64,000 nucleotides of DNA. Origin: Marsupella aquatica (Eukaryota > Plantae > Marchantiophyta). Location of the stretch: assembly GCA_973895155.1 (NCBI GenBank), contig OZ316894.1, positions 3,434,944 to 3,498,943 on the forward strand. The letters are read 5' to 3'. The notes under the pieces were generated by a model. That model had not been told where the DNA came from, searched no databases, and saw nothing but the letters and a program-made list of their open reading frames with translations. Numbering within the stretch: position 1 is the stretch's first letter; every line of letters begins with the position of its first letter. Position numbers and translations under genes: made by a program. Shown here piece after piece: positions 1 through 64,000 of the stretch.

Positions 1-769
1 TAAATGTTTACATGAGCTGCCCTTTACCCTGCAGTCACCTATTCAAGATTAAAACCATTAATTAAAAATTAATTAAATTCATTTACATTTGAATTATTTA
101 AATTTAAACAAAAATTAAAAACTTTGAAAATTTGTAAAACTATTGAATATAAATAATAAATAGAAATTATTTATTTCTCTGAAAATTTAAAACTAAAAAA
201 AACATATTGTTCCTACCAGTTGATTGCGTTTGGACTGTATGATGTGGTGGCTGCTATCTCACATCTCCAATTTGCTATCTGACTCACATCTCCAATTTTT
301 ACATGGAATCACTACCACAATAGGTACATGGTCATGATCACACATAACATGCGTCAACAAATACATTGTAAAGTTTATATGTTTTTGCCTTGCCTTGACA
401 TCTTTTCTAATCTTACATTTTTTTTTCCGGCCTTGAGTAATCTATTCATTAAAAGTGAATTATTATTCAATTTGTGAACATTTGGGCAATAGAAAGTGTA
501 CATTTGGCTTTCAAAAAGTGTACATTTGGGCAAGAAATAAAAGTGATGGCCATCAGACATACCACCATGTTCATCTTTTATAAATGAACTAGGACGAGAC
601 TCCTTCTAGTAAAGATCATTTTTTCTCCCTCAAGTTTATAATTGACTATTTAGGTGTAGAGTATTGTACTATAGTATACCTTTTGGGGTTAAAAAGTGTA
701 CATTTAGAGACCAAAAAGTGTACATTTCGAGACCTAAAAGTGAACAAAATAAAATACACTTTTAATGAA

Positions 770-1129
770 TAGGGTGAGTTTGGACATCCCTTTTTCTCCT
801 CAAGATCTTTTTTCACCTAGCTTGAGATCTCTTCTTCAACTGGACATCTTTTCTCACCTTGACATCTTATCTTTTTCACATCTTCCCATCTTTTTTTCTC
901 ACCTTGGCATCTTTATCTCACCACAACATCTTTCCCTCACACTCGACATCTTTTCCTCATCGTTACATCTTCTTCTCACCTCCATTTGTTTTTCTCACCT
1001 CCACTACTTTTTCTTACCTTCAGTGACATCTCATCAACATCATTCTTTTTTAATCTCAACAACTTTTCTTCACCTAGATATCTGTTCTCACCTCAACATC
1101 TTTTGTGCAACGCATAGGCATCGGGCTAG
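770..1129 (+). mobile_element. Non-autonomous Helitron-like element, 3' part (5' end not defined)
   Basis: Ends in TGTGCAACGCATAGGCATCGGGCTAG|T (1104-1130), resembling the plant Helitron 3' hairpin + CTAG terminus before a T. Body is a degenerate (TTTTTCTCACCTTGACATCT)-like array also found inverted at 20555-21270. Confidence 0.55.
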
Positions 1130-2182
1130 TGTAGGATTAAATAGTGGGTTTGGACATAGCTCTTAATAGGTAGAATTTGTTATGTCTACTTTCAGTTGGT
1201 TCGGGCTGCATAGAGTGGTTTTGCATAATTTTAGTTGGTTTGGACAACATCTTAGAAAAACTTCAAGTGCTCAAACTTACTTTTTTGGTGACTGGGGTTT
1301 CTTTCAAAAGGGAGACATGTAAGGAGGATTCAAACTCAGCACCTCCCCACTCAGCTGACCTGCCACTTATGGATAGCATACTTTGTAAACATAGTAGCAG
1401 CTGGAGGGTTTTAGGGGGTCTCAATCATTTCTAGGTAAATGAATGAAGTAAGAAGATATAATTTATTGGAATTCAAAACTTAATTAAATATACCCGTCAC
1501 AAGCAGTTACTTTCTTGCCACTGCTCTTTGTCATTGGGCATGTCAATTGTTGATTTCTCCAAATTTTTACCATTCCCGGGTCTAGCCCTAAGGGTTTCAC
1601 TTTTGCAACATGACACATCACATGTGACAAATCTTTGGGTCATTTTATCCGTTCTAACGGAAGACCTCAAATTTAATCTTTAAGAAGTTTAGAGCACTTA
1701 AAAGCCAATTTTAAGATTATACGAAAAGAAAGGGTTTAAAATACCACTTTTGAGAATATTCTAGAAATATTCCTTTTAATAGGTGTAAAATACTTTCAGA
1801 AAAATGTAAATTTCCAGGGAATTTCCCTTAAGTTTCAGGGTCCATGAGGCCTAAAAACATGGTAGCTAGGTGGTGTGTGGATCTCCATATAAAGAGACCT
1901 CCGAGGTTTTTTTTGGCTTTCTGACAAATGGCCGACCTGTTGTTTATAATGGCAAACATCATGGCTCCTATTTGGAGTTGCAACAAGGAACCAGGAATTT
2001 TGCGGAGAACTTGTCATGGGGTCTGAAAATAAACTCTATACTAAAAAGCAAATTCCTTGATTACATAAGAATTGACCTACTTAATATACATTACAATCTC
2101 AATGAGATAGTAATCATGAGTTATGCATGGTCCCCCACATGGTCTGGTATAGAATCCCCGATCGGACCAAGATAATATGACA

Positions 2183-5100
2183 TCATTCTTCCTTGAGTAG
2201 GTCATTTAAAGTTCTTATAGTGACTGCTTCTTGACCTATCTTCTGAATATTAAGCCAGAACTCAAGCAGAACATTCATGGATGGGCGCTCAGCCTTGCAC
2301 AAAAAATGCCTAACTGTAATGTTAACGTCACTTGCTTCCTAATGATAGCATCACTAGCACCCTCAATTTTGAGAGTTGGGGTGAGGACGTTGAATGGTGT
2401 ACTTCCAGGTGTAATATTTAACTCTTGAAAACTCTGCTGCACTATGGCCACTAGACCCTCATCTTGGCCAGAAAGGGTCATGCTTGGAGATTGTATAACT
2501 GGTTTTCGGGTCAAGAGATCAAGAAGAACCACTCCAAAGCTATAAACATCTCCTTTGGTGCTGACTCTTGCGCCCTGTCCCATATGCTGGATAAACAAAG
2601 TAACCCAAATTTTGTTAGGAAGAAAACAACAATAGTATTTCAAGTTACAATTCTAGTGCTGGTTTCAAGGTGTCACATTGAAAAGACCGTGTATATAGAT
2701 ATGATAATTCCACCACTCAATACTCTTATTAGCCAGGACCTGAACTAACTACCCTACCCCAAGCACTTGAGTATTTGATTGCCCCGTTATTAGAATACAG
2801 AAAGTAACTGTTCTATCAAAGGGCAGTGATGGGTTTTGTGTCTCACTGGGCTAAACTGTCTGACTACATTTACTAGGAAAAAAAATGAAATGTTCCCCAC
2901 ACTTACAAGTTGGAAAAACCTCTATAGTAAGCAGTTTACAAATCTAGTTGAGCTGTTATGAAGGACCAAACGTGATTGTAGGCTCATGACAGTTGGCCCA
3001 ACCAGAAAGTGCATGCTCGCCAATTACTGATTTGATTAATTGTGGATACAAAAACCAAGGAGGAGAAAATCCGGTCAGACAAACTCCTGGCTATACTTCC
3101 CAACGTACCTGTGCTCTTGCAAGTCTTGTTTCCAATTTTTGGAATTCCTCGTTCCAATCACTCTGTAGTTCGAATGGAACAGATTTAATGAATAGAACAA
3201 GCTTACCTGGGGGCATGTAGTGCCACAAATGGTCGAGGCAGACACTTCCCCATTCTCCCCATGATTGCTGTATCCACAAACTTGGAAATCCCAAAGTCAC
3301 ACAGTGTTGGTTCCAAATCTGCATTCAGAAGTATGTTGCTTGGTTTCAAATCGCTATGAATGATCGGATTTGGAAGTTCGTGGTGAAGGTGCACTATTCC
3401 ATGCGTCACACCCAAGAGTATCTTCAATCGTTTTGCTTAAGTAAACTCACATGGGGTATCCCCATACAGGTTCGCATGTAAACTCCCCTTTGGCATGTAT
3501 TGCAGCAAGATGGCCTTCAAATCCACACTGGAGTACAACCCAACAACCTAAATGATATTGCGGTGCTGCAACTGAGCAAGAGTGTGCGCCTCACTCAAGA
3601 TCTCCTTCTCATCATGCTGCTCCCCCTCAATTGTAGAGAGCCCTCGATCCTTGAAAACTTTGACAGCAATGATCTAACCCGCCCTGTAAATCGACCCTGT
3701 AGACACTGCTTTTGGGGCCGTTTCCAATTGCGGAGTCCTCCCCATCTCCTAGCCCTACTGCAGCATGTCAAACTTTGTAAAGAACTTCATTGAAGAACAT
3801 GAGTAAATGTTACGAGTCCAAGGTCCCCACTATCTTTCTTGCCATGACAGCGGGAGGGGATATACAACTGAAGGCTCCAACAAGAACTACAACAAACCCA
3901 AGAGCAGAAACTGTGGATATCCACACTTGGGGACAGTCAAAACCGTTGCAATGTGACCTCGAGCCCACTGGCGAACCTATTTCAACAGGACAGTGCCGTT
4001 CAGGCCCAAGAATATCTCCACACAGGCCAGGATTTCCCAAAAATGAAGCCGTCGTCAGATTGTCCTGGAAAGCACCTAAATTAGGAATCGGCCCACTGAA
4101 GTTGTTATGAGAAGCGTTGAAGGTCGTGAGATTCTGAAGCAGTCCAAGATCTTTAGGAATTGCTCCTGACAACTGATTGAAAGAGAGATCCAAGCTTTCA
4201 AGCAAAAGACATCCTCCAAGGCCCAAAGGAATCGGTCCTGAGATATTGCTGACGGATACATTTATCACAATAATCTGTATTAGATCAATAAATTGTGATG
4301 GCCATGAACCAGAAAATAGATTGCCGGATAGACTCAACATGGCCAGAGAAGAAATTGTTGCAAAAGCTTCCCCGGGAATACTGCCGATCAATTTGTTGTG
4401 TGAAAAATCCACTGATAGAAGCTGTGTACAATTGCCCAAGGAAGCCGGAAGTACCCCGATGAATTTGTTTGCAGCCATATACAATGTCAATCTGGCCAAT
4501 CTCCGTTGGTATCATCCTACCCAAGTTACCTTCAGTAAGGTCAAGGGTTTGCATCAAGTGACAGTTCCTAAGGATGAGGAGCTCCGCTGGAATACTTCCA
4601 GAAAGCTGATTGTGGCCAAGGTATAGAATTGTCTTGTAGATTGGTCAAATTGGCGAGCCCGAGCGGAATTGCAAAATATTCAGGTGGGAGCAATTGCTGA
4701 AGGATTCTGGAATCGGGCCGTGAGATTCAGTATCCACACTGGGAAACTGTCCTCAAAACTGCAGAGTAATACGCGAAAATCTTGCAAGTGAATACACTCC
4801 CCTAACTGGAACGGGAGTTCCCCTCCCAGTCTAATATTGTAGCTCAACCACTAGTGGGTAAGTGATGATCATTTACCCAAAGTAGATGGAAAGGAGCCAG
4901 AAACTGAGCTGTTGTTGAGACTCAGAAACTTCAGGTAGGAAAAGAAGGCCGACCTACCTGAGGCCGCCAGATTGAGGGTGGTGACATGCGTGGAGTTCTG
5001 AGCACATCCAATCCAGGGCCATCTACAGGGATCAAAGTCATTTGCGTGCCAACTATTGAACAGTCCCTGCGGATCGCCCGTGATTTCACTCTTGAACCCG

Positions 5101-5388
5101 ATAAGAATTTCCACTTCCTTGCTGGACTTGGCCGGGTTCATTTTACGTTTTGTTGAAGTGAGTGTCGTCGCCTTCCCTTGGTGGATGTGGAAAGCGAAGT
5201 ACTGGATGCAGCAGTGGCTACTAGATTGAAAGTTGGAGTGTTAGCTCGTCCCATTCTCTTGAAAGTTATAGCATGACTTTTTATACTCCTGCCAATAGAA
5301 TCGCACAAAGAGCATTGCGCCTTTGCGAGGATCACAACCGTGATGATAAGATGCCGGAGAAGAGAACCTCGAATGGTGTTGCTGCCAT
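2183..5388 (-). pseudogene. LRR receptor-like kinase pseudogene, non-RD kinase (LRR-XII/FLS2-EFR-Xa21-like)
   Basis: Fragmented ORFs give the LRR N-cap (DPQGLFNSW..DPCRWPWIGC), LRRs (LDLSFNQLSGAIP), C-cap (SFLGNPGLCG), a TM helix and kinase motifs HSDLKPSNILL, DFGISK, YMPP, STKGDVYSFGVVLL. Multiple frameshifts and stops; intron about 2588-3206; putative ATG 5388, stop 2183-2185. Confidence 0.9.
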
Positions 5389-7138
5389 GGTGTCACTCTG
5401 CCATATCATGGATTCACGGACCCTTTTCTAGTTCCTTGACAGTCTGAGGATTACGGATCGAATCACGCAATCGATGCATTTCGCATTGCTCAAGTGGTCA
5501 GAGGACTGACAAATCAGACCCTTACTAACTCAGCCTTTGGACTGCCTACACTAGACTAGTCCTCTAATACACTAGACTAGAGCTCTAAAGATACAAGAGT
5601 CGTCAGAACACCGCACCCGAATTGAAATGGTTGGACAGATGGAAGGCGGCGACGTCTGAAGAAATCCACATGGATCTCTTGGGTTTGAGCACGTACAATG
5701 TAACCATGCCCAAATCCCCTGCCAAAATCCACTGATGGAAGTGCGTTGTGAAAATAGATAGCAGTCCGTGCAAAAGGATCTTGTCCTATGGAAGCAACCC
5801 ATGTGTAAATGCCATGAGCTGCCATAATCCTATGAATGGCGCCTGTCCTATGAAGCTCCCCTTTGATGGCGCCCATCAAACTCACAATGGAGTCTCCCAA
5901 ATATCTTGATAGTAAACCTTGGGGAGTTAACTATTATTGGATGACCTATGCACTGCATATTTTTCCTCTTTGAAGTTGCTGCTCAAATCGTTCATACATA
6001 CCTGTGATGTTGGGATCCCAATGATTGGTGTCCTGGCGCAAAGGGTTGGCTAGCATAACATCAACCAAGGTACACCCGCTCACCATCTCTTACATTGTTA
6101 AAGCAGCGCTGTCTATAGAGGAGGCGGAAGAGGAGTAGGCAAATCCGGATGCAAAACACTACCTCCCATCTCACCTGTATTTTGAGAAGACCGGAGCAAA
6201 AGCGTCCCTTGTGGCATCATGGACAACTGTATATATGGTCTCTCCACCAATACTACAACATAGAAGTCCATATAAAGTTTGGTTTTGCTCTAGCTGCACA
6301 TAAGATAAAACCCTTTTCATAAATTTACTAATTTTTAATTCAAGAACGTTAATAACCTGAAATGTTGGCTAGTTTGGCTTTAGACTTCTTGCTAAACTAC
6401 CCGTATAATTTGTTTTGATAAAGAGTTTCCACATCAAATATGTTTCTTTATTGATATCTTTACATACTCAAAGTTTTGGGCTTTTAGGCTCAGTCTTTGG
6501 TCTCAGTTCGTTTTTACCTTACTTTTCCCACTTGATAAGGTCTCCTGCCTTTGGGATCCTGATTCCAGATATGGCTGTTTGGGAGTGTTATATTCTAAAA
6601 TTAAAGTGAAGAGGTACAAGCCAGAATTTCCTAAACTAGATTGAAGCTTGAGATTGTGAATTGGGTGTAAGGCCATTTATATAATATAACAAACTATAAA
6701 CATCCCTTCTAAAATGACGTGCCACTCTCACAATGAGGCTATTGTCACTCCGAGCACAACCACAAAGTCAACAATCGTGGTTGATGTGGAAGTTTTCCTC
6801 CACCTGAGTCTAAGACTTTTTCTACCTCATAGCGTGATCAAGTGCACACTTTGTGACAAATTCACTTGGCTTCATAGATGCTAAATCAGTTTTATGCTGT
6901 GATTTGAAATTTGTATATATAGCCTAATGCCCATGCATTTCACTGTAAGTTGTCGCTGCCAAAATGTTGTTGCCTCACAAAATGAGTCATGGCAGATAGA
7001 GTGTCCTTTTAGAAAAAATGTAGCCGTTGCACTAAATCATGGTTGTCAATTGTGCAGATGGTTGCAAGGCGAAAGCACTGATTGTCGAATGATGTGAATG
7101 AGGGCAAGTTGAAATTAGGAGACAAAAGGCGTAAATGG

Positions 7139-7295
7139 GTAGGGACAGTGGAGGTAAGAGCTAGGGAAGGAAAAGAATGGCCGGGTAGTGACAGTGGAGG
7201 TAAGAGCTAGGGAAGAAAAAATAAGTAGGGACAGTGGAGGTAAGAGCTAGGGAAGGAAAAAAAATGGGTAGTGACAGTGGAGGTAAGAGCTATGG
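7139..7295. repeat. Tandem repeat, 4 copies of GACAGTGGAGGTAAGAGCTA(G/T)GGAAG with short variable linkers
   Basis: Core visible four times at about 40-47 bp spacing. Confidence 0.9.
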
Positions 7296-9140
7296 AAGAA
7301 AAAGAAGGAATTCATCCACGAGGACAGTTCACATTATATGGTCTTCTAGCTGGGACAACAGATCTTTGGAGGTCTGTACCTTTGACTCAGTACAGGCACT
7401 CTAAGATTAGATTCCGTGCTAGTTACCCCCATCTTGGATAGCTTTGTGGTAAGTGCACACCAAATAGCAGTAGTAGGAGACCTAGACAGAACAACACTTC
7501 CTGATGTAACAGAACAATGGGTTGCCTTAGTATGGGAAATCGGCTCAACCTGTGGTTGGGTACTTCCCAAATAAGTTAATTCCAGCTTAGGGTGTTGCAT
7601 TTTTATGTAATTAAATTATATATTGCCTGGTGTTTTGATGTGCAATTAGCCCCATGCTCTTGGGTATCTTTCCAGATAGGGAACAAAAAGAAGCGTCGAG
7701 GAAAGAGCATTCATTAATTGGTGAAGGGAAGTCAAAGGATACGGTCTTCTAGGTTGATCCACAAATTTCTTGTAGAGTATCTTGGATTAATATAATAATA
7801 TGTCTATGGGGATTAGGTAGTGGGCAATGACTCTAGTGCATCTTGGGCCCAGTTTTCGATTCGGGGAAAAGTGAAGGCACGAACTCAGGGTTTTGTTGAC
7901 TCACGTTCTATCCTACATTGTTCACCCTCGTCACTGATGGTGAAGTGCTTGGAAGTGCAATACATGGCACTCAGACTCTATGCTGCCCGAACCAAGTGAG
8001 ATTAATTATGCAAAACAAACTCTCCAAGTGTCTAGAGCTATATATGTCTCGACCCCACTCTATGCTGCCCGAACCAACTGAAATTATGCAAAATTAACAA
8101 ATTCTAGGTGTCAAGAGCTACTTCTGGACTCCAGGTACTTTTGAGTGTGGTTTGTTTCAAAAGGAAGGTACAGCCAGGGGGATTCAAATTCTACCCCTCC
8201 CCACTCAGATGGTCTGCCACTTAAAGCCTAGCATGGCTTGTATCCATATTATGAGACCAGGGCTCGGGCAGCAAGTGGCAAGCAGTAGGCACAGGTAGCC
8301 TGTGGACACTGCTATCATGGCACATCCAGGACTCGGTACCCTAAATCTTGGTAAAGCTATTTTTTTAACCCAAATCTTTTGTTGTTGCATTTCAATGAAA
8401 GTTATTAATGTTAAAACTGATAGTGTCCGCAGTAAATAATATGAGGGAACTACTAATTTACCTAGATGTGCATAACACTATTTGGAGGGTAACATGGTCT
8501 GAAGCAAAATCAGTAGAGCAATCAAGGAACACATATGTCAAAGATGACCGGGCACATTGCATCATTAGCAAAATCTGATATGAAGTTTGCAGTCTGAATC
8601 CATTGCCTTCTCTACTATCCTGTGGAAATTAGTCAACAATAAGTTGCAATACTTGCCAAAGCTATGGCAGCAGAGATCACGGACAGTAGTATAACATAGT
8701 CGCACTTGATAAAATGGGAATTAATCTTCATCATGGAATTGCAAATTAAAATACAGCTAGCAGAAAACTTATAGTGATTAGTGTTGTTCCATGCTGAATC
8801 CGACCCACTCTCAAATTAGGGTTACCGCGGTTAATGTGACACACTAACTGACCATAAAACCAATTTCTGTGAATAACGTAGATTCTATTGTTAGATGTCC
8901 ATGGAGCTTTGGCTCATGGGTGCATAATATTTAACACCTAGGGAACAACACTGATGTGTGTTCTCTATCCGTTGACATGTATTGGAGACATGATGTCTTA
9001 CCTTGATTTGTCCCCGTCTCAGTATTAAATTGCTGGAGAAATGGCAATGAATTTTACATTGCAAGGATGTATTGCCACCAGCCATCTTAAATGTAGCCCT
9101 CATTTCTGAATATTTTTTTGCCTGAAGTCATAGTGAGTCA

Positions 9141-9561
9141 TGTTGGGTATTTACTCTTACGTCTAGGTTAGGTATGACGTGGTTGGTACAACAACGTGGG
9201 TTGGTACAACTACGTGGTTAGGTACAACTACGTGATTAGGTACAACTATGTGGTTAGGTACAACTACGTAATTAGGTACAACTATGTGGTTAGGTACAAC
9301 TAAGTTGCACACTATATCATAAGAGGCATGTGTGCTTGGAGAGGTAGAACCAAGGCTCATTGTTATGGAGCCACTTGAGAGATAGGGAGAGCTTACACTG
9401 TGGAGACTCGGTATAGCCGACGGGCTTAGAGTTCAGTAAAGCTCTCTTGTGTGTTCCCGTGGACGTAGCCTCAAGGAGGTGAACCACGTATCTCTTGTGT
9501 CGACTATTGTGCGTTGGATGGTTCATGGGCTTGCCGTTGCGATCGTCGTCTATGCTCAACA
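9141..9561 (+). repeat. 5' LTR of element 1, with about 7 copies of an 18-bp U3 tandem repeat (GGTTAGGTACAACTACGT-like)
   Basis: Direct repeat of 14755-15175; tandem array at about 9177-9303. Confidence 0.97.
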
Positions 9562-9563
9562 AT

Positions 9564-9575
9564 TGGTATCAGAGC
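9564..9575 (+). promoter_or_regulatory. Primer binding site (initiator tRNA-Met), element 1
   Basis: TGGTATCAGAGC 2 nt after the 5' LTR. Confidence 0.95.
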
Positions 9576-10267
9576 ATGCTTGGGAGGTGACGTGTGTTCG
9601 TGACGGGATTTCATGACGGTTTTTCCAGCGTTGAGTGTTGGTGGATTTTCCAGAGTTCCATCGCATGGAACTTGGAGTTTATGGGCTCAACGGATAGATC
9701 AGGGCAAGAGCTTTCTAACGGTGTGAAGAAATCGTTGAACGGAGCTCGTGGTGCAGAGAGATCTAAGTTTTCGTCGTTCTGGATTTTGTGAAGAAAGTTG
9801 GCAATCGACTCGGAGGGAGAAGCGTCAAGTGTTTTGACTCAACGGAGAGATTGAGGCAAGACGATTGTTTTTGAGTCCGGGATTGGCTCTTTGATGCAAA
9901 GAGGAAGGCTAAGCAAAATCAATTACCTTGTTGGACTTGGTGACGGCACCAAGTGCAATTGATCAACATTCGTTGTTGACAAGTGAGGTCGTAGCCATTG
10001 AAGTTGGCAATGCAGCGCACCAATCACATCGCAATTCCGACAACGGGTTGTACTTGGTATTTCGGTTATTCCCTGAGGTGGTCAAAACGGGGGAGTTTCC
10101 CAAGGTTTTACCCACCTCGACCGAAATTTGAATAACTTTTCCGTCAAATTTCGATTTTGATTTTGGTTTTCAGTATTGGACTCCTAGCTTTGTGGGCTAC
10201 GCGGCGGTGTTGAGTTTCGAGTTTTTTGAGAAGTTGTGAAAAACAACATTTTTTGTGACTTTCTCAT

Positions 10268-11302
10268 ATGAGTGATTCGGAGGAGTTTTTCGAAGACGTG
10301 GAACTTGAAGCACGAGGATCACCACGGAGGTTTCAGGGGCAGAGAGAGGAGCAGGAGGAAGAGCACGTGACACCGATACCATCACCGGTGCGGCGTGTGG
10401 TGGAGGAAGCAGTACTACTACCGGAGCTCACGGTAAAGAAGAAGATGGGGACTTTCAAGCTTGGGGGACCCAAGTATGAAGTGACAAAGTATGATGGGCG
10501 CTCTGACTACTTGCTATGGGAGAAGCAGGTGAAGGGAGTGCTTTATGCGTCAGGGATGGGCCAACTGCTGAGCCCTCGTGAAGACGATGTTGATGAGAAA
10601 CAATGGGACCGCATGCAGGAGCAGGGAGTGTGGTGTGTTACACTCTATCTCATGCCTCCCATCATCAAGCAGTTAGGTGCACATAAGGATTGCATGTCCT
10701 TGTTTGCGGAATTGCAGAGCAAGTATCACCGCAAGGAGTTGTCGAACCGGCTCTACACTTCCTACAAACTGATGAGTTTCAGGATGAAGGAATCTGGTAC
10801 GAAGTTGCAAGACCATGTGGATGCTTTCAACGACATGGTCGTTGACTTGGAAAACCTTGGGGAGACTTTGAATGATGAGACGAAGGCTCTGCAGCTTCTT
10901 AGTTCATTGCCTCCATCTTACCAGTCCCTATCACGAGTGTTGTTGCATCGTGATAGGGATACCATTTCATACAATGACGTGGTAAGTTCTTTGCTTAGTG
11001 ATGATCTTCAGCAGAAGATGCACATCACGTCACAGCCTTCATCATCTGGTGCTACCCTCAATGTTAACCGTGGGAGGAGTATGCAGCGACCAACTGGGGA
11101 CCGTAGAACCCAGTTTAGATCTAAATCCAGATCTAAGTCCAAGGGTAAATCCCCTCAGAGGAGGCAGGTGACATGTTGGAAGTGCAACCAAGTTGGACAC
11201 TTCAAGCGAGACTGTAAGGGAAAGGCAGCGGAAACTTCATCGGCAAATGTGGCTAGGGCTGATGGAGAAGCTGATTTACTCAATGATGAGTATGTTTTAT
11301 GA
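10268..11302 (+). CDS. gag: Copia Gag (capsid-like region + CCHC zinc knuckle), ends at UGA
   Basis: 344-aa ORF with KYDGRSDYLLW, LLSSLPPSY and CWKCNQVGHFKRDC. Confidence 0.93.
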   Translation: MSDSEEFFEDVELEARGSPRRFQGQREEQEEEHVTPIPSPVRRVVEEAVLLPELTVKKKMGTFKLGGPKYEVTKYDGRSDYLLWEKQVKGVLYASGMGQLLSPREDDVDEKQWDRMQEQGVWCVTLYLMPPIIKQLGAHKDCMSLFAELQSKYHRKELSNRLYTSYKLMSFRMKESGTKLQDHVDAFNDMVVDLENLGETLNDETKALQLLSSLPPSYQSLSRVLLHRDRDTISYNDVVSSLLSDDLQQKMHITSQPSSSGATLNVNRGRSMQRPTGDRRTQFRSKSRSKSKGKSPQRRQVTCWKCNQVGHFKRDCKGKAAETSSANVARADGEADLLNDEYVL

Positions 11303-14300
11303 AGCCGGGGGTATGCCCTGTGCACGTCATCTAGGAGAGCAGATGATGTGTGGATTCTTGATTGTGCTTGCTCTTTTCATATTTGTTACATTCGTGAGTT
11401 TTTCAGTTCTTACTCTGTTTCAAACGGTTCAGTTCTGATGGGAAATGATCACTCCTGTCAAATTGAGGGAATTGGGTCTGTGAAGATTCAAATGTTTGAT
11501 GGCGCTGTGCGCACAGTGTCCGGAGTCAGGTATGTACCTGGCATGCGTAAGAATCTGATTTCACTCGGTGTGTTGGATTCAAATGGTCATCAATGGAGCG
11601 TTATTGATGGTGAACTTCAAGTCAGGTCGGGAGAGACAGTGATTTTGAAGGGGAGTAGACAAAAGAATTTGTATGTGTTATAGGGCAATACTGTATGTGG
11701 AGAGGCCAATATAACCAAGTCTCACGAGGAGATGACTCAACTGTGGCATTCACGGCTAGGCCACATGAGTGAGAAGGGTTTGGCTATCTTACGGAAGAAT
11801 GGACTCATTTCTGATTTGCAATCTTGTAAATTAGAGTTTTGTGAGCATTGCATTCTTGGAAAGCAGCATCGTCGTGCTTTTGGTGTTGGAACTCATCGTT
11901 CCAAAGCGGTTCTTGAGTACATACATAGTGACGTGTGGGGTCCATCCCCGACTCCCTCACACTCTGGAAAGTTGTACTATGTATCATTTATTGATGATTA
12001 CTCAAGATTTGTGTGGATTTATTTCATGACGCATAAGTCTGATGTCTTGTCCATTTTTAAGAAGTGGAAGGCCCAGGTGGAGAATCAGACTGGAAACACG
12101 ATCAAGTGTTTGGATACAAGGGTGAAGAGTCTGAGGTCAGACAACGGCGGGGAGTACACTTCAATGGAATTTGAAGAGTACTGTTCAGAACAGGGGATAA
12201 CTCGCCATCTCACCACAGTTTATACTCCGTAGCAGAATGGTGTCGCTGAGAGGCTCAATCGGACACTGTTGGAGCGGTCACGGAGTATGTTGAGCCAATC
12301 AGGTTTACCACAAGAATTTTGGGCAGAAGCTGTCAATACCGCAGCTTATTTGGTAAATCTTTCTCCTTCTAGTGCTATCAATTTCAAAACGCCATTTGAG
12401 ATGCGCTATAAGCGGCAAGCAGACTATCATGGCTTGGTAATTTTTGGAAGTGATGCATATGCTCTCACACCAAAGCAAAATAGGACCAAGTTGGATCCTA
12501 CCTCCAGGAAATGTGTTTTTCTTGGGTACCAGAGTGGTGTGAAAGCCTATAGGCTATGGGATCCTATTGCCTGTAAGCTCGTTGTCAGTAGGGATGTTTC
12601 CTTCAATGAATCCAGATTATTGAAGGAGGGGGAGAATACTCAGGTCTCCCGTACTGACAAAGGAAAATCTCCTATCCCGGATCTCGTTGAGGGGAAGATT
12701 GGTTATGAGGTGCATGACCGGAGAGAAGGAGTTGCTCCAATTATGGAGCTGGTTCCTATGCCAGAGGAACCAGAGGAGTTTGTTGATGCTGGTGAGCAAC
12801 AAGTGGATGCTGTTGAGCTTCAAATTGTACCAGCACACGCAGATCAACCAGAGTCATCGGCTAGAAGAACATCTGGTCGCACTGTACGCGCTCCATCAAG
12901 GTATGGACAGTGGGTTGATTCATCTCAACTGCAAGAGGATGATTTTACAGTTGATGATGAGGGTGATGCGTTAATTTTGGAAGAAGGAGAACCTTCTTCA
13001 TTTCATGAGGCAAGTGCTTCAAAAGAGAAGCAGAAGTGGACTGCAGCAATGCAAACGGAGATGCAGTCACTAAAGGACAACAAAACTTGGGAGCTTGTTA
13101 AGCTGCCTAAGGGTCAGCAAGTGGTGGACAGCAAGTGGATTTACAAGCTGAAGGATAATTCCATAGGAGGTGGATCGAAGGTCTACAAGGCTAGATTGGT
13201 AGCAAAGGGATTCACACAAGAGAAAGGTGTGGATTACAATGAGGTCTTCTCACCAGTTGCTAAGTACTCTACAATTCGACTATTGTGTGTACTTGTTGTA
13301 ATGTTTGGTCTGCTCCTAGATCAGATGGATGTTGTCACAGCTTTCCTCTATGGCACATTGGAAGAGGTGATCTTCATGAGACAACCGCTAGGTTTTGTGA
13401 AGAGAGGACAGGAGGAATTGGTTTGCAGATTGCTGAAATCCTTGTATGGGTTGAAGCAGTCACCAAGACAGTGGAACAAGCGGTTTGACGATTGGATTCG
13501 GTCACAAGGTTTTCACAGAAGTGTATTTGACCCTTGTGTGTATTTGAAACCGGTGAAGAATGTTGTCTTTGGGTTCATTATTTTAGTACTTTATGTGGAT
13601 GACATGCTAATTGCAGCCAAGGATAGGTCTGAGATTGTTAAGCTCAAGGCACTGCTTAGTGCAGAGTTTAAGATGAAGGACTTAGGGCCAGCTAAGAGGA
13701 TTTTGGGTATGGAGATCACTAGGGACTTGGAGGCTGGCAAGCTATGGTTGACGCAGAGCAGTTATGCGAGGAAGGTAATTGCAAGGTTCAACATGGAGAA
13801 TAGCAAGCCAGTAAGTACCCCGTTGGCTCCACACTTCAAGTTATCATCAGCGTTCTGTCCTACGGATGACACAGAGAAGGGGTTGATGTCAAAGGTTCCA
13901 TATGACAAGGCAGTGGGGAGTCTCATGTATTTGATGACTTGCACTAGACCTGATCTTGCCATGGCTATGGGCAAGGTGAGCAGGTACATGTCGAATCCAG
14001 GGAAGGTACACTGGGAAGCAGTGAAGTGGATTATCAGGTACTTGAAGGGTACCGTGGATCATGGTCTTTTATTTGATGCGAATGCAAAGAATGCTAGATC
14101 ATTGATTGGCTATGTAGATTCTGACTATGGACAAGATTTGGACCGAAGGAGATCAACAACAGGATACGTGTTCACACTTGGCGGTGGATGCATAAGTTGG
14201 AGGTCTACTTTGCAGAAGTGTATTGCTCAGTCTACTACAGAAGCGGAGTATGTTGCAGCTGCGGAAGCGATTTGGTTGGATAGACTTATCACTGAAATGG

Positions 14301-14563
14301 GATTGCCACAGGGGAATGTGAAGCTCCATTGTGATAGTCAAAGTGCGCTCCACCTTGCTGTGAACCAGGTGATGGACAGCAGAGTGAAGCACATTGACGT
14401 CAGGTACCATTTTATCAGGCAGGCTGTGTCTGATAATTTGTTTGAGCTAGTCAAGATTGATGGTAAACTCAACCCGGCTGACGCATTTACCAAAGTGATT
14501 CCTTTGGAGAGTTTCTCTAGACACCGTGACGTATTGCAGGTTTTGCAATTGCATCACAAGTAG
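11303..14563 (+). pseudogene. pol: Copia Pol (protease, GAG-pre-integrase, integrase, RT, RNase H), same frame as gag, two premature TAG stops
   Basis: WILDCACSFH, LWHSRLGH..CEHC, HSDVWGP, RSDNGGEY, YKARLVAKG, LYVDDML, YVDSDYG. All ORF pieces are in one frame; TAG at 11681-11683 and 12230-12232; 4-codon deletion in RNase H relative to element 2. Confidence 0.95.
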
Positions 14564-14743
14564 AGTTTTCTTAAACATTCATTGTAATTACTGATATATG
14601 CTCTTCCTCATTCCTATGTATTAGGCTACGGCTTAGTTCTGGTTTGCTCTAGTTAGAGAGGGAAACCGGTTTGGTTTTTGTCCAGAACTTCCCGCTGAGG
14701 GATCATATACATTGGCAGTATTACTCTCCCCTAGACCAGAGTC

Positions 14744-14753
14744 AAGGGGAAGA
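14744..14753 (+). promoter_or_regulatory. Polypurine tract, element 1
   Basis: AAGGGGAAGA just before the 3' LTR. Confidence 0.9.
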
Positions 14754-14754
14754 T

Positions 14755-15175
14755 TGTTGGGTATTTACTCTTACGTCTAGGTTAGGTATGACGTGGTTGG
14801 TACAACAACGTGGGTTGGTACAACTACGTGGTTAGGTACAACTACGTGATTAGGTACAACTATGTGGTTAGGTACAACTACGTAATTAGGTACAACTATG
14901 TGGTTAGGTACAACTAAGTTGCACACTATATCATAAGAGGCATGTGTGCTTGGAGAGGTAGAACCAAGGCTCATTGTTATGGAGCCACTTGAGAGATAGG
15001 GAGAGCTTACACTATGGAGACTCGGTATAGCCGACGGGCTTAGAGTTCAGTAAAGCTCTCTTGTGTGTTCCCGTGGACGTAGCCTCAAGGAGGTGAACCA
15101 CGTATCTCTTGTGTCGACTATTGTGCGTTGGATGGTTCATGGGCTTGCCGTTGCGATCGTCGTCTATGCTTAACA
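14755..15175 (+). repeat. 3' LTR of element 1
   Basis: 421 bp, TG..CA, followed by TSD AGTCA. Confidence 0.97.
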
Positions 15176-15199
15176 AGTCAGAACTCCATTTCCCCTGGG

Positions 15200-15693
15200 A
15201 CCAAGAGGGGGACCAAGGTGGTATCACATCATTCTTGCTGAGATACGCTTAGTAGACCCCCTTCTGGAAAACATTTGCTTAATCAACCCCCTCGATACTT
15301 TTCCCCAATCTGGACCGTTGATGGACCTTTCAATCTCAGATCTGGACCGTTGATAGACCTCAGGGAGTCAATCAAGTAACAAGTTTCAATTTGGGGGTCT
15401 ATCAAGCAAATACCTCTGCTTGAGAAGGTCATCTAAAGTTTGTATTATAGTGACTGCCCCTTGACCTATCTTCTGATTTTCAAGTAAGAACTCAAGCACA
15501 ACATTGCTTTCCAGCCACAGCCTGGCACAAGAAAGGCCTAGTTGTAATGTTAGTGTCATTTACTTCCTATGATAGCACCACTAGCACCCTCAATTTTGAG
15601 ACTTGGGATGAGCACGTCAAATGATCTAATTCCAGGTGTAGTAGTTGACTCTTGAAAACTGCTTTTGCCAGCTAGACCCTCATCTTGGTCAGA
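15200..15693 (-). pseudogene. Remnant of a second LRR-RLK paralog (kinase C-terminus and stop region)
   Basis: Clear nucleotide homology to about 2165-2473 (e.g. TTATAGTGACTGC..CTTGACCTATCTTCTGA, CACTAGCACCCTCAATTTTGAGA, CTAGACCCTCATCTTGG); interrupted by a MITE. Confidence 0.85.
15240..15416. mobile_element. MITE (177 bp), GAG..CTC termini, apparent 4-bp TSD TGCT
   Basis: Imperfect TIRs GAGATACGCTTAGTAGACCCC / GGGGTCTATCAAGCAAATACCTC; absent from the paralogous site at about 2190; internal direct repeat TCTGGACCGTTGAT x2. Confidence 0.75.
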
Positions 15694-18600
15694 ATGACAT
15701 TATCCATGTCCTAGTGTCAATATGGACGACCAGCCCTGCCTTTGGTAAACTGAATTCATACCAAATTGACAAGTGACATGATCCATGTGAGTACTAGTGC
15801 CAAACATTTTGGCCGGCTCCAACATCCCCTCTTTCCCCTTAAAAACATTAAAAAAACAATAATTAAACATTTTTTTCTTGAAAGCATGTTAGAAAAACAT
15901 AACTTAAAGAAACACAAGTGTGACATTTTTTTCCATAGTGTCTTTTAGACCTTTTATGAATTTTTGTTTTTCCTTTAATTTCCTTCTCATTGTTAGAATC
16001 TTCTCCAGGCTAAGGGCCGGGCGCCGGGCTCAGGGTGGACCGTCGATAGGGGCGGTCGGTAGGGGCGGACCGTCGGTAGGGGCAATCCAAGGGATGGAGA
16101 CTTGGGTGAAGACAGCAAATCTTGAGACCCAAATCTACTGAAAAAGTCTGATGGCATCAATTTGTATCCGATCAATACTCAATGGTAGTGTCTAATGAAG
16201 GGAAACTGATGGCCGGAGGGCCACAACAGGTGAGTTGTGACCGTAAATTGACTGCAAAAGTGCAACACATTGCATCTGCACGTACACATCCGTCGATTTA
16301 TTCTGTCTCCCACTTCGGGTAGCACCATAATCACCATTACACGAGCCCGAATACCCACGCTATGCATAGAAAGGGCTCTCCGTACTCCGACTCTCTCCCT
16401 ACTCACAAGCATACTCTAAAGATCAAAAGTTACTGTCGCCACAGAAATTAATGGGTTCCACTCTAGGGACCAGGTCGATCATGAACGGTGGACTTCGATG
16501 CTGACTATGGTGTAGAATAGAAGATATCTTTCAATGGCTTAGCTCATTCTTCCCCTTTTCTATCCTAGAATTATACTTCTTGCATCGGAAAACCATTTAG
16601 AAACCAAACAAAACAGTCTTCGTAGACATTGATAGTCCTGCTAGTTGGAGACATGACCAAGGCGGCTCTCCTTCATCTGTTTTCTTTCGTCTGCGTCTGG
16701 TTGGAGATGAGGCGTTTGAATACAATGCGACCTCTCCAACCTCTATAGTTCTCATAGGAAAACGGCTCTCATACTACTTAACTGTATATGTAACCAGCTT
16801 GTCGGTGAACACTCCAGTAATATAGCAATAAGTCTGCAGCGAGGTGAGATCCTGTACCTCTGTTTGTGTTTTGATGTGCGTCCTGATGTTGCCTTGCGGT
16901 CCATGCTGTACATCAGTTCGAAGAAAGCACATATCGGCTGATGTAGAAGAGCTCACAAAGGTACCAAAAGATTGATTAACAATAGAAACCAGGGAACCCC
17001 GGAAGGAACATCAACGGTGCCTTTGCTATCTCTTTTACCACAGCCGAAGGTGCCGATAAGTGAACACAATGGCGAGGCGGACCTTTTCCGCACCTCCTGG
17101 TGAGAATGAGCAAGGGAGTTGCAGGTGCGTCACGGTGCGCTATTCATTTCCCGAGCTGGTGCTTCATATGACGCTGCGAGGATGTCCAAAGCACTGCCGC
17201 TGGAAATGAGACTATGAGAAGGTAAAACTAGAGAGAAACACGAGACAAGCACAAGAGAAGAGCCTGGCAGGTTGAATGACAGAACTGTTGTTTAGTTGAA
17301 TGCGGGGTTGAGTGCTTCGAGCAATGCAACCGATTTATATCCACTCTGGTGCATGCATCTCTGGATCAATGGTGACAGCTGGTTTGTCATGGCTAGGTTT
17401 GTCATGTCCACCCTATCTTGCCGGCATAATCACTTGGTATGATTATCTATTTTGTTCTTTTCGATTCTGTCCTAGGATCACGGATTGACTTTTTTCCCTT
17501 TTCCTTTTTTAGCCAGAATCACGATAAGTCATGGTCAGCAAGATTGAGGATGCAGCTTCAGTTCAACGGTTCCTGAGTCCTGACAACTCATTTGCAACGT
17601 CTTGCCAACCAGATCTCTGTGTCACATCACCGACCTTGATTGGGAATTTCGTGATTCCTTGATTCCTAGATTCCACAAGTGAACTCTGGACTGCCACACC
17701 TCCAGTTGAGTATCTTCAACGTTTTGTAGGATGCGTCGAGAATGATTTCTGATTGATTCAATTACAAGTTTTCAGCTCTGAAATGTCACAAGCGACGATG
17801 TTGAACATAAAAACTAAGAACTGAGATTCACAAACATTGACACTTCACTTTAAAACAAAAAGATGCTTCACGATGTAGGCCAACTCTATGTTTCTCAAGT
17901 TACAGACTGGATAAGAACTGACAGAGTATCTGCAATCTTAGTAGGTCGAAGGTGTGAGCACAAGCTTTTTCCGCCACATATGCGCGCCGTGCTGTTAAGA
18001 AGAATTATTCAATCATTAAATCCAGGCCAAACCTTCTAGAAATCAGGATGTACGAGAACGAACCTGAAGGTGCCAAATTGTAGTCGTTCCTCTCTGCCTT
18101 CATGAATATTGATCCCTGGTCAGAATTCCACTACAAAACCATGTTAATAGGGAAGTGTGCATGAATCATGAACCGATCGAAGACACAGAATGAAATGACC
18201 AACGACATTTTCTAGTCTAAGGAGACAAATCAACTAAAAGAAGTAGAGATTGATGGCGTACATTTTTAACCACAGATTACTCCAACAGATCATGGCGCGA
18301 AGAAATTGTGCCGCCCGTTGACGTCTTAAAGAATCTACGCAGAATTTTCATCCCTTTTGTGACGATCTAACAATCTTGAAGAAGAAGAATAAGGGCATTC
18401 ATCCTCTTGGACTAGCTAGAGCGTCACACATCTTTTGAGCTCTTAGTGTAACGTCTGCTTCTATTGAAGTTTAGCAAGAGAATGTAATCATACACAAGCA
18501 AAGGCTCTCTTTCGGAAGATTTAACCTGTACATCATCTGCTTGAGCTTACAAGACAATCTCCTACAAACGCCACCGAAAAGAATGGACATTGACAGAAGA

Positions 18601-19544
18601 ACATGAGGCCCTGTCTTGACAATTTGAGCGTATGAGATGCTTTTCAATGGAAAGGAGTATTGCCTGGTGCAGTAAACTGCAAGTCTAGCGAAAAGAACCT
18701 AAATACACATAAAAAGAAACCTTGACCTGGCATACTTCCAATCTCTAGTGTTGGTCATCTTGTTGGCTTGAAAGGATAACCCCCAACTAAATACCTTGAG
18801 AGAGAGCTCTGGATGCATGGAAGCACAAACATTACACTTATGGTTGGAGAGATCCAATGTTATGACTTTCAAGCTAAATCAGTAACTGAAATGCATTGAA
18901 GAGACTATGCTTTTTCTCACACTTTGAAGTGTGACTCTGCACTTTGTGCACTGCTTTGGTGAAACAAGCAACTCAATTTTTTTGCTTTGAAACATCCCAT
19001 TGAAATCCATTCAAAAAGACAACATGCAACAGGGTGGTGAGTGAAATAACCCCAGCAGGGGGCCACCCAGTAGGTCTGTAACAAAAACGAGACTCATCAA
19101 TAGGGCGTCTCAAACATGGTGTCCCCATGCTTGGTCGTGGGCACATGACCGCGAATATTTGAGCCTGTAACACCACCCAGGACCAACTTGTTGGTCATGC
19201 AGAAACAAGGGGGGGGGCCGCGAAAGGACGGGTCACTGCCTGTAAAGAAGTTGGAAAACTCCGCGTTCCCTAAAGTTTGAGACGCCCTAGTGTAGCTACA
19301 GGTCAAACCGCTACCTTGCTTGCAGTCACCACTTCACGGAGGTCTTGGGGGCACCGGGGGGACCTGAAGAATCTCCTCTTGCACCGTCTGAAGGCTAGCA
19401 TAGGAACCAGCAACTCAAATTCATCTGTCTGTGTTTGCCCTCATATAGACATGTCATGCTAGAGTCCAGTACATAACATACGGAATTACACTTTGATGTA
19501 TTTGAAGGGTACTTGCAGAACAGGGAACTTGGATCACGGTTCAC

Positions 19545-19654
19545 TCTCCATATTAGAATAGTGTTGCTAATTAAGTTGCTCAATCGTAGACTATTTTGAA
19601 CTCCATATTAAAATAGTGTTGCTAATTAAGTTGCTCAATTGTAGACTATTTTGA
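19545..19654. repeat. Tandem duplication of about 55 bp
   Basis: CTCCATATTA(G/A)AATAGTGTTGCTAATTAAGTTGCTCAAT(C/T)GTAGACTATTTTGA twice. Confidence 0.9.
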
Positions 19655-20358
19655 GTTAATCCCTACCGTGGTTTATTCAGGGGTTTATTTTGAACCTATT
19701 TCATTCTATTAATTTCAAAACGTCACTTGAAGTGACATTCCAACGGCCAACCGATTAATGTTGCTTGATAATTTGTGGGAATGATGCATATGGTCTAGTA
19801 TCTAAGTACAATAGTTGCATGGCTGCTATAACTAATCTGATCCTATTATTTTGAAATTACTTGCTAATATACCCAGGGTTGTCATTTATTTTCTTCCAAC
19901 CCATCATGCGCAAATAAGTATAGGGTTTTTTTATTGGGTTTAGTGAAAGACTTTTAAATTTTTGTTGAATAACATTAGGGTTGTCTTAATCCACTTTTAA
20001 GAATTATAAGAATCATAGGGTTTTTCAAAACCAAATTTGGGAATATTCCATTAAGTTATGGGTCAAACAATTCCTCAAAAAAACTTTATTGACTTAAGTT
20101 TTAGGGTGTTTATTTCCCCAAGACTTTGTGCATGATATGGGACACTCCTTGGATTGAGGCCAGTGAGCTAGTATATATGATTCTTCAATGAATCCAGATG
20201 GAAAATAATGGATTGCTCTAAACCCTTGTTTCCAAGCCTAAGCATTACATAGTCATGGTCAAAAGATGACATCTTGGTAAGGTAGGGGCCATAGTTAGTT
20301 GTCTGGTAGGCTGGCAAGCGGGTCGGGGTAAAGCCACTATAGGCAACAAAAGCTCTTT

Positions 20359-20518
20359 TAGTGGCAAATATTCGCTAAGTTCTACCTAAGTAAAAAGTCT
20401 TTGCCACTTTTGGCAAAAACTTGCCAGCCTTTTTGTCTATGATTAGCCCGCTCCCATGAATGTAGACACAAACCCCAATTTCCACCATCTGATAGTTACA
20501 ATAAATCTAGGGAGATCT
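20359..20518 (+). repeat. Dispersed repeat / decayed MITE, related to 55533-55703
   Basis: Shared TAGTGGCAAA..., GCCACTTTTGGC and terminal AAATCTAGGGAGATCT. Confidence 0.6.
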
Positions 20519-20554
20519 CCTGCTATAAATTAATCAAAGAAATTCTATAAAGAA

Positions 20555-21270
20555 CTAGTCGGAAGCATGTGCGTTGCGCAAAAGATGTCGATAAGAGAAA
20601 AAGATGTTGATAAAGAAAAAGAAGACAAGGTGAGAAAAAGATGGTGGGGAATGAAAAGACGGCAAGGTGAGGAAAAAATGTAAAGATGAGGAAAAGTTGT
20701 TGAAAAGAAGATGTCAAGGTTGGGGTCAAGGTGAGAAAAAGATGAGATATCCAGGTTAGGTGAGAAAATTAAGATCTTGAAGCGAGAAACAATGTCGAGG
20801 AGAGCAAAGATGTCAAGTGAGAAAAAATGTCACGTTGAGGTAACCCGGCCACGGTCCTCGCTTATTTTCTTTCTACCCTTCACGCAAAAGTAAGTATAGG
20901 GTTTCTTTATTCGGTTTAGAAAAATACTTTTAAATTTTTGTAGAAGAATATTAGGGCCGGTTAATGTTTTTAATCAAAATTTGAAAATTCTAAGAAAATA
21001 TAGTGTTTTAGAAATGAATTTTGAAAATATTTTTAGAATATTCAAAAACGACAGGGATAGAAAAATAGTTCTTTTCTTAATTTTAGTGTGCTTAATAGCT
21101 AAAAATGTAGAGTGTGATATGAGAGCCCCCTTAGAGCCCGCCTTAGAGTGAGACCCTCGAGTGAGGTAAAGATGTCAAATGATGTGAGAAAAATATGTCA
21201 AGGAAAAGATGTTGAAGATAGAACATGTAAAGGCTAGAAAAGTATGTGACGGTGAGAAAAGATACAAAGG
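20555..21270 (-). mobile_element. Non-autonomous Helitron-like element, 3' end at 20555 (extent approximate)
   Basis: Minus strand reads CATCTTTTGCGCAACGCACATGCTTCCGACTAG|T, homologous to 1097-1130, with the same degenerate internal array. Confidence 0.55.
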
Positions 21271-21524
21271 TAAGGCAAACAAGTAAAAGCTTTGCAATGT
21301 AGTTGTTGAAGCATGTATGTGTGATCCCGACAATACAATTGTTGTGGTCGTGCTCAATAAGCAGTGTGTTGGACATACAAATTAGATATGAGATAGCGGC
21401 CACCAAATTATAAAGTCCAAGCATATCCTAGTTACAGGAAAAATGTATTTTTTTAAGTTTGAAATTTTTAGAGAATTCAATAAACATTTTCTATATTTTG
21501 GGTAGGTGCGGACAGGCTAAAGGG

Positions 21525-21868
21525 TGTTGAGCATAGACGATATTCGTAACGGCAAGCCCATGAACCATCCAACGCACAATAGTCGACACAGAGAGATACG
21601 TGGTTCACCTCCACATGAGGCTACGTCCACGAGAACACACAAGAGCTTTACTGCACTCTAGGCCGAACGGCCATACCAAGCATCCACAGCACAAGCTCTA
21701 CCTATCTCTCAACTAGCTCCGTAACAATGAGCCTAAGTTCCACCAGGGTCTGGCATCAGCCCTGGCTATATACACAACAGCACTACCGCTAACATTAGCT
21801 AAGTCCTAACCCGTGTTAGCCTAACTATAGTTAGCTCATGAGTCACAAGACTAGAACAATATCTAACA
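21525..21868 (-). repeat. 3' LTR of element 2
   Basis: TG..CA, direct repeat of 27947-28290. Confidence 0.96.
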
Positions 21869-22066
21869 AACTCCCCCTTGACTCTTGTCTTGGGGACTAG
21901 ACTAAATGCTACCATATGGAATCCTCAGCGGGAAGTTCTAGACAATCACCAAACCAGGTCTCCCCCTAAAAACCACAAGGGTTAACTAAGGGTTAACTAG
22001 AACTAAGCCGTAGCCTAACAGGAATGAGTAATCCATATAAAAATAGTCACATCTTGCTAAATAACT

Positions 22067-25000
22067 CTACTTGCACTACAACTGCAAAACCTGCAAAGTA
22101 GCACGGTGTCTTGAGAAACTCTCCAAAGGAATCACTTTGGTAAAGGCATCAGGGGGATTGAGCTTTCCATCAATCTTGACTAGCTCAAAAGTTTTATCAG
22201 ACACTACTTGCCTGATAAAATGGTACCTGATATCAATGTGCTTCACCCTGCTATCCATCACCTGGTTAGCAGCCAAGTGAAGAGCACTCTAACTATCACA
22301 ATTTAGAGTCATTTTGCCACGCTCTAAACCCATCTCCGCGATCAACTTATCCAACCAAATTGCTTCCTTTGCTGCTTCTGCTGCTGCAACATACTCTGCT
22401 TCTGTAGTAAACTGAGAAATGCACTTCTGCAAGGTAGATTTCCAACTAATACATCCTCCTCCAAGAGTGTATACAAACCCAGTTGTAGACCTCCTTGTAT
22501 CCAGACAGCCTCCATAGTCAGAATCTACATAGTCAACTAACGTTCTATCTGATCTATTATCAAATAGTAATCCATAGTCCTGTGTGTCCCCTCACATACC
22601 TGAGAATCCATTTCACAGCTTCCCAATGTACCTTCCTTGGATTTGACATGAATCTGCTGACCTTGCCCATCGTTAGGGCCAAGTCAGGCCTAGTACAAGT
22701 CATCAAATACATGAGACTGCCTACTGCCTTCTCATAAGGAATCTTAGCCATCGGACCTTTCTCCACAGCATCCGTAGGAGAGAAAGTCGATGATAACTTG
22801 AAATGTGAAGCTAAAGGAATACTCACTGGCTTCCAATTTTCCATGTTGAATCGTGCAAGTACTTTCCTCGCATACTGGCCTTGACTCAAGCACAACTGTC
22901 CAGTATCAGAGTTCCTAAAAATCTCCGTCCCTAAGATCCTCTTGGCCTTACCAAGATCCTTCATCCTGAATTCAGCACTCAATTTTGCCTTGAGACTGTC
23001 AACCTCAGATTGATCTTTAGCCACAATCAGCATGTCATCCACATAGATCACCAGAATGATGAAACCAAATACATCATTCTTGATTGATTTCGTATACACA
23101 CAAGGATCATACACCATCCTTGTAAAACCTTGAGCAAGCATGAAATCATCAAACCGCTTGTTCCACTGTCTGGGAGACTGCTTCAATCCATACAAGGATT
23201 TGAGCAATTTGAAAACTAAGTTCTCTTGGCCCTTCTTCATAAAGCCTAGTGGTTGTCTCATGAAGATCAACTCTTCCATGTTGCCATAGAAAAAAGCAGT
23301 AACAACATCCATCTGATCCATCACCAGACCAAAAAACACAACAAGCTGACACAAGATCCAAATTGTGGAATACTTAGCCACCGGTGAAAAGACCTCATTG
23401 TAATCCACTCCTTTCTCTTGAGTGAATTCCTTGGCAACAAACCTTGCCTTGTAGATCTTATCACCACCCTCTGAAGGACTGTCCTTCAACTTGTAAATCC
23501 ACTTGCTGTCCACCACTTGCTGACCTCTTGGAAGCTCCACCAACTCCCATGTTTTGTTGTCACTCAAAGATTGCAACTCCCTTTGCATCCTTTGCATTGC
23601 TGCATTCACTCATGCTTCTGCTCTGAAGCACAAGCCTCACTGTACAAAGAAGGCTCTCCTTCTTCCAAGATCAAAGCCATGTCATCATCATCAGGTGCAA
23701 TGTCAATATCATCTAGCTTAGATGAGTCTGCCCATTGACCATACTTGGTAGGAGCTCTAGTAGAACGACTGGAAGTTCTTCTAGTAGATGACTCAGGCTG
23801 ATCTGCTGCTGCTGCTGGTTGAATTTGAGGTATCCAGCAACAATATGCTCCTCTTGTTCCATCACAGGAACCAGCTCCAAGCCCGGAGCTTCTCCATCTC
23901 TCCTGTAATGAACATCATCATGACTAATCTCCCCCTCAACCCGGTCCGGGATGAGAGATTTCCCCCTTTCAGTATGGGAGTCCTGAGAACTCTCCCCCTC
24001 CTTTGATGATCTGGATTCATTAAAGAACACATCTCTACTGACAATTAGCTTATAGGTTATTGGATCCCATAACCTATAACTCTTTACACCTTTCTGATAG
24101 CCAAGGAAAATGCACTTCTTCGACTTGGACTCCAGCTTGGATCGAAGCTGGGAAGATGTAAGCATAAGCTGTAGTGTTGACAGCTTCAGCCCAAAACTCA
24201 CGTGGTAAGCATGATTGACTCAACATACTCCTCGAGCAGTCCAATAGTGTTCGGTTGAGTCTCTCAGAAACACCATTCTGCTGAGGGGTATAACTTGTTG
24301 TGAGATGGCGGGTAATCCCCTGCTCCTTACAATACGTTCCAAATTCCATGGAACTGTATTCACCACCGTTATCCGATCAAAGATATCTCACCTTATTATC
24401 AGTCTGATTCTCAACTTGGGCTTTTCACTCCTTAAAAGCGGCAAAAACATCAGACTTATTGTGTAGAAAGTATTTCCACACATACCTTGAGTAATCGTCA
24501 ATGAACGTGACATAGTATAACCGTCCAGAATGTGAGGGAGTAGGGGCTGGACCCCACACATCACTATGTACATACTCAAGTACCTCCTTGCTGGTGTGAG
24601 TTTCAACTCCGAAGGGTTTCCTGTATTGCTTCCCTAGCACACAGTGCTTACAAAATTCCAACTTACAAGATAGCAAATTAGAAAGTAATCCTTTCTTCTG
24701 AAGAATAGCCAAACCTTTTTCACTCATGTGGCCCAAACGAAGTGCCACAGCCGGACCATTCCTCATGAGATAAGGTTACATTGGCTTCATCACAAACTAC
24801 ACTGCCCTCCAAAACGTATAGATTGCTATGTCTGTTTCCCTTCAATACAACTTTAGTACCAGTTGAAACCTGAAGGACACCATTAGCAGAGCTCCACTGA
24901 TGGCCATTTGCTTCTAAAACTCCAAGTGAAATGAAATTTTTCATCATGCTGGGAATATGTCTCACATTCCTCAACGTTCTTACAGCACCATCAAACATCT

Positions 25001-26243
25001 GAAATCTTACAGATCCAAGTCCAACAACTTGACATGGGATTCCATTACCCATCAACACTGACCTGTTGGAAACCGTGTAAGAACTGAAAAAATCTCTCCT
25101 AGAGCAAATGTGAAAAGTACATGCACCATCTAGAATCCAGTCATCACTACCTGGATTTGACACTACGTTGAGAGCATAACTTTGGCATCACAATATGTCA
25201 TCATCATCGAGTAAATCTACCTTATGCGAGCTCGATGCCGCGTTAGCAGATGTAGTAGGGACCTTTACTCGACAATCCCTTTTCATGTGGCCAGACTTGC
25301 CACAATTCCAACATGCAAGAGGCTTCCTCTCTTACGATTTCCCTCTAGATTTAGATCTCCCCCGTGATGTAGATCTATACCTGTTATGCTCATTCGTGCG
25401 CTGCGCTGCTCTTCCCCTGTTCACATTGAGCGCAGTGCCAGAAGAAGATGTTGTCTGTGATTGACCCAGCTTCTTATGAGCATCATCAGATAGTAAAGAG
25501 CTCACCGCCTCATTATATGAAATGGACTTCAGATCTCTATACAAGAGCACTTGTTTCAAGCCCTGATATGACGGCGGTAAGGAGCTTAGCAGAAGTAAGG
25601 CCTTATCCTCATCTTCAACTCCTTTTCCCAGGTTTGACAGATCCACTGCTAGACTGTCAAACTCATCCAGGTGATCCTGCATCTTGCTCCTTTCCTTGAG
25701 CCTGAGGCTCATCAAGAGAGACTTCTTGTACAACCGGTCTGACGCATCTTCCCGGTAGTACTTCTCTCTTAGAGCCTTGAACAGTGACGCGCAATCCGCA
25801 TAATCATCCAGCTGCTTGATGATGTGCGGCTTGAGATAAAGCATCACTGCATTGACAACAATCACTTGCTCCTGTCTCCATTGTCTCACAGAAATCTCCT
25901 CCTCTCCATCATACTGTTCTCGTGATGAAAGCAGATGAGCTAAGCCCATGGCCCGTAGAACACCCTTCACTTGCTTCTCCCAGAGCAAGTAATCAGTACG
26001 ACCATCGTACTTCTCCACCTCAAACTTCACTCCTCCAAATCTAGCCATCTCCCTCTTCTTTCCCACTACCGACAGCTTTGGTAGTAACACAGCTTCCTCC
26101 ACTGCACGCCGCACCGGTGATCGTACCGGTGTCACTAGTTCTTCCTCAAACGGTAGCAGCTCCTCCTCAGACTCTCCGTCTAACCGTCATGATCCTGAAG
26201 CTCCACCGACACCAATTCTTCCAGTATCCTCCGAGTCACTCAT
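22067..26243 (-). pseudogene. Degenerate gag-pol of element 2
   Basis: ATG 26243 (MSDSED..), KYDGRTDYLLW, CWNCGKSGHMKRDC, WILDGACTFH, HSDVWGP, TPQQNG, YVDDML, KHIDIRYHF. Several nonsense codons, frameshifts and a deletion in IN. Confidence 0.95.
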
Positions 26244-27932
26244 ATGAAACAATCACGAAAAAATGTCTTTTTTTTTAACTTCTCATAAAACTCAAAACTC
26301 AACACCGCCGTGTAGCCCACGAAGCTAGGAGTCCAATACTGAAAGCCGAAATCAAAAATGAAATTCGACAGAAAAGTTATTCAAATTTCGGTCGGGTGGG
26401 TAAAACCTTGGGAAACTCCCCCGTTTTGACCACCTCGGAGAATAACCAAAATACCAAGTACAACCCGTCGTCGGAATCGCGATGTGATTGGTGCGCCGCA
26501 TTGCTAACTCCAGTGGCAACGTCCTCACCAAAAAAGAACCCAAAAAGTTACCATTTAGCGGACGGAATCTTTGTCGGACGACTGGAAAACAACTCTCTGT
26601 TTTTTGGGAATATTCCCGCACAGTCCTACAGGTCTCACAGGGGGCCGTTCCCCCTGTCGAAGCGGTTAAAACGGAGGGTCACCGGTCCCGGGATAGCCAA
26701 TTAAAAGAGCAGGGAAGAAAAGACCAAAAAATGGCCTTAAAAGGGGGTGTTAAAGCCCTTTTAAACAGAAATACGCCCAAAACGCGCAAACAGAAAAAGA
26801 GGCGGGCCAGGAAGTATACGCAAGTCAGGCCGGGCATTTACAAGGCGTATGGCCGGGAGGCACAAGGGGGCGGAGCGCAAAGGTAAGGGGCAGCCGCGAT
26901 GGGCCGCCAACTGCCTAGCAGGGTGAGAACGGGGGCACGGGGGCGAGGCAGCGAGCCCCGGCTTAGGTTAGGGCTCGCAAGAAAAAAGGGCCGTAACGAG
27001 GCTGTAAGGAGGGCTCTCGCCAGGCGGGGTCGGGGTCGTAAGGTCCGGCCGGAGCAAGGGCGACCGGGGGCGCGGGAGCAAGGTGCGGGCGGCCTGCAGC
27101 TGCCGGGCGACAGAAAAAGCACCGGCCGGCGCTGCGTAGAAGGCCGCGGAGGGAGTTGGGGGAGTCGGGAGGGTAGCGAGTAAAGGAGGAGTATGAGGGG
27201 GGGGACGGTGTGTGTATACACACACAAGGCCCAAATGACCCCCTTAAAACAAAAAATTTACCCTAAAGCAAATAAATCCGAGTTCTCACCTGACCAGCCG
27301 CCGTTTCCAATGAGTAAACAACGAGTTACCGACGGGATATGTTGCCAAATCACACCGGCACCGTCTGCAACTCCAGTACTGTAAAAACTTCCGCTGTGTC
27401 GCCTTCACTCTGCGTCAAGTGCCAATCCCGGGCTCAAAACGACCACCTCGCCGCGATCAAACCATTAGCCGTAGCACTTCGCATCTCTTCCACTGAGTCG
27501 GACGTCACGAAGAGAAACCCGGTTCAGATGTGAACAAGCTCCATAGCTTGTGAAAAAACCTGAACGCCTCCTTCACTCGTCACGTCGCACTCGGTAACAA
27601 CTCGGCAGCAATCCAACTACCAAAACGACCAGCTCGCATCAACCTTCAACTTAAGCTATAATGTGCGATCCCTCCCGCATCGCACAGCTCACACCGTTGA
27701 AAAAAGTGAACTCTGGTCTCTCTCCCGAAATACCGTTGAACACGAATAAACCCTGAATGATGCAAACTTCGATTCCTCCCCACCACGGATACCGATCAGC
27801 AAATTCTAACCACCGTTATAAAGCCCGCTCAGCCACACACATTCAAGTTTCATGCGACGAAACTCCGAATGTGCCACCGACAATGAACGCTGGAAAAAAC
27901 CTGTCATGAAAACCTCGTCACCTCCCAGGCAT

Positions 27933-27944
27933 GCTCTGATACCA
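27933..27944 (-). promoter_or_regulatory. Primer binding site (initiator tRNA-Met), element 2
   Basis: Plus-strand GCTCTGATACCA = TGGTATCAGAGC on minus. Confidence 0.95.
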
Positions 27945-27946
27945 CT

Positions 27947-28290
27947 TTTTGAGCATAGACGACATTCGTAACGGCAAGCCCATGAACCATCCAACGCACA
28001 ATAGTCGACACAGAGAGATACGTGGTTCACCTCCACATGAGGCTACGTCCACGGGAACACATAAGAGCTTTACTACACTCTAGGCCGAACGGCCATACCA
28101 AGCATCCACAGCACAAGCTCTCCCTATCTCTCAACTAGCTCCGTAACAATGAGCCTAAGTTCCACCAGGGTCTGGCATCAGCCCTGGCTATATACACAAC
28201 AGCACTACCGCTAACATTAGCTAAGTCCTAACCCGTGTTAGTCTAACTGTAGTTAGCTCATGAGTCACAAGACTAGAGCAATATCTAACA
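27947..28290 (-). repeat. 5' LTR of element 2 (inner terminal CA mutated to AA)
   Basis: Begins TTTTGAGC on plus versus TGTTGAGC in the other LTR. Confidence 0.95.
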
Positions 28291-28823
28291 AAGGGCAGCT
28301 TGGGCAAGTATTTATTTCAGATGGTGTGTATGCATGGATAAATCTGACAGTGTCATAATAACAATGTTTTTTATTAAGGGTTAGGATTGGTTTCCATTTT
28401 ATGAGTTTGTCAACCTACCATCCCATCTTTTTGACACTCCTTGTACAGGAAAGGAATTAACCGGCCCTCTCTAGCATCTTGTGTACTTGATTGACCACAA
28501 AGATGGATTGAGGATTTATCAGGCGCCTTGGATAGTACTCCGTCCAAAATCCCAAAAAATACAATTACTCCACAGTATTCCAAAAAATAGAGTAATTCTG
28601 CAGTTATCGCCGTGGGGTGACTAAATGAATTTTGATAAACCCCAACATTTACTATTCATGTTCAAAGAACTAGTATTCGGCTAGCGCCCCATAAGGATTA
28701 CACATCCAAATTAATACAAATTAATCCCAAGACCGCCTTGATTTAGGGGCTACAGCAGTGAGTTTTTAAGGATTAGAAATACAAATTAAGCACAAGATGG
28801 CCTTGATTTGGGGGCTAGTGACC

Positions 28824-28965
28824 AGAGATGTACTTGATGGACCCCTGAATTGAAATGTGACCCCATGAGCTTTTGGGTACATTGATGTGAGATCAATCAG
28901 TCTGGATCACTAATGGGTCCATCAGGTAACACTTTGCATTTTGCGGGTCCATCAAGTATCTCTCT
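28824..28965. mobile_element. MITE (about 142 bp), TIR family related to 15240-15416
   Basis: TIRs AGAGATGTACTTGATGGACCC / GGGTCCATCAAGTATCTCTCT (19/21 match); GCTAGTGA near both flanks. Confidence 0.75.
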
Positions 28966-29369
28966 TGCTAGTGAAAGTGTAAGGATTAGAAATCTTACTT
29001 ACAAAGCACCAACTACAAGCTAGAGTTGTGGCCTAGGCTTCTAGAATGAAGCCTCTAGACCATAACTCCATGGCTCATCAAGTGGATAGAAAAACACATG
29101 ACTATGATGTAGGTCAAACTATAAGTATGCATGCTTTTTGTCATGGCTTTTATTTACATTAAAAAATGGGCTCTATGGCCTCACCATAACATATGATTGT
29201 GCAAAGTAAGAGTGATGTGCATAGAAAAGAGTATCATATTTTATGTATGATAAATTTTAAATCATTTCATTAACCTTCAAAGATAAAGACTATGAATAAC
29301 CAATATATGTTGGGGACATTTTTATTGTCCTCCTACAGTAGCTATTCACGCTCAAGAATGGGAAGTTGA

Positions 29370-29570
29370 GGCTAGTGCAAATTAATCACAAGACGTTCAA
29401 AGAATTGGTTAGTCAGGGCTAGTACAAATAAATACAAATTAATCACAAGACGTTCAAAGAATTGGTTAGTCAGGGCTACAGTAGTACAAATTAATACAAA
29501 TTAATCACAAGACGTTCAAAGAATTGGTTAGTCAGGGCTAGTACAAATTAATACAAATTAATCACAAGAC
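29370..29570. repeat. Tandem repeat, about 58-63 bp unit, about 3.5 copies
   Basis: (AATACA)AATTAATCACAAGACGTTCAAAGAATTGGTTAGTCAGGGCTAGTAC repeated; diverged relatives at about 28708-28820. Confidence 0.9.
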
Positions 29571-30178
29571 GGGTAACGTCTGGGTACTGTACAAAGTGTG
29601 GGGGCCGTAGATCGTGGTCTGGCAGGCAGGAGGTGGGGGCCGGGGAAGGGGGGAAGGGGGGGGGGGGGGGCAGGCGGGTGGAGGGGCAAGGCCTTGCCAG
29701 GCAGCCCCAGCCAGGCAGCGAGGGAGGCCTGGAGGAGGACAGAGGCAGACAGCAAGCAAGCAGCGCAACGGGAAACAAAGGACCGGCGAAGGCGTCGCTC
29801 TCGGAGTACGAGCAGCAACCGGAACAAATGGTTTGGCAACTTCTCACAGTTTCGCAGCCACTTTACAGTATTATACTATACCCATTCAATGGGAAGGAAG
29901 CTACTTGATGAGTAGAGTCCAGTCCCGTCCAGTCGTCCAGAGCTGAAGGGTACTCGTGTACAGCGCTTGAACAGGAGTAAGAAGGAATTGAAGTCGATCA
30001 AGGAAGTGGATTGAAGCTTCCCTCATTTATTGTGTTCTCCGAGATTCTAGGAAACTGGTCTGCTACAGGACTGTTTTTCATTACATCTCCAGTCCTCCAC
30101 TGCACGCTTTCAAGTTCCACGTTGGACGCTTTCGGAAGGGGAGCTCATTCTATCTGGGGAGGGAGAGGGTCCTGAGTG

Positions 30179-30262
30179 TGAGCTGATGCACTTGAGGTGA
30201 GCTGATGCACTTGAGGTGAGCTGATGAGGTGCGCTGAAGCTCCTGAGGTGAAGTGAGCTGAG
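30179..30262. repeat. Short tandem repeat GAGCTGATGCACTTGAGGT (19 bp), 2 exact + degenerate copies
   Basis: Direct reading. Confidence 0.8.
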
Positions 30263-32045
30263 TTGCTCCCATTATTTTTTGTCTTGAACATGCAACTTCA
30301 TTATCATAGTTTCTCTCATTATTGCAACTGTAGTGATGAGAAGCAGAGACTACCCATTCTGCCAATCGAAGCGCTGTGAGTGGAAAGTAAAAGCTGTGAA
30401 GCACTTTTCTGTCCGTCTGGGAGTTGTAAACTGAACTGGGTGTCTGACCAATGGACCATCCCCAGAATAGGAAGGGGATATAAACCGATGCGGCCCTTGT
30501 CTCGTGGTCCTGCAATCAATCTCGCCTTCGTGTGGCAGATTGGCGGCTGCTGGAAACTTAAAAGTACTGGAGCTCTACTGAGCTCCTTGGCTGAGCTACT
30601 TGGCCAATAATAAACCATCGACGGTTTAGGAACCCACCCTTGCATTTGGATATTGCATTGGACTGTGCACCCACTTACTCTCTCCCCCAACACCACAGCT
30701 CCTCTCACGGTCTGCGCCTTCTCTCGCGCTCTCTAGCGCTGCTAATCTCAGCTCATCATTGTTTCGAAGTGAAGGTGTGGGTGTTTGTTTTGTCTCTACT
30801 CGACAGTGTGCATCACTTTCCTCTTCTCTCTTATGCTGTTTCTTCGTTTCCACCATGACTGTTCGAACTGCAAGCTTGCATAATAGCTGTAGCGACATTT
30901 AGTAGATTGCTGACACACTGCTAATGTGCACCTGCAACCGTTCACATCGAGAGAGTGTTGTCAGCTCCTGTGCTTTGCTCTTGTTAGCCGCTTCCTTCTT
31001 GATAAGCCGGCTTTACTGATTAGTTGATTAGTAGCTGCAGATAGGAGTCCACCTGCTGCGAATTGCCAGCTGAGTTGTCGCTCTTCCGTCTTCTGACTTA
31101 TTCCGATCTCTCGCGCTGACTTCCTTCTTAAAACATTTACGTCCACCGTCGTAGCAATACCGTAGCTACTTCATATTGATATCCTGGCGGACTGAGGGTA
31201 ACACTTTATGTGAGGGACCTGTTCCTTCTGCTTACGCATTTGCTTCATCGAGAAGCTCCGCTCTGCTATCACTCCTGCACCACTGCTGTAGATTGGCACC
31301 CAAGTGGACCGAAGTGGAACTTGAGGTATAAGCACTGCGAGTACTCAAGTTGGTGACAGAGTTGTCCCGCTGATTTTGCCACGACATTGATGTTTGTTGA
31401 GCTTCCTCGTTGTTGTCTTTCCCGGGGCAGGTTTCCTCATAATTCGTTAAGATCACTTTCCATTCCTTGATTTAGACGTGCTCCCTAATTTGCTCTCCTT
31501 TTTGAGTAATGTTTCGTGTGCACCGGATTTTTTTTACATTGTTCACGAATCTCCAAAAGGTCAGGAGACTTCGGAGTGCCACTTCTTTTTCTCGCACATG
31601 ATTCCATACATTGGTCATATGTCCATACAGTCCTCAATTCATCAGCCTGGGTGCCAGAGCGGTTGTGTCAGAGGGAACTGCTCCTTTACGCCTGTCGTCC
31701 TGGAATGAGCGTTTCCATCGTCCTCTCCTTTTGTGATTGACAACGGCATTGCCTTCTCTGTTAGATCGCCAAAGAGATCAGCTTTTCTAAAAACTCGTTT
31801 TGTTGTACTGCAGACATTTGCGACACCGTTCTCTGGTAGCCAAAGTGCATTGTTTCGAGAATCTCTAAATTTGGAGTGGCCGTGAGAGAGGTCAGAGTAT
31901 CACCTCGGAGCGTCTTCCTGCAGAGCCGCCGCATTTTGGATACATTTTGTCGATGCGAGTAGAATCGGCCATGCACAGATAGCAGCGGGGCACTGGGAGG
32001 CAGGAGAACTGCAGTCCGAGGTTTCCTTAACGAAGGGCATTTTCC

Positions 32046-35000
32046 ATGGATTGGGGCTTCAGGAGATTCTTTTGTCTCTTTGCTCTAGATGCGCTTCTCT
32101 TCATCCATTGTACCCGACCGGCGGGTAAGTCTCAAGAGACATTCCTGCAAGTACCGGCAATTCTGGTGCCAGAGAGCTGAATGTCTTTGTACTGCATTTC
32201 TAGTAAACTTGCCTGCTTTGAATGTCTATTATATTTATGGGGTGCGTTTGTGGGCCTTTGCTATCATTCTCTCGCTTCAGCTGCAAATGCTAGTGGAATA
32301 CTCTATCTCTGCTCGAAGACAGTGGAATACTCTACCATACAGAATACTTTATTTAGAATTCTTTAAGGGCAACATATTTTTTGAACCCGGACTCAAAATC
32401 TAGGATCCGGAATTGGTATCTTACTCAGCCTCATGGGAAGTGGAGAAGTGTGAGAACTCATCTTTCGAGGCCAACTCAAAATTTCAGCCTTAGGACTGAG
32501 AGCTCACTAGCCCCACGGTAAATGGATATTTAAACAGAACCCAACAATCTTTCCAAGGTCACCGATACTCAATTACTAGCAATAGTCAAGGCTGTTCCCC
32601 ATTATAACGGATAGGGATTCGATTGAAGGTTCATCTGGATCTCAAAACCAATCTCACGCACGGGATCTTGTTCTCAGGGAGGTGTCTCATCAATGACGGT
32701 GGTAAATCCACGGAAAGGATTCCGACTTTATTCTAATCCAGCACTAGCTTATGCTCAAGCGTTAACCTCTTGCAAACCCCTGTACGGTTCCTCCGAGTTC
32801 TCATGAGTTTCAGGATTGTGGTTGTTGTCTGGGTAGAAGGTAACCTTTATGACTTAGTTTATTCGCCTTCAAATTCTCAGTGTGGTTTGGTGGATGCTTG
32901 GTTGATGTGCAGGTGCCACTATTGGAGTGGTTTACGGAAGCCAAGGAGACAACCTTCCTCTTTCCTCGCAAGTAGTGTCGCTCCTAACGAACAATTTCGT
33001 CACCCAAGTGAGGATCTACGACACAAGCCCAAACATTCTGAAGGCATTCGTTGGGTCCAACATACGAGTAACTGTGGGTGTCAAGAACTCTGAACTCGCC
33101 ACGGTGGGAGCGTCCAACGCCAGTGCCGCTGCCTGGGTGACCACGAATGTCATCCCCTTCGCCACCGCAGTGAACATCACCACCATTGCCGTTGGAGATG
33201 AGGTCTTGACGATGGACCCGGGCTTCTCCTCCAACCTCGCCCAGACCATGATCTGGATTCAGTCCGCTCTCATATCCCATGGCTTCGCCCAGGCCATCAA
33301 AGTCTCCACCCCTTTCAGCATGAATTATCTGCAGAATTCCTTCCCCCCATCTAAGTCCACTTTTAACCAAACAATGCTCCCGTACATCACCAGCATACTC
33401 CAGTTCATCAACGCTACAGGTTCCTATGTCATGATGAACATCGACACCTTCGGAGCCTTTCAGGCCAACTCTGCAGCACTCACTCTCCAGTATGCTCTCT
33501 TCCAACCCGACAAACTCGTAGTGGATGCGTACTCCAATTTGGCATACAAAAGTCTGTTCGATGCGCTTTTGGACTCCGCCTATGCGGCCGTGACAGCAGC
33601 CGGATTTGGCCAGTTGAGCATTGTTGTGAGTGAGACGGGCTGGCCTTCTAGTGGAGATTCAAACGAGAACGGTGCCAATGTGACCAATGCTCAGATTTAC
33701 AACTCCAACCTCGTTGCACATGTGAACAACATCTCCTCACCTGGGACACCGGCTAAGCCCTTGATTCCCATCACTGCATATGTGTATGAGCTTTTCAACG
33801 AAGACTTACTGACGGGGCCGACCTCAAACCGGTATTATGGGCTGTTCCAGTTCAATCTCACCCCTACTTACAATGTGGATCTCACCGGGCGAGGGAGGTC
33901 GTTGACGTCTAACGGGACTCAGTACGTGACGTGGTGTGTGGCGAATGCGGCTGCCACCCTACAGGCATTGCAATCGGCGCTGGATTGGGCATGTAGTCTT
34001 GGACAGGTGAACTGTGCGGCTACCCAACTGGGTGGAGCGTGTTATAACCCCAACACCCTCCCAAGCCACGCCTCTTGGGTTTTCAACGCGTACTACCAAT
34101 CTGTTAGCAATTCTCCTGGTTCCTGTGACTTCAGTGGTGCTGCGCAGGTTGTCAGCTACAATCCAAGTAAATATCTCTCGCTGTTTCTCTCTCGCTCTCA
34201 TTATCAAATTCATTCGTTCATTCAAGTAATTGCTCGTTCTCCCTGTGTCCAATGGAACGATTGATTCTCTCTCTGACCAGTGGTCTTCAAATCCATCCAT
34301 TGATAATTCTCCCTCTGGCTCTTCTCCCTGCCTGTGCCGTTGCCACTGCTAGTATGCCATTACTTGATTGGATCTTGATAGCACTCAGAATTCAGTTCGA
34401 TGGTTAGTTCTGCTAAATTAGCCTCTGTTCAGGTGGGTTCTGCATCCCTTATTGTGTCGTTTTCTCGGTGTCAACTGTTTACCGGTTACTCTCAATTTCT
34501 ATCTATTATAGGCCTTTAGCCATTCTCCCTTCTAGCGCCACTGGGCTTTGATTTCTTCATTTCTTCCCCTACTGCAATCACTGTGTCACCAAAAGCTTCC
34601 GCATCCTGAATTGATTAAGATCAAGGGGTATGAATGGAGTCTGAGGCATTTTTGTATCATGGAAGTCATATTCCGAAAGTTTTGGTGAACGTTTCATATC
34701 GTAGTACTATAAAAAATTTGGGGCCCTCCCGTTCAATCTTTCTTACTCACCAAGGACATGGAAATGCTGCACTGCGTGGTTTCTCAAATTTTGTCCATTG
34801 TTATTCACATTCGATTTTGACTGCTATTTCCATTTGTCTCCCCCATCCCCACTTTCCTTTGTCTTCTTCTGATGAGTTTCTACTCAATCGGCCTTATTTG
34901 ATAAGTGAATTAAATTCTTGAAACCATAGGCTCGAACAATGATCGAATGATGCCTGGTCGAATTGAGTCCATTCTCAGGCATCATTCCGAGCTGGGGTTG

Positions 35001-35443
35001 CCGTTGTCTAACATGTGAACGACGGACTGATTTTTAATGTTTTAATGGACCTTTTGTGGCGATCTGCAGGCTATGGGTCCTGTATCTTCCAATCCAGGTA
35101 ATCTATCTAACCTTTGGTGACTTGCCCCGTTGACATTTTGTCGTCCACTGTTGGAACGAATGAATTTTCGATTGCTTCACTGTTGGATGATTCACTGACG
35201 AGCATGTAGAGTTCCAGTTTGGATCTTTAGCTTCGTATTGTATAGAAGACTTGCAAGATCGCCGTTTTGATATTCATTTCTTTTTCGATGTACTACAGCA
35301 ATTTGACTACCACTGTTAGCGGGAATACACCTCCAACTAGCCCAAATTCTGCTAGATCAGTACAGCTCGAGACTGGAGTGTTGGGTGGCTGCTTGTTGTT
35401 TCTTTTCATGTTCACCTTCAGACACCTACGTGACCTGCGCTAG
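32046..35443 (+). CDS. Glucan endo-1,3-beta-glucosidase (GH17 + X8/CBM43, signal peptide, GPI-anchor signal), 4 exons
   Basis: Exons 32046-32124 (MDWGFRRFFCLFALDALLFIHCTRPAG), 32913-34166, 35070-35097, 35299-35443; phases fit GT-AG. Motifs IGVVYG, IAVGDE, VVSETGWPS, YELFNED; X8 WCVA..LQSALDWAC..CYNPNT..GSCDF; hydrophobic C-tail. Confidence 0.92.
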
Positions 35444-38400
35444 GGATTGGTCGGCAATGGAATACCGGACAATGGAAAACTTTTGAATTCGTCCAAGATG
35501 CTGCAGCTAGTGAATTGAATCAAGTGAAGGCTATCTCTCACCATTCCCATGTGGCCTTTTCCATTGGATGCATGGCCTGGTAGTATTGTATTCACATTCC
35601 AAGCTTTGCACTGTCGCGGATCTTTTCCATAGAATCAATCACATGGAGTTCTCAATGGAAGAAACTAAACTTTCGTTGATTGGAGGGACTCAACATTTTG
35701 ACACTCGAGACAGAACAAAGGCAAAGAGGAAATTCTCCTAACACCGGATTTTACTTTAGTTATGGAGGGAGTAGTAGATGGGCATGGGGCAGTGCAGTCC
35801 AGATAGGCAGACAAGCTCTGAGAAGACGGACATTGATGTGCAATGATAAGGTCTCAGACAGATTGTTTCAGGTCTCGTAATTTTGGTTCTTTCGATTCTT
35901 TTTGAATGGCTATTAATTCCTCCCGATACATTATAAATAAATATTTGCAGTCCACCTCTAAAATGATGATTGCAACTCTGCTCCGTTCATTGATACTGGA
36001 CTTTCTGTTTTCCCTCAAGGTCTGTTTCTTCTGTGCATCTGAGAGAGTGCTATGTCACGAAAACGATTCTGCAAGCTACAATGAGCGATTATATTCTCCC
36101 CTCCTGGTCCAATAGATAGGATGTCCACCCCATGCTGTCAGAGAAGATTTTTATTCTGCAATCAGCCATCCAATATGGGCCCATGTTCTCTCTTTTGTCC
36201 ATTTCACCAATTTTTGGTATGGTCAAAAAGAATGTCCTCCCCAGTTGTCACTTCCACAGCCTCATTAATTGTGGCGAAGTCTCGTAGGACCTAAAGCAGG
36301 TACGTTATCTTGAAAATGGTTTTACCGAGATTCTCGATCCAGAGGCCTCACGGTCAGGGGGTAGATGCATATGGTCTTATCGAACATTACACCCTGCTAC
36401 AAAGGAACAAGGACAGGTTTTATCTCTTAACGATCCAACAAAGTGAAATTTTGCTCCACTTCTGAACGCAAAATGAAGGTCATTAACTTCTTTAAGAGAA
36501 TAAGTCATCTGGTCAGATTTGCGAGAATTGGCTGTCATCGTGACAGCCCAAGAGCGATGGAAACCATTAATTTTGTGGAGGGGAAGCTGCTTTGTAGTGT
36601 TATGCTTTTTTTTAGTGTATTTTGGCCCCACGCTTGTTATTCCCGACAAGAAACCGCATTACGCGCTGGAAGTGTTTATGACCCCAACTTGCACCGCTGG
36701 GCACTCGTGTTTTAGCATTGACTTCAATGTTACGCGCCCTTCTTGGTCCTTATTTCCCCATAATTCAAGGGCCCTACTGGACTCTCCCTGAAGTCCATCT
36801 ACTGTAGGTATTCTTATTCCTCCTCTGATGCAACATTAATCAAGTATTCTATTGCAACTTCCACATTATTCACTGTCTTTCTGATAGAGATTGAGAGTGT
36901 GACAAATTTCAATGGGAACGAGACTGCTTTCCTGAATTGAGGGCCAAATGGAAACAACAGAATTGAAGTCTATGAAAGAAAAGGCTCAATAACAATGCTC
37001 ATGAGAGTAATAGTATCTACGATCACAGACAAAGTAAAATGTGATAACAAAATCACCATATTACACATGTCATTAGCCTGACGTATCTTTCCATTCTTTG
37101 TTTGCCCTTGTATAGACATGGCATGGTAGACTCCAGCACGGAATTACTCCCCTTGAATATGGATGAGAAAAGCTCTTCCTCATTGTGTGATCTGTAACTC
37201 TAATTGGCTTCATGGCGAATCAAGTTGAAAGGTGGCTTGTCGACCACTCAATTAATCTGCTGAAAACTGGAGCTCGAGGGACCTTGCTTGCGTGCATGGT
37301 AAGGAAATCAGAAAATAAGCCTTCAATTTCCGGCATTCAGTTTGAGCTCTCGCAAATTTGGCAAGAACTCGGAGAAAGCTTTTGATGATTCTCTCCTGCA
37401 TAATTATGGTATGACTGTCGGTGGAATATGAAAGCTTCTAGTATCCTGGACGGAGAAAACTATGGTCTCTTCGTCTTCTCAGGAATATGAAGTAAACTTC
37501 ACAAACGGGACAAAGTTGCTCTTCGCTTTGGTTACTTGCATTGAGCAGTGAGTTTGTACTGTTTGCATTGTAAGAAACATGTTGGAGAGGCAGCATCCTA
37601 TGTTTTTGATTTAAAGTCAGCCAAGCTTCCAGTTATCTTTTATTTGAGGTCATTTGTGCCCTTTTTTGCAGTTTACAAAGTGGAAAACGAGGAAGGATTG
37701 AGACTGAGCATCTTATACGTCTTCTCCTCGCAAAGCTTTCATGCCCCTATTTTTCAAGGTAGGAGCTCGACGGTCTTGAGGAAGAGATACAGCAGTGGAG
37801 ATGATTTTGCACAGCCGGTGCGGCTCTCATTCAGATCTCTATACTTATCAAATCTCTATCTATTGGCTAGATGGACAATGTTGTGTAACTCCTGTCTCAA
37901 TCTCTGGACTCTCTTTCAATAGGATGATTACACCGTAGGTTCCAAAGGGCACCAGGTTTGGGGATTCTGGGCTTGAGGGTTTATTTACGGTCTGAGGATT
38001 ATGGATGAAGGGTTTAACGTCTCGGGAGTTTTCTATGAACAGTTTTTGGGAAAGAGATGGTGGAGCTTACTCCACATGCAGTGAGGCTATCGTGCAAATA
38101 TCTAGGTTTTGGCAAGTTTCTTTTATCTCTTGATGTGACTGTGGTACCCATCCGGATTCTGTCCAGAATATTTGATGTGGAGATAGTGGAAACAATTTGT
38201 GATCTGCTGTGAGCCCTCTGCTGAAGGTCCCTCCGTAGGTCTGGCAAGTTTGTTTCTACTGGCTTGTCTTGTGCGGATTCCGTCGATGGCGGAGACAAAT
38301 GTGTTCATGTTATGAGGCCCTACGTAAGATTTCTAGGTTTCGCAAGTGTCCTTTCACTGGCTTGGCATATTATGTTCTGCGATTGTTGTTGAATACCTTA

Positions 38401-38660
38401 GAACGAAGAGATTCAGCAGCAGTTTCAGTAGGTATAGTTCTGAAACTTGCTGGTTTTGTGATGAACTGCAGGTAGGATGATACGCTTCACTCCTCATACT
38501 CAAGCAGAGAGACCTCAACTTCAATCGATAAACCAGCAAGCAGAGCACATCACGAGTAAGAATTTCGGTTTAACGCTGAGGAAATGCACTCCGACTTGAA
38601 CTTAGAGTAGCAGCGACATTTCAAATCCTGCCAATCCATCACTAGCGTTGCTTGGCAGCA

Positions 38661-40105
38661 ATGGACGACGACCGTGACAATTCGTTTCATGAGTTGGATG
38701 GGAGCCGGCTGGAGGGAGGGGGCCAAATATTGCGCAACAGCGTGGCATACAGCGCGTTGCTGAGGAAGGGAATTCGGATCACTAAGATCCGCGCAGGACG
38801 GGATCCGCCTGGTCTGCGTATGCAGCACTTGAAAGGCATCCAGGAGGTCCAGAAACTCTGCAATGGCGATCTCCGAGGCGCCGAGGTGTCATCCACGACC
38901 TTGTCTTTCCTCCCAGGCGAGCTCCGACCCTCCGGTATGGATCTCGTCGTCGACATCCAAACAGCCGGATCCATCACTCTCCTCATACAGACTCTGCTCC
39001 CCGTCCTCCTTTTCCAACCTCCCCCCTCCTTGTCAAGCTCGTTCTTATCATCATCAGTTGGATCAAATTCATCAAATGTATCATCTTCCAAACCTTCCAC
39101 AATTACTATCCTGGGAGGCACAAATGCTACGAACGCGCCGCAGATCGGTATGTATCTGTGCAGGATTCATTTCTAGAATAAACTGCACGTGAGACTTTGT
39201 CACATTTTTTGAATCTTGAGTCAGGTGGTCAGCATGAGGGGCGATTGTAATCCAAGTCCACAATTGCTTGTATCACAGAGTAAGTAAATCTTGATCACAG
39301 TAGCGAAATTGTATACAAAATGGCGCTGCACCTAACCTGAGATTTGTTTCGTGAGGAATAGGTTTTGAGTATGGATGCCTTTTCTTCTGAAATGCCAGAT
39401 TTCTTCACTCACATATTCCTCCCAGTGGCGGAGAGGATGTTTGGCAAGGATAGAGTGCGTGCAACAGTTCTCCAGCGAGGATACTATCCAAAGGGAGCAG
39501 GAAGGGTCCTCCTGGAGGTGACACCCCTCCCACCGGGTAAGTCTCTCAAAGCTATAGATTTGACTGTATTTGGCAGTCTGAGCAGAATTGGGGGCTATAT
39601 CTTCGTTGGGGGTAGCCTTCCACAACACATTGCATGGGATATGCACAAGCAAGTTGTGCAGGATCTCCAGCTCGCAGGAAGTGTGGGCACGGAGAGATTT
39701 CCTGAGCTAGAGAGGGATTTGAGAGTGGTGGCAGAAGAGGCGACTGGGGGAGGCAGTGGATTGGTGATTTGGGCCGAGACGGACACGGGATGTGTACTCG
39801 CAGGCACAGGATTGGGAGAACGGAAAAAGAAGCCAAAGGGCGTTGCGAAGGAGGCGACCGCGATGCTCCTTGAAAACCTGGCAGGTCAGCTGTGCGTGGA
39901 TGAATTCCTCCAGGACCAACTCATCATATACATGGCTCTTGCCAATGGGCGTTCGAGAACTCTCACCGGGCCGCTTAGCCTGCACACTCAGACGACCATG
40001 TGGCTAGCCACAGAGCTCACTGGAGTCACCTTTGATGTTGAAGAAGTCGATGGCCAACGTTTTCTCGTTCAATGTGACGGCATTGGTTTCTCCTCTCCAC
40101 TTTAG
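38661..40105 (+). CDS. RTCA: RNA 3'-terminal phosphate cyclase (class I, RtcA-type), copy 1, 2 exons
   Basis: Exons 38661-39147 and 39399-40105 splice to APQIDFFTH. Motifs DGSRLEGGGQILR, IRAGR..PGLRMQHL, TAGSITL..Q, GGTNA, RGYYPKG, DEFLQDQLII, catalytic SLHTQT. Confidence 0.93.
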
Positions 40106-41067
40106 TCCCAGTTGGCTTGTGCATACAATCGAGTGGGTATGAATGGACTGTCAGTTTCTAAAACTTCCGAATTTCTCAGGAATTTGGTTACCTCCAATCC
40201 ATTCCTAGTCGAACCTTGGCTGCAAGGACGAAAAGCTTGCAAGTATGGTAGCTGTGGCAGAAGCATCACTTTCCAACTGAGCCACGGCAGCAAGCACACA
40301 AAATTTCAAGGTATGGTTGCTGTGGTCTAACTATAAACAGTAGCGGATGGAAGCCCAATGCTTGAAAGAAGAGACCATTTGTCAGTCATCTTCTTGGACC
40401 CTGCTTTTATGGACTAGATATCCATACTTGGGGAAATTCATTTTTTAATACTTGGAGTGCGAGTCCGCGACTTGGTCATCAGCAAATCAATTTCGTGCCC
40501 CTCGTCGTTTGACCTCGTCTCGAATCAGTTGTCCATGGTGCAGCCCAGCTCATCGGCTAAGTATTGCTCCCTTGGAATACGGAAGATAAAAGCTCTTCCA
40601 TGGTTTAGGATCTGTAATTAGCTCGAGAATTAGCGTCACTCGCGATCAAGTTTAAAGGAGCAACTCAATTCATCTGCTGAAAGCTGAAGCTCGAGAGCCT
40701 TTATTCGCCTGGATAGTGAGAAATGTGAACACAGGATTTTATTTTCCAGGGTACTTAAGAGACTCTCGCAAACTTAGCACGCACTTGGAGAAAGCTGTTC
40801 ATGATTAAGTCTCCTGGATAATTCGTGTATTACCTTTCCAAGTAAGTTTGAATGCATCAGTTTATGATGTACGCAAAAAACATTGGTCTCTTCATCTGTC
40901 CTGCGGGTTAGAAAGTAAACTTGACAAGGAGGACAAAGGTGCTCCCTTCTGTGTGGTTTCTTGCGTTGACATTCAATACAAGCGGCATTTCGGATGAAGA
41001 GCGCCCTGTGCTTTTGATTCACAATCAGTAGTGTCGTTACTTCTATCACTGGTGTCGCTTAAAAGCA

Positions 41068-42637
41068 ATGGGAGATGACCGTGACAATTCGCTTCATGAG
41101 TTGGATGGGAGCCGGATGGGAGGAGGGGGCCAAATTTTGCGCAACAGTGCGGTATATAGTGCGCTGCTCAAGAAGGGGATTCGCATCACCAACATCTGCG
41201 CAGGTCGGTATCCGCCGGGTCTGCGCATGCAGCACCTGAAAGGCATCGAGGAGATCCAGAAACTCTGCAATGGCGATCTCCGAGGCGCAGTGGTCTCATC
41301 CCCGACACTTTCTTTACTCCCGGGCGAGCTCCGACCCTCCGGCATGGATCTTGTCGTAGACATCCAAACGGCCGGATCCATCGCTCTCGTCATCCAAATT
41401 CTCCTCCCCGTCCTCCTCTTCCAACCTCCCCCCTCCGCTTCAAGGTCGTCCTCATTACCATCAAATTCATCAAACGCATCTTCCTCAAAAGCATCCACAG
41501 TTACGATCATAGGAGGCACAAATACCACGGACGCACCGCAGATCGGTAGGTTTCTGGCCAGAATTGCTCCATGAGATGAGAAATGCATGTGAAACTAGGA
41601 CCAATTTATTCGTGCGTTGGTATTATCAGCAAACCATGGATTCTTAGGAAAGGGGGGTTGTGGAGTAGTGCCGGGATTTGAGCTTCTCATGAAGAAATGT
41701 AGCTGTAGAGTTACACAGGGAACCCACTTTCTCAGAAATTTGAAACAGAAGTTGAGAGGCAGGTGTATATGTTTAGTGTGGCACAGTTGGTCAACCTATG
41801 AGTAGCGGGTGTAATTCAAGTCCACAAATTCTTGTTTCACAGTCGATACATCATATTTGTACTGAAGAAATGGTACCCAAATTAGTGGTGCATGTGGCCT
41901 GAAGTTGGTTTGATTGGATGCCAGAGTTCTTCGTCCACGTATTCCTCCCAGTCGCCGAGAGGATGTTCGGCAAGGGTAGGGTGAGAGCTACAGTCCTCCA
42001 GCGAGGATACTTACCGAAGGGAGGAGGAAGGGTCCTCCTTGAAGTGACACCCCTCCCATCAGGAGAGTCCCTCGAAGCGATACATTTGACTGAATTGGGC
42101 ACCCTGAGCAGAATTGGGGCCTATATCTTCGTGAGGGGAAGCCTTCCCCAACATGTTGCCTGGGATATGCACAAGCAAGTGGTGCAGGATCTGCAGCTCG
42201 CAGGAAGTGTGGGCAGGGAGAAATTTCCTCAACTAGGGAGGGAATTCAGAGTGGTTGTGGAAGAGGCGAGTGGGGCAGGCAGTGGGTTGGTGATTTGGGC
42301 CGAGACGGAAACGGGATGTGTGCTAGCAGGCACAGGATTGCGAGAAGGGAAAAAGAAGGCAACGAGCGTTGCGAGAGAGGCAACTGAGATTCTCCTTAAG
42401 AATCTGTCAAGTGCCGTGTGTGTGGATGAGTTCCTCCAGGATCAGCTCATCATCTTCATGGCTCTTGCTAAGGGGCGTTCGAGAATTCTCTCCGGACCAC
42501 TTAGTTTGCACACTCAGACTACCATGTGGCTCGCCACAGAGCTCGCGGGAGTCACCTTTGATGTTGAAGAAGTCGAAGGCGATCGTTTTGTCATTCAATG
42601 TGATGGGATTGGTTTCTCCTCTCCACTTTGTCCCTAA
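41068..42637 (+). CDS. RTCA: RNA 3'-terminal phosphate cyclase-like, copy 2 (tandem duplicate), 2 exons
   Basis: Exons 41068-41545 and 41925-42637, same intron position and phase as copy 1. ORF intact, His motif SLHTQT kept, but the EGGGQ Glu and the first IRAGR Arg are changed. Confidence 0.9.
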
Positions 42638-43450
42638 TGGCTTGTGGAGATAAAACAGTTGGTAGGACTGAACTCTCAACATTTAAACCTCTCAATCTCT
42701 CAAGAATTTGGTTGCCTCCACTCCACTCCCCGCCCAGCTGAGCCAAGGCTGCAAGCACATCAGCCTTGCATATATGTGCCCAACTGTCGACTTTACATTG
42801 AGTAGTTATGGTAGCAGTCGAACTTAGCAACGTCATACAAAGGCCTGACAAGAAGCCCAAACTAAGTGTGGACAAACTGGCCCAGCTATACGAGATTCAA
42901 GCTGTTTGACCGATGGACACATTTAGAGCATGGATTTGCGAGAGGACAAAATCTTTTTTGTGTGGATGGTGCTGGATTCCTACAATCAACGTCATAGATC
43001 CTTTATGCTGCTCGGATGTGATAGTTACTATCTTCGCGGATAACCCAGAGAGTTGCCTGGAGGTATTCAGTATGCTCAAAACCAATCTAGAGTCTTGTCA
43101 TTGCATATTTTGATCGATGGGACACTGAAGTTTCGCGGATGAATCGCTCGTTTACTTCTCACTTTACATTATACAGCATCAAACCGAAGCTTTTTTTTGC
43201 ATAACATGAAAAGTCATCTTGTAAACAAAAATTTTGAGCTAAGCAAGCAGGATCTCCGGGACTAAACTAGTCTAACATCCTTGATTGTATGAGGTAACAG
43301 TCAAATTTGACGACTGACTTATGTACTTCAAAGTGTCTGGGTCCTCTGATAGCTAGGTGAGCACTGTGGCGCTGCAAATTTTAATATCTGCATGAATACG
43401 GTGAGATACTCATATGTTGATGACATTGATGCAAATGCTATGGATGTACA

Positions 43451-46441
43451 TCAGGACAAGCTGTCAAACCAGTCAGCTGTTCGCTTGGCCAGATTCCGCA
43501 GATCTGCAAGAGTGGCCAGCCTCACAACCTGAGCCACAGCATCCGCTGGTGTAAACACACTACCGATCTCCCATTGTGGATCCTGCAGATGGATTTCATA
43601 TAAAAGTTAAGCATTGCATTCACAGAACACTGGCTCCCCTCCTCAGTCCAAAACAAATCCGACGAAAGACATTGATCTCAGATTTGCGATGCACAATATC
43701 CAATTTGACGGGTCAAGGCAAAAGTATCCCAGCTTCACTTTACCTGGGCACAAGGTGTCAAATGAGTACCCGTCAATATTAGCTTCTTAGGAGGGCCACC
43801 GAGTGACTCAGATCTAAGCCGAATGGTATTCTCCAGAAGATCAGTCTCATCAATTGGGTCATCTGTGAACTTTATCTGCACATGGTAAGAAGTAAATGAT
43901 ATAGACCATACCGTGATACAGGATATTATAAAAAGACAACACGATGAGTACCTGCTCGACAAGTCATGACCCAAAAGGAACATAAGAATGTGCACCCACT
44001 TGCAACGTCATATCCTATGAGCAAAAAGCACGTGTACATTGTTATGGTATAGACTTAAACAAAAAACTCCAAACCTTAGGTTGATTAACAAACATCGTTT
44101 CCCGATTACTCAGATCATTCTAGTACTTCTTACCAATAAGTTATTTGGAATTGCATATTTGAGGGCTGTCGTTGCTCTGGTTTCTGCGGGCGATGGCGTG
44201 AACTCCGCTACTCCATCAACAACCTGGTGCATGTCAGCATGATCCATATCTAAAATTAGGGAGTCACAAGCTGCATCAACTGAAAAGTACTACAAACTAT
44301 GCTGCCACCACTAGTCTAAGAAGCATACCCTTATGAAGAAATGCTTCGAGGTAAAGTGACAATTGATTCGAACCAAATGAGCAGCAGTACTAAAAATCCT
44401 AAGTTGCTTGTGTTTTGGAGCTAAGAGAATAGTAACCCGTAAATAAGGACATACAGTCGAAGTCGACGGTTCAATAAGACCACACAATTTCTATTCTACA
44501 CGATGGTTTCCATTTTCGAATGAAATCAAGGACTACCTGGCTGAAAACAGCAGGAATTTGTTCAAAGAACTGCTCGGCAGATCGTAGGTCATCATTGCTC
44601 ACTCCAGGGGGTAGAGGAATTGGATTGTTTCGCACTGCCTTGATTGCCTCGGCTACATCACCAACTCAAGCTATGAGCAAGGGCTGGAGATGTTCAAACA
44701 AGTAAAATTTGAAAGATCAAAATCTAGTTTTGGACTCACCAAGGCATCCATGCTTATATCATACAAATTTTATTGACAATTTAGCTCAGCTTACACACCT
44801 GCAAAATCTGCAGCTATATTTGTCAAAGGAGACGATTGTAAGACGGGCACAGCTTGTTTCAGCGTCGGGCTCAGCTGCAATTTCAGTAAAATCCATCACC
44901 TCAGTGATGAGCTGATTATCGGTATGACTGAATTTTGGTTGCTAAAATCTCGGCACGTTATATGAAAAACCATTGTCCGCACTTTAATTTCAAGATATCG
45001 TGTAAAGACTCGATTCTGCTTTTCGATTCAACACGAGAACATGCTGAGTCAAATTACAATGTGATGCAAACTTCAAGACTCATTAACAAGGGAGAAAGAC
45101 AACTGCTGCTGACCTGTTCGAAGAAAGGGACTGCACCTGTCGCAGGCTTGTTGTTGAAAGAAATTATAGCGTTGGCCTGTATCATTGATTAGATAGAACT
45201 GAGTATCATGCCAAAGGTTCGGCACTGTACTTACAGAACTTGACTGGATCTTAGACATATGACATCAAGTTACCTTTGGTAGCTGACCAGGGATGTCTGC
45301 GCAGAGACTGCCTATCAGCACTTGCATTAGAGCTCCATTGCTGCAGCCATTGCGAACGTCAGGTCGACTATATTCGCTCCGTATATTTAATCAAGTATGT
45401 AATTCCCCATAGCCTAAGCTAGTAGATGGAAGGGCTCCATGCAAGTATTGCTGGTCTTCGCCAACGTTTTGAAGCACACAGTAAATAACAGTTCGACCTA
45501 GCTTGGTGAAGCTCACAAAATTGGCAGCAGATATATCACAAACCTGTGTCCCACACTGTATACTGGGAGCTGTGAAAGGTCATCAGGCATCAGGCCCAGT
45601 GAGGGGACCCCATAGTCATATAAAATGCTCAGGGCGTCATTGAACTTCTTATAAATTGTCTGAGCTGATACTGCATGGTCAAATGTAACATTATACGGAG
45701 TGGCCACAATTACAAAGCCTTCCTTAGCCAAGAGCTCCATAAAATAACTGATTCATCCAGCGAAAAACCAAATGTCAATCAGAATAATTCTCTGGTAGAA
45801 TCTCAAATGCAGGATTATAGAGGAGTTCTTTAGATTTCTCCCAAGAAGACGAGTGAAATTTCTTAGACTTAGAAATGACTCCGTCAACAAATTCCTCGAA
45901 AGAAGATCAATAACGCCGTGGAAATGCAAGATCGGATTGAAAACCACAGCATCAGCAACTCTTTGGAGTTTGTGCTGAAGAAACTCATTGATTACCTGTA
46001 GAAAAGATCAGGAGAGGCGCCGATGAAAGCCCCCCCTAAAAATTGGATAATGGCCTTGGGCTTCGTCGACCTTGGGAAAGAGGGAAACACAAGGCAATCG
46101 CCCACTCTCTGGTACCTTCCCTGCAGTGGGCCTGCTGCTCTAAATGCTGCGCCAGGCGCAGCATAAGCAGCTGTAGCAAACCCAGTGCTATTTTCCCGTC
46201 TTCCTCGATTGGAGAAGAGAGCACGTTGTTGTCGAGATTTCCCGTGGAGAAACTCCTGCTGCCCAAAAAATTCAGATAACATAGGGCCCCTGCCTGCTTT
46301 CTGCCATTGAGTACACTGGCGGGTGCCGGATCTGCTGCTCGCTAACAGCGATGGCGCATCCTGCCGCTGCTGCTGCTGCACCAAAGTGGCTGGTAGTTCC
46401 ACTAAACGACCACAACAGAATGGGAGGCAAGACTGCGCCAT
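43451..46441 (-). CDS. DUF1350 family alpha/beta-hydrolase-like protein, probably plastid-targeted, about 9 exons
   Basis: First exon has a transit-like N-terminus then KPKAIIQFLGGAFIGASP. Internal exons ELLAKEGFVIVATPYNVTFDH, SVGH/SNGA, KFTDDPIDETD, GTHLTPC; last exon DPQWEIGSVFTPADAVAQ..WFDSLS* (stop 43451-43453). Internal exon borders approximate. Confidence 0.85.
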
Positions 46442-47339
46442 ATTTCCAATTGAATTTCTACCTTCGCAGTCTTACTCTGCACACAGACGCTCGATAACTA
46501 AGATCTCAGCCGCACTCACAGTCTTTCATCCAAATTCAGTTGGGTTCAATCCATACTTCCGTAGACAGAGACAGATAGCATCGACATTCATTCATTCAAC
46601 AAGAAAGCAAGTGAGTGAGTGAGGGAGCAAACTATCGAGCTCGAATCCATCAGCTTCCTGGAGGGAAATTTCAGTACAGCACCTTGAATTTTGCTAGGAA
46701 CGAGATGAAGCTCACCTGAGATAGAATGCATCCGGTCATTCATGAATAGCATACAGCTGCTTTAGTCACTGCTCGAGTACCCAAGTGTGGGTTTAATATT
46801 CACTGCCTAGACTCCATCGCTTGGTTCAAACGTTTCCACGACAACAGCAGATCTTGAAGGTCGGGTTTCATGGGTAATGGGATCTCAGAAGCAGAGTACT
46901 CCCACTCGAGAGGCCGAGCTCCCAACCTGGCCACCACAACCTGGCCCCTTCCCAAAGGCTAGCCTAGGCAACCATCTCTTTTTGTCCATGTTAAGAAATT
47001 TGCTTATATTGGGTCTCTGGTTGACAAAAACTATGGTAGTCACCAAATACATATGGGGCACCCTATTCATATTGTGTGTCTGGGTTGTTGTATTGAAGCT
47101 TTGATTATCTGTTTTCAGTTTGTTGTGTTTGCACAACATGGTGTTTAAAAATGGGCATTGTGTTTGAATATTTTTTTTGTCATATGATTGACTAATGTAC
47201 CTTTGTGCTCTTTGTAGAACACTTTAGGGTCAAAACTCAAACACAGCATCTAACTCGAATACAAGGCCTACAGTAGACATTGTGTTCAAGCTCAAATGTA
47301 CTTTTTGTCACTAGACCATGGCGCTGTGTTTGGGGAAAG

Positions 47340-48280
47340 ACAGTAGCCTGGGGAGGCAAACTTTTGCATTCTTCTCCATAAAATCCCTGAAAATTACAAC
47401 GAGTATATGGTAACATCCTGGTAAGAGAACATTATGGGACACAACACCCCAAAAATGACGGCCATAGCTCAAGTTTTGAGGGTCTATTATTGCCATAATG
47501 TTCTCATAACAAGGCCTTAATACACTTAAAGACTAAGAGTTTTCTGTTTTTTGTGTTAATAAAGGAGAACTTTAGTAATGCCTCAAGCCAATTATGGACT
47601 AAGCATTCTTCTCCATAAAGCACAAAAAATTACAAGAAAAAACTCATCAAAATCCTGTATAGGACATTGTGCGCCATTGTACCCAAAAGAGAGCTTCAAC
47701 TTAAGTTTGACGGGCTATTATTGGCCACAATGCTCCGGTCACAGGACCTTAATAGACAAAAAGACCTAAAATATTCTTATTTTCACTGATTTTAGTAATA
47801 GCGGAGGAGAGTCTTCATAATGAGTTGGTCCAAATCTTGAACCTGCAAATCACAAAGGGCATTAAGCATACAAGAACTTCCTGGTAAGAAGGCATTTTGT
47901 CCCACAATGGCCCCAAAAAGCTGGCTATAGCTTTGAGGGGCTATTATTGCCCATAATGCCCTCATAACAAGGCATTAATGTACTTCAAGCCCCCAAGAGT
48001 TTTGTATCTTTAGTAAAAGTAGAGGAGAAGGTTAGTAATGCCCCAAGCCAACTCCTTGATGGCATTTTTCTCCATAAACACCATAAATTTCAAAGAAAAG
48101 CAAAACACAAAAGGCATTTAGTATATTGTAAAGTCCTGGCTATAGGGCATTGTGTGCCACAATGCCTTCCAAAATGAGAGCTTTAGCGAGTTTTGAGCCC
48201 GGGGGCTATTTATCAACCAGAATGCTCCAAGAATAGTACCTCAATACACTCAACACCTAGGGTGTTTTAATTTTTACTAG
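47340..48280. repeat. Degenerate tandem repeat, about 230-265 bp unit x4 (AB-AB)
   Basis: Recurring GGG(T)CTATTATTG-like motif at about 47480, 47712, 47938, 48203; CCTGGTAAGA at 47417 and 47880; TTCTCCATAAA at about 47372, 47609, 48068. Confidence 0.75.
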
Positions 48281-49058
48281 AAAAATATTCATCCTAAGAT
48301 CATCCAAATCTTGACGGTCCATTCATCTCCAATTATGCCCTGAAATATAGAGAAATTAAAATCACGAATGGCATTTAGAAAACTTGGGGTTTACTTTGCT
48401 ATCCATCACATTCCAACGCATGCCATCTCATCCTCCCCCCTGAATCCCTTGTGGCCACCGAGATGGCCAACACCTATCTTATCGGCCGCTGGCCCACCTC
48501 CACTCTCCTCTACTTTGCACGAGAGGAAGTGAAGACGGCCGGAGCTCAACTACCATCACCATCGGAGGTTCATGATGCAATTTCTGCTCCCGATCCTCAA
48601 TTTCCACTTCCAATTTAATCCTCTCAGAGGTGCCCAACAAACAGACCAGTGAGATTACCGAGATTTCTAATTTCTGACAGCTGAACAGTGAGCACTGTAG
48701 TGTTTCTTTCTAGGTGTGAGCCAAATTCGCACGTATGAGACGACCTGAAGTATCGAAAGGGATAACTATTACTGTGATACGTTCATCTGGACGTCGGAAG
48801 CTGGCCAGCGAGCTGAAGAGGGCTGTTCTGTCAAGTTCGAATCATTTGTCCCCAGAAAAATGTTGTAGAAGTGAATCTGTTGGAGAAATCGAAGCAGGAT
48901 TCAATTCGAGCGAGAGCTGTCTAGAGTTGTAGAGTTGATTGATTTGGAAAAGAAAGTCGGAGGATTGAGGGTTGACAGTCTGAATTCGGCGAGACCGTTG
49001 TTAAATTGGTGGAAGAGACTGCGGAGAAAATTGTGGAGAAAGTAGTCCGGGAGTTTCA

Positions 49059-51144
49059 ATGGCGCAAGCTGTGCTGCAGAGCAGTACCAATGTGATGGCA
49101 TACAAGGGAGTAGGTCATCGATTGACAATTCAGTCAGGAGAGGGAGCAAGAGGAGTTACTGCTCGGGGAATCTCGGGAGGATTGCCGTTGCTACTCCCTA
49201 ACTTGAAGATTGTTCAGAGCAGGAAGTTTGGGATCAGAACAAGGACCAGTGTGCGGCAGCAATCCAAACGGTCAGGTTCTCAAGGTGCTGTTGGAGTCCG
49301 GTGCTCCTTGAATGAGGCTCCAACCACGTCGGGTCCAACTGTGTACCAAGGGATCTACGGTCCTTGGTCCGTCGAAGCTGAGGATGTCCGTGAGGTAGTT
49401 CACTCCATTCCTCAAATTCCATGGTATCTCAGGGTTTAGTGTCTCTGGGGGTTGGTATTGAATTGTGTCGTAGCTAGATGGGGATTAAGAAAACGCATCT
49501 TGTGACTGGATAAAGATTAGTCCCTCCCCATCCTACTACTAGTATATCACATATAAAATAAATCTGCTGAAAGAAATGTTGAACGCTCTGGCAAGAACGC
49601 TATGTCAGTGCACATTACATTCTTGTTTGTAAGCCTAGAGAGACGTGATATGAAGGCCTGGATGGAGGATAACTTGGGCTTATCATAAAGTCAATAAAGG
49701 AGTCTGAATTGTTATCTCGAGGCCCTGTGGTTCTGTAGCCTTTATACTGAGGGGTTTGTCCTTACGCTCCGTGTGTGTGAACAGGTTATATTGTATCGAG
49801 CTGGATTGGTCACATCTGCTGCAGCTTTCGTCATTGCGGCGTCTTCAGCGTTTATGCCAAATGATGTCGCTCTGAAGTCCTTTCTTCAAGGATGCTATGA
49901 TCCTCTTTATGCTCTGGGAGCCGGGGCCTTAGGGTTATCCTTGGTACTGATTCACATCTATGTGACCCCAATCAAGAGAACTCTACAATTACTCTGGGCC
50001 GTTGGGGTACTTGGATCAGTTGCTTTAGCCGTCAATTTCGCTGGACCAGCGGACAAAGGACTTGTTGAGTTTGTACTAGACAACCCAGCTGGAGTTTGGG
50101 CCGTTGGCCCATTGTTTGCTGCTTTGACGGGCCTCGCCTTCAAGGAGGGTAAGGTCATCAGTCGAATTCTCAGAGTTGAATCTTGATTCTGAGTGAAGCA
50201 TTTGACAAACCTGATTTTTTGCTGCATATAAATTATAGTGGCATGAAGTGTGACGCCTTGCTGCTGTACCATGTGTAAATTATCTCATGTATTAGTGCTC
50301 TAGGACAGCTTTCGACGAATTTGGTGCTTTCTGGAGTGATCCGTTAAGATGTTAAATCTTTTGACGATTTTGTTTAAGGTTCGCTTAACGGGAATGGCTG
50401 CCAAGATTTTCCATTTCTGTTGGGCGTCTAAATGACTGAAAAGGGTCGAGAAGTTTCTGTCAACATATTCTATTATTCCCGTGCTACTCTGCTGATCATT
50501 AAGCAATGGCGCTTCTAGCTGTGCAGGTTTGTGCTATGGCAAGTTGGAAGCTGCAGGCCTTTTCTTTGTGATCCCCAGTCTTCTCCTAGGTCATCTGGTA
50601 AGATCTTGACGTGAAAACTGCCTGTGTTTGGAATTGTCGCTCGGCTGAAGGTTGTAGTTTGATCCCATTAATTACTTGCTTTAACAAACTATTTGATCTT
50701 ACATATCGTTTACACTTATTTGTCATTGCTTTTTGGGTGGCCCGTGCAGTCTGGAATTATGGATGACAATACCAAACTAGGCTTTCTAGCTGCTTGGATG
50801 GCCCTCATTACTTTGTTCGCTTCCAGAAAATTCACTCAACCTATCAAGGTGACACTTTTGGGTTTGGCTGATGACAATAACTTGCTTTCCATTGAAATAT
50901 TCTCATGCAGCCCCTCTTGCAGCAACCGCTTGTGTGTCCCTTGTCGTTTTTCCTTGCGAAGCTATTCTCACATTTAAAGTCCCATGTCTTTCTAATGACC
51001 CTCTAAATCACCATCTACTTTTGAATGTTATGGCAGGATGACATTGGTGACAAGTCGGTATTTATATTCCAAGGCCTTCCTGACGAAGAAAAGCAGAAGC
51101 TTGCAATGAAGCTTCAAGAACAATATGGCAAGGAATCCAACTAA
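49059..51144 (+). CDS. DUF2301 integral membrane protein, probably plastid-targeted, 5 exons
   Basis: Exons 49059-49394, 49785-50148, 50527-50597, 50750-50848, 51037-51144; phases consistent. Motifs VYQGIYGPWSV, VILYRAGL, LIHIYVTPIKR, GPLFAALTGLAFKEGLCYGKLEA, RKFTQPIKDDIGDKSVF. Confidence 0.92.
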
Positions 51145-53458
51145 ACTTAGCCCCGTGAACCACAGTGCTATTGAGCATCGCCACGAGTAGGCACTGAAGT
51201 CCTAAGTACTCAGAAAAGCCTTTCGCCGCTCCGAGTTTCGCTTGTAATGCTCTGAATTTGCTTACGTGCGTAGAGTATTCCGTTTTTGTATCATTAATGT
51301 ATTCTGAAGAAGAATCCATGTTTAGGAGTGTTCAGTACATATTTTCGGAGAATCTGGGTCTTCAACATGAACTTTCGACACTGGGTAGTCGGTTGTAGAA
51401 ATTAGCCTTGTCGAATGTATTGTTAATATTGGAGAGTTTCAGCTCAAAATTACACCTTTGACCGTATCAATGGCTTTACAAGAAAGTGGAATCTCTCATT
51501 GAAAGTATTCATTCCCCGAAAGAATAGATTCAAAGGGCCTAGAATCGAAGGGATTCATATTAGTGTTACTTTCGCCTTTTAAGGATCTGATAGCTGCTCT
51601 CTAAAACTGAGTACCGTTTTAAGGGCACCAACGTCACAATTACGAAGGGATCCCTGATTGAAATGTTACTTCCTTGCACTTCTGCTTCATATGAAAAGAA
51701 TGATCTCTTATCACTGAAAGTTCACCTGGACTTTGAGCCTCCTGGCACAGCCTCTCGTTCTGTCAGATGGCGGCCATTCTCGACGGGTATACCCATGACC
51801 ATGACCCTTATTGCAAAGTAGATTGTAAATTGGCAAATATATCACAGAATTGGCGCTTCGCAGCCTCTGGTCAAACTTTGAATGCACGATTTTGAAATGC
51901 GAAACCGAAGAAAATTATCAATTTGGAAGCTCTGAAGAGTCAGTCTACTCAAATACAGAGACTTAGAGAATAGATCAATTGAATCGGGAGATATTCATCG
52001 TAGATAGTGAAAGCCACGAAGCCCCAGGTTGGGAAAGGCAATCATCATCCACAGCGGTACCAGGCAGATGTCTACTGCATTAATTTTACAATCAAAATTA
52101 TACTTTTATGTAACAAACAAACAATTCCGGAGATATTCGAAAGTTTGACAGAAGCCTTCGACTAGCAGCCAACGTCACACCTCCACCCAAACTGGCACCG
52201 CATCCCATCCTAAACTTGCAATGAGAATCGGTCATGTGTATCTGCTGGGAATGCCCAACGTTGCGTCAAAGTCAAAATTTGTTTCGATTGTTGTAAAAGT
52301 CGTTCAGTAAAGGACGATCTTAATTTATAGCTCGCAGAGAATGAAAGAGCTGCAGCTCGAGCAAAGAGAGGAACCTCTCGAGATGCTATACGACATTCTA
52401 TGTCAAGTCTGCTGAGTCTGCACTTGAGTCTTTGCCAGAACATTTTCCACACGGAGGACAATGGATAATTTGATGGCTATCGATATCCAGGTATCTTGAT
52501 GAGCGATCAACAAGGTGTCAATTGAAGATCTCCAGCTCTTCTTCAATGTACATGGTTGTGTTATTAGCAAGCGTCAATTAGAATGTGACGCTGGAGTCTA
52601 TGGCACCTTTTAGCTACTCCATATATCCATTCCCAATTTACATCCCCCAGAGAAGTAATCCCGTGACAATCAATTGCACTACGAGTCAACCAACCCAGAT
52701 GACAGAACAGGTTTGGTCAGACATCTTAAGGCTCCATTGCTGACGGTAGCAAATTTCTGAAACAGGACTGATGCAGAATGAAGCAGCTTGGGGAAATGGT
52801 GATAGCAAGCTGGAGCAAACACCTGGTGTTTTTGTCATATGTTCTCTTTACAGATTCACGTTCAGCCCACTTGGGCAGAGCAGTGTATGGTAATGTTATT
52901 GCAGTGTACCCGGTGCAAATGCGCGCTTTGCGAATGCATCACTAACTACATTCGAATCAAATCTGTTCCTCAGAAGTCGGGGAAGAGAAAAAGTCCGTAC
53001 AGCTAACCAAGGCCCCACGAAAACATGCCGTCTTCGTTTTGGTTGTAATGGAATGATGAGCTAAAATAACACATGTCAGCACAATAGAAACATGCTACGG
53101 TGAGAGGCTATGTAGATGCTTGAGAATATAAATGATCAGAGTAATCTACACCGCAACTCATAAACATTGCCATGGAAATTCTATTAATCAGGATAAATGT
53201 CAAACAAATGCCAGGTACAGTAGCACCTTGTGTTCTTCTAATCAACACTACAAATCTCTCCTACTATTGCTTACAGGGAGAACTCTGCTACATGTGTAGA
53301 AAAGAAGCCCGCACAAGCAAAAAACTCCTCCCAACATCCAGCATGTCTCTAAAAAATGAAATGGTGCAACTGTCATTACATTCGGAATCCACAATGTGCC
53401 TCAATAGATATTGGATCTCAGCAGAAGGACAATCTATCATTTGGTCTGAAATGGGATA

Positions 53459-55123
53459 TCAGAGCTTAGTAAATGCACTCGCTGTCAAGGATGAAAAGTC
53501 ATAACTATGCCCAGGAGTGGTCAATGATGGTGATACCGTTGGGTTACTAGGTATATGGGTTTCTGGAGTCTTGGGATCATTAGAAACCAAGCCAGCCCCT
53601 TGTGGCCATCCCCTTCCTTGTGTCCCATAGGAAGGTGTAAGAGGAATAGGGGAATTGTATAGAGTGGCACCGCTGGCATGCCCTTGCGCACTCAAAGGCA
53701 CAGGACCATTTGGAAATGATAACCCTCTATTAGGAAAGCCTGCCGGATTGAGAATGCCTCCAGGCACAGGGACACCAACTAGCCAGACTTGTCCGTCCTT
53801 TGATATTATTTGTTGCTGATGTCCCTGAAACTGCAACCCTTGCATACCTGCCACTCCAGGAACAGCACCAATAAACTGGGCCTGCTGAGGTACCATACCT
53901 TGTGCTACGCTGCTTGGAGACTCAAATAGGCTGAGAATGCTCTTCACATCAGATTGGGGAGCTGATTTTCCCTGCAAACCTTTAGACGAATCAGATTGCA
54001 CAGCTGGTTTTTGGGTAACCTCTAATGGACGAGTGAATAAATCCTCCAGACCATCTGTGACGCTGTTTCTCACTGGTGCCGTACCACTAGATTCAGCTTT
54101 CTCACCAGATCTGACTGATGATTCAGTGTTTGGGGGTGTCACCTTCCCAGAAGCAGTAGACGGTGATGGTGTCACCTTGTCAGCAGCTGTAGATGGTGTT
54201 GGTTCGGCAGACTGAAAATTTGCCCATGAAACATCTTCCCCGGACTTGTTAGCCCCAGAAGAATTTGAGTTCTCATCGGAGATATTAAGACCAGCGAAAA
54301 GATCAATTTCCGCTTCCTTTGTGGGTGGAGGTCGAGAAGCAGTAGCAGACTTCAGAATTGCTGGATCATCTGGACTCAAACGTAGGGCAGGCACCAGAGG
54401 ATTGCTCCAATCCTTACCTGATGGTTGACCAACAGCGGCCGCAGGAGGCGACGCCTTAGGGTTAACAGACACGACACCATTCAAAGGCACCGGTCGAGGC
54501 AGAGAGGAGGTCCCATCACTCTTCGTTGAAGAATGAGCTGCTCTGCCTCTATGCCCATCAGATTTTCCTCCACCGTCCTTGGCAGAGCTCCTGTGGTGCT
54601 CAATTTCAGCTTTCCCATCCCTGTCACCGTCACCAGATCTCCTTGCGATCCCTTCTCTGGAACCAGATCTTTCCGCTCTCGATCTGCCCTTGTCTCCCTG
54701 TGGTTGTTGATCTCGTTCCACCCATCGCTTCTCCTCATACTTGGCGTGAATGAACGCCTCTAGGGCAGGCCGATTGGTCTCGCTGGGTCGTCTGAAATTT
54801 TGGGGCAGATCGGCCTCCCAGTATTGATTCGCCTTCACGTTCCCTGTGCTTTGCATAAAAGCGACCTGCTCAGGAAGCCATGTATCCAAAGTTACCGATC
54901 TTACCTTAGAGATGTGCACCCCGAGACTCCGATGGATTCCAGAGCACTGGATGCAGATGAAAATTCCCAAATTCACGCTCGCCCACCGGGGTCCTTTGCT
55001 GAGGCAATCGGCACACTCCTTGTTGTCCGGCAGCTTCATGAGGGATTCCAGAACCTTCCTGTGCTTGTCATTCTGCTCCTTCGTCACAGATGCCTTTTCG
55101 TTCGACACCATGCTTACCACCAT
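53459..55123 (-). CDS. ADP-ribosylation factor GTPase-activating protein, SMAP/AGD5(NEV)-like, uninterrupted CDS
   Basis: [71 protein letters not shown]; DLF motifs; C-terminal [11 protein letters not shown]. Start at ATG 55123 or 55111; upstream splice acceptor TTTCAG at about 55208. Confidence 0.93.
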
Positions 55124-55532
55124 CGCCTTTCTTGAAGCCTCCACCGAATCCGTGCGTTTGTGTTTCGTCCAGAAGCTCTCGCCCGTTGCTGGGCCGCCGG
55201 CATACACCTGAAATCGGGAACGATCCGCAATACGTGTTTCTCAAATGCTCAGAGCAAACGCGACGGTGGCCCCAAAGACCTCCTCCAAGAAAACATTGTG
55301 CGATCGACGAGATTAACAAAACGGCAGGATTTGATGTACAACAAAGAGACAAATAGTCAGAGAGCCCAAAAAGACATTACTGTGGTACGGCCATGTACTG
55401 CAGTTGTGGTAAACTGTAGTCCCGGCATACCTTCATTAACGAGGTTGCACACGTGTTCCGCACAGTATCTGCCCACCGAGCAAGAGGAGGCCTTAGAGAG
55501 CCCCAAAACCTTCTTTTATTAGGAGACACACC

Positions 55533-55703
55533 CAGTGTTTTTTCTAGTGGCAAAAATTAGCTAGATTTCACCTCCCCAAAAATACTTCGCCACTTTTGGC
55601 TAAAATTCTCTACTATTTTGCTGGCTCATTAGCCAGTGTTTCACCTAATCCCAGGCCCCACTAGCCAGAATCTAATGGTCAGCATTAAATCTAGGGAGAT
55701 CTG
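55533..55703 (+). repeat. Dispersed repeat / decayed MITE (CAG..CTG ends), related to 20359-20518
   Basis: Shared blocks with the 20.4 kb copy; no convincing TSD. Confidence 0.55.
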
Positions 55704-58700
55704 ACAGTCAGGAAAATAATTGAATAGTGAATCTTCTGAGCATCTTCTTTTTCACACACTTTACATTGGCAGTCTGGCTAAAAAATGAAATCCTTAAAAA
55801 ATAGGCTGGACACACCTGATTAGAGCATCTGCAGCAGTTATGTGCCCTATACTGGTTATACTCTTCATTAGAGCATCTCCAGCGGTTATAGGGCTTTAGG
55901 CTGCTACCGCTAATGTTTGCCAACTAATTTAGGGACCCCAAAATAGCCGGCTCGCATCCTTTCTCATGTATTACTACTGGCATGACAAAAGAACAGTAAA
56001 ATGTGGGATCACACACATTTTCATCAGTAGTTGGTTGCATGAGTTTAGGTGTGAGTTCAATTTTCCCGCGGCAGTTTGAGTCTCACCGCGAGTGACACAT
56101 TGTGGCTGGAAGTCCATCGATCAATGTGGGGGAGCATTTTGCGGCTACCTAGGGCAACTGCCAATGCTGCCAAATGTTGAGGCTGCCTATAATTCATCCA
56201 TTTGGAAATCTGGAGTGATAGTGGGGAGCTTTGCCTGGACAAACAGGCAGCAAAGGGAGAAAATGGAGGTTACCAACCTTTTCCAGCTATCCCTAGAGAT
56301 GCATTTAGGGGCTTATGCATCTCTTCTTTTCTGTGACACAGAAACCATTTCATTTGCAGTATATTTGTGTGGTACTTGGCCTGCCCACATAAAGACTGCC
56401 CAAATCTTTTGACCCCCAATCTCCTACATCATTGGAGTTGACACTCAAGGAGCTAACCTGCCATTTCCATGACCCCCCTGCTTGCCCTCACTCATCCTAG
56501 AGGCTACAAGAACTCTCAAAACCAACAGGGGAACCCTGTTAGGCATTTACTCTTGGTCTAGGGTTACAACTGTACCATAGTTAGGGCCAACCTTAGTCGC
56601 AGACTTGGTTAGGTTAGTTATGTTACACATTATATCCAAAGCAGTGATTGCTTGGGTATGAGGAACTAGCATATTTGGTCAGGTGTCTACTTGATGTAAA
56701 TATTTCTTCTCTTTTCATTTATGGAAATGTTTTTTAGGTTCATCTTTAATTTATGCTTTAGATCAAAATCCCACCCAAAGTAAGGAATAAGCAAAACTAT
56801 AATTGTAAGTAACAAGGAGTTGGGACTTCCCCAAAGCATAAACAACAGAAAGTTGAGGTTAGAAAGTATAACTGAATGGTTGCACAACAAGTTAAGATTT
56901 GAGTCTACATAACACCTCAATGAGATACACACTTAGTGGAACACCAGTGGAGATCCCCAACTTAGGTGACCCAGCAAGTCCAGATTTTTCAGCAAGACCC
57001 CAATAGCATCCTTTGGCTAAGTTTTCTCAAGGCAAGTGTATATGATACTTTCATTAATGGCATTTTCAAAGTAAATGTGGGTGGCACTAAGGGAGGCCCC
57101 TATACCAGCCTGGGGAGGATTGGAATTCTCAACACACTAAGGGACTCGGATGAAGTGAATGGTGCTATATGTGCCACAAGGCCCAGGGAGGAAAGAAACC
57201 TACATTTGTGGGAAAAAACATGTTTTCAAACCATCTCTTGATAGTTGTATGCTCTGAATGTGCTCCAAGTTCTCAGTTAGACTCAGCTTCTCAAATTTTT
57301 AATGTTCACACCAATCTCTCTCCCCGCCCCTGGTCCGTGCAGCAGGTAGATTCCTCTCCCCTCTAGTTGACTTGACCGGCCCTGGGCCCATGCAGAGCTA
57401 GGTACCGTGACTTTGTAAATCCTAACCCTGTCATTACTGGCCATACAATGCACACAACTTGGATTGGGTCCCACTAGAGGGGCTTTAGAAGAATGAGGGG
57501 ACAACAACTGACTAGTGACTTCCAAGATTTTGCTTTTAGATGTGATCTCAACCATTCATATCAAGGGACCACACCATTTTGGCTTCACATGAACAAGCAA
57601 TATCCCAATCCTAATTAGACTAGAGTGGGTCCCTCAAAAGGCTTATGTAGACAGTTTAGTTCTGGCCAAAGTTTAGACTACTCTATCGCTTGAGGTGGTA
57701 TTTTGAAAGGACCCTTAGAGTCTCATTTTGTCACTGTGTATCTTTTGTATTATTGGAATTTGAAATTTCTGTTGCCCCCTCTTAATATTTTTAATTTCTA
57801 GACCCCCTTCCCCCTTCTTTAGCTCTAAATTTTCTTTTCAATCTTGCCTATCGTTTGTTATAAGATGCTGTTTTAATTCTAATATTCAAGTTAGAGTGTG
57901 AGAAATCCAAAGAGTGAGAAATCCAACTCTCCAAGACAATGCCGAGCCCTCTCCTTTAAATTACAAAAGCTCACAGTTTTGTTTCATAAGTATAAATTAT
58001 GGTTTCCAGTGACTTACGTGTCCCACTAAAGTCATTATGATATAAACATAAAAGGTTGACCATTTTTTTGAAAGTGATCAGAATATTTAAAAAGCTAATC
58101 AGTAGTCTACTAGAACAATGACATGTGGGGCAATAGAGGGGCCAACTCTTTGTAAGGCCATAAACAGTGAAGAGAAGGCCCAAGTATCAAGTCACCCGAA
58201 AACTATTTATTCTGGCTTAAAAGCTTGTTCGTAAAAAATTCGCCCAAATTCTAAAAAACTCGAAAAAGTGATAATTAATTATTATTCTTGACATACATAG
58301 GAATCTTTAGGACACAAGACAAACTGCTTTATTTTCGTTTGGGGAAGACTCTCTCCTTTAGTTATCTTAAAGAAACTTGTTTTGCTAGTTTATCTACAGT
58401 AGATATGATACTCTTGAGAGGCTTTTTAATACCATTTGGGGAAGGTTGCTTAACGTTGGAGCAACCTTATCAGAAACACATTGATTATTTCTTAAAATTA
58501 AAATTGGAAAATGTATTGGGAAGATAATTATAAACATCAGGTAGTGAAGGGAAGACTCATCAACCACCAACTTCATTAAACCATGGAGAGATAATGCCAT
58601 ACCAGACACCATTCGTTAAAAAACTTACATGAGTCCCAAAGTAAAATCAGAACTTAGGGGAAATGACTTGGCAAGTATGGAGACAACACATAATATATAT

Positions 58701-61700
58701 AAGTTTTTGGAGTTTTCTTATAGCAGTGAATTTGGGCATTGGCCTTTTGTGTTAATCGTCAGGTATATTTTTCCATCAAATCCATCCTTGGTCATATGAG
58801 GTGGATTTCACTTTCTCTTATTAAGGTTTATGTATTTTAACTGTGAAGAAATTGGTACAAACTGTCTACTAGACCTATCCACAAAGGTTGTGACTGTTTT
58901 AGTGCAATTTTTACAGAGACTTTTCAACAAAGCTTGCTTAGCCCGGCACAACTGGTGGCTCTTTATTGACAAAAAGTGGCACTACTTGATAAAATCAGCC
59001 AGAAAGGAAATATTTGCATTAAACCTGTTTTGCAACCACAAGCACCAATAGATACTAGCGTCATAAGTTTAAGGATAGATTTATTCTAACAAGGAAATTT
59101 TCTACTGTGACAACTGAAACGGGGTTTCCCAGAAAAACATCAGGAGCGACCTTTTCGGCAATCCAGATTGAACTGTTCTTCCTACTTTTCCTTTGTAGCT
59201 CGTGCAGTAATTCTTGAGCCAAAGCAAATGGGTATTCTCCTTCTCCACTACCAGCTTCGGAAAGGAAAGTCTTTGATGAGTTCATGACCTTCAGACAAAG
59301 CTCGAGATATAATGATATCAAAACCACAATCTGGAACCGTGGCAAGACTTGAAAATCGCATCCTTGGTGGAGGTGCTAGTTGATAGTCTATCCTCTGTTG
59401 GATGGGTCAGCTTTGGTATTCAAGGCAGAAAAGAGTTGAAAATCGCATCCTTGGTGGAAAGAAGAAAGGAAATGAAAGCCCATAGAAAGGACGAGGATGA
59501 AGGACTGAGTTGGAAGAAGCTCCATATATATGAACGCAAAAAAGTCGTCACACTAAAGGAACATGAATAAAATAATCATTCTTTGCTGTTCACCTGCAGA
59601 TCTAACGCGTTGCGTGATCGAGGATATGAATGCACTTTCCAGGTAAGTAAACACTCTGAATGAGGTGGAACGAACCACGTAACAGTCTGCATGAGGTGGA
59701 ACGACTCTATAACGTAGAAAGGGCAGCAATATGGATGGATTGGGGTCTCCGTGCCTCCCCTAAAAAAAGCGGAAGGGCAGGTACATTACAATCGAGACAA
59801 TGTTCAGTTTAAGGCCCACTTTTAAGAATGAGCAGCACGACCTCTCGATCAAAATCATTTGACAAAGGAAAGAGATATCTGTATGAAGACGAAAAAGCCA
59901 AGAAATTGGAAGTCCTGGATCTTGCATCAAATTTCAATTTATTACCATTCTGTGAGTCCCTCTCAATGGGAACAAAGATCTTTAATTGACTGTTCGGAAC
60001 TATCAGAGGATTTGCCGGGTCTTAATATGACATTGGATTAGACAAAGACAACAGCAGTGCGCCTTAAACTGAAGATTTCAGTCTAGACACATGCACCTGT
60101 TCTAGAAACGATACTTGACTGCCCATTCAAGTCTTGATTGAATTGTGAGATATAGCTCACAAATTCAATCAGGACAATTAGTAACATGAACTGCCTGATT
60201 GAGGCTGATTCGTCATGAACAAACATGATAGCTACTTATTTTCTGCCATCTCTCCAAGTTTAGAAATTACAGCTATGACAGCTCGTCTTCAGTTAATCTT
60301 ACTTCAGAACACTTACTTCAGAATCTTGGCGATGACACCTGTACGATGAGATGCAAGGCCATATCAGCGGGCTCGTGTAAGGAGTATTTTAGAATGGCTG
60401 TAGTAAGCCGAGCTAGCTCATAGTAAGCCGAGCTAACTCAGGAAGTCGAGGCATTCTCATCTCCGCATGTCGAAGCACAGATTCTGTACGATGCTTTCTG
60501 TGAGTAGAAGCTATACCCAGCTTGACATTTTTCATCAAGCCAAGCAACATCAACTTTCAGAGATCTGTTCGGAACTGAGAAAGTCATATCTATGACGTGA
60601 TCTGACGTTCTTGGTACTTCCGGAACTGTATTGAGTTAAACTCCATCTATCTCGAAGCATTTCCATTGACTTCAGGCCATATATAGACACCGACATCATA
60701 CATAGAGCAGGGCATCAATCTGCAATTAAAACATAAATTATGTACTTAAAGAGCGCTCAAACGGAACTACTTCTCAGTCCCGAAGAATGAATATCCACCT
60801 CCAGAGTTACCTCCATTTGTTTCATTGCTCAAGACAATTAAAATCAACAAAAGTCACTCATACAAATATGTGAAACCTGGAGGAGCATAGTGAACTTGTT
60901 GGGTGAGGAGAAAAGCATATGTCAATGAGATGTAGGAGTATATTTAGCTCTTTCTAGGTGGGAGGCATGGAAGTAAGTGGGGACGACCTTGACGTAGTTT
61001 CGAGGTTCCCTGTGGCCTGCTATAAAGTGAAGTGTGCTTAGGCAAATGTGACGCATGCCGTATCGTTTACAATGAAAACCAAATTCGGACATTCACTGTG
61101 AATTTTGGCAAGCCCTTCAAACTGAAATTAAAGTGGCCAGTAGAAGTTGTACAATAATAATGTTTGCCATTGCCGATTAATTACTGGGTCATTATCTACT
61201 CAAATAAACACTTGAAAAATACTATAGAGGGGCTTGACCTGCTGCCTCCTCTAGCTTGGCAACAAACGCCGTTGGGGTGAAACTAGACGGCTGGTTTCGA
61301 CCTGCTTGTAGAGTCCCGACAAGATTTGTTGAAGGACCTTGGGGACCACCAAGAAGCTTGAAGAATAGCTCTGCTCGCGTGGGCATCACTGCTCTATCTT
61401 CAATTCAGAAACGACGATATTCAATTCAGAAATTGACAGATGCTCTGTGGATGCTCTTTTCACCCGATGCAGTTCACTTGATGAATTCTGACTGATTGGC
61501 CTTTGTGCTTTGACTCTTTTGTAGGGTCGAGGTAATTGATTTTACTATTTTAGTGTCTCTAGACAAAAAAAATTCTCAGGGATCCGGGCTGCCTTTGTGC
61601 TTTGTTTCTTTTGTAGGGTCCAGGTAGTTGGTTTTAAGGTCTCTGGCCAAATTTCTTGGTTTTAGGGTCTCCTGGATCCTCCTATGTTGTTTAATCCTAA

Positions 61701-61744
61701 GCTCTACCAAAATTTCCAATTCTTGGTCCAATAATGTGTTAGTT

Positions 61745-61925
61745 TCTCAGTTTTTGGCTTTGTCTTTGTTCATGTGTTGTTGTGAGAGGCTCCTTGACTA
61801 TTTAGTGGGTTTTCTGTTTTTGGCTTTGTCTTTGTTCATTTGATGTTGTGAGAGGCTCCTTGACTACTTCTCTGTTTTTGGCTTTGTCTTTGTTTATTTG
61901 TTGTTGTGGGAGTCTCCTTGACTGC
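61745..61925. repeat. Tandem repeat about 60 bp x3 (GTTTTTGGCTTTGTCTTTGTT..TGTTGTGAGAGGCTCCTTGACT), partial copy at about 62078
   Basis: Direct reading. Confidence 0.85.
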
Positions 61926-62815
61926 GCAATTTTTTATATACAACAGAAAAGTGCCAAACAGAATACAAAAGAATAACCAAAAGAGGTCCCAAGTGGGCAA
62001 AACCAAATGGAAAAGAAGTGAGCGAAAGGAAACCTCTAAGAACCAAGAAAGGGGAAGTTCAACTAAAACAACCGCAAATGTTGTGAGAGTCTCCTTGACT
62101 ACGCAATGGGTTCTCCGTGTTTGTTTGTCCATGATCTTCTTGAGACCATTTCCCCCTCTTCCTCCCCCCTTTCTTGGGCCCTTGGCCATTAGGACCCTGT
62201 CTCCCTGTTTTGCCTTATTGCCTTTTTAGCAGTGTGATTAATATAGGTGAGAGCACAACTAACTTTGGAGGTGCTCTAAAACAAGCACGATTGCCAGCCC
62301 CTCGCACAGAACTGGAAGTCCCAGCCTCCACCAGATCTGAACCCTGGTTACTCTACACGTCAGTCGAAGTTACAGTCTCATCCGGTCGCTTCATTCATTC
62401 GGGATCTCCAACTGTACCGCCGCCGGTCAGCCAGTCAGATCAGATGCTCTGCGAGCTGTACAGTCCCGGTAATCTAGAGTACTGTGTACTTGGAGGCAGG
62501 ACAGCAAGGGTGATGGCAGGTCCGGGTCTGCCACCTCACGAGGTTAACCATCTCCCGGTTGTCAAGTACTTCTTTATCGGTGTTTAGACGATCCTATCCA
62601 ACGGTTTGTATGCATGCATGCGTTTATCGTCATGTCCTGTAATACCGTCCAAAATACACTACGTGTTTTTACAGTTGATTCTCCTAAGAACGTGTCTGGT
62701 TTACTTCTGTTTTATTGTGTTTTACTTATCTCAGAAGTAAAGCACTCCTTCAAGACATACAAATAATTAGGTTCGGTATATATTAGTGTTAAATTGTATA
62801 TGTCTTGGTGCAATA

Positions 62816-63215
62816 AATAATTAATTACCTTTTTCCTAACCTATCCCTCAAACTGACGGGATCACCTAACTACTCCCCACAACTAAATTAATTGTCAAAT
62901 GCACCCCCATTTCCGATGTGGAGTTAAGCTAATCTCAGGAGGTAACATGTTTGCTCTCTCACCTTCAAAAGAATTTGCAGCAAGCTCAACACTTGAATGC
63001 GATAACTGTCAGGCAATATAGGTGTCTACAAGAGAAGTTGGGCCTGGGAGGTAGTAGGACCTCAGTGGAAGGTCAACCTTGGGTTACCTCCTGAGGTTAG
63101 CGTAACCTCATATACAAAAAGGGGGAGCACTTGACAATTAATTTAGTTATGGGGAGTAGTTAGTAAATCGGGTCAGTTTGAGGGACAGGTTAGTCAAAAA
63201 CTGGAATTAATTATT
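62816..63215. mobile_element. Foldback-type MITE with long imperfect terminal inverted repeats
   Basis: Arms pair: CTAACCTATCCCTCAAACTGAC/GTCAGTTTGAGGGACAGGTTAG, CTAACTACTCCCCA/TGGGGAGTAGTTAG, AACTAAATTAATTGTCAA/TTGACAATTAATTTAGTT, CTCAGGAGGTAAC/GTTACCTCCTGAG. Confidence 0.85.
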
Positions 63216-63818
63216 AGATTTTTGGGCCCATTATTAAAATATTCTGGGGTGTATGTGAAATCAATCCAGAAAAATTGTAGATTCTAAGGGTATCGAGCTT
63301 CCGGATATAAACACTGATGTTTACGGACATCCATGTTACGTTGGGCGGACATGGGTTAAAAATGTGCGGCAGTCCCTCTAGATGGCCTGCACAGCCTTGC
63401 AGTGGGATTTCCCGTCTGCCATTTTTATTGGAGCAGTCACCTAGGGAAATTTTTGAAATCACGGCAAGCATGCAGAAGAGCGTTAGTCCAAAACCCAAAC
63501 TTGCATACTGTTACACAGGTTACTGACAGCTTGAGACCAAGAATTCCATAGCTCAACACCATAGCACTATCTCCATGTTCACTACACTACAGGACATGCT
63601 TCCCACTTTCTCCACAATTCAAATTTCTCGACACACTTTCAAAATTTCTTCTCTTTATGAGAACCACTTTGGGCGCAGGCTGTTCCTTGGAATGTAATAA
63701 ATGACGTTCATACTGTTGCTGCCCGCAAGCATAAAGAAATGCACATTTCTTAAATAGTCACAAAAACCTGTTTGAACCCTACGTTTGGGTGGGGATTGTG
63801 TAAAAAGTAAAAAGCACA

Positions 63819-63892
63819 GGGATCACTCGCGAGTATCATACCCCCAACCTGGGCCTCCCCACTCGACTGGGCTACCACTCCACCAAGAGCCC
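63819..63892 (-). other. Degenerate tRNA-like sequence (SINE head or tRNA pseudogene)
   Basis: 74 nt GGGCTCTTGGTGGAGTGGTAG..GGGGGTATGATACTCGC..CCC with A-box-like and B-box-like motifs, followed by TTTTT runs. The cloverleaf is incomplete. Confidence 0.35.
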
Positions 63893-64000
63893 GCTACACA
63901 TTCTCATGGCATGCGCTTGTGGTATTTATTTCCGCAAGCGGTTGGGGCAGCACTTTGCAAGCAATGGGTACAGAGAGCCATTAATAAATGGATGAGTTGC

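Follow-up and report, generated by a model that had tools for sequence, protein, structure and literature searches.

A stop codon conserved at the gag/pol junction of a liverwort-associated copia clade, and its likely readthrough

The gag-stop-pol arrangement is already known: fungal copia elements have it, and so do 10% of the SIRE elements of plants. Tca2 of Candida albicans and VdLTRE5 of Verticillium dahliae are described as Ty1/copia elements in which gag and pol are separated by a UGA codon (accessible text of PMC2194720 and PMC3441728). For Tca2, which has the closest layout to the elements described below, the local context of the stop gave no readthrough in yeast reporters (PMC2194720, accessible text). 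The fission yeast Ty3/gypsy elements Tj1, Tosmo1-3 and Tcry1 carry gag-stop-pol in one frame and are read through; in Tj1 and the Tosmo elements the stop is TGA, and in Tj1 it is essential for transposition (bioRxiv 10.1101/2022.12.06.519325, accessible text). In general, plant copia elements are said to have one gag-pol ORF and to produce Gag from a spliced RNA, e.g. in EVD and BARE1 (accessible text of PMC5580714 and PMC3735527). The original prediction took this arrangement as the norm, and as a general description it stands, but it has exceptions: GAG:stop:PROT-INT-RT-RH is tabulated for 22 SIRE elements (10%) as one of four layouts in a lineage that averages 9.9 kb and has an extra 3' ORF in 74%, and GAG:stop:PROT is listed for a number of gypsy groups from plants and algae as well (PMC6317226, additional file 5). 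The same file gives a single ORF for 69% of Tork elements, and the layouts of Bryco and Gymco are not determined in it. Soybean SIRE1 has its stop between pol and env, with stop suppression for env (cited in the accessible text of PMC2194720). The verified cases of readthrough in plants were all viral as of 2009 (PMC2754532).

The window, i.e. the whole stretch of 64,000 nucleotides of Marsupella aquatica DNA analysed here, contains two full-length copia insertions, E1 and E2, each with its own target-site duplication. E1 (9141-15175, plus strand, 6.0 kb) is flanked by copies of AGTCA at 9136-9140 (5') and 15176-15180 (3'), and its LTRs (5', 9141-9561, with TG...CA ends; 3', 14755-15175) differ by 2 mismatches. 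The primer-binding site at 9564-9575 is presumably of the full tRNA-Met type, judging by its motif. The gag ORF (10268-11302, 344 aa) comprises a PF14223 capsid and a PF00098 zinc knuckle (11174-11215) and ends in DLLNDEYVL, followed by the in-frame TGA at 11300-11302. After the stop, a spacer of 16 codons with a YAL motif (11303-11350) leads into pol, which extends in frame 0 over 11303-14563 with protease (PF22936), integrase (PF00665), reverse transcriptase (RT; PF07727) and RNase H, and which in the window copy is broken by TAG codons at 11681-11683 and 12230-12232. The polypurine tract (14744-14753) lies 180 nt beyond the pol stop with no extra ORF in between, and from pol to the 3' LTR the E1 strand has no ORF reaching 100 aa.

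E2 (28290-21525, minus strand) is flanked by CCCTT at 28295-28291 (5') and 21524-21520 (3'), and has LTRs of 97.7% identity (5', 28290-27947; 3', 21868-21525) and a primer-binding site at 27944-27933. Its gag (26243-25188) is decayed, with an early TGA at 26189-26187 and a TAA at 25334-25332, and ends in DLLDDDDIL, followed by the TGA at 25190-25188. The spacer and pol (25187-22079) are likewise decayed, with private stops (TGA 24427, TGA 24379 and TAG 22291) and several frameshifts. The early TGA of gag sits in an N-terminal stretch that aligns poorly with E1. E1 and E2 are Ty1/copia LTR retrotransposons: the Pfam order PF14223, PF00098, PF22936, PF00665, PF07727 is the Gag-PR-IN-RT-RH order of copia, with an RVT_2 reverse transcriptase, and both elements have two LTRs, a primer-binding site, a polypurine tract and a 5-bp target-site duplication.

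In a codon alignment the gag-terminal TGA codons of E1 and E2 coincide in the same column, both 16 sense codons ahead of the protease tryptophan with pol in frame 0, and in neither element does an in-frame ATG occur between the stop and the catalytic Asp (codon +20). The post-stop YAL is retained with two synonymous third-position changes, and none of the remaining nonsense codons, i.e. the two TAGs of E1 and the TAA 25334, TGA 24427, TGA 24379 and TAG 22291 of E2, is common to both. On all these points the original prediction holds. The two elements are highly diverged (pS 0.56-0.72), with synonymous sites near saturation, yet they have the TGA in common.

Public sequencing runs extend this comparison to further copies. 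Across 11268-11352 there are four runs, from two studies with two organism labels (233, 50, 115 and 54 contigs; the best-matching run could derive from the sample of the window itself, and depths added up do not give a copy number), and in all four no variant of at least 1% is listed at 11300-11302. The seven variable positions in this segment all fall within 11305-11320, the commonest reaching 11-26%; the commoner spacer variants are synonymous or alter codons +2 and +3, and none is listed in the Tyr and Ala codons. The TAG at 11681 is private to the window copy, another letter being found in 98.8% and 99.9% of the depth in runs X1 and X2, respectively; the TAG at 12230 is absent from E2, the single element with which it was compared. 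The TGA is thus fixed across copies of the E1/E2 family, where a sense codon in most members would have refuted the original prediction. As a separate observation, run X4 contains one 643-nt record that spans the junction with 2 differences, neither of them at the TGA; its depth is low and it may be carry-over.

The same Gag end is found in more distant proteins. A Gag search yielded 36 proteins and was widened by cluster members and by a profile search, of which the best 150 of 12,873 hits were used. Counts were restricted to proteins with a recognisable zinc knuckle and at least 170 aligned residues, which removed P0028 and fragments such as P0022, P0025, P0026 and P0030; P0028 and P0023 were placed in the 114-row tree. 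Among the matches listed, 32 of the 37 Gags with at least 39% identity have the acidic-YxL end by rule, two more (P0010 and P0101) have it by eye in the same column, and none of the 37 runs into an intact protease; these database relatives were compared as proteins, i.e. by their Gag end, and some of those from Logan/ENA may derive from transcripts. When the Gags are grouped as 90% clusters, the motif end is present in 25 of the 28 among the matches listed. P0017 and P0020 end ahead of the motif, P0028 continues beyond it into non-protease sequence, and the Marchantia gene model P0023 jumps to the middle of the protease. At identities under 36%, 59 rows among the matches listed are open. The C-terminus of the clade Gags is conserved within an otherwise variable linker: the final Leu is present in 23 of 24 representatives, and each residue of D-L-L in 18 of 24.

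In the 114-row tree a 34-row Gag clade contains 27 rows ending in a stop (including E1 and E2), 7 others and no open row, with SH-aLRT support of 94 for the clade and 100 for a 30-row core; the trees are quick searches with midpoint rooting, and a second tree agrees on the core. Four distant rows (P0134, P0190, P0235 and P0217) also score as stopped by rule, three of them outside the clade and maybe representing fragment ends. Clade members with species names come from Marchantia polymorpha, Calypogeia fissa and Riccia fluitans, a link to liverworts that was no part of the original prediction. Judged from these sequences, the copia clade that includes E1 and E2 is likely liverwort-specific. 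The nearest open-frame relatives are seed-plant copia elements, so that the gag stop likely originated independently of the fungal copia elements, which were compared by description. Over the junction region as a whole, none of 38 full-length polyprotein hits is more than 44% identical. One metagenome scan returned 13 loci of distant copia elements (33-39% identity), with a mostly open junction and not of the E1/E2 family, and the viral and prokaryote collections contained no relative, a lone locus (L014) matching over 19 residues around the zinc knuckle.

The pol region is under purifying selection in the stop-bearing elements, because dN between E1 and E2 (0.13-0.14 in integrase, RT and RNase H; 0.24 in protease) is far below dS (1.0-1.8). 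This bears on the possibility that the stop is shared decay, or that the family is non-autonomous and uses the Pol of an open-frame helper. Both window copies are indeed broken elsewhere, and the Gag ends of P0028, P0017 and P0020 depart from the motif end; however, the fixation of the TGA in the public runs, the recurrence of one Gag end in nearly all clusters, the selection on pol and the low identity (44% over the junction) of the best open-frame full-length relative have largely refuted this explanation, to which we assign almost no probability. The TGA is a trait of the element family and not decay.

The codons behind the stop look translated. The spacer is free of gaps in both elements, with a pN of 0.48 against a pS of 0.74 (binomial p 0.001 at a neutral level of 0.72 and 0.08 at 0.60). 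A hydrophobic-small-L motif ends 11-12 residues ahead of the protease tryptophan in 13 of the 17 nearest open relatives; the YAL behind the stop of E1 and E2 does so at 11 residues, i.e. at the ancestral distance. A profile of 16 open linkers matches the spacer better than nucleotide shuffles of it (p 0.002 for E1, 0.019 for E2) and, more weakly, better than residue shuffles (p 0.02 and 0.11). The retained YAL, which matches the linker motif of the single-ORF relatives, agrees with the earlier suggestion that it is translated. In open elements an acidic run directly precedes the linker motif, whereas in the stop family the acidic run is followed by a first YxL, the stop, three codons and then the second YAL. 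From the sequences, a 7-codon duplication of the ancestral linker motif seems to have given rise to the first YxL and the second YAL.

A conserved stop, a pol under selection and post-stop codons with the appearance of translation argue that some bypass of the stop sets the Gag:Pol ratio. The junction also has the arrangement that serves as a criterion for programmed readthrough elements, namely two ORFs under selection separated by one conserved in-frame stop. In this clade, likely liverwort-specific, a fixed in-frame stop closes gag, and we consider it probable, at roughly 0.65, that Pol is made by occasional UGA readthrough. Most ribosomes would halt at the UGA and so yield an excess of Gag, while a few would insert a residue there and translate the 16-codon spacer and pol; the resulting Gag-Pol fusion, made from full-length RNA, would be packaged together with Gag. 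In EVD and BARE1 gag RNA is spliced, whereas the genomic RNA of E1 and E2 itself stops after gag, and readthrough would replace the spliced gag-only RNA. The 7-codon duplication may have let the stop arise while a probable protease release site was kept.

Of the original proposal, programmed UGA readthrough or another bypass, the bypass is borne out by the family-wide stop, the selected pol and the translated-looking spacer, but the junction shows no known leaky context and no structure common to both elements. The stop contexts are UGA-AGC-CGG in E1 and UGA-UGC-CAA in E2, so that the base after UGA is A or U and not C, and none of the type I (CAA-UYA), type II (CGG) or type III (GGG-GGC) sequences follows the stop directly in either element (types according to PMC2754532). 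RNA folding in six windows gave z-scores of -1.44 to +1.33 with no structure common to the two sequences, the 60-nt post-stop window gave -1.65 for E1 and +0.66 for E2, and a two-sequence consensus structure of E1 and E2 is weak. An 11-bp hairpin in E1, starting approximately 20 nt after the stop within the spacer, has no counterpart in E2, and 9-nt long-range complements of the two elements lie at non-homologous places. Like Tca2 and VdLTRE5, E1 and E2 combine the copia domain order with a single in-frame UGA and no CARYYA after the stop; unlike the fungal Tca2, they have neither a purine spacer nor the proposed pseudoknot (fungal features from the accessible text of PMC2194720 and PMC3441728). 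With the Tj1-type elements and MLV they share gag-stop-pol in one frame, but those belong to another superfamily or to the retroviruses and have a conserved GAA-TGA-CT context or a pseudoknot, both absent in E1 and E2. A more specific version of the readthrough model is put forward tentatively, at odds well short of even: an old copia clade of complex-thalloid and leafy liverworts would have moved from a single-ORF gag-pol to UGA readthrough by a short duplication in the Gag/protease linker, with a signal of undescribed type that has neither a hairpin nor a leaky 3' hexamer and that may work through the acidic, conserved nascent peptide DLLxDxYxL or through the codons for it just 5' of the stop.

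The lack of a local readthrough signal at the E1 and E2 junctions would also fit a route by which Pol is made through another bypass, as proposed for Tca2, i.e. distant RNA signals, an internal promoter or a start at a non-AUG codon of the spacer. The Tca2 junction has promoter activity and points to a non-canonical bypass (accessible text of PMC2194720), and P0098, a pol fragment of 69% identity, has its called start 8 residues before the protease tryptophan, where E2 has GTG. That start is, however, the choice of a gene caller; no in-frame ATG precedes the catalytic Asp, and the near-cognate starts are not common to the two elements (CTG at +6 and GTG at +16 in E1; GTG at +9 in E2). Free Pol, moreover, lacks the route of packaging through Gag. 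We regard such a bypass as quite improbable.

Alternatively, splicing in a minority of transcripts could take out the stop and fuse gag in frame to pol, the unspliced RNA giving Gag, for which Ogre elements provide a precedent (PMC6317226, accessible text). A phase-2 AAG acceptor lies after the stop and before the YAL in both elements (+5 in E1, +11 in E2), where splicing would keep the YAL; each element also has its own in-frame pair of donor and acceptor; and at codons 9 to 7 before the stop, which encode D-L-L, E1 and E2 agree in every position, third positions included. These codons contain TTTAC, which we take to resemble a branch point. On the other hand, AAG is a minor splice acceptor, and with a generic, approximate matrix none of 24 shared GT sites is a donor scoring at least 2 at an aligned position in both elements. 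The would-be intron is poor in T (22-32%), and its sequence codes for the conserved C-terminal part of Gag with the zinc knuckle. The distance from zinc knuckle to tryptophan, 45 codons in E1, lies within the 20-58 codons of 59 open linkers, and therefore the junction has no extra intron-like spacer. Joints in public contigs over E1 are of low depth and not GT..AG, and none falls within 11268-11352. Splicing is accordingly considered unlikely. Two further candidates were rejected: a frameshift or ribosome hop, as pol is in frame 0, there is no slippery heptamer and the Leu codons flanking the stop differ; and an altered genetic code, as TGA terminates two host ORFs in which Trp is encoded by TGG. 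The window contains no tRNA genes.

The conserved stop is a real feature of this liverwort-associated copia clade, and readthrough is its likely mechanism as judged from sequence. A liverwort copia element with a gag stop, or a whole liverwort clade fixed for one, was not found in the literature searched, which covered subscription papers in part, so that absence is unproven. Marchantia is not mentioned in the accessible main text of PMC6317226 or in five of its supplement files, and the accessible parts of PMC12885004, PMC9985172, PMC8310308 and PMC5009743 contain no description of the E1/E2 clade. Readthrough is an uncommon route among plant copia elements, and a clade that is fixed for the gag stop and represented in Marchantia, a model liverwort, allows a direct test of stop bypass in a plant retrotransposon. 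If readthrough holds, a new signal is implied, since no known leaky type matches the context; if not, Ogre-like splicing in a copia element is indicated. In either case, annotation pipelines will label intact members of the clade defective.

With respect to lineage, the features argue against Bryco and SIRE. The half-tRNA-Met primer-binding site of Bryco is not matched, that of E1 and E2 being of the full type judging by its motif (Bryco according to the accessible text of PMC6317226). Part of SIRE has the gag-stop-pol layout of E1 and E2, but there it is one layout of several, whereas the E1/E2 clade is fixed for it; E1 is 6.0 kb long and has no extra ORF. The features fit a Tork-like element, with a full tRNA-Met-type primer-binding site, a 5-bp target-site duplication and a size within 4.2-8.8 kb, traits that several lineages share and that are not diagnostic. 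The prevailing single gag-pol ORF of Tork is replaced by the fixed TGA. The likeness to Tork/Tnt1-type elements extends to RT-RNase H, in which the best single-ORF copia hits reach 55-58% identity with E1 and E2.

In the Marchantia gene models P0023 and P0032, gag is joined to the middle of the protease, with omission of both the gag-pol junction and the active site. These joins are probably gene-finder introns, imposed by the in-frame stop between gag and pol. The database relative P0064, a copia with an open frame, contains a duplicated acidic-FAL motif in its linker, which may represent a parallel to the linker duplication inferred for the clade of the two diverged copia insertions, E1 and E2. 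A single, more distant copia family is found in 13 metagenome contigs (L001–L013), with protease identities of 33–39%, and in most of these contigs the gag-pol junction is open.

The gag region of E1 contains a strong internal hairpin at 10924–10958 (+; z ∼ −6 in a 60-nt window), of which no counterpart was seen in E2 at the matching offset. In both LTRs of E1, at approximately 9170–9310 and 14785–14925, a short unit of ∼16 nt is repeated in tandem, and this array is absent from the LTRs of E2. The 5′ leader of E2 includes a GC-rich stretch (26800–27200, 65–71% GC) with no counterpart in E1 or in the remainder of the window.

Host genes in the window include an LRR fragment (3810–4511, −), a GH17-X8 beta-1,3-glucanase (32906–34264, +) and an ArfGAP (53459–55240, −), the latter two each consisting of a single long ORF. 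The window also contains two tandem copies of an RNA 3′-terminal phosphate cyclase-like gene (38635–42637, +), which have diverged to ∼85% identity and are each split into two ORF pieces.
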